Origin: Coriobacteriales bacterium
GTDB lineage: Bacteria; Actinomycetota; Coriobacteriia; Coriobacteriales; Atopobiaceae
Length of the DNA stretch: 64,000 nucleotides
Assembly (NCBI GenBank): GCA_029101205.1
Contig: JAQXQO010000134.1
Coordinates: 45,281-109,280 of the forward strand
Direction: 5' to 3'
The position numbers and the translations under genes are program-made. Shown one piece after another: positions 1 through 64,000 of this stretch (position 1 is the first letter of the stretch; every line of letters starts with the position of its first letter). The notes under the pieces were generated by a model. The model saw only the letters and a list, made by a program, of their open reading frames with translations, had not been told where the DNA came from and did not search any database.

Positions 1-613
1 AGAGGGGCAGGATCTTCTTGTACAGGCCATATGCCACGGCCAGGTAGCCGGCCATCATGACCAGCAGAATCGCCACGTACAGCGGCACCACGGGGGCCAG
101 CATGGCCACGGTGGCCACCACGGAGGCGACCGTGGGGATGAAGGCGTACACCAACACGTCCACCAGCTGCGAGTAGCCCGAGACGAAGCGCGAGGTCTGG
201 CTGACCAGGCTGCCGCCGAATCGGCTGTTGTGGAAGGTCATCGACTGGTTGGACAGCGTGTCGAAGCACAGGCGCGACAGCTGGTAGTCGCCGTTTATCT
301 CCAGCTTGTAGACCGAGTAGTCCTGCAGCTTCGACAGCGTCTGTCCCGCGGCATTCACCACCAGAAACGCCAGCACGTAGGGCGCAAACACCTGCATCAC
401 CTGGTCGGGCGCCACGGGCGACGCCTGGACGCGGTCCACCACCAGGCCCATGACGTAGGTGTTCACGAACGACAGCAGGACGATGTACCCCACCGAGGAC
501 ACCACCGACAGCACCAGCGCACCCCGCCGCATGCACGACACCTTCCAGAAGTAGTGCATCGTCCTGCGGATGGTGGACTTGGGGGCCTGCCCCCTTTGGC
601 TTCGTAGACCCAT
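1..613 (-). CDS. ABC transporter permease/ATP-binding protein, N-terminal TM part (runs off window start)
   Basis: Hand translation from ATG 613: [25 protein letters not shown]...TM helices...[17 protein letters not shown], typical of an ABC exporter TM domain. RBS AAAGGAG upstream. Not in the ORF track because its stop lies outside the window. Confidence 0.85.
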
Positions 614-795
614 GTGCAAACTCCTTTGTCACGCCCCGCGTCGGCGGCGCGCGGTCCCACATATCTGAATGTACACTGCGCGTTTTAGCGCGCGGTCAGC
701 CAATGATATATGCCAATGCGGTGTATGCGCTCCCCTATGCTGCTACAGTAAAATCCCACGCAAGTATTTCATACTGCTTACAGAAAGAGGGACTG

Positions 796-1437
796 ATGGG
801 ACTCGACGCCAGAAGGACAACCGCGCGGAGCGATGCGCCCAAGCGGCCAGCGGCCACGCGAGGCGGCGCCCCAGACGCCCGGCAGGACGCCATCCGCTAC
901 GACTTCTTGGACGACGAAGTGGTACGCAGGCGCGCAAGAGCCCTGGACCAGCTGGAACGCTACGAGCTCATCCCCGCTGACGACCTGCGGGCACGCCAGC
1001 GGTTCCTGCAGGAGCACCTGTTTGGCAGCCTGGGGCTCGACGCGGACGTGCGGCAGGGGTTCCGGTGCGAGAGAGGCGACAACATCCACGCAGGCAGCCA
1101 CCTGGTGGTCGACATGGGTTGCACCATCCTGGACGCCGCCCCCGTGTGGCTGGGCGACTGGGTCATCATGGGGCCGCACGTGCTGGTCTCGACCGTGAAC
1201 CATCCCCTCTCGCCCAGCCAGAGGCGCCAGCGCCAGGCCACCGCCACCCCCGTGCGCATAGGCAGCGACGTGTGGATCGGCGGAAACGCCACGATACTAC
1301 CCAGCGTCACCATCGGCGACAACGTGGTCATAGGGGCGGGCGCGGTGGTGACGAAGGACATCCCCGCGAACTCCCTGGCCCTGGGCGTGCCTGCCCGCGT
1401 GGTGCGCACCCTGGAAGACGACCGCCCCGCCCGCTAG
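796..1437 (+). CDS. Sugar (maltose/galactoside) O-acetyltransferase
   Basis: Hexapeptide repeats [38 protein letters not shown]; start moved to ATG 796 behind AAAGAGGG. Confidence 0.88.
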
Positions 1438-1463
1438 CGAGCCCCACGACGAAGGGGGAATCC

Positions 1464-1841
1464 ATGTCCCACCTCAGAAGCATGCAAGAAGCGCAACGCG
1501 CAGACCTGGCCGGCATCGTGACCGCGGCACAGCGGCCACACGACACGGCGACGCAGCTGGCAGAAGAGCTGCGCACCTGGGAGGCCCAGGCAACCGACGA
1601 GCTCAGCCGGTCGCTGGCGATGCAGCGGCTGTGCGTCGAGGACCTGGCCGACCTCGAGGCGCAGGACGCCCTGGGGCAGGCCGACGCGGCAGGCGTCGTC
1701 TCCAGTCGTCTGGGCTCCTACCAGGAGCTTTGCCGGACCATCGAGCACCAGCGCCAGGTGCGGCAGGAGCTGTTGTTGCAGTGGGCACGCGCCCGCGCGC
1801 TGGCACGGCACACGAAGGATCCGGAGGAAGACGCCCGGTAG
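1464..1841 (+). CDS. Hypothetical coiled-coil protein (125 aa)
   Basis: RBS GAAGGGGG then ATG 1464 (MSHLRSMQEAQ...); host-like codon usage; helical, E/Q/R/L-rich. Confidence 0.6.
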   Translation: MSHLRSMQEAQRADLAGIVTAAQRPHDTATQLAEELRTWEAQATDELSRSLAMQRLCVEDLADLEAQDALGQADAAGVVSSRLGSYQELCRTIEHQRQVRQELLLQWARARALARHTKDPEEDAR

Positions 1842-2053
1842 CGCCGCGACCCCATCGTTCTTCTTCGCGCCTTGCGCACGCCCCCCCCAAACAATGTCCG
1901 CCACACGCCAAAGGCATGCCCACCATTGCCGCTGGCGTGGGTAGACGGCAGGTGAGCACCCGCGTTTGCCCCTTGCCCCACACCTCGGGCGCCGACGTTT
2001 CCGGCGCTCGCACGACGCCGGGCGTGAGGAGCCGCTACAGAGGGAGGTCTCTC

Positions 2054-2905
2054 ATGCGTGAGATTCGTCTGGACGAGGAAGCCATCACCGACACGAAGCA
2101 ACTGGAGCAGACGTTGCAAGAACAGCTGCAGCTGCCACAGGCGCAGCCCGGCAGCACCCCGAACCTGCAGAGGCAGCTCGAGGCCATCTGCGACCCCACG
2201 CGCATCGTGGTGATCAGGCGCGAATGGAACCGCAGCCAGTGGTTCGACCAGGCGTGCACCACACTGGAGCGCGCCTCCACCAACAACTACTTCCTGGACG
2301 TCGACATTCAGGGGCAGCAGCCCGACGCCATAGCACAAGCGCGGCAGAGCCCGCAGGCGGCGCTCGAGCGTCTGAGGCGCGGAAACGCGGAATACCTGCA
2401 GGCACGCCACTCGGCGGGCAACATCTCGCAGGAACTCATCGACCAGCTGTTCGAGGAGGGCCAGTCTCCCTACGCCACCGTGCTCACCTGCTCTGACTCG
2501 CGCGTGGTGCCCGAGCACGCCTTCATGTGCGGCCTGGGCGAGCTGTTCTGCATCCGCACCGCGGGCAACGTGGTCGGCCCGTCCGAGATGGCCAGCGCCG
2601 TCTATGCCTGCTCGCATCTGGGGACGCCCCTGCTGGTGGTGATGGGCCACACGCACTGCGGCGCCATAGACGCGGCTATGCGAGGTGGCCAGCGCGGTGC
2701 GGTTGGCACCATCACGGCCAGGATAACCGAGGTCATCGGCGCCGAGACTGACCCCCTGAAGGCGGCGCGGCTGAACGTGCAGGAGGGGATCTACCGGCTG
2801 TGCACGCAGCCCGAGCTGGCGTCGCTGGTAAGCCAGGGAAAGCTCGCCATCTGCGGCGCCCTGTACTACACCCACTCCGGCAAGGTGGAGTTCTGGGAGA
2901 GCTAG
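2054..2905 (+). CDS. Beta-class carbonic anhydrase with N-terminal barstar-like domain
   Basis: CSDSRV and GHTHCGA zinc motifs, IRTAGNV; about 85-aa N-terminal module MREIRLDEE...; RBS AGGGAGG. Confidence 0.85.
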   Translation: MREIRLDEEAITDTKQLEQTLQEQLQLPQAQPGSTPNLQRQLEAICDPTRIVVIRREWNRSQWFDQACTTLERASTNNYFLDVDIQGQQPDAIAQARQSPQAALERLRRGNAEYLQARHSAGNISQELIDQLFEEGQSPYATVLTCSDSRVVPEHAFMCGLGELFCIRTAGNVVGPSEMASAVYACSHLGTPLLVVMGHTHCGAIDAAMRGGQRGAVGTITARITEVIGAETDPLKAARLNVQEGIYRLCTQPELASLVSQGKLAICGALYYTHSGKVEFWES

Positions 2906-3537
2906 CGCTTGACGTAGCTGGTGCGCGCGACGGGCTCACCGTCCTCGTCGGGCAGCAGGTTCCCCGCGCGCACCTGGGCGTCCAGGCGCCGGTCCACGTA
3001 GTCGGCCAGCTGCGTGGAGCCCTTGCGCGTGACCTCGTTGCGCCCGGCGGGGCCGGCGCGCCTGACGCCGTGTAGCTTCCAGTCGCCGCCGTCATTCGAG
3101 TCGTTCAGCAGCATGGGCTGCAGGTTGTCCATGGCATGGGCAAAGTGCGCCTCGGGGGTCTGGTTCGCCTCGAACTCCTCCCAGATGGCGCGCAGGTCGT
3201 CCGCCTGGTCCTGCGGCAGCTTTGCGTACAGGCGCTCGGCGGCAGACCGCTCGCGCTGCTCGGCGTCCGCCTGGCCGGCCTGGTCGTAGGCGTACGTGTC
3301 GCCCGCGTATATCTCGACCAGGTCGTGCGTCAGCGTCATGACCATGGTGCGCGCCAGGTCAAAGGGCTCGTTTGCGTACTCGCGCAGCAGATAGGCCATC
3401 ACAGTCATGTGCCACGCATGCTCGGCGTCGTCCTCGCGCCGGCCCTGGTGCGTCAGATGCGTCTGGCGCTGTACTAGCTTTTCTTTGTCGATTTCCAGGA
3501 TGAAGTCGCGCTGCCGTGCGAACCGCTCTGGGTCCAT
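2902..3537 (-). CDS. HD-domain phosphohydrolase (HD_3 type)
   Basis: REDDAEHAWH...LTHDLVEIYAGD...WEEFE...AMDNLQP; start ATG 3537 behind GAGGAGG. Confidence 0.88.
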   Translation of the reverse strand: MDPERFARQRDFILEIDKEKLVQRQTHLTHQGRREDDAEHAWHMTVMAYLLREYANEPFDLARTMVMTLTHDLVEIYAGDTYAYDQAGQADAEQRERSAAERLYAKLPQDQADDLRAIWEEFEANQTPEAHFAHAMDNLQPMLLNDSNDGGDWKLHGVRRAGPAGRNEVTRKGSTQLADYVDRRLDAQVRAGNLLPDEDGEPVARTSYVKR

Positions 3538-3582
3538 GGGAGCCTCCTCGAATAGGTGACACCCCACCATACACCGCCGGAC

Positions 3583-4266
3583 CTAGAGGTCCGCCGTGAA
3601 CCTGCATCGTGGGTAGTTGCTGCAGCCCAGAAAGCCGCCGTACCTGCCCTGACGATAGCGCAGCACGCCACCGCAGGCGGGGCAGTCGTCGCCCGCTCGC
3701 AGGCCTCCCATGGCCAGCCTGCCCTCCACGAGTGCATCCACCTTCGACGCCAACAGGTCGAACTGCTGCGGCGGATAGGTGGGGTCCTGGTCGTCCGGCG
3801 GCCGACGCCTTCTGGCGTCGGCGCGCACCATCCAGCCTATGTCGGCGTCGTGGCCCAGGTAGAAGCCCTTTCCCGTAAGGGGGACCTTCTTGAACTGGCA
3901 GCCGGGACCAAACGCCACCATCAGGACGAAGCGCCCCCTGGGCTCACCCAGGCGCTCCGCCAGGTCGTCCACCAATATCCTGCCGCGCGCTATGGGGTTT
4001 GCCAGCCTGGAGCGGTCGGCATGCCCGCGCACCAGGGTCCAGGTGCGGTCCGCCTGGCCGCCGTACAGGTACCCCTCGACGTCGCAGCGAATGACGACGT
4101 ACAAGGCGACGTCCGTCAGCAGCAGAAGATCGATCCTGCGGGACGCATCGTCCGCCTGGACGGGCACGGCCCTGCCCCTGGGCAGCCTGTGGCGCGGGAC
4201 GCTCAGCGGATGCCAGGCCCTGCTGTGCTCCACGGCATCCAGCACGCGAACGCTGTTGCTTGGCAT
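3583..4266 (-). CDS. NERD-like domain plus topoisomerase-type C4 zinc ribbon protein (catalytic motif degenerate)
   Basis: IDLLLL...LYVV...GYLYG...WT...NPI NERD pattern; C-terminal [30 protein letters not shown]. Confidence 0.75.
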
Positions 4267-4418
4267 GGTGTTGGCCCTCCCCGCTCCCGATGGCTTCCTC
4301 GGAATGAAACCATTCTACCCAATACCCGAACATATGTTGCAGTCTAGGGGACCAAATGCGCTATAGTATCTGCCACCGTCCATCGGCCCGCAGAAGCCCC
4401 CACCCGAAGGAGCTCGCC

Positions 4419-4925
4419 ATGCAAGGCGCAACGCAAACCACCTACGACGTCGACTTTGCCCTTCTTGCCAGCCAGATTCAGTCGCTCGCGCAGCCCGACC
4501 CGCACTGGCTGCCCACGCTCAGCAATGCCGCGGCACTGCTGTGGGACGCGCTGCCCCAGGTGAACTGGGTCGGATTCTATCTGATGGCGCAAAGCGGCGA
4601 CCTCGTGCTGGGGCCCTTCCAGGGAAAGCTGGCCTGCGTGCGTCTGCGTCTGGGCCACGGCGTCTGCGGCACGGCGGCTCAGCTGGACCAGCCCCAGCTG
4701 GTGCCCAACGTCCACGAGTTCGCCGGCCACATCGCCTGCGACGCGGCCACGAACTCCGAGCTGGTAATACCGCTGCACCACCAGGGTAGGGTCATCGGCG
4801 TGCTGGACCTGGACAGCCCCCAGCCCGGACGGTTCCGCGACTCCGACCTGGACGGCCTTCGGCAGGTGGTGCGCCCCATCCAGGACAGCGCCGACTTCGT
4901 CGGCCTGCCGCTGTTGGGGGCATAG
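4419..4925 (+). CDS. msrC: GAF-domain protein, free methionine-R-sulfoxide reductase type
   Basis: NWVGFYL...LGPFQGKLAC...GVCGTAA...HIACDAATNSELVIP...GVLDLDS; RBS AAGGAG. Confidence 0.85.
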   Translation: MQGATQTTYDVDFALLASQIQSLAQPDPHWLPTLSNAAALLWDALPQVNWVGFYLMAQSGDLVLGPFQGKLACVRLRLGHGVCGTAAQLDQPQLVPNVHEFAGHIACDAATNSELVIPLHHQGRVIGVLDLDSPQPGRFRDSDLDGLRQVVRPIQDSADFVGLPLLGA

Positions 4926-5082
4926 CGGCCAGCCCAAGGCCGGCGCTTGGCAGCCACGGCCTGCGGGCCGCTAGTCCTTCTTGGCATGAAAAAGGCGCCC
5001 CGCCATACGACGGGACGCCAGAGTATCGATTGCGGGATGGCCCAAAGAAGCGCTGCCCACAGGGGGCAATCGCCGTCAGGGG

Positions 5083-7005
5083 CTAGCCCTGCTGGCAACA
5101 GCTGTCCACCCAGGCCAGCAGGTTCTCCTCGGCAGTGCCGCTGACCTCGGCCAGAACGTGGCCCTGCCCCCACACGGGCGTGAACGCGACGTCCTTCACG
5201 CCGTCGTAGTGCTGCAGCGCCAGCGCCAGGTTGGCCTCGGTGCACAGTGAGGTGTCCGTCTGGAAGATGCCGGAGTTGATGCGCCAGTGCGGTGCCACGC
5301 CGCAGGAGCCAAAGCCCTCATAGGCGCCGCTCAGCGTGTACAGCGGGTTGAACATGTTCATGCGCGTGGCGACGTCGGAGCTCTGGTCGTCGGTCTTCTG
5401 CAGGTCGTCGGTCCAGTCGGTGGCATAGGCCGCGTCCCAGCCACTGGCCGCCGAGTAGGCGTCCACGTTCGCCGTGATGCTGTCCGCAATCATCTGGCTG
5501 AAGTGCAGTGTCCCGTTGTCCTTCGTGCCGAACAGCTGGTTCGTGGTGGTGGAGCGGTCGATGGCGTCGAAGGCGCAGACCTTCTTTGAAGGGGCCTTCA
5601 GGTGCGTCACGAAGTCGCGCAGCCCGCTGATGCGGACGGTGTTGCGGCGCTGGTTGTAGGTGAGCCAGCGGTCGTCGCTGTTCAGGGCGCTGACGTAATC
5701 GGATGCCGAGTTGTACACAACGGACTGCACCTGCGTGGCGCCCGCCTCGCCATCGGTCGTGGCAGACGAGTTCGAGCTGCCCGTGACGCCCGTGGCGTTG
5801 GAGACCTTGTCGGAGGTCTCGTCGGTGACCGCGTCGGTGTCCTGCGTGCCCGAGCCGGACTTCTGCAGGTTGGGGTCGCCGGGGAACGCCGTGGTCGAGA
5901 TGCGCGACGGCGTGTACGTGTACGGGAACTGCGTGGTCGAGAAGAACTTCGCAGCCGCATCCTGCACCAGCGTGACCAGGTAGTCGTAGTAGCTGCCGTC
6001 GGTGTAGATCTCGCCCGAGGTCTCGTCCAGCGTCAGCGCGGCGTCGCTGGAGTCGCGCAGGTCCATGGAGTTGACGTAGGCGGCATAGGCCGTGGCGAGG
6101 TTGTTCGAGAGGAGCTTCGTCCACGTGCCGTCGGCGCGCGTGTCGGCGGTGTCGTACTGCCCCATCATCCACTCGTACGCGGAGTCCGCCGTGTCGTACT
6201 CGGTCAGGGGGCACCACGAGGCGGACCCAAAGATGGCGTCCGAGATGGTGTTACCCTGCGCGTCATGCGTCACGGCGCCGATGCTGTCGAGGTAGGACGT
6301 GTACAGCGCGGAGTCTCCGGTGGAGCCCATGAGCGCGCTGACGCCACCGCCCGCCGAGAAGCCAAACATGAAGACGCGGCTGGTGTCGCAGGGCAGGTCG
6401 GACGCGTTGTAGCGCAGGTAGCGCACGGCCGCCTTCAGGTCGACCACGGGCCAGGGGGCGCCGCCGGAGTACACCTGGTCCTTCGAGCTCTCGTAGCCCG
6501 AGCTGCGGCCGCGGAAGCCCGCGTACACGTAGACGTAGCCGGCCTTCATGTAGTTGGTAAGGCCGTTGGCGTCATACGAGGTGGGGCTGGCCTGGGCGCC
6601 CAGCGTGCCGGAGTTTATGGGCATCAGGATGGGAGCGGTCTTCGCGGTGTAGTTGCCCACCGCACCGTCCTCCTTCACCGTGCAGGTGTAGGTGTCGCCC
6701 TTCTTCTCGCCGTTGAAGTACGCACCGGGCACAAAAATGGCCAGCGACTCGTACGCAGTGGAGACCGGGCTCTTGCAATAGGTCAGCCCCAGCTGGTAGT
6801 ACACGTCGTTGACAGAGTCGTACTTCCAGGACTTCATGTCCAGGGCCAGGCTCTGGAACTCGGTCAGGTCGACGGAAGGCTGCTGGTCATTGCTGTCGGA
6901 GTCCTGCTGGGTGGTCTGCTGGGTGTTGGACGGCGTGCACGCCGCCAGGCAAAGCGCCGTCCCCGCGGACATGGCCGCTAGGAACTCTTTCCTGGTGCAG
7001 CTCAT
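5083..7005 (-). CDS. Subtype B tannase-like secreted esterase (Tat-like lipoprotein)
   Basis: Signal RKEFL...CLAAC; GFSAGG nucleophile elbow; VDLKAAVRYLRYN; HWRI-x-SGIFQTDTS; VWGQGH. Confidence 0.8.
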   Translation of the reverse strand: MSCTRKEFLAAMSAGTALCLAACTPSNTQQTTQQDSDSNDQQPSVDLTEFQSLALDMKSWKYDSVNDVYYQLGLTYCKSPVSTAYESLAIFVPGAYFNGEKKGDTYTCTVKEDGAVGNYTAKTAPILMPINSGTLGAQASPTSYDANGLTNYMKAGYVYVYAGFRGRSSGYESSKDQVYSGGAPWPVVDLKAAVRYLRYNASDLPCDTSRVFMFGFSAGGGVSALMGSTGDSALYTSYLDSIGAVTHDAQGNTISDAIFGSASWCPLTEYDTADSAYEWMMGQYDTADTRADGTWTKLLSNNLATAYAAYVNSMDLRDSSDAALTLDETSGEIYTDGSYYDYLVTLVQDAAAKFFSTTQFPYTYTPSRISTTAFPGDPNLQKSGSGTQDTDAVTDETSDKVSNATGVTGSSNSSATTDGEAGATQVQSVVYNSASDYVSALNSDDRWLTYNQRRNTVRISGLRDFVTHLKAPSKKVCAFDAIDRSTTTNQLFGTKDNGTLHFSQMIADSITANVDAYSAASGWDAAYATDWTDDLQKTDDQSSDVATRMNMFNPLYTLSGAYEGFGSCGVAPHWRINSGIFQTDTSLCTEANLALALQHYDGVKDVAFTPVWGQGHVLAEVSGTAEENLLAWVDSCCQQG

Positions 7006-7213
7006 AGCTCCTCCTACTATGCGAATCCTGCGCAACTCATGCGTGCTCGCCGCGCATGAATATCTATATCTTCCCCATTTTAGCCACTGCGCCTACGCAA
7101 GGGAAAGCCGCACAGAACGGACACCCCCGCACGGCCGCCATCGCTCGGCAGAGCGCCATGGCCTGCAAAGCCCGCATATAATAGCAGTTCAAAGGCCGGC
7201 AAAGGAGGGCGGT

Positions 7214-7549
7214 ATGGCACAGAAGGGCACGGCGGGTCCCGACGTGGGACCGGCACAGGGTCTCGACGGAGTTCGCAGGCTTCGCCTGCGCTTTCGCGGA
7301 CAGGTGCAGGGCGTGGGATTTCGCTGGAACGCCGAGCGCGTGGCGAACTCGCTGGGCCTTGTGGGCTGGGTAAAGAACGAGTGGGACGGCAGCGTATCCA
7401 TGGAGCTGCAGGGAACCGACGACCAGATTTCGCAGTTCTTCGGCCTCTTTAACCAGCAGTATCGACGCTACCCCATCGACTATCGCATCGAGCAGAAGGA
7501 CGAGGTCCCTCCCAAAGACGACGAGGCGGGCTTCGTCGTGCACTTCTAG
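7214..7549 (+). CDS. acyP: Acylphosphatase
   Basis: GQVQGVGFRW...LVGWVKNEWDGSV signature; RBS AAGGAGG. Confidence 0.9.
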   Translation: MAQKGTAGPDVGPAQGLDGVRRLRLRFRGQVQGVGFRWNAERVANSLGLVGWVKNEWDGSVSMELQGTDDQISQFFGLFNQQYRRYPIDYRIEQKDEVPPKDDEAGFVVHF

Positions 7550-7632
7550 CTAGCCCAAATCCCTCGCCCCGACCCACCCCGGCCATCCTTCGCCCAGTCC
7601 CTGCCGCACAATCCCACCAAGGAGAAGTCGCA

Positions 7633-8430
7633 ATGGCATGCTTTCAGACGACAGAGTTCTCGCTGCAGAGCATCGCCGAATCGGGACAGACGTTCACCTG
7701 GCACGCCCTCGCGCCGTCAAACGAGACGTCCGTGCAGCGCTGGGTCATAGCCTCCGGGTCGCACTCGTGCATGGCGTGGCAAAGGGAAGGCACGCTCTTC
7801 CTGACCCAGCCGGACGGATCCGAGCCAAACGCCGCGCAGGCCCGCTATTGGCGCCACTACTTCGCGCTCGACTTGGATTACGGTCGCATTCTGGGCTCCC
7901 TGCAGCTGCCAGAGGGAGCGCACCAGCAGGCCTGGGGCACGCGCGTGTTGGCGCAGGACTGGTGGGACGTCGCCGTCAGCTTTGTCATCTCGCAGAACTC
8001 CAGCATCAAGCGCATCCAGCACACCATGGACCTTCTGATGGAGCGTGCGCACGGACAGGTGCCCTCCCCCGCCAGGCTGCAGCGCCTGCTGGCAGACGAG
8101 GGCATCTGCCAGCAGCTGAAGCTGGGGTACCGGCTCCCCTACCTGCGCCAGCTGGCAAACAGGTGCCAGTCGTGGCATCCGTCCTGCCTGGACGAGCCTC
8201 GCCTGCCGCTGGACATCCAGCTGCACGAGCTGCAGCAGCTGCCAGGGGTGGGGCCCAAGGTCGCCAACTGCATCTGCCTGTTTGGCCTGGAGTACCTGCA
8301 GGCAGTCCCTCGAGACACCTGGATAAAGAAGGCGGAGCGCGAGCTCAGCATCCAATGGGACCCGCGCTACGGAGGCATCCAGCAGCAGTACGTCTTTGCC
8401 TGGGTCAGAAGGGAGCATGGCCGCCTGTAG
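7633..8430 (+). CDS. 8-oxoguanine DNA glycosylase (Ogg-like, HhH-GPD)
   Basis: ESGQTFTW, SFVISQNSSIKRI, LGYR, LPGVGPKVANCICLFGL, VPRDTW. Confidence 0.85.
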   Translation: MACFQTTEFSLQSIAESGQTFTWHALAPSNETSVQRWVIASGSHSCMAWQREGTLFLTQPDGSEPNAAQARYWRHYFALDLDYGRILGSLQLPEGAHQQAWGTRVLAQDWWDVAVSFVISQNSSIKRIQHTMDLLMERAHGQVPSPARLQRLLADEGICQQLKLGYRLPYLRQLANRCQSWHPSCLDEPRLPLDIQLHELQQLPGVGPKVANCICLFGLEYLQAVPRDTWIKKAERELSIQWDPRYGGIQQQYVFAWVRREHGRL

Positions 8431-8450
8431 CGCGGCCGCCGGCGGCGCGC

Positions 8451-8501
8451 CCAGGCACGTCCGCAATCCAGGCGCGCCCGTAATCCAGGCACGCCCGTAA
8501 T
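8451..8501. repeat. 17-bp tandem repeat x3 (CCAGGCRCGYCCGYAAT)
   Basis: Copies start at 8451, 8468 and 8485. Confidence 0.85.
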
Positions 8502-8521
8502 CGAACAAAGGAGAGAAGCGC

Positions 8522-8770
8522 ATGAAGGTAGCAGCCATTGGCGACATCGTCGAGGCAAACAAACGGCTTCAGCAGGAGGGGGTTAGCTGCAAGGTACACC
8601 TGCGCGACGCATGCGGCAGGCAGACCATGTGGCTGGAGCTCACGGGACCAGAGGGCGACCAACCCAGCCTGACCGACGCGCATACCGCCATCGAGGGAAT
8701 CTTCCAAGAGCTCGGCCTGCCCGTGGAGTTCGATCCCGTCGAGGGCGTCAACTTCTGGGTGCGGCAGTAG
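8522..8770 (+). CDS. Small conserved protein with HLRDACG motif (RDAC-family-like)
   Basis: 82 aa, KVHLRDACGRQT; RBS AAAGGAG. Confidence 0.7.
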   Translation: MKVAAIGDIVEANKRLQQEGVSCKVHLRDACGRQTMWLELTGPEGDQPSLTDAHTAIEGIFQELGLPVEFDPVEGVNFWVRQ

Positions 8771-8837
8771 CCAACGCGTCTGACCTGCGGCGATGCGACC
8801 CATGCACCAACAAAATACAAAAAGGCAAAGTTTTTCT

Positions 8838-8866
8838 TTGACTTCGGGTGTGGGTCTTGTTATATT
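8838..8866 (+). promoter_or_regulatory. Sigma70-type promoter of tRNA-Phe
   Basis: TTGACT-17 bp-TATATT with extended TG and an A/T-rich UP tract upstream. Confidence 0.8.
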
Positions 8867-8889
8867 AATCGAGCGCGCAAGCGCGCTTC

Positions 8890-8965
8890 GGCTGGGTAGC
8901 TCAGTTGGTAGAGCAGGGGACTGAAAATCCCCGTGTCAGGGGTTCGATTCCCTTCCCCGCCACCA
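8890..8965 (+). tRNA. tRNA-Phe (GAA)
   Basis: 76 nt GGCTGGGTAGCTCAGTTGGTAGAGC-AGGGGA CTGAAAA TCCCC...GGTTCGATTCC...ACCA; CCA encoded; U4-C69 acceptor mismatch. Confidence 0.97.
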
Positions 8966-8973
8966 GAAACTAT

Positions 8974-9010
8974 ATGGCCTCCTACCTGCAGAGATGCGGT
9001 GGGAGGCCAT
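8974..9010 (+). terminator. Hairpin downstream of tRNA-Phe
   Basis: ATGGCCTCCTACC...GGTGGGAGGCCAT stem; weak U-tract. Confidence 0.6.
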
Positions 9011-9279
9011 TCTGGTATCCGGCGAAAAACTCGCATGGGTACCGGATGGGTACCTCATGGGTACTACGGTCATGAGAACCGGCACGTTCGCGACAGCATT
9101 CGGACAGCGAAACCCCATCGCTCAGATGCCGTGGGACCTTCCGCTGTGCTGCAGGGCTTCCCACCGTCAAACATGCCAGAAAAAAGCCGGCCGCGGCCCC
9201 GTTGGAACCACAGCCGGCTAGTCATGCCTTCAGTCGAATCGCGAGTACAGTGGCATTGCAACCTGAGGGATGTCTGCGG

Positions 9280-11265
9280 CTAGAACGCACCGCCCCCGCC
9301 GCCACCACCGAAGCCGCCGCCCCCGCCGACCGAGAAGCCGCCACCCAGCCCCGAGCCGGAGCTCTCGCTGGAGGCGGCAAGCGCCGCCGTCGACACGGAA
9401 TGCGCCTGGTTCAGCACGTCCGTCATGGTGCTCAAAGGACCGGGGCCATATCCGCCACCCATGTAGTACCAGCAGTAGACGGGCATGATGTCGGGAGAGT
9501 CCAGAACCTCGGGCGCTGCGACCTTCAGCTGCTTTATCACCTTGTCCGAGACGCCCAGCACCACGGCCATCACCAGCAGCCTGTTCCAAAGGATCACGTC
9601 GTGGGGCACAGCCTCCTTCAGACGCGTGAAATCGCACAGCCAGTTCCTCAGCGCGTTCAGCTTTGCCGTTAGCTCGATGGCCTCCTTCGAGCGCTCCTTG
9701 AAGCCGATGGCAACCAGGCAGCACGCCACGCCCGCCGCAATCGGAGCCAAGGCCACCAGGCCCAAGGGGCCAGCCCCCATGCCAATCATAAGGAACAGCA
9801 GGACGAGCCCTGCCACGATGCCCGCGGCACCGACGACCTCCAGCTTGCCCTTTCCGCTGGGCTGGTCGTCCACCATGAAGCCACGCGTGGCGTAGGCTGC
9901 AAAGACCTGGTTCTTCCAGTCTTCGTAGGCGTCAGAGTATTCCTGCGGGCTCTCGTGTGCGAACGTCTCGAAGTCCGTCATCAGCATCTGGTCTGCCGTC
10001 AGCGAAGACCCGTCCTCCAGCTGGACCTTTTTCGACCCTGCACCCACCACGTCGAACGCAAGCTTCATCGTGGCGGCGTCGATCTGGTGCGCCGTCTTTT
10101 GCTGCGGCGAGGACCCCGCCGCGTCAGGCAGCGGCTTCAGGCGGGAGATGCGGTATGCGCCCTTGGCCTTTCCCAGCTTTAGCAGCCCCTTTTTCATGGG
10201 CTTGACCTCGTCCAAGGCAATGACGCCCATGTCGCTCAGGCGCATGAGAGACGCGGAGAAGTCCTCGCCGCCCGCAGTCCCATCGCGCAGAAGCGCACCC
10301 AGCACCGCCGGGTGATCGTCGGAGGGCACGTCCCGGAAGTACTTGTCGTCAAACAGCGGCCGGTGACTGTCGAGGTAGCTCCTGCGGCGCCTGGCCGCAT
10401 ACACCGCAAGCAGCACGGCTATGAGCACAGATGCCACCGTCGCCCCGACCAGGGCCATCCTGGCACGCCGGCGGGCCGCGTTGGCCTCGTCTGCCGCAGC
10501 CTGTTCCTCCTGCAGGATGGAGTCCAGCTTCGCAGTGCTGGACTGCGTGGCCGCAGAAAGCCACGCCTGGGGAAAGACGATGCGCGCCTCGGCGTACTCG
10601 TCGGTACCCACTCCGGGCACCGTATAGACGACGTCGTTTCCGTTGAACGCCAGGCTGGCGTCCAGGGGACCATGTCCCCACGCCCTCACGTTGTCGCCCG
10701 GGCTCACGGACTCCGCCGACGGTACGGGCAGATGGATGGTGCAGGTGACGTTTTGCGACTCGACGTCCCAGCCATCCGACACGAACTTCCAGTACAGCTC
10801 GCCCGTGTCGGACCACCTGGACGCCAGGTTCGTATCGCTGTACTCGACCACAAAGGTGGCGCTCTCGTCTTCGTGAGCGGAGTAGATTTTTACCTTGACG
10901 GTGGAACCCTCGTCCGTCAGCTGGTAGGTGCCATCCTGGCCGCTGTTGGATTGCGAGAAGGGCCTGTAGGCCCCGTCCACGATTTCGCCTGCCGACTCCA
11001 CGCTGACCTGCACGGTCCTGCCCTCATAGTCACCCTTGGGAATCTCCCAGTAGACGCCGTGGTAAGAGCCATCGAAGTCGAACGTGCGCTGCTCCTGGAC
11101 GTCCAGCGTCCCATTGGTCTGTACCGTTGCATCGATGCCCACCTTGTCGATGCTGTAGTCGGCAAGCGCGGGGCGTGCAACCAGCAAGGTCAGGACGACG
11201 ACGAACAGCCCCACGGCAACCCTGAGGTGCAAGCGAGGGCAGCGGTTCCCAACGCGTCTGCGCAT
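9280..11265 (-). CDS. DUF2207 family membrane protein
   Basis: Signal peptide, ELYWKFV-x-DGWD, WGHGP, TM pairs, LWNRLLVMAVVLGV, Gly-rich tail GGGFGGGGGGGAF. Confidence 0.88.
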   Translation of the reverse strand: MRRRVGNRCPRLHLRVAVGLFVVVLTLLVARPALADYSIDKVGIDATVQTNGTLDVQEQRTFDFDGSYHGVYWEIPKGDYEGRTVQVSVESAGEIVDGAYRPFSQSNSGQDGTYQLTDEGSTVKVKIYSAHEDESATFVVEYSDTNLASRWSDTGELYWKFVSDGWDVESQNVTCTIHLPVPSAESVSPGDNVRAWGHGPLDASLAFNGNDVVYTVPGVGTDEYAEARIVFPQAWLSAATQSSTAKLDSILQEEQAAADEANAARRRARMALVGATVASVLIAVLLAVYAARRRRSYLDSHRPLFDDKYFRDVPSDDHPAVLGALLRDGTAGGEDFSASLMRLSDMGVIALDEVKPMKKGLLKLGKAKGAYRISRLKPLPDAAGSSPQQKTAHQIDAATMKLAFDVVGAGSKKVQLEDGSSLTADQMLMTDFETFAHESPQEYSDAYEDWKNQVFAAYATRGFMVDDQPSGKGKLEVVGAAGIVAGLVLLFLMIGMGAGPLGLVALAPIAAGVACCLVAIGFKERSKEAIELTAKLNALRNWLCDFTRLKEAVPHDVILWNRLLVMAVVLGVSDKVIKQLKVAAPEVLDSPDIMPVYCWYYMGGGYGPGPLSTMTDVLNQAHSVSTAALAASSESSGSGLGGGFSVGGGGGFGGGGGGGAF

Positions 11266-11355
11266 GATCTTCTCCCCTCCGGAAGCAAGGTCTGTTGTAG
11301 GTGCCGTAAGGATACCAGAGCCCGTAACGCCCCACGTCAGCGCGTCGCCAAAGCG

Positions 11356-11892
11356 TCACCTCCGCACCAGCGTCATCAGTGTCCCGCAGACGTCCAAGGT
11401 CTGTCCGACCACCATGCGAACCTCGTCCGAGATCTCCCCGCCGTCCAGCCTGGCAGGGTTCGTCGCGCCGAGGTCCCTCACCAGAGCCGCATCGCCCGCG
11501 GGTTCCACCTGAACGTGTCGCCTCGAGACGGACGTGGCGTGCAGGACCACGTCACAGTCCTCGCCACGTCCCACCACAACTCCCGCGGGCCCCAGGGCGA
11601 CCACCACCTCCAGCGTGGGGTCACAGATCCGAAGCGCCAGGCTTCCTTCCAGGCCAAGGGGCACGCCGGTCGTGCGATCTGCGTCCTCGTACCCCAGGGG
11701 AGGCAGTCCGGCGTCCCAGTCGTCTGGCACCAGCAACCCCACCGACGACTCCTTCTGGTCACGATTGAAGTCATACAGGCACCCGTAGCACACGCTCATG
11801 TCGGCAAACAGGATCTCGCCGCACCGTGGGCAGCGCTTGGTTCGCGCCCCCGCCTCCTGCGAGGGCATGCGGTCAACAACCGACCTCTCCAT
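11356..11892 (-). CDS. Zinc-ribbon plus FHA domain protein
   Basis: CPRCGE...CYGCLYDF; FHA motifs VGRGEDCDVVL...VSRRH...DLGATN. Confidence 0.82.
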   Translation of the reverse strand: MERSVVDRMPSQEAGARTKRCPRCGEILFADMSVCYGCLYDFNRDQKESSVGLLVPDDWDAGLPPLGYEDADRTTGVPLGLEGSLALRICDPTLEVVVALGPAGVVVGRGEDCDVVLHATSVSRRHVQVEPAGDAALVRDLGATNPARLDGGEISDEVRMVVGQTLDVCGTLMTLVRR

Positions 11893-12301
11893 CGTGCTCT
11901 CCCTTCCGTTTCTCGCTAGTCTTTGGTATCTCGCCACTGCCACCGGAGCGGCCGAAGTCCCTGACCCACCCGACGACATCGCCCGCCACGAGCCAGGGGG
12001 CCTCCGATTCGGGACGCTCAAATGTCAGAAACGCCCCCTTGCCCCCAACGATCCGCCCCGGTGCAACCGACGTACACGCGCGTAGGACGGTCCCGTCCTT
12101 TCCTACGAAGGCCAGGTCGATGGGGTAACGCATCATGAAGGTGTGGACACGGGCACACCCCACCAGCACCACAGGTGTCGCCTCGCGGTCGCTGCCCAGG
12201 AGCCCCCTCAGCCGCTGGAGCCACCCCTCCAATGCCCTGAACCGCATTCGGAGTCCCCGAGCGGGCACCGTCACCACGTACTCAGCCGCATGCGAATGCA
12301 C
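11873..12301 (-). CDS. DUF192 domain protein
   Basis: RLRGLLG...CARVHTFMMRYPIDLAFV...V-x-PGR. Confidence 0.8.
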   Translation of the reverse strand: MHSHAAEYVVTVPARGLRMRFRALEGWLQRLRGLLGSDREATPVVLVGCARVHTFMMRYPIDLAFVGKDGTVLRACTSVAPGRIVGGKGAFLTFERPESEAPWLVAGDVVGWVRDFGRSGGSGEIPKTSEKRKGEHDGEVGC

Positions 12302-12763
12302 CTAGACCACCACCCCAGGACGAAACCTGTCCACCGAAAGCGAGCGTTCGTGATGCAGTGCCAGCGGAGACCCCATCGAGACGCCAGCCACAACGAGCCT
12401 CGATGGCCATGGCTTGTAGACGAGGCTGCAGGTATAGCGCACCAGTGAGGGCCCAAGGGCAAATGTCGAGCCGGTCTGCGCATCGAACGAACCGTCTACG
12501 GCCACGCTGACCACACAAGCGTCGGGGTTCCCAACCGCCTGCTCTATGCAGGCGCGCACCTGCTCGACGCTGGACCACACGCTCTGCTCCCCAGCCGGAG
12601 ACACGCCCAAAGATGCCACGGCGTCGAAGCTAGCCCTGTCGAAGACCGCGCACAGCTCCAGGAAGCGCCCGACGTTGTACACGGACAGCGCAACAACGAT
12701 GGCGACCGGCACCAGCACCGCCACCTCCACGCTCATCTGGCCATCGCTGTCAAAGGGGCGCAT
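12302..12763 (-). CDS. TadE-like minor pilin
   Basis: Class III-like signal GQMSVEVAVLVPV followed by a hydrophobic helix; lies within the tad cluster. Confidence 0.7.
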   Translation of the reverse strand: MRPFDSDGQMSVEVAVLVPVAIVVALSVYNVGRFLELCAVFDRASFDAVASLGVSPAGEQSVWSSVEQVRACIEQAVGNPDACVVSVAVDGSFDAQTGSTFALGPSLVRYTCSLVYKPWPSRLVVAGVSMGSPLALHHERSLSVDRFRPGVVV

Positions 12764-12764
12764 G

Positions 12765-14798
12765 CTAGCCTCCCAAGCTGCCCAGGTCTACGTCCAGCGG
12801 TATGGACCAAGTGGTGCCCGGTATGGGTAGCTGGGCTATGGTGAACTTCTTTTGCCGGATGCGCTCGTAGCCCCAGAGCCCGAGGGCACGTGCGACGTCC
12901 TCTGGGCTGCCGTGGTCTGGCAGTCTGCCCAACAGCTCCCGGGCTTGGCGCGTTCCGTCGTAACCCGCCTGCGAGAGCACATCGTTCGAGTTCACCAGCA
13001 CGGGTTTGCGCAACCTCATGTCCACGGGGGTAAGCCCCGCCTCGCCCAGAGCTTGCGACACCTTCTGTCTGAGCCATGAGCCCACCGTCCCTCCGAAAAC
13101 GCCGTCCAGATCGTCCAGCGCCCTGGAGGCCTCAGAGCCTACCCTCTCATACGTGGACCCATAGCCCACCAGAAGTTCACCCCAAGCGCCCGTAAGGTCA
13201 CCCAGCACGCCACCCACCGAGAAGCCGTCTTTACGTATGCCGTCAAACACCCTCGAGAGCACGTTGTTTTGACTCGTCTGGTTGTCGGGCGCCAGCACGG
13301 CGGCGGAGATGGCCGCACCCGCAGGAAGCCCGGAGGACCCCACGAACGCGCTCGACAGCCCCCGGGGCGTCTGCCCCTGGCCTCGATACACCACGCTGAC
13401 ACAGCCCCAGGCACCTGGTGGCAGCAAGGCAGGCTTGCGAACCCCCAGCTGGTCCAAGGCCTTCTCGAACGCGCCAATCCCTTCTCCGCTGATCTTTCGG
13501 AGCTCGTCCTCGGCGTCAGCCTGCTGGTTTCTGGCGTCCACGTACTCCTTCGATGCATCCACGACCAGCTTCCAGTAGTGCTCGTAGCCGTTGTTTGCCG
13601 AGGTGGATATGGCGGCCACCTTTCCCATGTCTCCCGTGCTCATCCTACAAATCGGACACACGCCTGCCTGTCCGGCCTCCTGGCCGGCCAGGCTGGCGTT
13701 ACCCGCCCAGGGCCCCTTTGCGCCGGGGCACGACGCGGTGGAGTGCAGAACCAGGCCGTCCGGTTCGAACGTACAGGGCCAGATGGCATCCGAGTACAGC
13801 GACGTACCTCTGACCTCGGTCGCGTTGCAGGGCAGGTAGGGCAGGTCCATCTGGACGTGGCCATCGGGCATCTCTGCATAGTGCGCCTGGTTCATGCACC
13901 TCAGGGCATACAGATAGAAGGCCCTCCTGACCGCCGAGTCGGTCTGCTCCTCTATCTGGTCGGAGGTCGGCGACTCCGTCGCCAGGCGCGCGGCATAGTA
14001 GGCCCTGGACCTCTGCAGCGGGACTCCGAAGTTCCACAGCGCTGGCACGGAGTAGCTGGGGTTCAAGATGCCTCCCAGTCCAGCCAGCGTCTCCGCCCTC
14101 TGACGCAGGCACGACGGGTCATCCACGCAATCCGCCCGCCACCCCCTCTGCCGGGCGGCATCCGCCCTCTGCTTTGCCTCCTCAAGGCGGCCCGATGCGT
14201 CGCGAAGCCGCCTTGAGGCGTCCTCCAGCTCGTCGGTCTGCACGTCGTCCTCGAGGGCCTGAAAGTCAGACTGCGACTGCTGCGGAAAGGGTATGGCGCA
14301 CCCCACATAGTCATGACCTCCGGAATTGGCCTGCAAGACCCTGGCGGAGTTGGCAACCACAAGATACGGCAGCACACGCTCCAGCCCCTCCAGCCCCTTT
14401 GCGGCGCTCCTGGCAAAACCCCTCCTCGCGTCAGCGATACCCTTTCCCATTCTGGTGACCACCTCCGAGAGGGACTGCGCCCCGGGAATCGCGGCCAGCA
14501 CGAGGCCCGCGCCAAAGACGACCAGCCCCATAAGTCCCAGGCTCAGCACGCAGGCGTCGACCACCTGGGCAATGGTGGAGAAAGCCGCCACGGGATTCTG
14601 GCCCGCCAGCGCACAGGCATCCGCGACCTCCTGCACATCGGCGGATCGCGACGACACCCACTGCGTCATGGACAGCGAGAAGGCCAGCGACAGGCACACC
14701 AGCAGGGCCACCGCAACGGCAACGGTGGTGTAGCCCCCGTCGTCCGCCAAGAAAAGATTCAACGGGCATCCGCTATCCCCACATGCAGACCCACTCAC
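12765..14798 (-). CDS. Large TadG-like/Tad-domain pilus-associated protein
   Basis: GGYTTVAVAVALL TM, VQEVADACALAG Tad-domain pattern, coiled coils, His/Cys module. Confidence 0.7.
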   Translation of the reverse strand: MSGSACGDSGCPLNLFLADDGGYTTVAVAVALLVCLSLAFSLSMTQWVSSRSADVQEVADACALAGQNPVAAFSTIAQVVDACVLSLGLMGLVVFGAGLVLAAIPGAQSLSEVVTRMGKGIADARRGFARSAAKGLEGLERVLPYLVVANSARVLQANSGGHDYVGCAIPFPQQSQSDFQALEDDVQTDELEDASRRLRDASGRLEEAKQRADAARQRGWRADCVDDPSCLRQRAETLAGLGGILNPSYSVPALWNFGVPLQRSRAYYAARLATESPTSDQIEEQTDSAVRRAFYLYALRCMNQAHYAEMPDGHVQMDLPYLPCNATEVRGTSLYSDAIWPCTFEPDGLVLHSTASCPGAKGPWAGNASLAGQEAGQAGVCPICRMSTGDMGKVAAISTSANNGYEHYWKLVVDASKEYVDARNQQADAEDELRKISGEGIGAFEKALDQLGVRKPALLPPGAWGCVSVVYRGQGQTPRGLSSAFVGSSGLPAGAAISAAVLAPDNQTSQNNVLSRVFDGIRKDGFSVGGVLGDLTGAWGELLVGYGSTYERVGSEASRALDDLDGVFGGTVGSWLRQKVSQALGEAGLTPVDMRLRKPVLVNSNDVLSQAGYDGTRQARELLGRLPDHGSPEDVARALGLWGYERIRQKKFTIAQLPIPGTTWSIPLDVDLGSLGG

Positions 14799-15249
14799 CG
14801 TAGTCTCCCTCCAGCCACGCCGGCCTCAGCTCCGCGGTCACCCTCACCGCCATCTCGACGTCCGCGCCATCGCCCGTCCCCATGGCTCTGACGAAGGCAC
14901 CGCCTATGGGCAGGGGGCGCACCCTCCCCCGAATGGTCGCTTCCGCCGCAGACCCCTCACCGGGAGGCGTGAGGTCTATCTGCCAGTCCTCCCTCCCGCC
15001 CACGTGGAACAGGGCGGCGGGAGGAACGGCGTCCAGTCTGCGCAGCACATAGTTTCTGCAGGCGTCCAGGTCCTGGCTCGTCGTCATCAGCCGCACCGCC
15101 TCCGCCGCTGCGGAATGCATGACCACGCGGGTGTACGCCACGCACACCGGCTGCACCAGCATCCCCACCACCAGCAGCACCGCCGGCAGAAGCAGAGCCG
15201 CCTCGACGCTGGATTGCCCGGACACGCCGGAGCCAACCGACCCCCGCAT
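14773..15249 (-). CDS. tadE: TadE family minor pilin
   Basis: GQSSVEAALLLPAVLLVV...AAAEAVR. Confidence 0.8.
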   Translation of the reverse strand: MRGSVGSGVSGQSSVEAALLLPAVLLVVGMLVQPVCVAYTRVVMHSAAAEAVRLMTTSQDLDACRNYVLRRLDAVPPAALFHVGGREDWQIDLTPPGEGSAAEATIRGRVRPLPIGGAFVRAMGTGDGADVEMAVRVTAELRPAWLEGDYGEWVCMWG

Positions 15250-15264
15250 GCGCTGTCCCCCTCC

Positions 15265-15516
15265 CTAGTAGACGATGATGTCGTGCACCAGCTCGTAGGC
15301 GCTTGCCTGGCCAAACGCGTGGGAGGCGGAGCGGGCGGTCCAGCCCAGGACATCCGCGCCCTGGGCCGCCCGCCACAGCATCGCCAGCGCGGCCACCAGG
15401 GCGGCAAACGCCACCGCCAGAAGCGCGTACTCCACGCTCGACTGTCCGAGCAGGCCCCACCGAGCCCCCGAAAGATCAAGGGGCACCGAACCCGGCCTCG
15501 TCGCCCGGTCAGCCAT
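15265..15516 (-). CDS. Small pilin-like protein
   Basis: GQSSVEYALLAVAFAALV prepilin motif. Confidence 0.7.
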   Translation of the reverse strand: MADRATRPGSVPLDLSGARWGLLGQSSVEYALLAVAFAALVAALAMLWRAAQGADVLGWTARSASHAFGQASAYELVHDIIVY

Positions 15517-16126
15517 CCGTACCCGGTGCTCCAGGCCAGATTGCCCCAAGCTCAGCCGTCCACTCCTTGGCATCCATCCTCACCACGCTTCTGTCGGCCC
15601 CTCCGTCCGGCGTCGATCGGACCACCACGACGTCGACCCAGCTGCCCCCGTCGATCACGCACCCCCACACGTTGCCCAGAAGGTCCAGGTAGCCCGAGCT
15701 GCGCAGCAGGCAGTCTCCACGCCGTTGGTAATCCTCCAGCGTCTGGCGCGCCTGCGACACCACGCCGTCCGTCCCTTCCGGCAGGTCGGCCGGCGTTTCC
15801 CGCCGTGACTGTTCTTCTCCTGTGGACTTCCCATCCGCAGCCTGCCCGGAAGGCCCCTCGCCGTCCGTCGACGAGCCGTCATCCACCGCTTCGCCTCGCG
15901 TATAGCCGTCAGGCGCCTTAGCGGCCTCCCACGGGGCAAGGCCCCCGCGAATCAACCAGGGGTCCAGCACCCATAGGCAGGCTCCGACGACCAAGGCACA
16001 CACAACCGCAGCCACAACACGCATAGGAGCGGCCCGCCTCCCACCCGGTCGCATCCGTCCCCTCGTCCTCCCGTCGCATCGCGGAGCTCCGCGCTCTTTG
16101 AACTCCCTGCGCCACCACATCCCCAT
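15509..16126 (-). CDS. Hypothetical membrane-anchored protein of the tad cluster
   Basis: One TM helix, then SGYLDLLGNVWGCV domain; overlaps the next gene. Confidence 0.65.
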   Translation of the reverse strand: MGMWWRREFKERGAPRCDGRTRGRMRPGGRRAAPMRVVAAVVCALVVGACLWVLDPWLIRGGLAPWEAAKAPDGYTRGEAVDDGSSTDGEGPSGQAADGKSTGEEQSRRETPADLPEGTDGVVSQARQTLEDYQRRGDCLLRSSGYLDLLGNVWGCVIDGGSWVDVVVVRSTPDGGADRSVVRMDAKEWTAELGAIWPGAPGTDG

Positions 16127-16147
16127 ACACGGTTCACCACCCCGGGG

Positions 16148-16369
16148 CTACAGCGAGTTGATGCCCTGTGCTATGGCATTCCACAGCTCCTGTACCTTTC
16201 CGCGAAACGCGACGATGGCCACGATGGCGATGACCACGAGGACGCCAACGAGGATGGCGTACTCGGTTGTGCCCTGCCCCGAGCGCTCCCTCAGCATCCG
16301 CGAGGTGGCAGCCAGGCCCTCCCGAAGCCCCAGCTCCCTTGTCCGTCCGGCTGCTTCCCTTGTGCACAT
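16148..16369 (-). CDS. flp: Flp family major pilin
   Basis: GQGTTEYAILVGVLVVIAIVAI...LWNAI; RBS AAGGAGG. Confidence 0.88.
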   Translation of the reverse strand: MCTREAAGRTRELGLREGLAATSRMLRERSGQGTTEYAILVGVLVVIAIVAIVAFRGKVQELWNAIAQGINSL

Positions 16370-16383
16370 GCCTACCTCCTTCG

Positions 16384-17079
16384 CTACGCCGCACCTCCCC
16401 CGCCCAGGGCGGGAGCCAGTAGCGGACCCAAAATGGCCAGAAGCATCGCGGGGACGATGAGCGTCCCCAACGGCACCAGCATCTTTACCGGGGCCTTCTC
16501 CATCTGCTCCTGCAGCTCGAAGCGCTGCTCCTCGCGAATGACCTCGGCCTGTCTCTGCAGCACGGAGGCCAGGGGCGTCCCGAAGCTCAGGGCCTCCGAC
16601 ACGCTGGCCGAGAAGCGCTCCAGGGCGGCCACGCCCATGCGTTCCGACATGTGCGCAAGCGCCTCCTGCCTGCCACAGGCTCCGATGCGCCACAGCACGA
16701 GCGCGTCGGCGAGCTCCTTCGCCAGGCCGTTGTGGTACCTCGAGCAGTAGAGGTCTATGGAGGCATCGAACGACAGCCCCGCAGAAAGTCCCAGGGTCAC
16801 GATGTCCAGGAAGTTCGGCAGCTCGCGCAGGACGTCATTTCTGCGCCGGGCAGCCGTCTGCCTTTGCTCCGCCCGCCGGACGAAGCCGTCCACACCCAGC
16901 GCAGCCCCCGCCCGAAGGATGGCCTGCCGAAAGGGGAGCGCCTGCGGCGCTCCGCCACGAACTCCGGGCCGCACGGTGCCAAGTCGGCGACCCGTTCCGC
17001 CATCGCCCATGGCCGCGAATGCGCCCAGAAACGCCACGGCCGCCACAGACACGACGCATGCGCATCCGTAGGCATCCAT
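16384..17079 (-). CDS. tadC: TadC-like (T2SS F) platform protein
   Basis: ELPNFLDIVTLGLSAGLSFD...EKAPVKMLVPLGTLIVPA. Confidence 0.85.
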   Translation of the reverse strand: MDAYGCACVVSVAAVAFLGAFAAMGDGGTGRRLGTVRPGVRGGAPQALPFRQAILRAGAALGVDGFVRRAEQRQTAARRRNDVLRELPNFLDIVTLGLSAGLSFDASIDLYCSRYHNGLAKELADALVLWRIGACGRQEALAHMSERMGVAALERFSASVSEALSFGTPLASVLQRQAEVIREEQRFELQEQMEKAPVKMLVPLGTLIVPAMLLAILGPLLAPALGGGGAA

Positions 17080-18014
17080 CACAGCACCTCCTTCATCAGC
17101 CGGCGCATGATCACGAGGGCCGCTCCGTCCATTGCCAAGGCCACCAGCAGGCACCCCATGCCCAAGGGGGTCGCCGCACCCTCCTGAAAGTCAGGGGATA
17201 TCAGCGACAGGATGCCCACCAGCGCCAATGGCAGCAGACAGACCACCCGGGCGGACAGCCTGACCTGCGCGGTCTTCACCACCAGCTCGCGCTCCATCTG
17301 ACGGTGGGACTCAACCAGGTTCGCCGAGCGTTGAAAGAGCTCCCTCAGCGGACTTCCCGTCCTCTGCGAGATGGAGAGCGCCGTCACCAGCAGCCCGACG
17401 CCCGGAGCGTCGAGCTCTCGGTCCAACTGGTCCAGAACCTCCGACACCCCCATGCCGCAGCGCAGCCGAAGCGACGCAACAAAGAACTCGTGGGCCGCCT
17501 CGCCCTTCTCGTGCGCGCCCACGTACGCGATTGCCTGCGTCAGCGTCTGACCCGACCCCAGCGCGGACGAGAGCGCGCGGAACACGCCCGGCATCTCCTC
17601 CGCAAGGGCACGAGACCGACGCAGCTCGCGCGACCAGCCCCAGCCCACAAGGGCGCCCGCGACCATGCAGCCGCTGGCAACGGCGCCCACGGGGCTGGCC
17701 GAGAAGAGCGCGCCGACCGCGGGCGCCAACGCGACGCAGTAAAGACCCAGCGCACTGGCCTCCTCGCGCTCGAGCGGAGCGTCCAGCCGTTCCGCCGTCG
17801 CGAGGGAAATCCCCTCGCAGGCGCTTCTCCAGTGAGCGTTACGCAGCAGCATGCCCGGAACGCCGGAGTCGACCAACGAGGCGAGCAGCCTCGAGCGCAG
17901 CGCGCGTTGAACACGGCGAGAACCTCCCGGCCTCGTTGCCCCTGCCATTCCGGTGGCCACAAAGGCCCCGGCCCACGTCAGCGCCCCGCAGCCTGCGAGC
18001 AGGACCGCATCCAT
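17079..18014 (-). CDS. tadB: TadB-like (T2SS F) platform protein
   Basis: MPGVFRALSSALGSGQTLTQA...TGSPL...TAQVRLSA. Confidence 0.85.
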   Translation of the reverse strand: MDAVLLAGCGALTWAGAFVATGMAGATRPGGSRRVQRALRSRLLASLVDSGVPGMLLRNAHWRSACEGISLATAERLDAPLEREEASALGLYCVALAPAVGALFSASPVGAVASGCMVAGALVGWGWSRELRRSRALAEEMPGVFRALSSALGSGQTLTQAIAYVGAHEKGEAAHEFFVASLRLRCGMGVSEVLDQLDRELDAPGVGLLVTALSISQRTGSPLRELFQRSANLVESHRQMERELVVKTAQVRLSARVVCLLPLALVGILSLISPDFQEGAATPLGMGCLLVALAMDGAALVIMRRLMKEVL

Positions 18015-19312
18015 CGATCCACCTCCCGACCGTCCAGCACCCCTTCGCTTACCGCCAGCCGAACGAACGACGGCTCGCCGTCCAGGCACCAGCTCCTGGC
18101 CGCCTCGTCGAACGCGACACGTCTCACTAGGTTGACGCCGCCGTCGCCCGCCCGTCCCACCTCGCACGCATCCGTGATGTATCGCGACCCATCCGCCATC
18201 CTGCGCGACATCACGATGAGGTCCAGCGCCGTCGCTATCTGCTCCTCGATGATCTGCGTCGGCAGGTCCATGCCAAAGCGCGACATCAGGACCAGCCGCA
18301 GCACGGCCTCCTGGGCCGAGCCCGCGTGCAGCGTCGTCAGCGACCCGTCGTGTCCGGTGTTCATGGCCTGCAGCATGTCGATGGCCTCCTCGCCGCGCAC
18401 CTCCCCCACCACGATGCGGTCCGGCCTCATCCTGAGGGCGTTCTTCACCAGGTCGCGGATGGTCACCTCACCCGACCCCTCGATGGAGGCGTCGCGCGCC
18501 TCCAGGCGCACGACGTTGGGATGCTGGTCGAAGCGCAGCTCCGCCGAGTCCTCTATGGTCACGATGCGCTCTCCCTCGTCTATTTCGCACGAGAGGGCAT
18601 TCAGCAGCGTGGTCTTGCCCGATCCCGTTCCACCGGCAACGGCTATGTCCCTGCGCAGCCTGACCGCCCAGCGCAGCAGCTGCGCGTACCATTCCGGAAG
18701 GGCACCCATGCCCACCAGCTCGTCCAGGCTCGTAATCGCGTTCGAGAACTTTCGAATGGTCACCACCGGACCGTCTATTGCCACGGGTGCCGCCACGGCG
18801 TTCACGCGGTCGCCGTTTGGCAGGCGGGCGTTCACTATGGGGGAGGACCGGTCGAGCCTTCTGCCCAGGGGCGCCAGAATGCGGTCCAGCACCATCAGGA
18901 TCTGGTCGGGCGAGTCAAACACCCTCTGGGCGGGCAGAATCTCTCCGCCACGCTCAAAGAACAAGTGGTCGCAACCGTTGACCATGATCTCCGTTACGCT
19001 CTCGTCGTCCAGCAGGGGCTGCAGGGGTCCGAGCCCCAAGACCTCGTCCAGCACCTCCCGCACCAGCTCCCGCCGCTCGGCAGGCATCAGGCTCTGGTAT
19101 CCCTCGCCGTTCAGAATCGTCTGACACGCCACCCCCAGCTCCTTGCGGGCCAGATGGAGGTCAGACTCCCCCGCCATGCCGGCAACCGCATCCAGACCCA
19201 GCCGGTCCACGAGGTCGCGCTTTAGCCGCTCGCGCTCCAGGCGATGGCGATCCGAGCTCACCGGCTCTGACAGCTCGGGGTCTCGCTGCCTCACCCGCTC
19301 CAGCACCGACAT
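17978..19312 (-). CDS. cpaF: CpaF/TadA pilus assembly ATPase
   Basis: GGTGSGKTT, TIEDSAEL, ALRMRPDRIVVGEVRG, MNTGHDGS. Confidence 0.95.
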   Translation of the reverse strand: MSVLERVRQRDPELSEPVSSDRHRLERERLKRDLVDRLGLDAVAGMAGESDLHLARKELGVACQTILNGEGYQSLMPAERRELVREVLDEVLGLGPLQPLLDDESVTEIMVNGCDHLFFERGGEILPAQRVFDSPDQILMVLDRILAPLGRRLDRSSPIVNARLPNGDRVNAVAAPVAIDGPVVTIRKFSNAITSLDELVGMGALPEWYAQLLRWAVRLRRDIAVAGGTGSGKTTLLNALSCEIDEGERIVTIEDSAELRFDQHPNVVRLEARDASIEGSGEVTIRDLVKNALRMRPDRIVVGEVRGEEAIDMLQAMNTGHDGSLTTLHAGSAQEAVLRLVLMSRFGMDLPTQIIEEQIATALDLIVMSRRMADGSRYITDACEVGRAGDGGVNLVRRVAFDEAARSWCLDGEPSFVRLAVSEGVLDGREVDRWMRSCSQAAGR

Positions 19313-20962
19313 CTACACCGCCTCCCTTCGCCTGCCGAACCTCCACTTACGCCTTCGCTCCACCAGGGCTCGATGTGCTGCCTCGCACTCGGGCAGGCGG
19401 CCCATCTCGCTCAGCAGACGCGCGGTGCCGTGCGCCACGGAGTCCCGGAACGCACCGGGCGCCTCGCACAATGCCCTCGCCTGCCCGGCGGCCATGAACT
19501 CGCCAACCTCGTCCCCACCCTCGACCACGCGCAGCGAGGGGGCGGTCTCGAGCCCCACCTCGGCGCGGTTGATCATCGTGGTGTCGCGCCCCTTGGGGTC
19601 TGCATGGTTGACCATCCTCACGATCCTGGTGCGCGCGACCCCCAGACGGACCGCCAGCGCACCCAGCCTGGCCTGCGCGACCGAGGACCCCGACCCGCCG
19701 TCCACGGTGATGACCAGGCGATCGCACAGCTGGGCTGCCTGGGCTACCGCGTCGGTGAAGGTCGTCGAGGTGTCCACGATCACGAGGTCGCACAGGCCTG
19801 AAAGCACGTCGATGATGTCGCCCACGAGCGGCCAGACGACCTCTGCCATCTCGGGGCGGCTGCAACAGCCCCACAGCCTGATGCCGTCGGCGCAGCCCAC
19901 CCCCAGCCTCGCTATGCGCTCGCGCACCTGCGAGCCATCCCCGGTGGGGTCGCTGCCAAGCACGGACAGATCCACAGGTCTCGGAAGTCCAAAACAGGAG
20001 TAGAGGTTTCCGCACGAGAGGTCCAGATCGCACAGGGCTACCCGCATGCCCCAAGACGCCGCCACGCAGGCGCTGGCCGCGCAGAGCGCCGTCTTTCCAA
20101 CGCCACCCCTTCCCGAGACGTACACGATCACCGGCGCCCCTCCCCTGGGCGCGCTGGCGTCGGGCACCACGGGCATCCGAGGCCTCGCGCCGTCGCCCTC
20201 CCAGCGAGCCGCGGCCCTCTGGGCATCCGTGGAACCCCGAGCGGGGCCTCGCGCGCAGTCCCGCACCGAGCGCTCCGGCGCAGCGGCGGAGGCCTGCGTT
20301 TGGGGCGCTGCGGACTCAGCGGCGCAGGCGACATCGCCAGCAGCGCCCAGAACAGTAGTGCACTCGTCCGGACCCTCTACGCCCAGAACCGTCGTCCTGT
20401 CTTCCGGCACCGCAAGGACTTGCGGCCGCACGTTCCGTCCCCGACCCACCGACGGCCAACCCGCTGGCGCGGCATCGGGCGAAACCGCGTCAGCCGCACT
20501 CGGGCCATGCGAGACGCGCGCTCGCACGTCGCCCCCTCCCGGCGCACTAGCGTCCTTCCCGGCCGCCCAGCCCCGGCCGTCACCAGGCGACCCCGCCGCA
20601 TGTACGGTACCCAGCCAGGGCCGGGCGGCCACGCTGAACTGCGATAGGTCCACGACGTCCGAGATGCCTGCGGTGGCAGCCCTTGACTTCAGCGAGCCCG
20701 AGGCGTGCTCCACCACCAGGGTCACGTCCAGCGCCGTGCCGTCTGCCACGATGGCTGCGGCAAGGTTGACACCGGAGACGTCGCCCGCAGTGCCTCCCAC
20801 CACCACATGAGAGCCAGGAGTACGAATGGCGTCATCGCGCAACCCCTCGGCGGAGGACGAGAGGGTCAGCGTGGCATGGGAGTCCAGCGTCAGCACGACG
20901 TCCACCAACTGGTCTTGCATCTGTGGCGCGCAATAGCCCAGCCAACGGTTAGTGACCCTCAT
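19313..20962 (-). CDS. CpaE/TadZ-like (MinD/ParA) ATPase with receiver-like N-terminus and long low-complexity linker
   Basis: SGRGGVGKT, DLDLSCG, VIVDT; lies between cpaB and cpaF. Confidence 0.8.
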   Translation of the reverse strand: MRVTNRWLGYCAPQMQDQLVDVVLTLDSHATLTLSSSAEGLRDDAIRTPGSHVVVGGTAGDVSGVNLAAAIVADGTALDVTLVVEHASGSLKSRAATAGISDVVDLSQFSVAARPWLGTVHAAGSPGDGRGWAAGKDASAPGGGDVRARVSHGPSAADAVSPDAAPAGWPSVGRGRNVRPQVLAVPEDRTTVLGVEGPDECTTVLGAAGDVACAAESAAPQTQASAAAPERSVRDCARGPARGSTDAQRAAARWEGDGARPRMPVVPDASAPRGGAPVIVYVSGRGGVGKTALCAASACVAASWGMRVALCDLDLSCGNLYSCFGLPRPVDLSVLGSDPTGDGSQVRERIARLGVGCADGIRLWGCCSRPEMAEVVWPLVGDIIDVLSGLCDLVIVDTSTTFTDAVAQAAQLCDRLVITVDGGSGSSVAQARLGALAVRLGVARTRIVRMVNHADPKGRDTTMINRAEVGLETAPSLRVVEGGDEVGEFMAAGQARALCEAPGAFRDSVAHGTARLLSEMGRLPECEAAHRALVERRRKWRFGRRREAV

Positions 20963-21675
20963 TGCGTCCCCCTCTGGTTCTCATCGCTTGTCGAACCCAC
21001 CGCGATCGGCGCGGACATCTCGCCCTCGCCCAGCCCGCTGACATCCGCGGCGGGCATCACCAGCCGCAGCGTGCCCGCGGTGCTGGACGAGAGCACCGCC
21101 GAGACCGAATCCGGCGGCACGGCGATGGTGACGGTCGACCTCCCCAAGGCCGAACCTTCCCCATCCACGCCCGTCGACCGGAGCACCGTCACGTCGTCCG
21201 TCATCAGGCGCGCACCACCCTCGACCGCCTCGTACGCCGCCACGCGCGTACCGTTAGGCGCTCCACCCCAAAGGCCAAGCTTTTCGCTGACCGCCACGCT
21301 GAGCGCGACGTGCCCCGCGGGCACCTCGACAGACTGCTCGTCCTCGCGAAAGTTCAGCCTGGTCAGAGGCGCACCAGCGGCCAGGGGCACGGTCACCTTT
21401 CTCCCCACAGCATCATCTACGCTGGTGATTGCGTCCTCGGGCGTCAGCTCGGCCACCCAGTCGCCCGTCGTCACGTTCGTGCGCGACACGACGTCGCCCA
21501 CCTCCAGCCCATCGGGCGCCACAACCAGGCTCACGACCTCGCCACCGTAGCGCGCCAGCGCCTCGGACCTCTGGCGCACCGCGTCCTGGCGCACCGAGTC
21601 CGCGTACGCCAGGCACAGGAGCACGGCCAGGAGCGCGCATGCGCCGGAAAGCACAACCCTGAAGCGAAGTGTCAT
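20959..21675 (-). CDS. cpaB: CpaB/RcpC (SAF domain) pilus assembly protein
   Basis: N-terminal TM, SAF-like LVVA...GDVV...AVGRKV...PL-x-AGAPLT, VPAGHVALSV. Confidence 0.8.
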   Translation of the reverse strand: MTLRFRVVLSGACALLAVLLCLAYADSVRQDAVRQRSEALARYGGEVVSLVVAPDGLEVGDVVSRTNVTTGDWVAELTPEDAITSVDDAVGRKVTVPLAAGAPLTRLNFREDEQSVEVPAGHVALSVAVSEKLGLWGGAPNGTRVAAYEAVEGGARLMTDDVTVLRSTGVDGEGSALGRSTVTIAVPPDSVSAVLSSSTAGTLRLVMPAADVSGLGEGEMSAPIAVGSTSDENQRGTQ

Positions 21676-22021
21676 CGGAACCTCCCGCGACGTGCGGGCG
21701 CGCCATCCAGGTGCGCCGCCTCCTCCGTAGGGAGATTCTGCTATGGAAGGGGGCGCCCGCCCCCGTCGTCCAAAGAAACCCCCGCAGCAAGCTGGCAGGC
21801 AAATGGCACGTATTTGGCACGCGCGGAAGAGAAGCCCAGAAAAGCAGGGCACAGCGTCGCCCTCAATAGATGAGTTAGCTTAATTTTTTATATGTAGGCG
21901 GCATGCAGAGCCAGCCAGGAGAGCGGCGCCCTTCTCGACCGGAGCTCTTCTCGACCGAAGCCCCTCTGGACACGACGCCCTGTCTGAAAGCCATTGCCGC
22001 CAAGGGAGTTCATTAGCACGC

Positions 22022-22061
22022 AAAAAGGCGCCTTGGGACCCAAAAAGGTCACCAAGGCGCC
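22022..22061 (-). terminator. Intrinsic terminator of rsgA
   Basis: GGCGCCTTGG/CCAAGGCGCC stem with U-tract on the minus strand. Confidence 0.75.
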
Positions 22062-22103
22062 CCTAAACGTTCTTCGGCCAGCGCTTATACCACGGCCGGC
22101 ACC

Positions 22104-23393
22104 CTAAAGCACCACGTCGGGGTCAAGCGAGGCCGCACTGGCCCGCATCTCGGCCGCCAGCGACACGTACGCTTCCACGCGCTCGGGTGGGAACTCCCCG
22201 GCCTCCAGGCCGGTACGCACCTGACAGCCCGGCTCGCGCGTGTGCGTGCAGTCGCGAAAGCGACAGCCCATGGCGGCCTGCGCGATGTCGGGAAACACCT
22301 GGGCAAGCCCGCGCTCGTGGCCCACCAGCGGCAGGCTGCGCAATCCCGGCTCGTCTACGATGACCCCCGCCCCCGGCAGGGACACCATGCGGCGCGACAC
22401 CGTCGTGTGCCTGCCCGCGTCGTCGCTCTGACGCACCTGCGCGGTCCTGAGCACGTCGTCGCGCAAGAGGGCGTTCAGCAGCGTGGACTTGCCCGCGCCC
22501 GACTCGCCCAGCACTATGGCCACAACGCCGGGCCCCACCAGGTCGCGGACGCCCTCGGTACCCCAGCCCACGTGCAGCTGGGTGCACAGCTGGCTGAGCT
22601 CGCCCTCCTGGGAGCCGTCCCCCCCGGCGGCGTTCCTCTGCGCCTGGCTCGAGGTCACCACCAGCGAGACGTCTGGGCCCAGCACGGTGCGCAGCAGGCC
22701 GACGTCCTGGCGAATGACCTCATCCGACGCGCGGTCCGCCTTCGTCAGCACCACGGCCACGCGCGCCCCGCAGTCGCGGGCGATGACGGCAGAGCGCACC
22801 ACCCTGTCGCAGTCGATGGGTCGGGGACCCAGCGCCTGCGACACCAGGACCACGTCCACGTTGGCAGCCAGGGTCTGCCTCTCGCCGCGCGCCTTCCCGC
22901 GCCAGCGGGCTATGTCGCTTCTACGCGGCAGGATCTTCTCGATGAGCCAGCGGTCGTGGCCGGCGGGGCAGCGCACGCACACCCAGTCGCCCACCGCCAC
23001 CTTGCTGTTCTGCTGGCCCTTCGTAAGCCTGGCCGCGAACTCGGCACGCGCGAGCCCCTGCGGGCACACGATGGCGGGAAAGCCCCTGTCCAGGCGCACA
23101 ACGCAGCCCATGTGCAGCTGGTCCGGCGATGCCTCGCCCTGCCGCACCAGCTCGTCTGCGCACAACTGGAACGCGTCGCGCTGCTGCTGCGTGAAGGAGA
23201 GCTTCTGGTAGTCGGGCACGTTCGTCAAAGACGAGAGCTCCGGCAGGGTCGCCTCCTCCGATGCGCTCAGCCCCTCCCTGGGCTTGCGCGCCGCGTTGCG
23301 ACCACGCGCGCGACCGCCGCGCGCGGAGCGTCCTCCGTTTTTCGAGCGCTTTGCCAACCCGCACCCCCTCGCATCCCAGTCGGCCACCGCCAC
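22104..23393 (-). CDS. rsgA: Ribosome small subunit-dependent GTPase A
   Basis: LTKAD, GESGAGKSTL, GRHTT, CRFRDCTHTREPGC. True start may be TTG at 23357. Confidence 0.92.
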   Translation of the reverse strand: MAVADWDARGCGLAKRSKNGGRSARGGRARGRNAARKPREGLSASEEATLPELSSLTNVPDYQKLSFTQQQRDAFQLCADELVRQGEASPDQLHMGCVVRLDRGFPAIVCPQGLARAEFAARLTKGQQNSKVAVGDWVCVRCPAGHDRWLIEKILPRRSDIARWRGKARGERQTLAANVDVVLVSQALGPRPIDCDRVVRSAVIARDCGARVAVVLTKADRASDEVIRQDVGLLRTVLGPDVSLVVTSSQAQRNAAGGDGSQEGELSQLCTQLHVGWGTEGVRDLVGPGVVAIVLGESGAGKSTLLNALLRDDVLRTAQVRQSDDAGRHTTVSRRMVSLPGAGVIVDEPGLRSLPLVGHERGLAQVFPDIAQAAMGCRFRDCTHTREPGCQVRTGLEAGEFPPERVEAYVSLAAEMRASAASLDPDVVL

Positions 23394-23630
23394 CCGGACG
23401 GCATCCGTCTAACTATAACCGAGCGGCAGCGCACCGAACGAATGCCAAATAATGCGCCTTCGAAAGGAGGTCGCCCCGCAACGTCAGACGCTCACACGGC
23501 TCACCCGAAAATTACCGTCGCCTGGCGGTCATAACCTGCAACTCATGAAGAAATCTGCGTTAAACTTCAAACGTCTGGGTTCACGTCGCGCGGATACGGA
23601 CCGCGCGCACACCTTTGGGAAAGGAACACC

Positions 23631-24635
23631 ATGAAGATTCTGTTCTATGGCACCGCGAGCTACGACAAGGACTCTTTCACGAAGGAGCTCCCCGACTATC
23701 CCGACGTCCAGATCGACTTCATCGAGACCAACCTCACGCCCATGACCGCTGCCCTGGCGCGCGGCTATGACGCAGTGTGCGCGTTCGTGAACGCAGACGT
23801 TCACGCCATGACCCTCGAGATCCTCTCGGGCTTCGGCGTAAAGCTAGTCCTCATGCGCTGCGCCGGCTTCGACGCCGTCGACGTCGACATGGCCAAGTCC
23901 CTCGGCATCAAGGTCACCCGCGTTCCCGCCTACTCTCCTGAGGCCATCGCCGAGCACGCCATGGCCCTGGGCCTGTGCGCCAACCGCCGCATCCACAAGG
24001 GCTACATCCGCGTGCGCGAGAACGACTTCTCGCTGGACGGCCTGGTCGGCGAGACCCTGCACGGCAAGACCGCAGGCATCATCGGCACCGGTCGCATCGG
24101 CGCCGCCCTCTGCCGCATTTGCAAGGGCTTCGGCATGACCGTCCTGGGCTCCGACCTGTATCCCAACCAGAAGCTGGTTGACGAGGAGCACGTCGTCGAC
24201 GAGTACGTCGACTACGACGAGCTGTTCCACCGCGCCGACTTCATCTCGCTGCATGCCTTCCTCAACGAGGAGAGCTACCACATGATCAACGACGACGCCA
24301 TCGCAAAGATGAAGAAGGGCGTCATCTTCGTGAACACCGGCCGTGGTGGCCTGGTCGACACCAAGGCCCTCATCCGCGGCATCATCTCCGGCAAGATCGG
24401 CGCCGCCGGCCTGGACGTGTACGAGGAGGAGAACGAGAACGTCTACCGCAACCGCAGCGGCCTGGTCATCGACTCCATCACTTCGCGCCTGTGCGCCTTC
24501 CCGAACGTCGTTATGACCTCTCACCAGGCGTTCTTCACCAAGGAGGCCCTGGGCGAGATCGCTCGCGTCACCCTGGACAACGCCGAGGCGTTCGCCAAGG
24601 GCGAGGACTTCGTCGCTCGCAGCGTCGTCTGCTAG
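23631..24635 (+). CDS. ldhA: D-lactate dehydrogenase (D-2-hydroxyacid DH)
   Basis: RCAGFD, RVPAYSPEAIAEH, GTGRIG, GLDVYEEE, SHQAFFT. Confidence 0.92.
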   Translation: MKILFYGTASYDKDSFTKELPDYPDVQIDFIETNLTPMTAALARGYDAVCAFVNADVHAMTLEILSGFGVKLVLMRCAGFDAVDVDMAKSLGIKVTRVPAYSPEAIAEHAMALGLCANRRIHKGYIRVRENDFSLDGLVGETLHGKTAGIIGTGRIGAALCRICKGFGMTVLGSDLYPNQKLVDEEHVVDEYVDYDELFHRADFISLHAFLNEESYHMINDDAIAKMKKGVIFVNTGRGGLVDTKALIRGIISGKIGAAGLDVYEEENENVYRNRSGLVIDSITSRLCAFPNVVMTSHQAFFTKEALGEIARVTLDNAEAFAKGEDFVARSVVC

Positions 24636-24810
24636 CACTTTAGCATCATAACGTCAAGTTTCCGAAATATTTGCCGCCAAGCCTTTATTTATCGACCGTT
24701 CACGATAGACTGGTTGTGCTTGAGTTGTTCGTGTGTTTTGGAAACCGCACTGTTGGGGTGCCCGGTGGACTCAAGCGTCTACCGGGCACTTTGATGTAAG
24801 GAGCACATAC

Positions 24811-26253
24811 ATGGCAAACAAGAGAACGAAGATCGTCTGCACTATGGGTCCCGCCACCGAAAGCGACGACGTTCTGCGCGAGCTCATCAAGAGCGGCATG
24901 AACGTGGCCCGCTTCAACTTCTCGCACGGCTCCCATGACTACCACCGCAACAACATGGAGCGTGTCCGCCGCATCGCCAAGGAGCTAGGCACCTACGTCG
25001 CCATCATGCTGGACACCAAGGGTCCCGAGATTCGTACCGGCCTGCTGAAGGACCACCAGAAGATCACGCTGGAGACCGGCGCCGACACCATCATCACCAC
25101 CGACACCTCCATCGAGGGCACGCCCGAGCGCTTCTCGCTGGACTACCAGAACCTCCCCAACGAGGTCACCAAGGGCTCCACGATCCTGATTGACGACGGC
25201 CTCATCGGCTTGACCGTCGACCACGTCGAGGGCAACGACATGTACTGCCACGTCGACAACGGCGGCGAGCTGGGCGAGAAGAAGGGCGTCAACGTCCCGA
25301 ACGTCGAGGTTGGCCTGCCTTCCGTCACCGAGCAGGACCGCGCTGACATCATGTTCGGCTGCGAGCTGGGCATCGACGCCATCTCCGCCTCCTTTATCCG
25401 CAACGGCCAGGCCGTCGAGGAGATTCGCGACATCTGCAAGCAGATGGGCGCTCCCCACGTCATGATCCTGCCGAAGATCGAGAGCGCCATGGGCGTCAAG
25501 AACTTCGACGAGATCCTGGAGCACTCCGACGGCATCATGGTCGCCCGTGGCGACCTGGGCGTCGAGATTCCGCCCGAGCAGGTGCCCCACGTGCAGAAGA
25601 CCATCATCCGCAAGTGCAGCGAGGCCTACAAGCCCGTCATCACCGCCACGCAGATGCTGGACTCCATGATCCGCAACCCTCGTCCGACCCGCGCCGAGGT
25701 CAACGACGTCGCCAACGCCATCTACGACGGCACCGACTGCGTCATGCTGTCCGGTGAGACCGCTGCCGGCAAGTACCCCGTCCAGGCCGTGAAGACCATG
25801 GCCTCCATCTGCCGCGAGACCGAGCGCTACCTGAAGGAGCGCAAGCAGTACCACGACCGTGGTGGCGTACGCAACGTCAACGGCGCCGTGGGCTACGCTG
25901 CCGTCAGCATGGCCGACCGTGTGAACGCCAAGTGCATCATCGCCCCGACTCACTCCGGCCGCACCGCCCGCCTGATCGCTGACTTCCGTCCCAGCCTGCC
26001 CGTCTACGCCATGTCGCCCAGCGACATCGCGCTGCGTCGCTGCTGCTTCCTGTGGGGCGTCGAGGGCTACAAGACCTCCGAGAAGGGCAGCCTGTCCGAC
26101 ACCTGCTACAACGCGCTGACCACCGCAAAGGAGAACGGCCTGGCGCAGCCTGGTGACCTCGTGGTCATCACCGCCGGCGACCCGCACACCTCTCCTTCCC
26201 AGGGCGACTACATCACCTCGACCAACATGGCCATGATTGCCCAGGTGCAGTAG
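24811..26253 (+). CDS. pyk: Pyruvate kinase
   Basis: RTKIVCTMGPA, DTKGPEIRTG, MVARGDLGVE, MLSGETA. Confidence 0.98.
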   Translation: MANKRTKIVCTMGPATESDDVLRELIKSGMNVARFNFSHGSHDYHRNNMERVRRIAKELGTYVAIMLDTKGPEIRTGLLKDHQKITLETGADTIITTDTSIEGTPERFSLDYQNLPNEVTKGSTILIDDGLIGLTVDHVEGNDMYCHVDNGGELGEKKGVNVPNVEVGLPSVTEQDRADIMFGCELGIDAISASFIRNGQAVEEIRDICKQMGAPHVMILPKIESAMGVKNFDEILEHSDGIMVARGDLGVEIPPEQVPHVQKTIIRKCSEAYKPVITATQMLDSMIRNPRPTRAEVNDVANAIYDGTDCVMLSGETAAGKYPVQAVKTMASICRETERYLKERKQYHDRGGVRNVNGAVGYAAVSMADRVNAKCIIAPTHSGRTARLIADFRPSLPVYAMSPSDIALRRCCFLWGVEGYKTSEKGSLSDTCYNALTTAKENGLAQPGDLVVITAGDPHTSPSQGDYITSTNMAMIAQVQ

Positions 26254-26292
26254 GTTCCAAACAGGATTTCGCACCACAGCATTCCCGAACGC

Positions 26293-26329
26293 AAAGGGGA
26301 GTGGCAGAGTATCTGCCACTCCCCTTTTT
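26293..26329. terminator. Bidirectional intrinsic terminator
   Basis: AAAGGGGAGTGGCAGA-GTA-TCTGCCACTCCCCTTTTT. Confidence 0.9.
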
Positions 26330-26375
26330 CGTCACGCAACGCGTCCAGGACGACGGCTGCGCTTCTTGACCGCGG

Positions 26376-27737
26376 CTAGCGCTCGCACAGCCAGTAGTGG
26401 CAGCTGTAGGGACCCACCTCGGAGCCACCGCCGAAGTCGTGGTCCTCCCCCGTGATGAGGTCGACCGCACGGCCGCAGCCGGCGTCGAAGTGCAGCGTGC
26501 AGGGCTCGGCGGAGGCGTTCACGGCCACAATGACGCGCTTGCCGCCGGCGGCGCGCTGGAACACCAGCTGTTGGGGCTGGCACTGCAGCTGGTGGTAGTC
26601 GCCGTTGCACAGCGCCTCGGCGCCCTCGCTGGAGGTGCGGGCCTGGGCCAGGCTCTGAATCCAGTCGGTCAGGTCGTTCCACTGCGGCTGGTCAATGGCG
26701 GGTCGCAGCTCGTGGTCACCGGGCAGCTGCTGGCCCTCGATGCCCCACTCGCTGCCGTAGTACACGCTGGGCACGCCCGGGATGCCGAACAGCAGGCCGT
26801 ACAGGGGCTTCAGCTGGTCCTTGTTCTCCAGCTTCGTCGCGATGCGCGGCACGTCGTGGTTGTCGACGAAGTCCAGCAGGTGCTTTCCGGTGTAGAGGTC
26901 CCAGGGCTTGTCGCCGCTCTGGCGTTCAAAGGCGTAGGCCACCTCGTGCATGTTTGCCGAGTTGAACGAGCTCCACAGGCCCTTGTACACCTCGTAGTTC
27001 GTGACCGAGTCACATGCGTGGTCGTTCATCCAGCGGTTGTAGTCGCCGAACATCGTCTCTCCCAGAAGCAGGAACTTGCTGCCGCGCTTCTGCGTGAGCC
27101 CGTTCGCGATGTCGCGCAGGTAGCCAAGGAAGCCCAGGTCCAGGCAGTAGGCCACGTCCAGGCGCAGGCCGTCTATGTCGTAGTCGGCCTCCCAGCTGCG
27201 GATGACGTCGGCCAGATAGGCGTTCAAGTCGAAGTTCGCGTGGTTCAGTTTTACGAGGTAGGGCACGCCCTCCCAGCACTCGTACGACAGGCCGTCGTTC
27301 CACTGGTTGTTGCCGCCCCAGTCGATGTTGAACCAGCCGGCGTACTTGCTGGCCTGGCGGTTCTGCAGCACGTCCTGGAAGGCCCAGAACCCGCGTCCCA
27401 CGTGGTTGAACACGCCGTCCAAAAGCACGCGGATGCCCGCGTCGTGAAAGGCCTTGACCACCGTGGCCAGGTCCTCGTTCGTGCCCAGACGCTGGTCCAC
27501 CTTCGTGTAGTCGATGGTGTCGTAGCCGTGCGCCTCGCTCTGGAAGACCGGGTTCAGAAGCACGCAGGAGGCACCCAGCTTCTGCATGTGCTCCACCCAG
27601 CCGTTGTTCACTAGCTGCAGGATGCGGTGCTGGTCGTCGTTCGTCTGACCCTCGGTGGTGCCGTCGTTCTTCCACGGTGCTCCCGTGAGGCCCAGAGGGT
27701 AGATCTGATACACCACGCTGCCGTCATACCAGTTCAT
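26376..27737 (-). CDS. GH13 alpha-amylase/cyclomaltodextrinase-like glycosidase
   Basis: YQIYPLG, HGYDT, DGVFNHVG, DGLRLDVA, GE, FVDNHD. Has its own ATG and GGAGA RBS, yet is in frame with the upstream HTH ORF (fused ORF 26376-28058). Confidence 0.9.
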   Translation of the reverse strand: MNWYDGSVVYQIYPLGLTGAPWKNDGTTEGQTNDDQHRILQLVNNGWVEHMQKLGASCVLLNPVFQSEAHGYDTIDYTKVDQRLGTNEDLATVVKAFHDAGIRVLLDGVFNHVGRGFWAFQDVLQNRQASKYAGWFNIDWGGNNQWNDGLSYECWEGVPYLVKLNHANFDLNAYLADVIRSWEADYDIDGLRLDVAYCLDLGFLGYLRDIANGLTQKRGSKFLLLGETMFGDYNRWMNDHACDSVTNYEVYKGLWSSFNSANMHEVAYAFERQSGDKPWDLYTGKHLLDFVDNHDVPRIATKLENKDQLKPLYGLLFGIPGVPSVYYGSEWGIEGQQLPGDHELRPAIDQPQWNDLTDWIQSLAQARTSSEGAEALCNGDYHQLQCQPQQLVFQRAAGGKRVIVAVNASAEPCTLHFDAGCGRAVDLITGEDHDFGGGSEVGPYSCHYWLCER

Positions 27738-28058
27738 GCTGTTTCTCCAATCCTGTTGGACGAGCTGCTGCTTGCGCACGCGCTTGGGCACGCCATGGCT
27801 CAGGCCGATGCGCCCCAGCTCGCTGTTCGAGGGGTCCACCGCGGAGCTCACCTTGTCCCTGAGGCCGAACTCCCCGCACATGTCCAGCACGGTGCCCATG
27901 GACACGCTGGCATCGCCGCGCTCCACGCGCGACACGGTGTCGCGCGACACGCCCACGGTCCTAGCCAGGTCGTCTGCCGTAACGCCCGAGATGGCCCGCC
28001 AGGTCTTCAGGCTTTGTCCTATGCTCTGCATTGCGTCTTCGGAAGCGGATGAAGTCAT
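27738..28058 (-). CDS. XRE-family HTH protein (HipB-like antitoxin type), lacking a stop codon
   Basis: LKTWR...DLARTVGVSRDTVSRVERGDASVSMGT...DP...LGR...PKRVR; RBS AAGGAG. Confidence 0.75.
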
Positions 28059-28071
28059 ACCAAACTCCTTA

Positions 28072-28089
28072 TGTCTGCTTTATCCGACA
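28072..28089. promoter_or_regulatory. Probable autoregulatory operator of the XRE gene
   Basis: Near-palindrome TGTCTG-CTTTAT-CCGACA immediately upstream of the RBS. Confidence 0.55.
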
Positions 28090-28143
28090 CAACATCTTAT
28101 AGCATAGTTTTTCTCAGACATTCGCTAGAATTTTGTGCATAGC

Positions 28144-28171
28144 AAAAGGGGGCGCCCCGAAGGACGCCCCC
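28144..28171 (-). terminator. Terminator of ferritin gene
   Basis: GGGGGCG...CGCCCCC stem with U-tract on the minus strand. Confidence 0.75.
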
Positions 28172-28212
28172 CCTGCGGGCGATGCCCGCCGCACGGTGCT
28201 TAGACAGCTGAG

Positions 28213-28728
28213 CTACATGGCCATCGTGGGAGCCACGAACACGCGCGCCTGGTACTTCTGGTCCAGGTCGAACAGGCCCTGCGGGGTCGAGCCGAACAGC
28301 TTGTAGTCGTTAATCATGTCCTTGGCGTTCGTCTCCTCCTCGCCCTGCTCCTTCACGAACCAGTCCAGCAGCTGCATGGTGCGGAAGTCGTGCACCTCGT
28401 AGGCGGCCTGGTAGCAGTCGTTAATCAGGCTGGTGACGTACTGCTCGTGCTTGTAGCCCTCCTCCAGCGGCTCTAGGTCGTTGGCAAAGGTCTTGTCGGG
28501 CTTGTCGATGGCCTCCATGGTGGGCTTGAAGTCGTTGTCCAGCAGATAACGGCGCAGGATCTTCGCGTGGGCAACCTCCTCCTGCACCTGGATCATGTAC
28601 CAGTTGGCGTAGCCCTTCAGGCCACGGTCGTCGTAGTAGTCGGCGAAGGTCAGGTACAGGTACGCCGAGTACAGCTCCTTGTTGATCTGGTTGTTCAGGG
28701 CAGAGGTAACGTTTGCATCCAAAGCCAT
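28213..28728 (-). CDS. ftnA: Non-heme ferritin
   Basis: LNNQINKELYSAYLY, QEEVAHA, HEQYVT, WFVKEQGEEE. Confidence 0.95.
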   Translation of the reverse strand: MALDANVTSALNNQINKELYSAYLYLTFADYYDDRGLKGYANWYMIQVQEEVAHAKILRRYLLDNDFKPTMEAIDKPDKTFANDLEPLEEGYKHEQYVTSLINDCYQAAYEVHDFRTMQLLDWFVKEQGEEETNAKDMINDYKLFGSTPQGLFDLDQKYQARVFVAPTMAM

Positions 28729-28956
28729 AGCAGGTCCTTCCTCCGGTTTGTTCGGGTCCCATCGGGCCCGGGGCATCAATCCTTGCCCCATGGTAAACCT
28801 GTTCCCCATCCAAGGCCATGCATTCCCACGATGTCGGGTTTGCGTCGAACGTCCACGCATCCATGTGCCCAAACGGGCGTCTCATCGGTGACGCCAGCGC
28901 CCCATCGCCCGTCGCCGCATCTGCCACTCCCCGCCCGCGGCTTCGGGCAAGAAGGG

Positions 28957-29703
28957 CTATGCCCTCCTGGTCTCGTTCGAGATGACGCAGCGGTTGGCCG
29001 GCAGCCAGACGCTGCCCCACTCGAAGGGCGTGCCGTCCTCCAGCCTGACCAGCTGGTCCAGGTTCAGCACGGGGGCATGGCAGTCGCACTCCAGCCAGCG
29101 CCCACGCTCGCGCCCGGCGGTACGGGCCGTGTACACCATCTCGGAGCGGCCGATGCCCTGCCCGCTGGTGCGCTCCACCGCCGCAAAGAGGCCCTCGTGC
29201 TCGAAGTCCGCGTCCTCCAGTCCCGGGCAGGCGCCCAGGTTCAGGTGGCTCTCGATCAGCATGACGGGGCGGTGCAGCACGTAGCGCACGCGCGACAGGT
29301 ACAGGTAGCGCTCCCCCACCTCGATGCCCAGGTTCTCGGCGCAGACCTCGTTGGCAGGCTCCACACGCTCGTGCACGACACGCGTCTGGTAGCGTATGCC
29401 CTGCGCGTTCATGGACTCGGCAAACGAGAGGAGCCTGTTGCTGGAGGGGCGCGCCATCAGGGGCTGCGTCACGAAGGTGCCGCGTCCGCGCTGCTGCACC
29501 AGCAGGCCCTCGTCCACCAGGGCGCGGATGCCCTTCTGCACGGTGCCGCGCGACAGCCCCAGCATGTCCATGAGCTCGTGCTCGGAGGGAATGGGCTCGT
29601 TGACGCCCCACTCCTTCGAATAGATCTTCTCGCGCACGAAGTCGGCCACCTGCTCGTACAGCAGCGACCCCTCCCGCTTTTGCATCTTTACGTGCTCGCT
29701 CAA
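28957..29703 (-). CDS. GntR (HutC/UTRA) transcriptional regulator
   Basis: LYEQV...IPSEHEL...SRGTV...GRGTFV plus UTRA domain. TTG start overlaps the upstream stop (alternative ATG at 29685). Confidence 0.9.
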   Translation of the reverse strand: MSEHVKMQKREGSLLYEQVADFVREKIYSKEWGVNEPIPSEHELMDMLGLSRGTVQKGIRALVDEGLLVQQRGRGTFVTQPLMARPSSNRLLSFAESMNAQGIRYQTRVVHERVEPANEVCAENLGIEVGERYLYLSRVRYVLHRPVMLIESHLNLGACPGLEDADFEHEGLFAAVERTSGQGIGRSEMVYTARTAGRERGRWLECDCHAPVLNLDQLVRLEDGTPFEWGSVWLPANRCVISNETRRA

Positions 29704-30455
29704 CGGGAGGCCTCCGACACCACGAGGTCGGCACTGCAGGACGGGTCCTCCAGTGGGTCGCCGCCCTGCGCGCGCAGCCTGAGCCAGCGATACAGCACGT
29801 CGTTCACCTGCTCGAACGTCTGGCGGAAGAACTCCGCGCTCAGAAGGCTGTAGTCGGGCGTACCATCCACGTGATGCAGCGCGTTGTCGCGCACGATGCG
29901 GTCGGCCACGTCGACCGCGGCACGCACGTCCATCGCCTCGACGGAATACTGGGGGAACGCCTGGCACTGGCGCAACAGCTCGTCGGTCACGCGCGGCATC
30001 AGGCTGATGTCCAGCGTCCTGCCAAACAGGTCGAAGTCGCCCTGCTTTCGGATGCGCGTACGCTCGCCGGGCGCCACACCGATGGAGTCGATGTAGTGAC
30101 GCGTGTTCAGGTTGTAGCAGTGGTCGCACACCAGGTGCGCCCATGCGCCAAGCGTCACGTCGGTCACCTGGTCGGGCGACCAGGCAGACGCCGCACCGTC
30201 GCGGAACGCGTCGCCCCGAATGTACAGGCGCCAGAACTCATCGGCGCGCGGAGCCGGGATGAAGGCCGCGTCGGCAAAGTGCGTCTGGCGGTAGTCGATG
30301 ACCTTCGAGGGGTTCTTTACCATGTAGCCCACGTACACGTCGGGAACGTAGTTGCCAAAGAGAAACTCGTTCACCCCAACGATGCCCAGCTCATGGGCAT
30401 CGTGCGACCCCAGCAGGGTCTGAACGTGGGCGGTATGAATGTTCCAGCTAGGCAT
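29700..30455 (-). CDS. Zinc-dependent phospholipase C-like metallohydrolase
   Basis: MPSWNIH...FLFGNYVPD...THF...LGAWAHLVCD metal-ligand pattern. Confidence 0.65.
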   Translation of the reverse strand: MPSWNIHTAHVQTLLGSHDAHELGIVGVNEFLFGNYVPDVYVGYMVKNPSKVIDYRQTHFADAAFIPAPRADEFWRLYIRGDAFRDGAASAWSPDQVTDVTLGAWAHLVCDHCYNLNTRHYIDSIGVAPGERTRIRKQGDFDLFGRTLDISLMPRVTDELLRQCQAFPQYSVEAMDVRAAVDVADRIVRDNALHHVDGTPDYSLLSAEFFRQTFEQVNDVLYRWLRLRAQGGDPLEDPSCSADLVVSEASR

Positions 30456-30629
30456 ATGGCTATCGTAGCCGACACGCCCCGCCCCTGCGTCGAGTCTGCA
30501 CCACGACACAAACACTCTGTAACATTCGTCGCACGGACACCCGTTTCGACTCGCCAGCTATGGGCGCCGGCGCCCAAACGAGCACCCCGATGGGCGCGCA
30601 CGGTGCCCCAGAATCGCATTTTGGTGCTG

Positions 30630-30810
30630 CTCCGGACACCGAGACGCGCATCTTGCGGTGCTTGCCCATGAGGTTGCCCTTGTTGTCGAACCACCACCGG
30701 GTGAGGTAGAGCGAGCCCTCGTCCTTCTCGGAGCTGCCTATGCAGACGTAGATGTCGTTGTCGCGCACGGCCTGGACGGCGGCGACCCTGTACTTGGGAT
30801 AGACGGACAT
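30630..30810 (-). pseudogene. Nitrilase / cyanide dihydratase-like remnant (internal deletion and 3' truncation)
   Basis: MSVYPKYRVAAVQA joined directly to VRDNDIYVCIGSSEKDEGSLYL...GKHRKMRVSV. The FPE (Glu) segment and the Cys-containing half are missing. RBS AAGGAGG intact. Confidence 0.8.
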
Positions 30811-30899
30811 ACGTGTTCCTCCTTCTGACGTGGGGCGCTGCCCTTCGGGCCGGGTTCAGACGATGTTCGTCGACCCGGCACGTCAAGCTGGACCCCCTT

Positions 30900-30963
30900 T
30901 GACCAGGGCTTTCGCTCTGTCTTTCTGGCCAGGGCTTTCGCTCTGATCCTGGCCAGGGCTATC
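30900..30963. repeat. Three direct copies of TGRCCAGGGCT(T/A)TC
   Basis: Copies start at 30900, 30926 and 30950. Confidence 0.8.
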
Positions 30964-31589
30964 ACCTTGGTCTCTAGGTCTGGTCCTTCGTTTGGCCCTC
31001 GCCGCAACTCCTTCAGCGGCGACGAGGCGCTGGACCTGGCATTTACTGATTACAGAAGAACGAAATCACGCATCCGGATTACGCAGGCATTGGCGAATGG
31101 CCTCGTTGTTGGTGCTTCGCTCGTGCCTGACTGCAACGTATCACTCGTGAATGATGCAGGCGGCACAATTGACGGAATATACGCTGCGTATTGCTCACGA
31201 AATGTACCGGATATATCTTTTGCAGCTATCGGAAGAATCACGCCAACCTTCTGGTAGGCCACGCCGTCCCAAGCCATGTTTCCCCATACCCTTCCGACAC
31301 CGGTAAAGCACTCCCAGGCAATTCCAGCCTCAACCCCGGATTCCAGCCGCTCCGATTCAGAGTCCCAAATGTTTCAATGTGGATTTAGCCTCCGTCAATC
31401 AACAAGCATCTCCAGGTCGGGCAGCCGGCAACCCGGGCTGACTCCAGGTCGTAGTGTTTGGCCTGCGCCAACCCCAAGCCAGGACGCCGACGCCTCTGAT
31501 CTTTGGCATGGAGGTTTCCAGAATACAGACCATGCCAATACCGAGCGTCAGGCAATCTCTGGGGGGATAAGTGCACCCGGAGGCAGGCA

Positions 31590-31812
31590 CCCCAATCAAC
31601 GTGTTAGCCTCAACCTACTTACGGAAACGCGTCGATTGGGGCACCTGACGCATGTCAAGAGAAGAGGTTGACCCCCCCCCGATCGGCCGGTTTTCGTAAG
31701 GGACTCGACAAAAGCGAACCGATTGGGGCGTTTGGACCGGGCTATCTGACGGATTGAGGCGCCCCAATCGAGCAGATAGACCGACCTTGGAGCTCAGGAT
31801 TCCGGATTGGGA
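31590..31812. repeat. Array of three inverted-repeat units CCCCAATC-N35/36-GATTGGGG
   Basis: Units 31590-31641, 31677-31728 and 31762-31812; spacers unrelated to each other. Confidence 0.75.
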
Positions 31813-32192
31813 CGTCCACCAAGCGCTCCGATTGGCGATGGGGTGCTAGCCGTAGCAGACCCATCGGAATTTCCAGGTCGGGGCGTTCGACCTACTCAAA
31901 CTCCCGGTCTGGGCGGATTCTGCACGTTAACGTCGCCAGGTCTGGGCGCAGAGGCCGTCATTCCAGACGCGCTAGGCACGGGTGCTGAGAGCACGGAAGC
32001 AAAGTCTCGGCCAGAGCGATTCCAACCGGAACCAGCCAAATCGCATGAGCGTAGGTCGATTCTGAACCGCACGTCACTCTCGAATCACGCAAGAAGCGCG
32101 CCGGTCCATAGTGCGCGCCAGTCCGCACCTCATGGCAAGAAGCCCATGCCAGCTTGCAATCAAGACGGACCGCACCCACCCTCATAGGCCAA

Positions 32193-32292
32193 CAAAAGAC
32201 CGTGCCGACCCGAAAGTCGGCACGGTCCGATAGTCAGCGCGGTCAGAAAGTCGTTGCGGTTCGCTGCCGCGACCCGAAAGTCGGCACGGTCC
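32193..32292 (-). terminator. pheT terminator hairpin with partial duplication
   Basis: GACCGTGCCGAC-CCGAAA-GTCGGCACGGTC; GACCCGAAAGTCGGCACGGTCC is repeated again near 32271. Confidence 0.75.
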
Positions 32293-32332
32293 AAAACCAC
32301 GGCCCGAAAGCCAGCGCAGCCCGCAGTCGCAG

Positions 32333-34798
32333 CTACGAGCGCACCTCGGCGCCAGTGCTGCGCAGCACCTTCTTCACCAGGCGAGAGTGCGCCTTCTCGA
32401 CCTCCTCGGAGGTCAGGGTGTGGTCGGCGGCGCGATACGTCAGCGAGAAGGCCATGCTCTTCTTGCCCTTGCCCACGCGGACGGGGTCACGGTACACGTC
32501 AAACAGGCGCACGTCGCTCAGCAGCTTGCCACCGGCAGAGGTGATGCGCTGCACCAGCTGCTCGTATGTGACGCTCTCGTCCACGACCAGCGCCAGGTCC
32601 ACGTCCACGCCCGGCAGCGTGGGCACCTCCTGGTACGGCAGCTCGCGGCTGGCCAGGCGCAGCAAGCCGGCGACGGACAGCTCGAAGGCCACCACAGGCT
32701 CTTCGATGCCAAAGTTCGCCAGCGAGTTGGGGTGGACGTTGCCCACCCAGCCCAGGATCTCGCCGTGGGACAGAACCTCTGCGGCACTGCCCGGCTGCAG
32801 CCAGGGGTATGCCTGGGCGTCGCACGCCTTGAAGCGCACCTTCGTGATGCGCAGCTGGTCCAAGAGCTCCTCCACGACACCCTTCGCGTCAAAAAAGTCC
32901 AGCTCGCGGTACTTGGCGCTCCACTGGTCCTCGTTCCAGCGGCCCGCCATGACGCCCGCCACCATGGTGGGCTCGTCGGGCTGGCTCTTTGTGGGGTGGC
33001 CGTAGAACACGCGACCAATCTCGTACAGCGCCACGTCGGGAACGCCGTGGTCCAAGTTGTAGGCAACGGAGCGCAGCAGGCCCGGCAGCATGTCGCGGCG
33101 CATCTGGCTCTGGTCGGCCACCAGCGGGTTGATGATCTGCACGGGGATGCCCTTGCCCTCGTCGGGCATGTTCAGGCGCTTCAGGTCGCGCGCGTCGGCA
33201 AAGCAGTACGTGCTGGTCTCGCTGAGATGGCAGGAGCGCAGCACGCGGCCGATCTTGCGCAGGCGCTGCTGCTCCACGGTCAGGCCGCCGGCGTGGTTGC
33301 GCGCCGCGGGCAGCGTGGGTGTGATGTCGCCCTCGCCCCACAGGCGGCACACCTCCTCCACCAGGTCGATCTCGCGGGTGAGGTCAGGGCGGTTCGTGGG
33401 GGCCACGACCTCGACGGGCTCGTGCTCGCCGGCGGGGTCGGCCACCTGGCAGCCCAGACGGCGCAGGCGCTCCGCCATGAAGCTCGTGGGGATGTCCGCT
33501 CCGCACAGCGCGCGCACGCGGTCGGGGCGCATCTGGATGTGCACGGGCTCGGCGGGCACGGGGTACTGGTCCACCATGCCGGGAGCCACCTCGGCGCCGC
33601 AGCACTGCTGGAACAGGGCGGCCGCGATGTCGGACACCTGAGCACAGCCGGCCGGGTCCACCTGGCGCTCGTAGCGGATGGAGGCCTCGCTCATGAGGTC
33701 GAGGTTACGGCTGGTGCGGCTGATGTGGCCGCTGTCGAAGGCTGCGGCCTCCAGCAGCACGTCGATCGTGTTGTCGTCGATCTCGGAGTTCAGGCCGCCC
33801 ATGACGCCGGCCAGGCACACGGGCTCGTTGCCGTCGTCGGTGATGACCACCATGTCGCTCGTGAGCTCGCGCTCCTTGCCATCCGGCGTGGTGATCTTCT
33901 CGCCATCCTTTGCGGCGCGCACCACGATGTGGCGCTTGCCGTCGCGCTCGGACAGCTTGTTCAGGTCGAAGGCGTGCAGCGGCTGGCCGGTCAGGTACAT
34001 GACATAGTTCGTGACGTCGACCACGTTATTGATGGGTCGGCTGCCTGCGGCCATGACGCGACGCGCCAGCCACTCGGGACTGGGGCCGATCTTCACGTTG
34101 CGCACCACGCGGGCCGTGTAGCGGCTGCACAGGGCGGGGTCAGCTATGGTCACGTCCACGGAGTCGGCCGAGGGAACTCCCTGCTCACCATGAATCTGGG
34201 GCAGCTCGACGTGGGTGTCCTCGTCCAGGTCGGCCGCGGTCTCGACGGCCATGCCCACCATGCTGAGGCAGTCGGGGCGGTTCGGCGTAATCTCGCAGTC
34301 GATCACCGTGTCGCTGATTCCGTAGTAGTCGCTGAAGTCCACGCCCACAGGCGCGTCGGGCGGCAGGATCATGATGCCGCTGTGGTCGTTGCCCAGGCCC
34401 AGCTCGCGCTCAGAGCAGTTCATGCCGTAAGACTCGACGCCGCGCAGCTTGGATTTCTTTATCTTCACGTCGCCGGGGAGCACGGCGCCGATCATGGCCA
34501 CCACGATGTGGTCGCCCTCGTTGAAGTTCTGGGCACCGCACACGATCTGCAGCGGCTCAGGTTCGCCCTTCTCGTTGACGTTCTTCTGGCCCACGGAGAC
34601 CTGGCACAGCCACATGTGGTCCGAGTCGGGGTGGGGCTTCTTTGACAGCACCTGGCCGGTCACCACGTGATCCAGGTTCGCTCCGACCTTCTCGACGGCC
34701 TCGACCTCGGTGCCCGTGCGCACGTACTCCTGCACGAGCTTCTGGGGGTCGTCGGGAACGTCGACCATGGACTTCAGCCATTCGTATGAAACGCGCAT
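32333..34798 (-). CDS. pheT: Phenylalanine-tRNA ligase beta subunit
   Basis: MRVSYEWLK, IVCGA, ITPNRPDCLS, RPDL-x-REIDLVEEV, C-terminal FDX-ACB domain. Confidence 0.98.
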   Translation of the reverse strand: MRVSYEWLKSMVDVPDDPQKLVQEYVRTGTEVEAVEKVGANLDHVVTGQVLSKKPHPDSDHMWLCQVSVGQKNVNEKGEPEPLQIVCGAQNFNEGDHIVVAMIGAVLPGDVKIKKSKLRGVESYGMNCSERELGLGNDHSGIMILPPDAPVGVDFSDYYGISDTVIDCEITPNRPDCLSMVGMAVETAADLDEDTHVELPQIHGEQGVPSADSVDVTIADPALCSRYTARVVRNVKIGPSPEWLARRVMAAGSRPINNVVDVTNYVMYLTGQPLHAFDLNKLSERDGKRHIVVRAAKDGEKITTPDGKERELTSDMVVITDDGNEPVCLAGVMGGLNSEIDDNTIDVLLEAAAFDSGHISRTSRNLDLMSEASIRYERQVDPAGCAQVSDIAAALFQQCCGAEVAPGMVDQYPVPAEPVHIQMRPDRVRALCGADIPTSFMAERLRRLGCQVADPAGEHEPVEVVAPTNRPDLTREIDLVEEVCRLWGEGDITPTLPAARNHAGGLTVEQQRLRKIGRVLRSCHLSETSTYCFADARDLKRLNMPDEGKGIPVQIINPLVADQSQMRRDMLPGLLRSVAYNLDHGVPDVALYEIGRVFYGHPTKSQPDEPTMVAGVMAGRWNEDQWSAKYRELDFFDAKGVVEELLDQLRITKVRFKACDAQAYPWLQPGSAAEVLSHGEILGWVGNVHPNSLANFGIEEPVVAFELSVAGLLRLASRELPYQEVPTLPGVDVDLALVVDESVTYEQLVQRITSAGGKLLSDVRLFDVYRDPVRVGKGKKSMAFSLTYRAADHTLTSEEVEKAHSRLVKKVLRSTGAEVRS

Positions 34799-34889
34799 CT
34801 TGTTGCCTTTCTGACTACGCGGGGAGTGTCTGCGGGCCCGCCTGCGCGGCGGCCCCTGATAGCGCATGCGACGAACGCCGCCTGCCGGC

Positions 34890-35957
34890 CTAGAACTGGT
34901 GCAGGAACCTCATGTCGCCGGTCATCAGCATGCGCAGGTCGGGCAGGTCGTAGCGCAGCGCCGCCACGCGCTCCACGCCGATGCCAAACGCGAATCCCGA
35001 GTACTCCTCGGGGTCGATGCCGCAGTTGCGAAGCACGTTGGGGTCCACCATGCCGCAGCCCAGAATCTCCAGCCAGCCGGTCCCCTTGCAGAAGCGGCAG
35101 CCCTTGCCGCCGCACACGCCGCACGACACATCCACCTCGCACGACGGCTCGGTGAAGGGGAAGAAGTGCGGACGGTAGCGCGTGGCGCGGTCCTTGCCGA
35201 AGATCTCGCGCGTGAAGTAGTCCAGGGTGCCCTTGAGGTCGCCGAACGTGATGCCCTTGTCGACCACCAGGCCCTCGACCTGCGTGAACTGGGGCAGGTG
35301 GTTGGCGTCGGCCGTGTCGGGACGAAACACCGTGCCCGGGCAGATCATATAGATGGGCGGCTTCTGGCGCTCCATGACGTGCACCTGCACGCCGGAGGTC
35401 TGCGTGCGCAGCAAGACGTCGGACTCGCCCAGCACGTGGTGCTCCTTGCCCTCGGGGGCGTTGTCCACCACGTAGAACGTGTCCTTGGACGAGCGGCTGG
35501 GATGGTCCTCAGGGGCGTTCAGAGCCGTGAAGTTGTACCAGGTGGTCTCGACGTAGGGACCGTCCTCCACCGTGTAGCCCAGCCCGCAGAAGATGTCCTC
35601 CATCTCCTCGCGGATCTGGTTGATGAGGTGCTGCGTGCCCGGGGACAGGCGACGGCCCGGCAGCGTCACGTCGACGGCCTCGGCGCTCATGCGCCTGTTC
35701 ATGGCCTCGCGCTTCAGCTCCTCGGCGCGCTTCGTGATGGCCATGTCCACGTTCGCACGGACGGTGTTTGCCAGCTTGCCCATGGCAGGGCGCTCCTCGG
35801 GAGGCACCTTCCCCATCATGTGCATCAGCGCGGTCAGACTGCCCTTGCGCCCCAGGACCGACACGCGCAGCGCGTCGAGCGCCTTCGGGTCGGCCACCTT
35901 TGCCAACCCCTCCTGTACCTGCGCCTCAATCTGCTTGAGGTCGTCGGACATTGCCAT
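34890..35957 (-). CDS. pheS: Phenylalanine-tRNA ligase alpha subunit
   Basis: LRTQTSGVQ, FPFTEPS, GWLEILGCG, GFAFGIGVER. Confidence 0.98.
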   Translation of the reverse strand: MAMSDDLKQIEAQVQEGLAKVADPKALDALRVSVLGRKGSLTALMHMMGKVPPEERPAMGKLANTVRANVDMAITKRAEELKREAMNRRMSAEAVDVTLPGRRLSPGTQHLINQIREEMEDIFCGLGYTVEDGPYVETTWYNFTALNAPEDHPSRSSKDTFYVVDNAPEGKEHHVLGESDVLLRTQTSGVQVHVMERQKPPIYMICPGTVFRPDTADANHLPQFTQVEGLVVDKGITFGDLKGTLDYFTREIFGKDRATRYRPHFFPFTEPSCEVDVSCGVCGGKGCRFCKGTGWLEILGCGMVDPNVLRNCGIDPEEYSGFAFGIGVERVAALRYDLPDLRMLMTGDMRFLHQF

Positions 35958-35979
35958 GGTAAAACCCCTTTCGAGCCAA

Positions 35980-36240
35980 GAAAAAATCCGCCCCTGGAAA
36001 GCCCAAGGACGGATGAATCCGCGGTACCACCTTGATTGACGCAAGCTATGTTTTGCGAGCGTCCACTCGTTTGTCCCGTGTCGTGGGACGGACGGCTCCC
36101 CTACCGGCCGCACGGATGCGGCTTTGAGTTCGCGGCTGGTAAAGTGAACGCACATCATCCACCTGGCGAGAGCCTCTCAGCCGGTGAGCTCCCTCTCTGT
36201 GCCGTGGCGACGCGACGATGTGCCCTCTTCGTCATTGCCT
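35980..36240 (-). ncRNA. T-box riboswitch (Phe), transcription-attenuation type
   Basis: Minus strand: AGAGAGGGAGC...GGCTGAGAG stem I motifs, probable specifier TTC, T-box AAGGTGGTACCGCG (36033-36020), then terminator hairpin plus TTTTTT. Confidence 0.92.
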
Positions 36241-36263
36241 GCGTTGCATGGTAGCACAAACGG

Positions 36264-37085
36264 CTACGCCAGTGCCAAATGCTCCAAGCCGGTTGCCACG
36301 CCGTCCTCCAGCACGCCGTCGGTCACGTAGTCGGCCTGCTGCTTCACGGCGGGACTGGCGTTGCCCATGGCAACGCTGACGTCCACCTCGCCAAACAGGG
36401 TGAGGTCGTTCTCGGAGTCGCCAAAGCCGTACGTCGTACCCGCATCGTCGCCCAGGCGGGCGAGGACGCACTCGATGCCGGCCTTCTTCGTGTTGCATGC
36501 CAGGCCGATCTCGGAGTTGTCGCACTCCAGGCGACTGGCCACCAGCACCTTGCCCAGCTGGGGGTCGGCCATCAGCATGTCGGCCGCCGTGGTGCGGATG
36601 ACCAGCTTGTACGCCTTGTGGTCGGCCAGCGCCTCCAGGGCCTCGTCGATGGTCTGAGGCGTGTCCGCGAGGTTGCCCATGGTGCCGCCGCGCACGTTCA
36701 CCTTGTCGGCGGCAGACTCGATCATGATGCCGTAGCCACCCTCCCGCAGCAGCTGGTCCATGCGTCGCAGCGTGTCCTCAGGCAGGGGGCAGTCGCGCAG
36801 CACCTCGTCGCCCATGCGCACGTAGGCGCCTGCCAGCGCCACCATGCCGCTGAAGGGCAGGGCCGCCAGGTCGGGGTGGATATCGTGGGGCGACCTTCCG
36901 GAGCACAGGAAGGCGCGGTTGCCCCTGCTGACCAGCCTTCGGATGGCATCGGCCACGCGGGGGCTGGGCGCGGGCGAGAAGCCCCTCTCCCACTCGGGGA
37001 TTGCATCCTGCTTTGTGGGGTCGTTCCAGCCCAGCGTTCCGTCTATGTCAAAGAACACCGTGGCCTTGTGGGTGCATGCTGACAT
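36264..37085 (-). CDS. Cof-type HAD-IIB phosphatase
   Basis: FFDIDGTL, CSGR, K, FGDSENDL...AMGNA. Confidence 0.9.
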   Translation of the reverse strand: MSACTHKATVFFDIDGTLGWNDPTKQDAIPEWERGFSPAPSPRVADAIRRLVSRGNRAFLCSGRSPHDIHPDLAALPFSGMVALAGAYVRMGDEVLRDCPLPEDTLRRMDQLLREGGYGIMIESAADKVNVRGGTMGNLADTPQTIDEALEALADHKAYKLVIRTTAADMLMADPQLGKVLVASRLECDNSEIGLACNTKKAGIECVLARLGDDAGTTYGFGDSENDLTLFGEVDVSVAMGNASPAVKQQADYVTDGVLEDGVATGLEHLALA

Positions 37086-37257
37086 TTCATCCTCTTTCGT
37101 AGCGCACGGCCGGAACCCGCCGGCCGAGAAGATCTTCACAGAGCCCCGCCTGGCATACCAAGCGGGGCGCAAACGACGGCCGGTGCCCCCGAGCCCCCCT
37201 CGTATGGGGCGCCGGCCGCGCGTTGTCAAAGCTGATGCGAGCCCAGCGTCAGTCGGT

Positions 37258-38874
37258 CTACTGGTTGCCCAGCAGCTGGTCGAAGCGCTCGCGCACCTGG
37301 GTCACGGTCAGGCCGATGATGACCTGCATGGCCTTGCCGTTCTTCGAGATGCCCATGGTGCCGATGGCCTTGAAGTCCTTGTCGTCGGCCACCTTGCTGG
37401 GATCCTTCACGTTCACTCGCAGGCGGGTGACGCAGTTGGTGACGTCGGTGATGTTGTCCTTGCCACCCAGCATGTCCAGGATGTTCGCGGCCAGGACCAT
37501 CTTCGGGTCGCTCTCGTCAATCTGGGGAGCGTCGTCGGGGTCGGCCGAGCCAACGGACTGCGCCATGCCGTGGGCAGCGCGGAACTCCTTCTTCGACCCG
37601 AACTTGATCTCCTCGGTATCCTCCTCGCGACCGGGGGTCTTGAAGTCGAACTTCAGGATCAGGAAGCGGAAGACAAAGAAGTAGATGGCGGTGAAGGCCA
37701 GGCCGATGGGGATGATGCGCAGGTACTCCATGCCGTGCGTGGCAGCCAGCGGGATGAAGTTCAGCGAGGACATCTCGATGAGGCCGCCGGAGAACACGCC
37801 CACGACGCCTGCCAGGTTCATGCAGGTGGACAGCAGCGAGGCCAGTGCGGCGTGCACGATGAACAGAGGAGGAGCGATGAAGAGGAACGTGAACTCGATG
37901 GGCTCGGTGACGCCGCACAGGATCGAGGTGATGGTGATGGGGAGCAGCAGCGCCAGGAGCTTCTTGCGGCGCTCGGGCTTTGCGGTCACGTAGAACGCGG
38001 CGGCGATGCCGGGGATGCCGAACAGCTTGGACCAGCCGGTGGCGGTGATGGCAGCCCAGGGCGCCATCTGCTTCAGAGGCTCGGTCGAGGCGGCCAGCTG
38101 GGGCAGCGCCTTTGCCCATGCGGCGTAGATGCCGCCGTTCACGGCCACGTTGTCATAGTAGAAGGGCGCGTACAGCAGGTGGTGCAGGCCAAACGGGATC
38201 AGCGCGCGCTCCAGGAACACGAAGATCGTGACGCCCAGCGTGCCCGCGCTCATGATGAGGCCCTGGAAGGCGTGCATGCCAATCTGGACCTTGGGCCACA
38301 CCAGCACCGACACCACAGCGCAGGGGATCATGACAAAGAACGCGACCATGTAGACGAAGGTCGAGCCGGAGAACACGCCCAGCCACTCGGGCAGCTCGGT
38401 GTCAAAGAACTTGTTGTGCAGGGCAATGACCACGCCCGAGATCAAAAGCGCACCCACCATGCCCATGTCCAGCGTCTTGATGCCGCCGATCATGGCCAGG
38501 CCCGAGGCGTTGTCGACCTCTGCAGTGAAGTCGACGCCCAGCTGCGGGCCCCAGGCCGTCAGGATGGCGTTCACGAAGTAGTTGAAGGTGAGGTAGGACA
38601 CCAGCACCTCCATGCAGCAGCGGCCGCTCTGCTTGCGCGCCAGGCCAATGGGCAGTGCCACGGCAAACAGCAGCGGCAGCTGGTTGAACACGGTCCAGCC
38701 ACCCGAAAGGATGACGTTCCACACGTTGTACCAAACGGTACCCTCGGCGGCGATGGGCCCCATGATCACCTCGGTGGTGAACAGGGTTCCAATGCCCACG
38801 ACCACGCCCGCGAACGCAAACAGCAGAACGGGCGTGAACATGGCACCACCAAACTTCTGGATCTTTTGCATCAT
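37258..38874 (-). CDS. PTS alpha-glucoside (maltose-type, GlvC/MalP-like) EIICB
   Basis: QKIQKFGGAMFTPVLLF, GLHHLLY, GVTEPIEFTFLF, KTPGRE linker, EIIB NCVTRLR. Confidence 0.93.
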   Translation of the reverse strand: MMQKIQKFGGAMFTPVLLFAFAGVVVGIGTLFTTEVIMGPIAAEGTVWYNVWNVILSGGWTVFNQLPLLFAVALPIGLARKQSGRCCMEVLVSYLTFNYFVNAILTAWGPQLGVDFTAEVDNASGLAMIGGIKTLDMGMVGALLISGVVIALHNKFFDTELPEWLGVFSGSTFVYMVAFFVMIPCAVVSVLVWPKVQIGMHAFQGLIMSAGTLGVTIFVFLERALIPFGLHHLLYAPFYYDNVAVNGGIYAAWAKALPQLAASTEPLKQMAPWAAITATGWSKLFGIPGIAAAFYVTAKPERRKKLLALLLPITITSILCGVTEPIEFTFLFIAPPLFIVHAALASLLSTCMNLAGVVGVFSGGLIEMSSLNFIPLAATHGMEYLRIIPIGLAFTAIYFFVFRFLILKFDFKTPGREEDTEEIKFGSKKEFRAAHGMAQSVGSADPDDAPQIDESDPKMVLAANILDMLGGKDNITDVTNCVTRLRVNVKDPSKVADDKDFKAIGTMGISKNGKAMQVIIGLTVTQVRERFDQLLGNQ

Positions 38875-38937
38875 GGCGGATTTTCCTTCCCCTAGCGTAC
38901 CTATGCCGATGCAGTGCCTGTGGTCATCCTCTGACCA

Positions 38938-39143
38938 ACTTGTGTAAACAAGTATAACACACCGTACTCAATCTTGTTTGAACAAGTCCAACTTTTTTTC
39001 TTCGAGTTGCCGCCCGCTGGATTTTCCAACTTGTGGGTACAAGCTGTGACAACACGGAATATTCTATAAATACGTCCAAGCTGAAGCTCCACATGTTCAG
39101 TCAACCGGACACTTAGATAGAATATGTGTTTGTATGAACACCC
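38938..39143. promoter_or_regulatory. TreR-type operators in the PTS/regulator divergent promoter
   Basis: ACTTGTGTAAACAAGT 38938, TCTTGTTTGAACAAGT 38972, ACTTGTGGGTACAAGC 39029, weaker GTTTGTATGAACACCC 39128. Confidence 0.8.
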
Positions 39144-39191
39144 TGCTGGACGTCCATCCAACGGCGACTGTACGACGATAAGAGGCACCAT

Positions 39192-39911
39192 ATGCCAAAG
39201 GCGATGTTCGAGGGCATTTACCTCGACCTGAAGGAGAAGATAAAGAACGGCACCTACAAGTACCAGACGTACCTGCCGTCCGAGAACGGGCTTGTAGGCA
39301 TCTACTCCTGCTCCAGAAACACCGTCCGTCGCGCCCTGCATATGCTGGCCGACGAGGGCTATGTGCAGCCGCTGCATGGCAAGGGCGTGCGCGTCATCTG
39401 GCGCGAGACCGCCCGCGACATCATAGGTTCCCTGGACGGCCTGCAGTCGTTCAGCGAGTACGCCGCCCGCAACCACATGACCCCCAGCACCACGGTGCGC
39501 GAGTTCGAGCACCTGACGTGCGGCAAGGGCATGGCCGAGTACACCGGCTTCGCCGAGGGCGAGGAGCTCATCCGCATCGTGCGCATACGTCGCCTGGACG
39601 ACTTCCCCTGCCAGATTGACCGCGACTACCTGCTGGCCAAGGCCGTGCCCGGCCTGACCCCCACCATCGCCGAGGACTCCATCTACCGCTATCTGGAGCA
39701 AAAGCTGGGCATGCGCATCCTCACCAGCAAGCGCCAGATGACGGTGGAGCTGGCCAACGACGACGACAACGCCTACCTGCGCTTGGGCCCGTACAACTGC
39801 GTGGCTGTGGTCGAGAGCCAGTCGTTCAACTCCGATGGCGTCATGTTCGAGTTCACGCAGGTGCGTAGCCACCCCGACACCTTCCGCTACTGCACGGTGT
39901 CCAGGCGCTAG
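39192..39911 (+). CDS. treR: TreR-like GntR/UTRA repressor
   Basis: IYLDLKEKI...LPSE...SRNTVRRAL...GKGVRV; SIYRYLE; FEFTQVR. Confidence 0.82.
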   Translation: MPKAMFEGIYLDLKEKIKNGTYKYQTYLPSENGLVGIYSCSRNTVRRALHMLADEGYVQPLHGKGVRVIWRETARDIIGSLDGLQSFSEYAARNHMTPSTTVREFEHLTCGKGMAEYTGFAEGEELIRIVRIRRLDDFPCQIDRDYLLAKAVPGLTPTIAEDSIYRYLEQKLGMRILTSKRQMTVELANDDDNAYLRLGPYNCVAVVESQSFNSDGVMFEFTQVRSHPDTFRYCTVSRR

Positions 39912-39987
39912 CCGCCCCTCTTGCGCGCTTCCCTCAAGCTCGCCTCCTTCGGGTCCACCATACAATTCAAGAAGAACGTGCGCATAG

Positions 39988-40028
39988 AAAACCCGCCCTC
40001 GCGCATCTGCGCGGGGGCGGGCTCTTTT
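39988..40028. terminator. Bidirectional terminator
   Basis: AAAACCCGCCCTCGCGC...GCGCGGGGGCGGG-CTCTTTT. Confidence 0.8.
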
Positions 40029-40060
40029 GGCTGCAAGAATCTGCGTCAGGAAGCGCTTGC

Positions 40061-42328
40061 CTACTTCGTAGCGGTCAGGTGCCAGATGTCCTCGTTGTAC
40101 TGGCGGATGGTGCGGTCGGAGCTGAACTGGCCGGCCTGCGCCACGTTCACCAGTGCCTTGCGGACCCAGGACGCGCGGTCCTCGTAGTCGGCGTAGACGC
40201 GCTCCTTCACCTGGATGTACTCCTCCACGTCCAGAAGCGCCATGAACCAGTCCTTCCAGGCCATGTCGTCATGCAGGCGGCGCAGGCGATCGGGGCAGCC
40301 GGTGGCCATGAACTGCGGGTTCGTGATGAAGTCCACCAGCAGCTTGATGCCCGGGCGCAGGTAGTAGCTATGGGCGTCATAGGCGCTCTGCGCGTACAGG
40401 CGCTCGACCTCCTTGCTGGAGGTGCCGAAGGTGTAGATGTTGTCCTTGCCCACGAGGTCTGCGATCTCGACGTTGGCGCCGTCCAGGGTGCACAGCGTCA
40501 CGGCGCCGTTCAGCATGAACTTCATATTTGAGGTGCCCGAGGCCTCCTTCGAGGCCAGCGAGATCTGCTCGGAGATGTCAGCTGCGGGAATCAGGTGCTC
40601 GGCGGCGGTCACGTTGTAGTTCTCCACCATGATGACCTGCAGGTACGGGGCCACGGCGGGGTCGTTGGCAATCCAGGCGCCCAGCGTGATGATCAGGTGG
40701 ATGATGTCCTGGGCGATGGTGTAGGCAGGGGCCGCCTTGCCGCCAAACACGATGGTGATGGGGCGTGCGGGCTTGTTGCCGTTCTTGATGTCCAGGTACT
40801 TCCAGATGATGTAGAGGGCCAGCATCTGCTGACGCTTGTACTCGTGGATGCGTTTCACCTGCACGTCGATGATGGCATTCTCGGGGACGACAACGCCCTG
40901 GTTGCGATACAGGAAGTCGCGCATGCGCTTCTTTGCCGCGCCCTTGGCCTCCACCAGGCCGTCCAGGACCGCCTGGTCGTCGGTGTACTTCATGAGCGGC
41001 GTCAGGTCGCCGGTCTTGTGCCAGTCGGTGCCGATGGTGTTGTCCAGCAGCGTGGTCAGCTCGGGGTTGCAGCCCATGATCCAGCGACGGAACGTGATGC
41101 CGTTGGTCTTGTTCGAGAACTTCTGCGGGTACAGGTCGTAGAACGGCTTGAGCTCGGTCTCCTCCAGAATCTTCGTGTGCAGGGCGGCGACGCCGTTCAC
41201 GCTGAAGCCGTAGTGGATGGCCAGGTGAGCCATGTGCACGACGCCGTCCTTGATGATGGCCACGCGCGGATCGTCGTTCTCCTGCTTCTGCAGGGCGTCC
41301 AGCTTCTGGATGATCTGGGCGATCTTCGGGGCAACCTTCTGCAGGAACTCCAGGGGCCACTTCTCGAGTGCCTCGGCCAGGATGGTGTGGTTGGTGTAGG
41401 CCACCATCTTCCTCACGATGCTGACGGCCTCGCTGAACTCGAAGCCGTGCTGTTCGGTCAGCAGGCGAATCAGCTCGGGAATCACCATGGTGGGGTGCGT
41501 GTCATTGATTTGCACCACGGCGTAGTCGGCCAGGTCGTGCAGGTTGCTGCCGCGCTCCACGGCCTCCTTCAGGATGAGCTGAGCGGCGTTGCTGACCATG
41601 AAGTACTGCTGGTACACGCGCAGCAGGCGGCCGTTCTCGTCGGAGTCGTCGGGGTACAGGAACAGCGTCAGGTTCTTGGCGACCTTCGTCTTGTCGAAGT
41701 CGATGGAGTCTGCGGGCACCAGCGTGTCATCCACGCTCTCCAGGTCAAACAGACGCAGGCGGTTCTTGGTCTGGCGGCCGTAGCCCAGGACGTCGATGGA
41801 GTACAGGTGGGACTTCACGCTGAAGTCGCCGAACTCCACGGTGAAGCTCTGGCCCTCGTCCACCAGAACGTCCTGCTCGCGCAGCCACTCGTCAGGCAGA
41901 GCCGTCTGCTGCTTGTACACGAACTTCTGGTGGAACAGACCGTAGTGGTAGTTCAGGCCCACGCCGTCACCGGGAAGGCCCAGCGTGGCGATGGAGTCCA
42001 GGAAACACGCGGCCAGGCGACCCAGGCCACCGTTGCCCAGGGAGGGCTCGACCTCGAACTCCTCGACCTTGTTCAGGTCGTGGCCGGCGTCGGCCAGCTG
42101 CTTCTTTACCTCGTCGTAGACACCCAGGTTGATGAGGTTGTTGCTCAGCAGCTTGCCGATGAGGAACTCAGCCGAGATGTAGTACAGGCGCTTCTTGCCG
42201 TCGTTTGCGGGCAGCTCGGCAGCCTTCTCCTTTACCAGGTCCTGCAGCATCTTGCAGACCTGCTGGTCGGACAGCTCGGAGAGCTTCGAGCCGTACACGT
42301 CCTGTGCGCGTTCGTCCAGATTGATCAT
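40061..42328 (-). CDS. glgP: Maltodextrin/glycogen phosphorylase
   Basis: LGNGGLGRLAACF, INDTHP, KRIHEYKRQ, EASGTSNMK (PLP lysine). Confidence 0.96.
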   Translation of the reverse strand: MINLDERAQDVYGSKLSELSDQQVCKMLQDLVKEKAAELPANDGKKRLYYISAEFLIGKLLSNNLINLGVYDEVKKQLADAGHDLNKVEEFEVEPSLGNGGLGRLAACFLDSIATLGLPGDGVGLNYHYGLFHQKFVYKQQTALPDEWLREQDVLVDEGQSFTVEFGDFSVKSHLYSIDVLGYGRQTKNRLRLFDLESVDDTLVPADSIDFDKTKVAKNLTLFLYPDDSDENGRLLRVYQQYFMVSNAAQLILKEAVERGSNLHDLADYAVVQINDTHPTMVIPELIRLLTEQHGFEFSEAVSIVRKMVAYTNHTILAEALEKWPLEFLQKVAPKIAQIIQKLDALQKQENDDPRVAIIKDGVVHMAHLAIHYGFSVNGVAALHTKILEETELKPFYDLYPQKFSNKTNGITFRRWIMGCNPELTTLLDNTIGTDWHKTGDLTPLMKYTDDQAVLDGLVEAKGAAKKRMRDFLYRNQGVVVPENAIIDVQVKRIHEYKRQQMLALYIIWKYLDIKNGNKPARPITIVFGGKAAPAYTIAQDIIHLIITLGAWIANDPAVAPYLQVIMVENYNVTAAEHLIPAADISEQISLASKEASGTSNMKFMLNGAVTLCTLDGANVEIADLVGKDNIYTFGTSSKEVERLYAQSAYDAHSYYLRPGIKLLVDFITNPQFMATGCPDRLRRLHDDMAWKDWFMALLDVEEYIQVKERVYADYEDRASWVRKALVNVAQAGQFSSDRTIRQYNEDIWHLTATK

Positions 42329-42499
42329 CTTTGTCTCCTTGTACTTCTGCTGGGGTCGGAATGGTGCAGTTTTTTGCAAAGCAGTCCCTCGGCCATGGCC
42401 CGAGGCCCTCTGCCTCCGGTCATCGTCCTATGAGTGCTCCCCGCGCCGGAGGCGTTGGCGCCTACCGGCGCGGGGTTCGTTTGCCAAGAAGTTCGTCCG

Positions 42500-44005
42500 T
42501 TATTGCGGCAGCTCTGGACCTGCCACGCCGGGCATCCTGAAGTAGGTCTTCGTCAGGTCCAGGAGGTTCTCCTCCAAGGCGCGAGTGATGACGCCGTCGC
42601 GCATGCGCCACTGCCAGTTGCCACCCAGGACAGCCGGGGTGTTCATGCGCGCCTCGTCGCCCAGGTCCAGAAGGTCCTGCATGGTGTAGATGCAGGTGTC
42701 GCTGACGCTGGCCGCGATGCCGCGGTTAAACGCAGCCGAGACAGGCTCGCCCGGCTGGCGACGCAGGTAGCGGTCCACCTGCTCGCGCTGACGCGGGGTC
42801 GCCGTGTTCTCGTACCAGCCGCGGGCGGTCTGGTTGTCGTGCGTGCCCACGTAGGCCACCGTGTTGGGCAGGTAGCGGTGAGGCAGGTAGTAGGAGTCGT
42901 TGTAGCCGTCAAAGGCGAACTGCAGGATCTTCATACCGGGGAAGCCCGTCTCCTCGCGCATCTGGATGACCTCGGGCGTCAGGAATCCCAGGTCCTCGGC
43001 GATGATGGGCAGCTTGCCCAGGCGATGCTTGAGCTCCTTGAACAGCGCGATGCCGGGGCCCTTGGACCACTTGCCATACGCCGCCGACGGAGAGCCGAAC
43101 GGAACGTCCCAGTATGATTCGAAGCCTCGGAAGTGGTCGATGCGCACCACGTCGTACAGGTTCATGTTCATGCGCATGCGCGAGACCCACCAGGCGTAAC
43201 GGTTCTGCGCCATGGCCTCCCAGTTATATATAGGGTTGCCCCAGTACTGGCCGGTCGAAGAGAACTGGTCGGGAGGGGTGCCCGCCACGCTGGTGGGATT
43301 GCCCTCGTCGTCCACCAGGAACAGCTCGGGCGAAGCCCACATCTCGACGGAGTCGCGCGCCACATAAATGGGGATGTCACCGATGATGAGCACGCCCTTG
43401 CGGTTGGCGTACTCCTTCAGCCTCTGCCACTGGCGATAGAAGAAGTACTGCGTCATCTGGTGGTACAGGTAGTGCTCCTGGCGATGGGCGCACAGCTTAC
43501 GCGACGCCTCGCCTCGACGACGGTACTCCTTCGGCCATTCGTAGTAGGGCTTGAGGTCGAACTCCTCCTTCACAGTCATGAACTCGCAGTACGGCTCGAG
43601 CCAGCCCGCGTTCTCGGACACGAATTCGCCCAGGTCACGCGGGGGATTTGCGACAAAGCGGCTGACGGCGCGCTCCAGGACCCTGCGGCGCGTGATGAAC
43701 AGCGTGGCGTAGTCCACCTTCGTGGGGTCATCGCCAAACGGAATGCCCTCGAAGTCGTCGTCGGTCAGGTAGCCCATCTTCTTCACGTCGTCCAGGTCGA
43801 TGAAGTAGGGGTTTCCGGCATAGGCCGAGAACGACTGGTACGGAGAGTCTCCGTAGCTGGTGGTGGTCAGGGGCAGAATCTGCCAGTAGCGCTGCGCGCA
43901 GCGCGCCAGGAAGTCAACGAAGTCGTAGGCCTTGCGCCCGAACGAACCGATGCCGTAGTTTCCGGGCAGGGCCGAAATGGGCATCAGCACTCCACTTGCA
44001 CGCAC
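42500..44005 (-). CDS. malQ: 4-alpha-glucanotransferase (amylomaltase, GH77)
   Basis: RASGVLMPISALPG, RIDHFRGF, IAEDLG, GTHDN; GTG start behind AAGGAG. Confidence 0.96.
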   Translation of the reverse strand: MRASGVLMPISALPGNYGIGSFGRKAYDFVDFLARCAQRYWQILPLTTTSYGDSPYQSFSAYAGNPYFIDLDDVKKMGYLTDDDFEGIPFGDDPTKVDYATLFITRRRVLERAVSRFVANPPRDLGEFVSENAGWLEPYCEFMTVKEEFDLKPYYEWPKEYRRRGEASRKLCAHRQEHYLYHQMTQYFFYRQWQRLKEYANRKGVLIIGDIPIYVARDSVEMWASPELFLVDDEGNPTSVAGTPPDQFSSTGQYWGNPIYNWEAMAQNRYAWWVSRMRMNMNLYDVVRIDHFRGFESYWDVPFGSPSAAYGKWSKGPGIALFKELKHRLGKLPIIAEDLGFLTPEVIQMREETGFPGMKILQFAFDGYNDSYYLPHRYLPNTVAYVGTHDNQTARGWYENTATPRQREQVDRYLRRQPGEPVSAAFNRGIAASVSDTCIYTMQDLLDLGDEARMNTPAVLGGNWQWRMRDGVITRALEENLLDLTKTYFRMPGVAGPELPQ

Positions 44006-44183
44006 AACGATCACTCCTTCTGTGTTGCGAACGATACGTTCCTCACGGCCATTACAGGGATTGGCAGCGCACTGAGGCGCCCTTCCGCCAAGCATAAGTC
44101 CTTGCAGAAGTATCGTCGTTGCCCATTCGGGCAGGGGAAGAGCACCCCCGACGACCCATCTGTAGTATATCGCAAGAAGAGCC

Positions 44184-44201
44184 AACTTGTATGAACAAGT
44201 T
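44184..44201. promoter_or_regulatory. TreR-type operator upstream of malQ
   Basis: AACTTGTATGAACAAGTT. Confidence 0.8.
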
Positions 44202-44247
44202 TAGTCAATCCTGAGATTTCTTTCCCAAAGCTTCAAGGGCTCTCGGG

Positions 44248-44280
44248 AAAAAGGCCCCGCAGGCTAAGGTCTGCGGGGCC
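44248..44280 (-). terminator. Terminator of the sugar ABC operon
   Basis: GGCCCCGCAG/CTGCGGGGCC stem with U-tract on the minus strand. Confidence 0.8.
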
Positions 44281-44326
44281 CAGGTACGAGGGGGGTCAAG
44301 TTTGAAGCTCGGCTTCACGCGAGGGC

Positions 44327-45523
<1,197 letters not shown>

Positions 45524-45604
45524 GGTTGTAATTCCCTCCTCGTAGTGCGCCGGGCCGGAGAGCCCCGGCGCATCAAGCTATTTCCAGTGGGCAGGACGTT
45601 GTCC

Positions 45605-46444
45605 TTAGCCCTTCACGGCACCGGCAACGACGCCGTTGATGATGTACTTCTGGCAGATCAGGTACATGACCACGACCGGGATGATGACCATCATGATGCA
45701 TGCCATCATGGGGCCGAGCTCGACGTGTCCGAAGCCGCCGCGGAAGTACTGAATCAAAATAGGAATCGTCTTGTACTTCGTGGAGTCCAGGACCAGGTAC
45801 GGCAGAAGGTAGTCGTTCCAGACCCACATGGTCTCCAGGATGCCAACGCTGATGTAGGTGGGCTTCATGATGGGCAGCACCACGTGAAAGAAGGTCTGCA
45901 CGGGGTTGCAGCCGTCAATCATGGCCGCCTCCTCGATCTCCAGCGGGATGGTCTTGACGAAGCCGGAGAACATGAAGACTGCAATGCCTGCGCCAAATCC
46001 CAGATAGATGAAGCAGATGTTGAACGGGGTGTTCAGGCCCATCTTGTCAGCCAGGCTGGACAGCGTGAACATCAGCATCTGGAACGGCACGACCATGGAG
46101 AAGACGAACAGGTAGTACAGGGCATTGCTGAAGCGGTCACGCACACGCACGATGTACCAGGCGCACATGGAGCAGCAGATCAGAATCAGCGCCACAGACG
46201 TCACGGTGATGATGAGCGAGTACATGAAGGCGGAGGCGAATCCCTGGCGCGTCAAGGCGTTCCAGTAGTTCGCGAGGCCGTTGAAGTTGTCGGCGTTAAG
46301 CAGCTCGAAAACGCTGGTGGTGTTGATTGCCTGCTCCTGCTTGAAGGAGTTCACGGCAATCATGAACATCGGGTAGATCCACGCCAAGCTCAGAATGGTA
46401 AAGACGATGCTGAGGACGCGGTTGATGGTCCTTTCGCGCTTCAT
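45605..46444 (-). CDS. Carbohydrate ABC permease (MalG-like)
   Basis: EIEEAAMIDG EAA motif, WNDYLLP. Confidence 0.93.
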   Translation of the reverse strand: MKRERTINRVLSIVFTILSLAWIYPMFMIAVNSFKQEQAINTTSVFELLNADNFNGLANYWNALTRQGFASAFMYSLIITVTSVALILICCSMCAWYIVRVRDRFSNALYYLFVFSMVVPFQMLMFTLSSLADKMGLNTPFNICFIYLGFGAGIAVFMFSGFVKTIPLEIEEAAMIDGCNPVQTFFHVVLPIMKPTYISVGILETMWVWNDYLLPYLVLDSTKYKTIPILIQYFRGGFGHVELGPMMACIMMVIIPVVVMYLICQKYIINGVVAGAVKG

Positions 46445-47298
46445 TACTGCTGCACCTCCTTCGACTGGGTGAACTTAAGCTGTATCAGCGAGATGCAGAT
46501 GACCAGGATGCAGAAGATGACGGCCTTGGCTTGGCCAATGCCCATCCACTTGCCACCGACGCGAGAGTAGAAGGTGTTGTAGATGTTCAGTGCCAGCATC
46601 TCGGTCTCGTGGTTCGGGTCGCCGCCGGTAAGGGCGAGGTTCTGGTCGAAGAGCTTGAAGCCGTTGGTGATGGTCAGGAACAGGCAGATGGTGATGGTGG
46701 GCATGAGGTTGGGAATCTTTACCTTCCACAGCGTCTGCCATGCGTTTGCGCCGTCGACCTTGGCGGCCTCCAGGTAGTCGGAAGGAATGGACTGCAGACC
46801 GGCGATGTAGATGATCATCATGTAGCCGACCTGCTGCCACAGGGTCAGGATGATGAGGCCCCAGAAGCCCGCGGTGGTGTTCAGCGAGAGAAGCTGCTGG
46901 CCAGCCACGGAAAGCACGGCGTTGATCAGAATCTGCCAGATGTAGCCCAGAACGATGCCGCCGATCAGGTTCGGCATGAAGAACACGGTACGGAAGGTAT
47001 TCTCGCCCTTCAGATGGCTGCGCGTAAGCGCCAAGGCGATAGCCAGTGCAATCACGTTAACCAGAATGGTCACACAAACGGTGAACAGCACGGTGAACCA
47101 GAAGGAATGCGCGAACTGAGCGTCCTGCAGGGCCGCCACGTAGTTCGAGATACCGACGAACGTGGCCTTGTTAATCGTCTTGAACTTGCAGAACGAGAGG
47201 AACAAGCCCTCGATGAACGGGATGATAAATCCAAACACGAAGGAAAGCGCCGTTGGCAGCACGAAGAGAGGCCACCATTTCTTGAGCGCCTTTACCAT
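46444..47298 (-). CDS. Carbohydrate ABC permease (MalF-like)
   Basis: AGLQSIP...LEAAKVDGA, FKLFD. Confidence 0.93.
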   Translation of the reverse strand: MVKALKKWWPLFVLPTALSFVFGFIIPFIEGLFLSFCKFKTINKATFVGISNYVAALQDAQFAHSFWFTVLFTVCVTILVNVIALAIALALTRSHLKGENTFRTVFFMPNLIGGIVLGYIWQILINAVLSVAGQQLLSLNTTAGFWGLIILTLWQQVGYMMIIYIAGLQSIPSDYLEAAKVDGANAWQTLWKVKIPNLMPTITICLFLTITNGFKLFDQNLALTGGDPNHETEMLALNIYNTFYSRVGGKWMGIGQAKAVIFCILVICISLIQLKFTQSKEVQQ

Positions 47299-47318
47299 GA
47301 GGTACCCCCCTCACTAGA

Positions 47319-47349
47319 GGGGCGAAGCGCCGAATGAACGCTTCGCCCC
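47319..47349 (-). other. Intercistronic hairpin after the substrate-binding gene
   Basis: GGGGCGAAGCG...CGCTTCGCCCC; position typical of an mRNA-stabilising stem. Confidence 0.65.
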
Positions 47350-47371
47350 GTGGAACCAAACTCTGGAGTTA

Positions 47372-48694
47372 CTACTCAGCCGAGGAGGCCTTCTCAGTAG
47401 CCCAGTTGTCGACGAACGCCGTCTTGACGCCGTCCCACGAGCCGCCGGCTGCGTACTGGTTCAGTGCGCTGGCCAGGTCGTCGCGGTACTGCTGGTTAGG
47501 CTGCACGGAGAATGCCCAGCCCACAGGCGTCTTGCTGCTGTTGATGTCCTTGGCCTCTGCGTAGATGGGGTTCGCGGGCTCCTTTGCGCTCTTGAACGGG
47601 CAGTTGAAGCCCATGATGTCAGACAGAGCGGTCGTGCCCTCGTCGGAAGTGACGACCCACTTCAGGAACTCAAGCGTAGCCTTCTTGTCGTCGTCAGAGG
47701 CGTCGGCATTGACGGCCCAGTAGTTCTCGGTGCCCGCGCAGACGCCCTGGTTGGCCTCGTCGCCGGCGCCTATGTACAGGGGCAGCAGGCCGATGTTGTC
47801 GTCGCCCACGGACTTGATGTCCTTGTAGCCCCAAGAGCCGTTCTGATAGAAGACGGCCTCGCCGTTGACGAACTCGTTCACGGCGTCGTCAGCGGTCTTG
47901 GCGGACAGCTGAGACTTGTCGCAGGTGGAGTCGGTGATGTACAGGTCAAAGATGTCCTTGTAGTTCGGCAGATACGTACCCTTGATGGAGCTGGGGTTCG
48001 TCTCGTTGTCGTCCTGGAACTCGAACCACAGGGGCATGTTGGCCAGGTGGTTCGTGAAGCGCCAGCTGGAGCTGGAGTCAAGGCCGGAGGAGACGAAGGC
48101 GCCCTTGATGCCCAGGGAGTCCTTGCGGGCCTGGATGTCGTCGGCGACCTTCTTCAGCGAGGCGAAGTCGGTGATGTCGTCAGCGGAGTAGCCGGCCTTC
48201 TGCAGCAGGGACTTGTTGTAGACGATGCCGTAGTCCTCCTCGACGAAGCCGATGGCGTCGATCTTGTCGCCGTCCTTGAGGACCAGGTCGGTGTTGGTGA
48301 GCTCCTTGTACAGGTCGGAGTCGCTGAGATCCTCGCAGTAGTCCTTCCAGTTCTCCAGGCCCACGTAGCCGCTGATCTGGAACAGGGTGGGAGCGGAGTC
48401 CTTGGCCATCTCGCTCTTGAGCTTCTCCTCGTAGGTGCCGGAGGCAGCGGTGACGACCTTGACCTCGACGCCCTTCTCGTCGGTGTACTTCTTGGCGAGG
48501 TCCTGCCAGGCCTGGTCAACCTCGGGCTTGAAGTTCATGTAGTAGACAGAGCCCGTGGTGGTGGCGGAGTCGTCAGAGCTGCTGGAGTCGCTGGAGCTGC
48601 TGTCAGAGCTGGAGCCGCAGCCGGCGAGGCCCAGGCCGGCCAGCGCAACGGCGCTGCCCGCGAGGAAGTTACGACGAGTGATGTTGGTGTTCAT
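47372..48694 (-). CDS. Sugar ABC substrate-binding lipoprotein (Tat signal)
   Basis: TRRNFL...LAGC, Ser-rich linker, YYMNFKPE, FYQNGSW. Confidence 0.93.
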   Translation of the reverse strand: MNTNITRRNFLAGSAVALAGLGLAGCGSSSDSSSSDSSSSDDSATTTGSVYYMNFKPEVDQAWQDLAKKYTDEKGVEVKVVTAASGTYEEKLKSEMAKDSAPTLFQISGYVGLENWKDYCEDLSDSDLYKELTNTDLVLKDGDKIDAIGFVEEDYGIVYNKSLLQKAGYSADDITDFASLKKVADDIQARKDSLGIKGAFVSSGLDSSSSWRFTNHLANMPLWFEFQDDNETNPSSIKGTYLPNYKDIFDLYITDSTCDKSQLSAKTADDAVNEFVNGEAVFYQNGSWGYKDIKSVGDDNIGLLPLYIGAGDEANQGVCAGTENYWAVNADASDDDKKATLEFLKWVVTSDEGTTALSDIMGFNCPFKSAKEPANPIYAEAKDINSSKTPVGWAFSVQPNQQYRDDLASALNQYAAGGSWDGVKTAFVDNWATEKASSAE

Positions 48695-48840
48695 AAGTTC
48701 TCCCCCTCATGTGACCAGTCAAGCGGTCGTTTTGCCGCCCAACATGCCTATAGCTTTTAGTGAATGCCACGCAGGTATCACTAAGTGTTGCTCACGCAAC
48801 TCGACAGGAGCCTTCCGGATGGGGCGCGCATGGCTCGGCT

Positions 48841-49044
48841 CGTTGTATGAACAACTCGCTTGCTAAGCCGAATGTAGTTCAAACAAGTCTTTGTTTGAAC
48901 AAGTAGGGGGTGAACGGTAGGTTTTAGCCTGTGAGCGTTATGTATACAAAATGATTTTTCTCTATCGGACGCGTTGCAAGTGGATTTCGGAGCTGCGTTT
49001 CTACCGAATTCCGTTTGGAGCTGTTCCAACTTGTTTAAACACAT
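48841..49044. promoter_or_regulatory. TreR-type operators in the ABC/glucosidase divergent promoter
   Basis: CGTTGTATGAACAACT 48841, TGTAGTTCAAACAAGT 48873, CTTTGTTTGAACAAGT 48889, ACTTGTTTAAACACAT 49029. Confidence 0.75.
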
Positions 49045-49116
49045 TAGGATGAAACGACCGGATTCTATGGCTGCCCCGTTGCGAGGTTTCAGGGCGGCCA
49101 GACGAGGGGAGAGACT

Positions 49117-50916
49117 ATGTCAGACTCAAACGATGCGCTGTGGTGGGCGCAGGCCGTGGTGTATCAGGTGTACCCGCGCTCGTTCAAGGACTCCACGGGC
49201 AGTGGCCTAGGCGACCTGGCCGGCGTGGCGTCAAAGATCGACTACCTGAGGCAGCTGGGCGTGGATGCGCTGTGGCTGAGCCCCTTCTATCCCAGCGAGC
49301 TGGCGGACGGCGGCTACGACGTAGCCGACTACCGCAACGTGGACCCCAGGCTAGGCACGATGGACGACTTTGACCACCTGGTGGACGTGGCGCACCAGGC
49401 AGGCATAAAGGTGCTGGTAGACATTGTGCCCAACCACACCTCGCACCTGCACCCCTGGTTCCAGGAGGCCCTGAAGGCAGGGCCGGGCTCTGCCGCGCGA
49501 GCGCGCTACATATTCCGCGACGGGCGCGGGCCCAACGGCGACCTGCCCCCCACTCGCTGGACCAGCCACTTTGGTGGCCCCGCGTGGACGCGCGTAGAGG
49601 ACGGCCAGTGGTACCTGCACCTCTTTACCTGGCAGCAGCCCGACCTGAACTGGCAGAACCCCGAGGTGCGCCAGGACTTCCTGAAGACGCTGCGCTTCTG
49701 GAGCGACCACGGCGCGGACGGCTTCCGCGTGGACGTGGCCCATGGCCTGGCGAAGGACCTGGACCGCGACGACCTGGACAGCTTTAGCGCCATCGAGATC
49801 AACCTGCCCGCCGACGGCTCGAACCCCCTGTACGACCGCGACGACGTGCACCAGATATACCGCGAGTGGCGCCAGGTTCTGAACGAGTACGACCCGCCAC
49901 GCTTCGCCGTGGCCGAGGCCTGGGTCAACCCCGAGCGCCAGTACCTGTATGCCAGCACCGACGAGCTGGGCCAGGTGTTCAACTTCGAGTTCGCCAAGAG
50001 CCTGTGGACGCGAGACGGCATGCACACCGCCATCAGCGAGGGGCTGGCCAGCGCCAGAAGGGCGCACTCCACCTCGACGTGGGTGCTGTCGAACCACGAC
50101 GTCGTACGCGTGGCCACGCGCTACGGGCTGCCCCAGGTGGATAGCCCCCGCTACCACCAGTTCAGCGTGGACTGGGTCACGCGAGACGGCCAGAGCTACA
50201 TCGAGAACCGCCAGCTGGGCCTGCGCCGTGCGAAGGCCGCCCTGCTGCTGGAGCTGGCGCTGCCCGGCTCCGCCTACGTCTACCAGGGAGAAGAGCTGGG
50301 ACTTCCCGAAGTGGCCACCCTGCCGTGGGACCGTCTGGAAGACCCGACCGCCTTCCACACCGAGGGTTCTGCCACGACTAAGGGCCGCGACGGCTGCCGC
50401 GTACCCCTGCCCTGGGACTCCACCGACGTTCCCACGGCGGCTCCGCAGGCGGACGACCCCGACGGCCAGTTTGGTGCCGGGGCGTCGTTTGGCTTCTCCC
50501 CCCGCACGAAGGCGGACGGCACGCCCGCCGAGGCACCGCACCTGCCGCAGCCCCTGTGGTTCCAGCAGTACTGCGTCGACGCGGAGGAGAAGGACCCCGG
50601 CTCCACGCTGAACTACTACCGACATGCGCTGGCCATCCGTCGCCAGCTGCGCCGCCAATGCGATAGCCTGGACCAGATGAACGACTTCGAGTGGCTGCCT
50701 ATGGACGCCGGGTCGGGCCAGCCCGATGGGGCGCAGGGCTACGAGGGCGGCGCCATCGCGTACAGGCGCGCCAACGGCTGGGCCTGCGTCGCAAACTTCG
50801 GCCGCCAGCCGGTAGAGCTGCCGAAGGGACAGCTGCTGCTGAGCTCGGCCGCGCTGGACGAGGACGGCCGCCTGCCCCAGGACTGCGCCGCCTGGGTGAT
50901 GCTGGACCAGCAGTAG
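49117..50916 (+). CDS. GH13 alpha-glucosidase
   Basis: YQVYPRSF, DIVPNHTS, DGFRVDVAHG, VAEAW, SNHD, GRDGCRVPLPW. Confidence 0.93.
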   Translation: MSDSNDALWWAQAVVYQVYPRSFKDSTGSGLGDLAGVASKIDYLRQLGVDALWLSPFYPSELADGGYDVADYRNVDPRLGTMDDFDHLVDVAHQAGIKVLVDIVPNHTSHLHPWFQEALKAGPGSAARARYIFRDGRGPNGDLPPTRWTSHFGGPAWTRVEDGQWYLHLFTWQQPDLNWQNPEVRQDFLKTLRFWSDHGADGFRVDVAHGLAKDLDRDDLDSFSAIEINLPADGSNPLYDRDDVHQIYREWRQVLNEYDPPRFAVAEAWVNPERQYLYASTDELGQVFNFEFAKSLWTRDGMHTAISEGLASARRAHSTSTWVLSNHDVVRVATRYGLPQVDSPRYHQFSVDWVTRDGQSYIENRQLGLRRAKAALLLELALPGSAYVYQGEELGLPEVATLPWDRLEDPTAFHTEGSATTKGRDGCRVPLPWDSTDVPTAAPQADDPDGQFGAGASFGFSPRTKADGTPAEAPHLPQPLWFQQYCVDAEEKDPGSTLNYYRHALAIRRQLRRQCDSLDQMNDFEWLPMDAGSGQPDGAQGYEGGAIAYRRANGWACVANFGRQPVELPKGQLLLSSAALDEDGRLPQDCAAWVMLDQQ

Positions 50917-51051
50917 GCCGGGGCAGCCGCGGGCGGCCGTTGCTGCGGCCCGGCACTGCCCGTCGCCAGGCCCGTCGCTACGGCCCTGCACCGCTGCCCG
51001 GCACCGCGGCCCGGCACCGCGGCCCGGCACGTCTGTCCCTACCATCCTCTG

Positions 51052-51107
51052 AGGGGCACAGTTTGCCTCGTTTTTCTCGCCTTGAATTCGAGGCAAACTG
51101 TGCCCCT
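51052..51107. repeat. Perfect 19-bp inverted repeat with 18-nt loop
   Basis: AGGGGCACAGTTTGCCTCG / CGAGGCAAACTGTGCCCCT. Confidence 0.9.
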
Positions 51108-51143
51108 GACCTGCTGGCCAGCACCCCAGCCCCTCTTCGCGAT

Positions 51144-51900
51144 ACCCCAATCGGCCCAACCGGCTACCCGGACCTGCCGGCTCTGCACCGATTGGTGCAA
51201 ACTAACCAGGTGTGAGCACCCGAACCCGCCGACTTTGCATTCAGCAATGTGAGCGCGAAGGCGGGCGGCCTTTCTACCAGGCCTTTTGCCAGAGGGGCAA
51301 TAATAGTCGGTGCAGACCAACCAGTTCTGGGTACCCAGACCCGCCGACTCTGCACCAGATAGTGCAGACCGACCAGGTTCGGGTACCCAGACCCCTGTAC
51401 TTTGCACCAGCTGGTGCACACTAACCAGCACATCAACCAATACACTAACCGGCACTGGGCACCCGAGCCCGTTTAGCCTGCGCCAATCGGTGCAGAGTCC
51501 GTAGGAGTGGGCGCCCACACCTGCCACCTTTGCAGGGATTTCTGCAGGGGTCGGACCCGTGGGCGCCCACACCTGCCACCTTTGCAGGAACCCGATTTGT
51601 CCCTCTCGCAAAACCCCAGGTCAGCGGCCTGCCTTCCCGAAATTGGAAATTCCTGAATGCAAAAGTCGGACCCGTGGGCGCACACACCTGCCACCTTTGT
51701 AGGGATTTCTGCGGAAGTCGGACCCATGGGCGCCCACACCTGTCATCTCTGCAGAAGCCGAGGCCCGCACATGGCATCGATTGGCCCGTCCGCAATCTCG
51801 ATTGGCCCACCCGCCTTCTCTACCTGCAGCTATGCCAGTAGGCCAAGCCCGGGTTCCGCGAACTCCCGACCCACGAGTGCCCGAAACCCCGATTCTCGTC
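51144..51900. repeat. Phased array of 44-bp symmetric units (locus 1)
   Basis: Units start at 51144 (partial), 51196, 51311, 51363, 51415 (partial), 51439, 51491, 51543, 51658, 51710 and 51857 (degenerate). Confidence 0.9.
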
Positions 51901-52145
51901 GAATGAGCTAGTGAAGGCCCTGCCAGCAGAGGCCCCACTAACAGATGCTCCGCCCGAAGATCCCACTAGCGAAGACCCCGGCAGCAGACGCCCCGCCCGA
52001 AGGCCCTGCCAGTGAATGCCCCGCCATCGAATCCCCACCATCGGCGACCCCACGCTCGAGCACCCGCAGCGGCCACGTTTGCGCAACGAGCGACTGCAAG
52101 GCTCGGCTCGACGCGACGCGGCGCGGCGCGGCATGCTCCACCCCG

Positions 52146-52958
52146 CTAGCAGACGAAGGGCCACTCCCCCGCCGCCAGCGCCTCGATGGCATCGGCCACG
52201 GCGTCGTCTTTGCACGCGCCGACGTGCCAGCGCGCGGCGGCCACCGCGTCGTCGGTCGCGTTGGCGACGGCGACCGAGTTGGGCACGTGGCGCAGCATGC
52301 TGAGGTCGTTGCCCGCATCGCCAAACACCACGACGTCGCCCAGCGTGCATCCGATTCGCTGGCACAGCAGGTCGATGCCCGTAGCCTTGTTGATTCCCGC
52401 GGGCATGATGTTCGAGAAGGTCGCCAGGGCCACGTCGAAGTCGAGCGCCTCCACCTCGCGATTCAGCCGGTCGACCAGCGACGTCGTCGCCTGCAGACCC
52501 TGCGACTGGAACACGTTCGCCTTGCCAACCACCATGTCGGGCACCCCGTCGGACTCCACGCAAGACTCCGCATAGCGTGGGAACGCCACCTGCAGGTCGG
52601 CCTTCTGTCCCTGCGCCAGGTACGGCCGACCTCCGACGAAGCACAAAAGCCCAGCTCCCGGCACGTCTTTCACGATGTTGGCCACCTGCGTCAGCGCGTC
52701 GTGGTCCAAGGTGGCCTGGCGAATCATCTGCCCGTCCAGGCGCACCTGCAAGCCGTTCGTCGCAACGGCGGTCCTGAAGCAGTCCTGGTCGTGGGCGAAT
52801 ATCGGGTCGACCCAGTCGATGCCACGGCCGCTGCACGGCCCCACGTGGATGCCCGCATCCAGCGCGTCGTGAAACGCCTGGCGCGTGCGCGCGTCCACCT
52901 CGTCGTTGCCATGCGGCATGATCGTGCCGTCGATGTCGCTCAAGATTAGCTTGACCAC
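52146..52958 (-). CDS. Cof-type HAD-IIB phosphatase
   Basis: LILSDIDGTI, CSGR, NKATGI, FGDAGNDLSML. Confidence 0.9.
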   Translation of the reverse strand: MVKLILSDIDGTIMPHGNDEVDARTRQAFHDALDAGIHVGPCSGRGIDWVDPIFAHDQDCFRTAVATNGLQVRLDGQMIRQATLDHDALTQVANIVKDVPGAGLLCFVGGRPYLAQGQKADLQVAFPRYAESCVESDGVPDMVVGKANVFQSQGLQATTSLVDRLNREVEALDFDVALATFSNIMPAGINKATGIDLLCQRIGCTLGDVVVFGDAGNDLSMLRHVPNSVAVANATDDAVAAARWHVGACKDDAVADAIEALAAGEWPFVC

Positions 52959-53106
52959 TTGGTCTCCCCTCGTAGTTCGCACCATACAGGCACATCCTAA
53001 CGCACGAGCGACCTGCCCTTCTTGAAGGAAGCCGCCATGCATCCCCAGGCTAGAATGGCATGGGCAAAAACCATTAGCGCCAGAAGCTCTCCCCCGACGG
53101 ACGCGC

Positions 53107-53160
53107 GCCAGCCCAACCGGCCTAGCCAGCCCGACCGGCTCTGTCGGCCCAACCGGCCTG
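53107..53160. repeat. 18-bp imperfect tandem repeat x3 (GCCAGCCCAACCGGCCTA-like)
   Basis: Copies start at 53107, 53125 and 53143. Confidence 0.7.
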
Positions 53161-53231
53161 ACCGTGCCAGTCAGCTCGGCCGGCTCCGCCAGCCCACGCC
53201 TCATCGAACCCAGAAAGGACCCAGACAGCAC

Positions 53232-54299
53232 ATGACCCATGCAAGCCCGTCACCGCACGCATCGATCAACGCGCACACAGTGCCCGACGCCACCACCTTC
53301 GACGTGTTCGATCTGCACTGCGACACCCTGGACGCGCTGGGCGCCGCCGACCTTATTGACTACCCCATGCTGGGCGACCGAGACCCGCACGACAACCTGG
53401 CCCACAACCACTTGCAGCTGTCCGCCGACCGCACGGCCGGCATACGCTGGTGCCAGTGCTACGCCATCTGGGTGCCGGACAACCTGCCCGCAGGCGTAAC
53501 GCCGTTGGACTTCTACCGCCGCCTGCGCACGTACTACAAAGAGCAGACCGCCCGGCTGGACGCGCAGGTCCGCCGCGTCGATGACCCCGCGCAGATTCGC
53601 CCCACGCTGGACTCCGGCCGCATGGCGGCGCTTCTGACCGTGGAGAACGGCTCGCCCATAGGCCATGACCTCGGCGCCGTTCACGAGTTCGCCGCAGACG
53701 GCGTGCACATGGTCACCCTGACCTGGAACGGGCCCAACTCCATCGGCAGCGGCAACCAGACGACCGACGGGCTGTCCTCCTTCGGACTCCAGGCGCTGCG
53801 CGAGCTGCAGAGCTGCGGCATCGTCGTGGACGTCTCGCACCTGAACGAGGCAGGCTTTTGGGACGTGGAGCACGCCTCCGACCAGCCCTTCGTTGCCTCC
53901 CACTCGAACTCGCGCGCCGTCTGCAACCACCCGCGCAACCTGGCCGACGACCAGTTTCGCGCCATCTGCGAGCGTGGCGGGCTCGTGGGCCTGAACTACT
54001 ACCGCAGCTTCATCACCGAGCGCGCCGTGGACCACGACGGCGTCCCCGCGTCGGGAGAGGTCACGTTCGACGAGCTGGCATCCCACGTCGAGCACTGGCT
54101 GGACCTGGGCGGAGAGGACGTGGTGGCGCTGGGCTCCGACTTCGACGGCTCCACGGTGCCCGCCTGGCTGGACGGCTGCCAGCAGATACCCACCTTCCAT
54201 CAGCGCATGGTCGAGCGCTTTGGAGAAGACCTGTGCAAGAAGATCTTCTTTGAGAATGCGAACGCCTTCTTTGTGCGAATGGGTCAGCCGCACGCGTAG
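53232..54299 (+). CDS. Membrane dipeptidase family (M19) peptidase
   Basis: DLHCDT, TVENG, TLTWN, DVSHL, ASHSN, RNL-x-D, LGSDFDG. Confidence 0.92.
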   Translation: MTHASPSPHASINAHTVPDATTFDVFDLHCDTLDALGAADLIDYPMLGDRDPHDNLAHNHLQLSADRTAGIRWCQCYAIWVPDNLPAGVTPLDFYRRLRTYYKEQTARLDAQVRRVDDPAQIRPTLDSGRMAALLTVENGSPIGHDLGAVHEFAADGVHMVTLTWNGPNSIGSGNQTTDGLSSFGLQALRELQSCGIVVDVSHLNEAGFWDVEHASDQPFVASHSNSRAVCNHPRNLADDQFRAICERGGLVGLNYYRSFITERAVDHDGVPASGEVTFDELASHVEHWLDLGGEDVVALGSDFDGSTVPAWLDGCQQIPTFHQRMVERFGEDLCKKIFFENANAFFVRMGQPHA

Positions 54300-54379
54300 A
54301 GAAGAGACGGCGAACCGTCAAGCGTGGGCAGGTCAGCCCGTGGACTTGGACTGGGCTGCCCGTAGGCTGCCCCAGCCTC

Positions 54380-55258
54380 CTACACCAGCGGAACGTCGAC
54401 GCGGCGCACGCGTGGCTGGGGCGCCCGCCTCTGGACGACCGCCTCGTCCAGCTGGCGCAACACATAGGTCCGGGCCTGTGCGACATCGGGGTTCGACCCC
54501 ACCAAGCCCGTGCCGCGCAGAGCTGTGCGGTCCATGTGGAAGTCCACGTCCACGCCCGCCGCACGCATGCGTTCGACGAACCGCGTGACGTCCTGGCAGG
54601 ACGGGTCGCCCATGCCCGATATCACGGTGGCGGCAGGCAGCCCTGCCAGGCCCTTGTCCCGCGTGACGTTGCTGAAGCCGGCGTCCCAGCCGCTGCCCAG
54701 CGACGGGTACAGTGCCATGAGGTAGGCCAGCGCGATGCCGCCCTGGTCCCTCTCGAACAGCGCCGTCTCGACCGCCAAGTCGGCCGCCGGGCCCGTACCC
54801 CCAACGAACAGCTGGTCAGTGGCTATGCCGTGTCGGCGCGCGCCATCGCGAAGCCACTGCAGCGCCGCATGGCAGGAGACCACGCCCGCGGGATGGTCCA
54901 CCACCAGCACCGCGCAGGGCCTGTGCTGGCACATGAGCCTGGCCATGGCATACCTAGACGAGGGACCCGACGTGGGGTCGTCTCCGTGCAGCCACAGGAT
55001 GCCGGGTGCGTCCAGCATGGCATCGGCGGCATAGAAGGCCCGCGCCTCCAGCTGCTCGCCGTCGGGAAGCGCGATGATGACGGGCTCGCCGGGGTCCAGC
55101 TCCTCCTGGGACGCCGCCTCGGCCATCTGCTCCGAACCCCCGGCTGCTCCCCGTGCATCGAACTGCATGGTGGCGTCCACGGGCTGATGCCCGGGCTCGC
55201 GCTTCGCGTCCTTGTGGGCATCGCCACGCCGTCCGAACAGCTTTCCAAACAGCGCCAT
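54380..55258 (-). CDS. Alpha/beta hydrolase fold protein (HSL-like), catalytic motifs degenerate
   Basis: PGILWLHGDD, LFVGGTGPAADLA, LYP, GLPAATVISG-x-x-DP...MRAAGVDV. Confidence 0.7.
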   Translation of the reverse strand: MALFGKLFGRRGDAHKDAKREPGHQPVDATMQFDARGAAGGSEQMAEAASQEELDPGEPVIIALPDGEQLEARAFYAADAMLDAPGILWLHGDDPTSGPSSRYAMARLMCQHRPCAVLVVDHPAGVVSCHAALQWLRDGARRHGIATDQLFVGGTGPAADLAVETALFERDQGGIALAYLMALYPSLGSGWDAGFSNVTRDKGLAGLPAATVISGMGDPSCQDVTRFVERMRAAGVDVDFHMDRTALRGTGLVGSNPDVAQARTYVLRQLDEAVVQRRAPQPRVRRVDVPLV

Positions 55259-55297
55259 GGCGCCTCCCCTCATTTCGAACCGTGGCGCCCCATCCGC

Positions 55298-57187
55298 CTA
55301 GTGCTCCTTCAGCTCGCCCATGCGATAGGCCTCCAGCAGCGCCTTCAGGTCGGCTATCTGCGAGCGGATGTTGCGCCCGGTGTCGGTGTCCGATATCAGC
55401 AGCGGCCTGTCCTCGCGCTCGACCACGGTGGTCACGCTAGTGATGTCGGCGTTCTCCGTCAGGGCCGCCGCCACGCTCTCGAAGGGCCGGTGCGCGCGCA
55501 GCTTCATGCCGCAGTCATCCACGACCAGCGTGAACCCCGCTATGCCCGTGGTGGCATGGTACGCCTTGCAGAAGCCACCGTCTATGACCAGCAGACGGCC
55601 GCCGCCTCGAATGGGCTTCTCGCCCGCGCGGATCTTTATGGGCGTGTGGCCGTTGATGATGTGGCCCTTCCCCGACAGGCCGAACTCGTGCAGGATGTCC
55701 ACGCACGCTTCCTCGTTGCGGGTCAGGCGCCAGTAGGGGTCGCGCGGCTCGACCCATGTGGAGGGGTCGGCGACGCAGATCCTCTCGAAGGTCTTTACGA
55801 TGCGGCCCGACATGGGCGACTGCTTTCCGCACCACAGGTACCACATCCAGTCGAGGTCGGACTGCTGTCGCAGGTTCCACGCCCGCCTGACCACGTGGTC
55901 GCAAAAGTCCATATAGGCCTTGCCCGAGCGCGGGGCATCGCCGCAGCGCACCATGCGGAAGGTACCGTCCTCGTTCATGGGGATGCAACCGTGGAATATC
56001 AGGTTGCCGTCGTGCACCAGGTAGACCGACCCGTGGTCTATGAGGAAGTCCATGTGGCGCTGCAGGCGCACCGACTCGCGGAACGACTTCACCAGGCCGT
56101 TCATGACCTCGGACTCCTCCGGGGTCAGCTCGTAGGGGTGCTGGGGGTCCAGCGTCGGGAAGTCGGTGGTCACCAACGGGTAGTCCGTGTCGCCCAGACG
56201 CACCGTGCCGTGCTCCAGGTCCATCCGGTCCAGCAGCAGCCGGTCGTTCATGCTGAACTCGGGGTGGCGCATGATGGTCCGCCCCTCCAGCTTCAGCAAG
56301 ATCACGCTGATGGCGCGCTCCATGCTCTTGGCGTCGCCGGACTGGCCGTAGGCACGCTCGGCGAACAGCGCCAGCTCGCGCAGGCTGATGCCGTAGGCGC
56401 TCTCCAGCACCTCCAGTTGGCCGTAGCGCACGTTGTTCCTGACCACCGTGGCTATGCAGGCAGGCGAGCCGGCCGCCGCGCCCATCCACAATACGTCGTG
56501 GTTTCCCCACTGCACGTCCACGCAGTGGTAGCCCAGAAGGTCGTCCATGATGCGGTCGGCATGCGGCCCGCGGTCGAATATGTCGCCCACGATGTGCAGC
56601 CGGTCCACGGCCAGGCGCTTGATGAGCGCCGACAGCGAGCAGATGAAGTCCTCGGCCGAGCCCGTCTCGATGATGGAGTCGATGATGCGCACGTGGTAGC
56701 TGTGGCGGCTCTGGTTCTTGTGCCCGGCCTCGTGCAGCAGCTCGTCGATGATGTAGGCGTAGGCCACGGGCATGGCCTTGCGCACCTTCGAGCGCGTGTA
56801 GTTGTTCGAGAGGAACCGTGCAATCCGGACTAGGTTGTGCAGGGTGTTGCGGTACCACTCGGTCGTGTCGCGGTGCTGGGCGCGCATGAGCTCTAGCTTC
56901 TCGCGCGGGTAGTAGATCAGCGTGCACAGTTCGGCCTGCTGCGCGTCGTCCAGCACCCCCTCAAAGGTGGCCGCCACGCGCTCGCGGATGACACCCGAGC
57001 AGTTGTTCAGGATGTGCGTGAACGCGTCCGACTCGCCATGCACGTCGCTCATGAAATGCTCGGTCGCCTTCGGCAGGTTCAGGATGGCCTGCAGGTTGAT
57101 GATCTCGGTGAAGACCGCCTGCTGCGTGGGGAACTGCTGCGACAGCAGCCTGAGGTACTTCAGCTGATCCACCTTTGCTTCCGTCAT
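55298..57187 (-). CDS. fbp: Fructose-1,6-bisphosphatase class III
   Basis: EIINLQAILNLPK, SDVHGE, GDIFDRGP, QWGNHD, INGHTP, VIDGGF. Confidence 0.95.
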   Translation of the reverse strand: MTEAKVDQLKYLRLLSQQFPTQQAVFTEIINLQAILNLPKATEHFMSDVHGESDAFTHILNNCSGVIRERVAATFEGVLDDAQQAELCTLIYYPREKLELMRAQHRDTTEWYRNTLHNLVRIARFLSNNYTRSKVRKAMPVAYAYIIDELLHEAGHKNQSRHSYHVRIIDSIIETGSAEDFICSLSALIKRLAVDRLHIVGDIFDRGPHADRIMDDLLGYHCVDVQWGNHDVLWMGAAAGSPACIATVVRNNVRYGQLEVLESAYGISLRELALFAERAYGQSGDAKSMERAISVILLKLEGRTIMRHPEFSMNDRLLLDRMDLEHGTVRLGDTDYPLVTTDFPTLDPQHPYELTPEESEVMNGLVKSFRESVRLQRHMDFLIDHGSVYLVHDGNLIFHGCIPMNEDGTFRMVRCGDAPRSGKAYMDFCDHVVRRAWNLRQQSDLDWMWYLWCGKQSPMSGRIVKTFERICVADPSTWVEPRDPYWRLTRNEEACVDILHEFGLSGKGHIINGHTPIKIRAGEKPIRGGGRLLVIDGGFCKAYHATTGIAGFTLVVDDCGMKLRAHRPFESVAAALTENADITSVTTVVEREDRPLLISDTDTGRNIRSQIADLKALLEAYRMGELKEH

Positions 57188-57197
57188 GCGCCGCCCC

Positions 57198-58352
57198 CTA
57201 CGCCCTGCGGCCGCCGACGAAGGTAGCCTGCAGACTGAGGTCGGGGGCGTACACGTTGAAGTCGGCGTTCCTGCCGGGCAGGATGAGGCCAAACTGATCC
57301 TCGATGCCGGCGGAACGAGCCGCCACCTCGCTGCCCATGCGGATGGCCTGCTCGGGCGTGACGATATCCCACCGCACCAGGTTCTGGATGCCCTCCGCCA
57401 GGGTCAGGACGGAGCCAGCCAGGGCACTCATGTCGGCCAGCCAGCACACGCCGTCCTTCAGCACCACCGGCAGGCCTCCGCTCATGTAGCTGCCGTCGGG
57501 CAGGCCGCCACAGCCCAGACAGTCGGTGATGGGTGCCACATGTTCCCAGCCCTTCGCGCGAATCAGCGCCTTGCAGGCGGCAGGTACCACGTGGTGACCG
57601 TCGCAGATCAGCTCGGCGTAGGTGCCCTCGGTGGCCATGGCAGCGCCCACCACGCCAGGCTCGCGATGGTGCAGCCCGCGCATGCCGTTGTACGTGTGCA
57701 CAAACACCGAGGCGCCCGCGTCCACGGCCGCCAGGCACTGCTCGTACGTGGCGTCGGAGTGACCAAGGGCGCACACGACGCCCTCCGCGGTAACCCGGGC
57801 CACGTACTCGCGCGCCTCGGGATACTCGGGTGCCAGGGCGCTCTTTCGAATGAGGCCGCGGGCGGCGCGCTGCCACAGGGCAAAGTCGTCGTAGTTTGGC
57901 GCCACCAGGTACTTGGGGTTCTGCGCGCCCTTGTGCTTCAGGGTGAAGAACGGACCCTCCAGGTACACGCCAGCTATGCGGGCGCCGACAAAGCCCTGGT
58001 CGCGGGCATCGTTTGCGTCCGCTATGGCCGCGCACTGGCGCTCTATGTTCTGCACGGAGTCCGTGAAGGTGGTAGGCAGCCACGCCGTGGTGCCGCGGTG
58101 CGCCAGCTGGCGGCTAGCCTCGTTCATGCCGTCGGCGTCGCAGTCGGTCGTGGCGTGGCCGTAGAAGCCGTGAATGTGGGTATCCACCAGGCCGGCACCC
58201 ACCCAGGCGTCGCCAAACTCCAGCACGTCGCAGGACGGCTCGCTCGTCTGGTAACCGTCGAACTTGCCGTCGCGCACCACCAGGTAGCCCGGCCCCGCCA
58301 GCCTGCCCGCCAGGACGAACTTCTCCGCGTGAACCGCAAAACAGTCAGACAT
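57198..58352 (-). CDS. nagA: N-acetylglucosamine-6-phosphate deacetylase
   Basis: DTHIHGF, LEGPF, GHSDAT, HTYNGM, ICDGHHV, LAGSVL. Confidence 0.95.
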   Translation of the reverse strand: MSDCFAVHAEKFVLAGRLAGPGYLVVRDGKFDGYQTSEPSCDVLEFGDAWVGAGLVDTHIHGFYGHATTDCDADGMNEASRQLAHRGTTAWLPTTFTDSVQNIERQCAAIADANDARDQGFVGARIAGVYLEGPFFTLKHKGAQNPKYLVAPNYDDFALWQRAARGLIRKSALAPEYPEAREYVARVTAEGVVCALGHSDATYEQCLAAVDAGASVFVHTYNGMRGLHHREPGVVGAAMATEGTYAELICDGHHVVPAACKALIRAKGWEHVAPITDCLGCGGLPDGSYMSGGLPVVLKDGVCWLADMSALAGSVLTLAEGIQNLVRWDIVTPEQAIRMGSEVAARSAGIEDQFGLILPGRNADFNVYAPDLSLQATFVGGRRA

Positions 58353-58521
58353 CTGCACTTCTGCACTCCTAATAAATCAGTCTGCCGGCCCAAGTTGGGG
58401 CTGGGGGCTGAGCCCAGCCCCCAGCCCGGGGCCGACGCGCCATCGCATTCTGTCATTACGTTACTCGTTGGGCCCCAAAGCGCCATGTCCTTCTCGGGAG
58501 GCGGCAATTGGGTCCCGCATC

Positions 58522-58610
58522 TTCGGTAGGACGCATGCCACAGTTCGGTAGGGCGTGCACCATGGTTCGGTAGGGCCAGCACCATTCTTCGGGTAGGGCG
58601 TGCGCCATAC
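58522..58610. repeat. 22-bp tandem repeat x4 (TTCGGTAGGGCGTGCACCATNN)
   Basis: Copies start at 58522, 58544, 58566 and 58588. Confidence 0.85.
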
Positions 58611-58737
58611 GCATCCAACTACTCGGTACGACTCGGCGCCCCACCTTTCTGACGCCGGTATCATGAGGACAGGCCACCAGAGTCTTGCCGTGGCTCCCAT
58701 CTGGAACCACGGACTCACGTCACAAAGGAAGAAGAAC

Positions 58738-59649
58738 ATGCACGTAACCGAAGGGTACATGCCCTACCTGGGATATCGCACGTATTACCGCATCGTCCAT
58801 CCCGACAAGCCCGACCCGAGCAAGGCCCCGCTGCTTCTGCTGCACGGCGGCCCCGGCTCGACGCACAACTACCTGGAGGTCCTGGACTGCGCGGCCGACA
58901 TGGACAACCGCACGCTGGTGATGTACGACCAGCTGGGGTGCGGCCTCTCGTGGGACGACCGCATGGCCGACCACCCCGAGCTGTGGACCTACGAGACCTG
59001 GAACCGGGAGCTCGTAGCCATGCGCCAGCACCTGCAGCTGGACCGCTGCCACCTGCTGGGGCAAAGCTGGGGTGGCATGCTGGCGATCGAGTACCTGGTG
59101 GACTATCAGCCGGAGGGCATCTGCTCGGCGGTGCTTTCCAGCACGCTGAGCAGCAGCCGCCTGTGGAGCGAGGCGCAGCACCGCCGCGTGCGCTACCTGC
59201 CGCCCGACGAGCGAGAGGCGGTCAGGCGCGCCGACCAGACGGGCAACTACGACGACCCCGCATTCCGGAAGTCCGAGGCGCACTTCATGCGCCGCCACTG
59301 CTGCAGCGAGCCCGGGCCCGACTCGCCCGAGTGCCTGCGCCGCCCGAAGCGCGCCGGAACCGAGAGCTATCTGGCGACGCAGGGCGAAAGCGAGATCACA
59401 GCCACGGGCATATTCCGCACGTGGGACTACACGGACAAGCTGGGCCAGATCAAGCCGCCGTGTCTGGTCATCAGCGGTACCGAGGACCTGTGCGACGCCT
59501 ACGTGGCAAAGACGCTGTACGACGGCATCCCCCGCTCGCGGTGGGAGCTCATGCCGGGATGCCGCCACATGTGCTACGTGGACAACACCCCCGGCTACCT
59601 GCGCGTGCTTCTGCCCTGGCTCAACGCGCACGACGAGGTCAGCTACTAG
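58738..59649 (+). CDS. pip: Proline iminopeptidase family hydrolase
   Basis: LHGGPGSTHNY, YDQLGCG, GQSWGG, RHMCY. Confidence 0.92.
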   Translation: MHVTEGYMPYLGYRTYYRIVHPDKPDPSKAPLLLLHGGPGSTHNYLEVLDCAADMDNRTLVMYDQLGCGLSWDDRMADHPELWTYETWNRELVAMRQHLQLDRCHLLGQSWGGMLAIEYLVDYQPEGICSAVLSSTLSSSRLWSEAQHRRVRYLPPDEREAVRRADQTGNYDDPAFRKSEAHFMRRHCCSEPGPDSPECLRRPKRAGTESYLATQGESEITATGIFRTWDYTDKLGQIKPPCLVISGTEDLCDAYVAKTLYDGIPRSRWELMPGCRHMCYVDNTPGYLRVLLPWLNAHDEVSY

Positions 59650-59680
59650 GGCTACTGGGCATCGGCCGCCCATCATCGGC

Positions 59681-60184
59681 ACCCGCCATCGGCTACCCGC
59701 GCGCCCAGACCCGTTGACTTTGCACTGGCTTCGCGCTCGGAGGTGCAGACAGCCCTGGTGTGGGCGCCCACGGCAGCCGCTTCTGCAGAAATCCTGACGA
59801 GGGTCCCAGGTGTGAGTGCCCAGAACCGGCACTCGGCCACGCGGCTCAAGCCAGGGATCCTAGCTCCGCGCAAACCTGTCGGGTGTGGGTACCCGCAACG
59901 ACCAGGTTTGCGCACGGAGCCAAAGGTCACAACGACCACCTCGGCGCACTAGGCCTCTGACCTGCGGTTTTCCTGGAGCGCCCCGACCCGGCATTTGCCG
60001 CATGCGCAAACCTGTCGGGTGTGGGTACCCGCAGCGGCCATGTTTGCACACGGGTCTCCCCTTTGCGGCGGAGCTTCATCGTCGCCAGTCCCCTGACCAG
60101 GGCTTTTTCACGCGAGTCCCGAGCACGCCTCCCGTGCCTGCGCAAACCCGTCGGGCGCGGGTACCCGCAACGACCATCTTTGCG
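59681..60184. repeat. Phased array of 44-bp symmetric units (locus 2)
   Basis: Units start at 59681 (partial), 59744, 59796 (degenerate), 59869, 60005 and 60141. Confidence 0.9.
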
Positions 60185-60590
60185 CGCGAGAAGGACATAC
60201 GACGAGAAGGGCATCTGGCTACGTCCGCCCCGCTGGCTGCAGCCGCCGCCAGCGGCCCCACACCCGCCCAGCAGCCAAAACGAAGGCCGGACAAGGCCGC
60301 GATTTGACGCTGGCATTGCCCGGCTCATCTCTCCGCCCGCAAATTCTCATTTGCCGACATATTCATTGGTGCAAGAAGCGCAGATCGAGCCCCGCGGCCA
60401 GACCTCGTAGCACGACAGCGTGGCTAGGCCTCGTAGCCCGGCTTCTTGGCTTCTTGGCGCGACCTTGCGGCCAAGCCTCGTAGCTCGACCCCGTAGTACA
60501 GCCTCTCACCCCGACCTCATCGCCGGGAATCGCGGACCCGGCCGCACACCCGAAGCCTCGCGCTCGAGACCTCGCGCTCGAGGCCTCCCG

Positions 60591-61535
60591 CTACGCGTTC
60601 CTCATCTGCAGCGCCTGGTACGCGCAGCCGTACATGGCCGCCTGGTTGCCCAGACTGGCGGGCAGGATGCGCGCGCCCGACGAGGTGGGCAGGCAGTAGC
60701 GCACGTAAGCCGCACGCAGCTGACTGGAGAACAGGTCGAATCCGCCGCCGACGCCGCCGCCGATGAGGTAGACCTCGGGGTCCACGATGGTCGAGATGGT
60801 GGCCAGAGCGAAGCCCAGGTAGTCGGCCATGCCGTCTACGGCCAGCTTCGCCGCGGGATCGTCCGCGCGGTACGCATTGAAGACCGACAGCGTGTCGGTG
60901 GGGCCATCCAGGGCCACGGGGTCAATGCCCTCCAGCTCGCACTCCTCCTTGTACACGCGCACGACGCCCTTGGCCGAGGCGTACTGCTCCAGGCAGCCGT
61001 AGCGGCCGCAGCCACAGGGCAGCGTCTCGTCGCGGTTCACCGTGATGTGGCCAATCTCGCCGCCAGCACCAAACGCGCCCGAGACCAGCTGGCCGTTCAC
61101 GACCACGCCGCCGCCGACGCCCGTGCCCAGCGCCACCAGCACCATGTCGGAGACGCCCTTCGCGGTACCCTGCCATAGCTCGCCCAGGGCAGCGGCATTG
61201 GCGTCGTTCACGAACGCCAGGCAGGCATTGGGGAACTCGTCCAGGATGGCATGCTGCAGACCCTTCGGATCCAGCTCGATGTTGGGCAAGAAGCCCACCT
61301 TGCCGTCGGAGTCCACGGGACCGGGGATGTCCAGGCCAATGGCCACGACGTCGGCGGAGGTGCCGCCGTTGTCTTCCAGCAGCTGCTTCAGACCCTCGGT
61401 CACCTGCGCAAACGCCGCCGTGCTCACCAGCGAGCCCGTCGGTATCTTCGTTACGGCATCCAGGCTGCCCTCCAGGCTGAACAGCCCCACCTTGATGCTG
61501 GTACCACCCACGTCAATGCCCAGTACCCTCTCCAT
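60591..61535 (-). CDS. glk: ROK family glucokinase
   Basis: GIDVGGT, NDANAAALGE, LGTGVGGG, GEIGH...CGCGRYGCLE. Confidence 0.92.
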   Translation of the reverse strand: MERVLGIDVGGTSIKVGLFSLEGSLDAVTKIPTGSLVSTAAFAQVTEGLKQLLEDNGGTSADVVAIGLDIPGPVDSDGKVGFLPNIELDPKGLQHAILDEFPNACLAFVNDANAAALGELWQGTAKGVSDMVLVALGTGVGGGVVVNGQLVSGAFGAGGEIGHITVNRDETLPCGCGRYGCLEQYASAKGVVRVYKEECELEGIDPVALDGPTDTLSVFNAYRADDPAAKLAVDGMADYLGFALATISTIVDPEVYLIGGGVGGGFDLFSSQLRAAYVRYCLPTSSGARILPASLGNQAAMYGCAYQALQMRNA

Positions 61536-61818
61536 CGGTATAGCCCCTCTCGACTTGCGCTGTGCTTCTTGCGCGATTCTGCTGTGATGACAGGAACGTC
61601 CCCGCCTGACGTTCGTTCCATGCCGGTACCGACTATGGACAGCCGACACCGACGATAGTATGGCGCACCAAATCGCTTGTGTGAACGAGGTTTCCCGTGT
61701 GCGTGCCATCACAAGCCCGCAGCGGTATGTCGAGCGCGCTAAACTCTGACTCACCGTCCGGCATGTCCACACATGCATCGTTAGATTCGTCCCCAGCGCA
61801 GGGACCAAAGGAGGCAGC

Positions 61819-63441
61819 ATGGCAGACGAAACGCGGGCCCACGAGGTCTCCGCCACGCACCAGAACAACGAGTCTCAGGCCAACCAGCCGCAGGTAGACG
61901 CCACAAGGCACCCGGAGGGCGCCACCAAGGACGCCCCCTCCTCGCTGCGCGCGGACGTCGAGGCCATAAACAAGCTGGAGCGTCACCTGTACGCTCACCG
62001 CTATGCCGAGAAGAGCTCCGAGACCTACGGCATGACCATCGACCCGCCCAAGGCCACGGCCGACCGAGGGGAGGCCCTGGCCATCCTGTGCGAGGAGGAC
62101 CACGACCTGCTGTGCTCCTCTCGCATGGGCACTACGCTGAACCGCCTGACCGCCAACGCCTCGCAGCTAGACCCCATCACCCGCGCCCAGGTGCGCGTCT
62201 TGAAGCGCTCCTACGACGCCCAGGTGAACGTGGACCCCAACGACGACGCGTCGCTGACCAGGCTCCTGACCGAGTCCGACGGCGTGTGGAGGCGCGCAAA
62301 GCTGTCGAACGACTGGGCCTCGTTCGAGCCCTACCTGGACCGCATCGTCACGCTGATGCGCCGCATAGCCCACGAGCGCGACCCGCGTCGCGACGCATAC
62401 GACGTGTGGCTGGACGAGTACGAGCCCGGCAGCAGCTGCGAGTTCTACGACGACTTCTTTGCCCAGGTGAAAGATGCCGTCGTGCCCCTGCTGATGGACG
62501 TGCGCACGAAGCGCGCCCCCAGCCGCGCGTGCATCGAGGGCCGCTTTGACCCCAACCGCCAGTGGCTGCTGGCAAAAGACATCGCCCAGCTGGAGGGCGT
62601 CGACATGGACGCCTACTGGCTGACCGCGACCGAGCACCCCTTCTCGGAGGCGCTGACCACGCACTACGCCATCACCGCCGCGCACGTGCACGAGAACGAC
62701 GTCATGTCCAACGTGTTCACCATGCTGCACGAGGGCGGCCACAACCTGTACGAGCAGGGCGTGAACCCCGCGTTCAACTACACCTCGCTGTCCGGCGGCT
62801 CCTCGGCGGGCATGCACGAGGGCCAGTCGCGTTTCTTTGAGAACTACGTCGGGCGCGACCGCGCCTTCGCGCCCACGCTGCTGGCGCTGCTACAGCGCCA
62901 CTTCCGCGGCCAGATGAACCGCACCACGCCGCAGCAGCTGTACCTGGCGGTCAACCGCGTCGAGCCGCAGCCGCTGCGCATGGAGGCCGACGAGCTGACC
63001 TACCCGCTGCACATCCTGGTGCGCTACGAGATCGAGCGCATGCTGTTCTCGGGCGAGGCCACGGCGAAGGATGTGCCCGGCCTGTGGAGCCAGAAGTACA
63101 AGAGCTACCTGGGCGTGCTGGTGCCCGACGACACGCACGGCGCGCTGCAGGACAGCCACTGGGCCGACGGCCTGATGGGGTACTTCCCCGGCTACGCCCT
63201 GGGCGGCGCCTACGGCGCCCAGCTGCGCGACCAGATGATTGCCGACGGGCTGGACTGGGAGGGCACGCTGTCCTCCGGCGACCTGGCGCCCATCCGCGAC
63301 TGGCTGCGCGACCGCATCTGGCAGTACGGCCGCTCGAAGGACCCGGCGGAGCTCATCTGGAGCGCCTGCCACGAGCACTTCGACGCCACGCACTACACGA
63401 ACTACCTGCAGCAGAAGTTCTCGAAGCTGTACAACCTCTAG
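61819..63441 (+). CDS. Carboxypeptidase M32
   Basis: HPF, LHEGGH, HEGQSRF, RMEADE, QDSHW, GYFPGYALG. Confidence 0.94.
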   Translation: MADETRAHEVSATHQNNESQANQPQVDATRHPEGATKDAPSSLRADVEAINKLERHLYAHRYAEKSSETYGMTIDPPKATADRGEALAILCEEDHDLLCSSRMGTTLNRLTANASQLDPITRAQVRVLKRSYDAQVNVDPNDDASLTRLLTESDGVWRRAKLSNDWASFEPYLDRIVTLMRRIAHERDPRRDAYDVWLDEYEPGSSCEFYDDFFAQVKDAVVPLLMDVRTKRAPSRACIEGRFDPNRQWLLAKDIAQLEGVDMDAYWLTATEHPFSEALTTHYAITAAHVHENDVMSNVFTMLHEGGHNLYEQGVNPAFNYTSLSGGSSAGMHEGQSRFFENYVGRDRAFAPTLLALLQRHFRGQMNRTTPQQLYLAVNRVEPQPLRMEADELTYPLHILVRYEIERMLFSGEATAKDVPGLWSQKYKSYLGVLVPDDTHGALQDSHWADGLMGYFPGYALGGAYGAQLRDQMIADGLDWEGTLSSGDLAPIRDWLRDRIWQYGRSKDPAELIWSACHEHFDATHYTNYLQQKFSKLYNL

Positions 63442-63493
63442 TGGCACGGCAGCCGGCAGCACGGCAGCCGGCAACACGGCCTTTGGCAGCCAG

Positions 63494-63518
63494 GGCCCCG
63501 CGCGAGCGGGGCCTTTTT
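63494..63518 (+). terminator. Terminator-like hairpin between the M32 gene and dtd
   Basis: GGCCCCGC-GCGA-GCGGGGCC-TTTTT. Confidence 0.7.
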
Positions 63519-63531
63519 CGAAAGGAGACCC

Positions 63532-63996
63532 ATGAGGGCAGTGATCCAGCGCGTGGAGCGAGCCAGCGTGGAGGTGGACAGGCGGACCGTGGGCTCATGC
63601 GGCCATGGACTGCTCATACTGCTGGGTGTGGCGCCCGACGACACCCCTGACACCGTTCGCAGGCTGTGGGGCAAAATCGCAAAGTTGCGCATCTTTGCCG
63701 ACCCTCAGGGCCGCACGAACCTCAGCCTACTGGACGTGGGCGGCGAGGTGCTCGTGGTCAGCCAGTTCACGCTGTTTGCCGACTGCCGCAAGGGCAACCG
63801 CCCCTCGTTCACCGACGCGGCCAAGCCCGAGCTGGCCAACCAGCTGTACCAGCAATTTTGCCAAACCGCCCAACAGGACGTGACCCACGTGGGCCAGGGC
63901 GTCTTTGGGGCAAACATGCGCGTAAGCCTGGTGAACGACGGCCCGTTCACCGTGTGCCTGGACACGGAGCAACTGTCCGGCTCACGCCGCCGATAG
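63532..63996 (+). CDS. dtd: D-aminoacyl-tRNA deacylase
   Basis: MRAVIQRV, VSQFTL, GNRPSF, NDGPFT. Confidence 0.96.
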   Translation: MRAVIQRVERASVEVDRRTVGSCGHGLLILLGVAPDDTPDTVRRLWGKIAKLRIFADPQGRTNLSLLDVGGEVLVVSQFTLFADCRKGNRPSFTDAAKPELANQLYQQFCQTAQQDVTHVGQGVFGANMRVSLVNDGPFTVCLDTEQLSGSRRR

Positions 63997-64000
63997 CGCA

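What the first reader, a model, noticed from the sequence alone, without database searches (positions are those of the whole stretch)
51144..51900. Helically phased array of 44-bp symmetric units with in-register linker motif (locus 1)
Seen in sequence: about 11 units share the geometry TGCARA-N12-GGGYRCCC-N12-TYTGCA, although the N12 arms fall into at least two unrelated subtypes (GGGTACCC-centred and GGGCGCCC-centred). Unit spacings are 52, 115 and 147 bp, i.e. 5, 11 and 14 turns at 10.4-10.5 bp; the single exception is a 24-bp partial duplication at 51415-51439. Two 71-nt linkers (51240-51310, 51587-51657) are inverted homologs with ACC-W-GG-SS-TTTTGC-S-AGAGGG at identical offsets, giving two opposed unit-unit-linker-unit-unit modules. 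The locus lies between convergent genes. Inference: conserved geometry with diverged sequence points to a phased protein-binding scaffold (dimeric binder plus central bending site), loosely analogous to E. coli BIMEs (REP pairs with an IHF site, or gyrase targets), or to a non-autonomous mobile element. I do not recognise this family.
Basis: partly seen in the sequence, partly recalled or inferred. Interest (0 to 1): 0.82.

Follow-up and report, generated by a model that had tools for sequence, protein, structure and literature searches.

The report
Helix-phased repeats with their own nuclease
This array is one of about 54 copies of a gut-bacterium DNA repeat whose parts are spaced in whole turns of the double helix, and each repeat subtype brackets its own gene for a predicted DNA-cutting enzyme, which likely spreads the repeats much as RAYT transposases are thought to spread REP repeats, but with unrelated chemistry.

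Summary
The array is real: seven clear 44-bp dyad units plus degenerate ones. It is one of 54 intergenic arrays (242 units) in an Atopobiaceae-type genome, shared only with a sister species. 176 of 188 spacings fall in four classes (52, 115/116, 125/126, 135/136). A linker motif sits 33/34 or 43/44 bp from one unit and 21 or 31 bp from the other, so each side varies by one helical turn. The 'two subtypes' are A and B of four. Each subtype flanks its own gene for a ~400-aa protein: AbiEi C-terminal-like domain plus Vsr/I-Bth0305I-like nuclease, with intact predicted active site and dN/dS 0.06-0.09. No RAYT was found. Cassettes and arrays differ between the sister species, and other Coriobacteriia paralogues carry their own dispersed repeats. 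The linker motif is enriched across Actinomycetota and upstream of the actinobacterial IHF gene. Best reading (0.55, inferred): a BIME/REPtron-like selfish family moved by double-strand cutting in an IHF-phased complex. Binding, cutting and mobility are untested. Ten paper searches found no description; this scan earlier noted DUF559 and AbiEi-DUF559 genes bracketed by repeats on other DNA.

The parts
51162..51187 (.). Left terminal half-unit (subtype A); similarity to the unit stops just outside the central TA (51165-51166)
51196..51239 (.). 44-bp dyad unit, subtype A
51240..51310 (+). 71-nt linker 1; motif at 51273-51289 (33 bp after the 5' unit, 21 bp before the 3' unit); candidate actinobacterial IHF site
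51311..51406 (.). Two subtype-A units 52 bp apart (51311-51354, 51363-51406)
51415..51482 (.). 24-bp partial duplication (51415-51438) and degenerate A unit (51439-51482)
   Evidence: (D11)
51491..51534 (.). Hybrid unit: left half subtype A, right half subtype B; the junction of the two blocks lies at the central palindrome
51543..51586 (.). 44-bp dyad unit, subtype B
51587..51657 (-). 71-nt linker 2, inverted relative to linker 1; motif at 51608-51624
51658..51753 (.). Two subtype-B units 52 bp apart (51658-51701, 51710-51753)
51754..51856 (+). Degenerate 126-class linker with a 21-bp duplication; degenerate motif at 51819-51835
   Evidence: D8
51857..51900 (.). Degenerate terminal unit (1.9 bits)
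59681..60184 (.). Second array of the same family in the window, mostly subtype C (136-bp spacing)
49117..50916 (+). Left flanking gene, alpha-amylase-family glucosidase (context, not part of the element)
52146..52955 (-). Right flanking gene, HAD hydrolase (context, not part of the element)

Best explanation
The array is a copy of a genome-wide, non-coding repeat family whose subtypes each flank their own AbiEi-domain/Vsr-fold nuclease gene elsewhere in the genome, and it is likely a non-autonomous selfish element spread by those enzymes. Shown: the repeats, their four subtypes, whole-turn spacing, the gene-repeat pairing, the predicted fold, purifying selection, and gain or loss of arrays and cassettes between sister species. 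Inferred mechanism: two nuclease subunits would bind the arms of a 44-bp dyad on double-stranded DNA and cut at the central YR, leaving a self-complementary 2-nt end as the homologue I-Bth0305I does. Actinobacterial IHF would bind the linker motif and bend the DNA so that units on either side meet on one helical face, which would explain why linker lengths change only by whole turns. Cut units would be joined or repaired onto other units and new intergenic sites, building mosaic arrays in register; ordinary recombination then changes copy number.
For: Pairing: B flanks G000 C140 and G075 C73, A flanks G000 C66, C flanks G000 C42, D flanks G075 C51; the more distant C83/C28 gene has a different repeat. 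The A-D genes group together in a quick tree (SH-aLRT 85). Fold: residues 205-319 match I-Bth0305I (Z 10.5, rmsd 2.3, 94 aligned) and Vsr (Z 8.7, rmsd 2.3, 95 aligned); residues 1-201 match the AbiEi C-terminal domain (Z 6.9, rmsd 3.7, 120 aligned). E209, D254 and H272 are invariant in 124 homologues; dN/dS is 0.09 and 0.06 for two orthologue pairs. No Y1/RAYT in G000 or G075. In three other genomes the repeat flanking a paralogue is genome-specific and dispersed: 50, 17 and 63 matches, 0 in the other four genomes each time. Turnover: two array loci are empty in G000; the C cassette is reduced to a solo half-unit in G075, the D gene is missing at its G000 site, and the A gene is missing at its G075 site. 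Joins: by my count, 10 internal switches between A and B or D lie inside a unit, 0 across an 8-nt linker and 1 across a long linker. 44 of 46 terminal half-units keep the central YR and then lose similarity. The central pair is self-complementary in 93% of units against 52% by random pairing. I-Bth0305I is a homodimer that footprints about 60 bp and leaves central 2-base 5' overhangs (PMC3239194, passages). Motif offsets are quantised in 67 of 69 linkers. The motif lies upstream of 11 of 37 aIHF genes against 91 of 759 control genes in G000 (p 0.004).
Against: No binding, cutting or transposition data. The empty sites are imprecise, with no clean target duplication, and absence could be loss rather than gain. 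Junctions at the centre are also what microhomology recombination would give, since GGGYRCCC is the most shared stretch. Subtype C blocks join across the 8-nt linker instead (13 cases by my count). The TA/CG covariation could reflect descent from two founder units. About 18 of the 46 terminal halves are subtype D units with a longer centre, and full units were excluded by construction. Only 15 of 54 nuclease loci share repeats on both flanks; the close paralogue G075 C41 has none. G075 holds A and C units and G000 holds D units with no cognate gene found in those assemblies (97% and 84% complete). G055 units are 80 bp apart, not whole turns. M. tuberculosis mIHF ChIP found no common motif (PMC6155035, passages), and family f19 has aIHF in 9 of 9 genomes but the exact motif in 0 of 9.
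Confidence: 0.55

Rival explanations
1. The arrays are a host-maintained binding scaffold: the AbiEi-domain protein binds them as an autoregulator or chromosome organiser together with aIHF, and the repeats spread by host recombination rather than by cutting.
For: AbiEi binds two 23-bp inverted repeats, bends DNA and autoregulates, and its C-terminal domain contributes (PMC7319586, passages). Strict phasing, purifying selection on the genes, five loci kept between sister species, and an in-register 220-bp deletion (52+52+116) in one strain.
Against: The nuclease site is invariant. Repeats lie downstream as well as upstream of the genes and mostly far from them. The family is confined to two species among 121 family genomes, apart from one isolated hit, and to one further assembly in the species-wide collection, which is hard to square with a core host role.
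Confidence: 0.25
2. The gene-plus-repeat unit is an addiction or anti-phage system derived from AbiE, with the repeats as protective or decoy sites for the nuclease.
For: The N-terminal fold resembles the AbiEi C-terminal domain. Up to 12 divergent paralogues per genome, with gain and loss between species.
Against: No second ORF of toxin size lies between the arrays (ORFs of 200-300 aa or more listed). The AbiEi DNA-binding wHTH domain is not part of the structural match (AbiEi residues 67-195 only). Cassettes are lost leaving solo repeats.
Confidence: 0.1
3. The arrays are ordinary REPs or MITEs moved by a RAYT or IS transposase missing from the assembly, and the nuclease genes are passengers.
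For: G000 is 84% complete. Terminal halves ending at TA/CG recall IS630-type MITE targets (recalled, not tested). The mosaic layout resembles BIME-1/BIME-2 (PMC3333891, passages).
Against: No Y1 domain in G000 or in 97%-complete G075. GTAG lies at 0 and CGTC at 1 of 484 unit ends. Arms are not extra self-complementary. One-to-one subtype-gene pairing is not expected of passengers.
Confidence: 0.07

Closest known systems
E. coli BIME-1/BIME-2 and REPtrons (REP/REPIN with RAYT, TnpA-REP)
   Same: Species-specific intergenic mosaics of symmetric units. A long conserved linker with a likely host bending-protein site (BIME-1 L linker carries an IHF site) plus short-linker tandem units (PMC3333891, passages). 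Each enzyme paralogue sits beside its own repeat group, and repeats insert next to existing ones (PMC3116915, passages).
   Different: The partner is a Vsr-fold nuclease, not an HUH Y1 transposase. No GTAG/CGTC tag. Arms are not hairpin-forming beyond family consensus. Spacing is quantised in helical turns on both sides of the motif.
EDxHD homing endonuclease I-Bth0305I, Vsr, DUF559/MTES_1575 nucleases
   Same: Same catalytic fold (Z 10.5; profile hit to 3R3P, E 3e-4; MTES_1575 in 66 and DUF559 in 37 of 124 members at E up to 0.05) and conserved E, D, H, D residues.
   Different: Not in an intron or intein. It has an AbiEi-like rather than NUMOD DNA-binding region, and the gene is flanked by its putative sites instead of interrupting one.
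AbiEi / Rv2827c type IV antitoxins
   Same: Fold of the C-terminal domain (Z 6.9); AbiEi binds inverted repeats and bends DNA (PMC7319586, passages).
   Different: Fused to a nuclease. No wHTH domain in the match, no AbiEii-sized partner in the cassette, and dozens of dispersed sites.

Membership tests
REP/BIME-RAYT (REPtron) | Associated HUH Y1 transposase (PF01797) | tested here: not met
   0 of 2 genomes, G000 84% and G075 97% complete; control rings in 6 of 14
REP/BIME-RAYT (REPtron) | GTAG or CGTC tetranucleotide at the foot of the palindrome | tested here: not met
   GTAG 0 and CGTC 1 of 484 unit ends
REP/BIME-RAYT (REPtron) | Units conserved as single-strand hairpin stems | tested here: not met
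   Arm complementarity 0.23-0.65, about equal to random pairing of units at 0.30-0.64; only the central pair and position 1 clearly exceed it. The whole-array fold z of -11 follows from the inverted repeats.
REP/BIME-RAYT (REPtron) | Dispersed, intergenic, species-specific repeats that bracket a cognate enzyme gene | tested here: met
BIME-1 | IHF-bound site in the long linker | tested here: inconclusive
   Motif phased and enriched upstream of aIHF genes; binding not testable; f19 and the published mIHF ChIP do not fit
IS-derived MITE | Precise target-site duplication at filled versus empty sites | tested here: inconclusive
   Two empty sites, both with imprecise boundaries between species 80-98% identical in the flanks
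IS-derived MITE | Autonomous IS with matching terminal repeats and a DDE transposase | tested here: not met
   The genes found between paired arrays encode a Vsr-fold protein; no genome-wide DDE search was run
EDxHD/Vsr-like nuclease (partner protein) | Vsr fold with conserved catalytic E, D, H, D | tested here: met
EDxHD homing endonuclease | Gene inside an intron or intein at its cut site | tested here: not met
   Genes are free-standing between repeat arrays
EDxHD homing endonuclease | Homodimer that cuts both strands at a dyad centre | not testable with these tools
   needs biochemistry
AbiE type IV toxin-antitoxin | Bicistron of wHTH antitoxin and nucleotidyltransferase toxin | tested here: not met
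   Single long ORF per cassette; match covers the AbiEi C-terminal domain only
CRISPR array or Rfam RNA | Identical repeats with unique spacers, or a covariance-model match | tested here: not met
   Units vary and linkers are homologous; the only Rfam hit in the window is a tRNA

The most novel reading that the evidence does not exclude
A class of bacterial selfish DNA distinct from REP-RAYT and IS-derived MITEs: an AbiEi-derived DNA-binding domain fused to a homing-endonuclease-type nuclease moves its own gene and thousands of short modules across Coriobacteriia by cutting dyad centres inside a complex phased by actinobacterial IHF. YKACCWGSNNTTTT would then be the so-far missing sequence-specific site of that IHF across the phylum.
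Probability: 0.35. Interest if true: 0.9.

Novelty: new variant of a known kind. Interest (0 to 1): 0.74.

Why it matters
It assigns candidate substrates to a large unannotated protein family (4,107 clusters at 50% identity; found in 27 of 61 genomes of the class, up to 12 copies each). It also offers four natural enzyme-site pairs within two sister genomes, enough for a direct specificity-swap test. If cutting and mobility hold, REP-like repeats have arisen with a second, unrelated chemistry. Separately, it yields a testable binding motif for actinobacterial IHF, for which an M. tuberculosis ChIP study reported none.

Tried and rejected
Coding repeat: rejected; periods 52, 115 and 116 are not multiples of 3 and my crude gene caller placed no gene over any of 54 arrays. 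A shared gene family among called neighbours: none; the nuclease genes were missed by that caller and found by inspecting gaps. Pfam and NCBIfam give nothing useful for the G000 proteins on their own. Foldseek gave no match at E 0.001 or better; its weak top rows were AbiEi, 3R3P and 3HRL. The word-indexed homologue search returned only 5 proteins. The homodimer prediction gave no verdict. The protein atlas did not answer. The related-loci scan could not use the deep alignment. Expression: no RNA holder listed. HU/IHF family PF00216 was not found in the 84%-complete G000. The two tyrosine recombinases of G000 are not beside arrays. No syntenic empty site for this window locus: G075 has a differently built array there and G027, G055 and G106 gave no match to the left gene. 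The tree is the quick one; the careful search did not finish. Paper searches listed no description of this repeat, pairing or motif; PMC3733652 has 0 occurrences of Coriobacter or Actinobacteria in its main text. I read no supplements; the tables of PMC3733652, PMC3372372 and PMC12306157 could list these repeats, and subscription journals are not covered.

Full report
OBSERVATION. The window holds seven strong 44-bp dyad units at 51196-51753, a terminal half-unit, a 24-bp partial duplication and two degenerate units. The two 71-nt linkers are inverted homologues (38 of 71 identical). The 147-bp spacing is a decayed 126-class linker with a 21-bp duplication; its motif is still 21 bp before the next unit. 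Contigs from four runs tile the region, none spanning all of it. The genome is G000 (2.10 Mb, 64.6% GC, 84% complete). The family name Atopobiaceae comes from a homologue's label and from record titles.

A GENOME-WIDE FAMILY. A matrix built from 196 seed units finds 242 units in 54 arrays, against 1 hit in a block-shuffled genome. Of 188 spacings, 108 are 52 bp, 45 are 115/116, 9 are 125/126 and 14 are 135/136. All spacings taken at period 10.45 give R 0.94 with mean phase -0.03 bp, and 1 of 5,000 random sets of four classes fitted whole turns as well. Copies within a class are related, so the four-class test is the fair one. Every long linker carries one asymmetric motif. In 67 of 69 linkers it lies 33-35 or 43-44 bp after one unit and 20-21 or 31 bp before the next, and all four combinations occur. 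Arrays are intergenic: 10 of 36 with both neighbours called are convergent, 20 co-directional and 6 divergent (p about 0.02 against gaps over 300 bp). The exact pattern occurs in 3 of 121 family genomes: G000 (99), the sister species G075 (122) and one isolated hit. A two-unit pattern over the species-wide collection gave 25 stretches, all from one assembly, with our own genome possibly left out. In 945 kb of G075 (of about 2.4 Mb) there are 162 units in 33 arrays with the same spacing classes.

THE PARTNER GENE. Two 2-kb gaps between paired arrays, and one beside an array, hold paralogous ORFs of about 390-500 aa. Each paralogue has its own repeat subtype: A (116-bp linker) at G000 C66, B (115) at G000 C140 and G075 C73, C (136) at G000 C42, D (126, longer centre) at G075 C51. 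A more distant paralogue (C83/C28) has an unrelated repeat spaced 72-73 bp. The window array is an A block joined to a B block through a hybrid unit at 51491. An AlphaFold model (pLDDT 92) matches I-Bth0305I, a DUF559-type protein (3HRL) and Vsr over residues 205-319 (Z 10.5, 9.8, 8.7) and the AbiEi C-terminal domain over residues 1-201 (Z 6.9, a middling score). E209, D254 and H272 are invariant and E265 and D278 nearly so in 124 homologues; all seven G000 and G075 paralogues checked keep them. Orthologue pairs give dN/dS 0.09 and 0.06. The A-D genes form one group in a quick tree of 17 rows (SH-aLRT 85), with the repeat-less C41 gene as sister. No Y1 transposase was found in either genome.

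THE WIDER FAMILY. The profile finds 4,107 clusters and matches in 27 of 61 genomes of the class. Of 54 loci long enough to test, 15 share at least five 11-mers between their two flanks, against 7 of 424 mismatched pairs; five of the 15 are the G000 and G075 cassettes. A stricter inverted-repeat test found 6 of 59 against 0 of 582. For three loci picked because their repeats were clear, the flanking repeat is dispersed and genome-specific (G026 50 matches, G030 17, G055 63; 0 in the other four genomes each time). Many of these modules read inverted repeat, motif, inverted repeat. Most loci show no such repeats, and the G055 spacing of 80 bp is not a whole number of turns.

TURNOVER. Of the few loci mappable on both flanks, five arrays are shared, often with different unit numbers, and seven were flagged empty. 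I aligned five of the seven: two are clearly empty in G000, with imprecise ends; one holds subtype-D units my matrix missed; two are unclear (output partly cut). The C cassette is present in G000 and reduced to a solo half-unit in G075. The D gene is present in G075 and absent at the G000 site, which keeps D units. The A cassette of G000 stands where G075 has oppB-oppA-like genes and a short A array, and that junction is bridged by contigs in four runs. One strain has a 220-bp in-register deletion.

CLUES TO MECHANISM. Arms are no more self-complementary than random pairs of units, but the central dinucleotide is (0.93 against 0.52; in B arrays CG 75, TA 22, TG or CA 6). Switches between A and B or D fall inside units, whereas C blocks join across the 8-nt linker. 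46 of 157 array ends carry a half-unit; 44 keep the central YR and similarity then drops, with about 18 of these being D units. I-Bth0305I is a homodimer that contacts about 60 bp and cuts a pseudopalindrome centrally with 2-base overhangs (PMC3239194, passages), which fits. Microhomology recombination would give the same junctions, so cutting is inferred, not shown.

THE LINKER MOTIF. It occurs in 133 of 151 Actinomycetota genomes, mostly well above the reversed control (this tally and that include four unpublished genomes, G179, G223, G260 and G290). It lies within 500 bp upstream of 17 of 59 nuclease genes and of 15 of 41 actinobacterial IHF genes, including G000's own at -117. Without four genomes chosen after I saw the match, that is 11 of 37, against 91 of 759 control genes in G000 (p 0.004; kin are not independent and the control is one genome). 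The five genomes without aIHF have 12 motif hits against 11 control hits, but f19 has aIHF without the motif, and mIHF ChIP found no motif (PMC6155035, passages). The motif loosely resembles the E. coli IHF consensus (recalled). aIHF is therefore the leading but unproven candidate.

COMPARISON AND VERDICT. The system works like BIME/REPtron systems (PMC3333891 and PMC3116915, passages) but fails their defining tests for enzyme, tag and hairpin, so I do not file it as a member. Ten searches listed no description; the MTES_1575 source paper describes that domain in giant HEPN proteins (PMC3710099, passages). No supplements were read. Unchecked notes of this scan report DUF559 and AbiEi-wHTH/DUF559 genes bracketed by repeats in other genomes; I found the pairing here before seeing them. 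What this locus adds is two-sided whole-turn quantisation, four cognate pairs, centre junctions and the aIHF lead. Verdict: real; new variant of a known kind, possibly a new class; interest 0.74.

Noticed in passing
window 51052-51107: Perfect 19-bp inverted repeat just left of the array. It belongs to a second dispersed family (GGCACAG...CTGTGCC; 12 copies in G000, 10 of them exactly 48 nt; 4 lie within 350 bp of an array). No partner gene identified; also present at the G075 orthologous site.
   Followed up: partly
window 59681-60184: Second array of the family, mostly subtype C with 136-bp spacing, between convergent genes.
   Followed up: yes
L064:1000-1500 and L183-L222: The linker motif lies upstream of the actinobacterial IHF gene in 15 of 41 genomes, a hint of autoregulation and of a sequence-specific aIHF site.
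   Followed up: partly
L155 (G000:C66 near 15028) against L144 and L122: About 3.5 kb with oppB-oppA-like genes present in G075 is missing in G000 exactly where the A-nuclease cassette stands; the junction is bridged in four runs.
   Followed up: partly
L018 and L027, upstream of the gene: A different repeat (palindrome GTGTTCGAACAC) at 71-73 and 145-bp spacing, about 7 and 14 turns; in G000 its clusters lie on contig C83 only.
   Followed up: partly
L021, L032, L033, L034, L040: A divergent, acidic paralogue group that by eye lacks the YH..D catalytic motif and shows no flanking repeats; possibly an inactive, domesticated branch.
   Followed up: no
window 51908-52037 and 50935-51042: Short degenerate GC-rich tandem repeats between the array and each flanking gene; 13-bp and 5-bp indels in other strains.
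   Followed up: no
family f19: Nine genomes with aIHF but no exact motif match; a natural test of whether the motif or the protein has diverged there.
   Followed up: no
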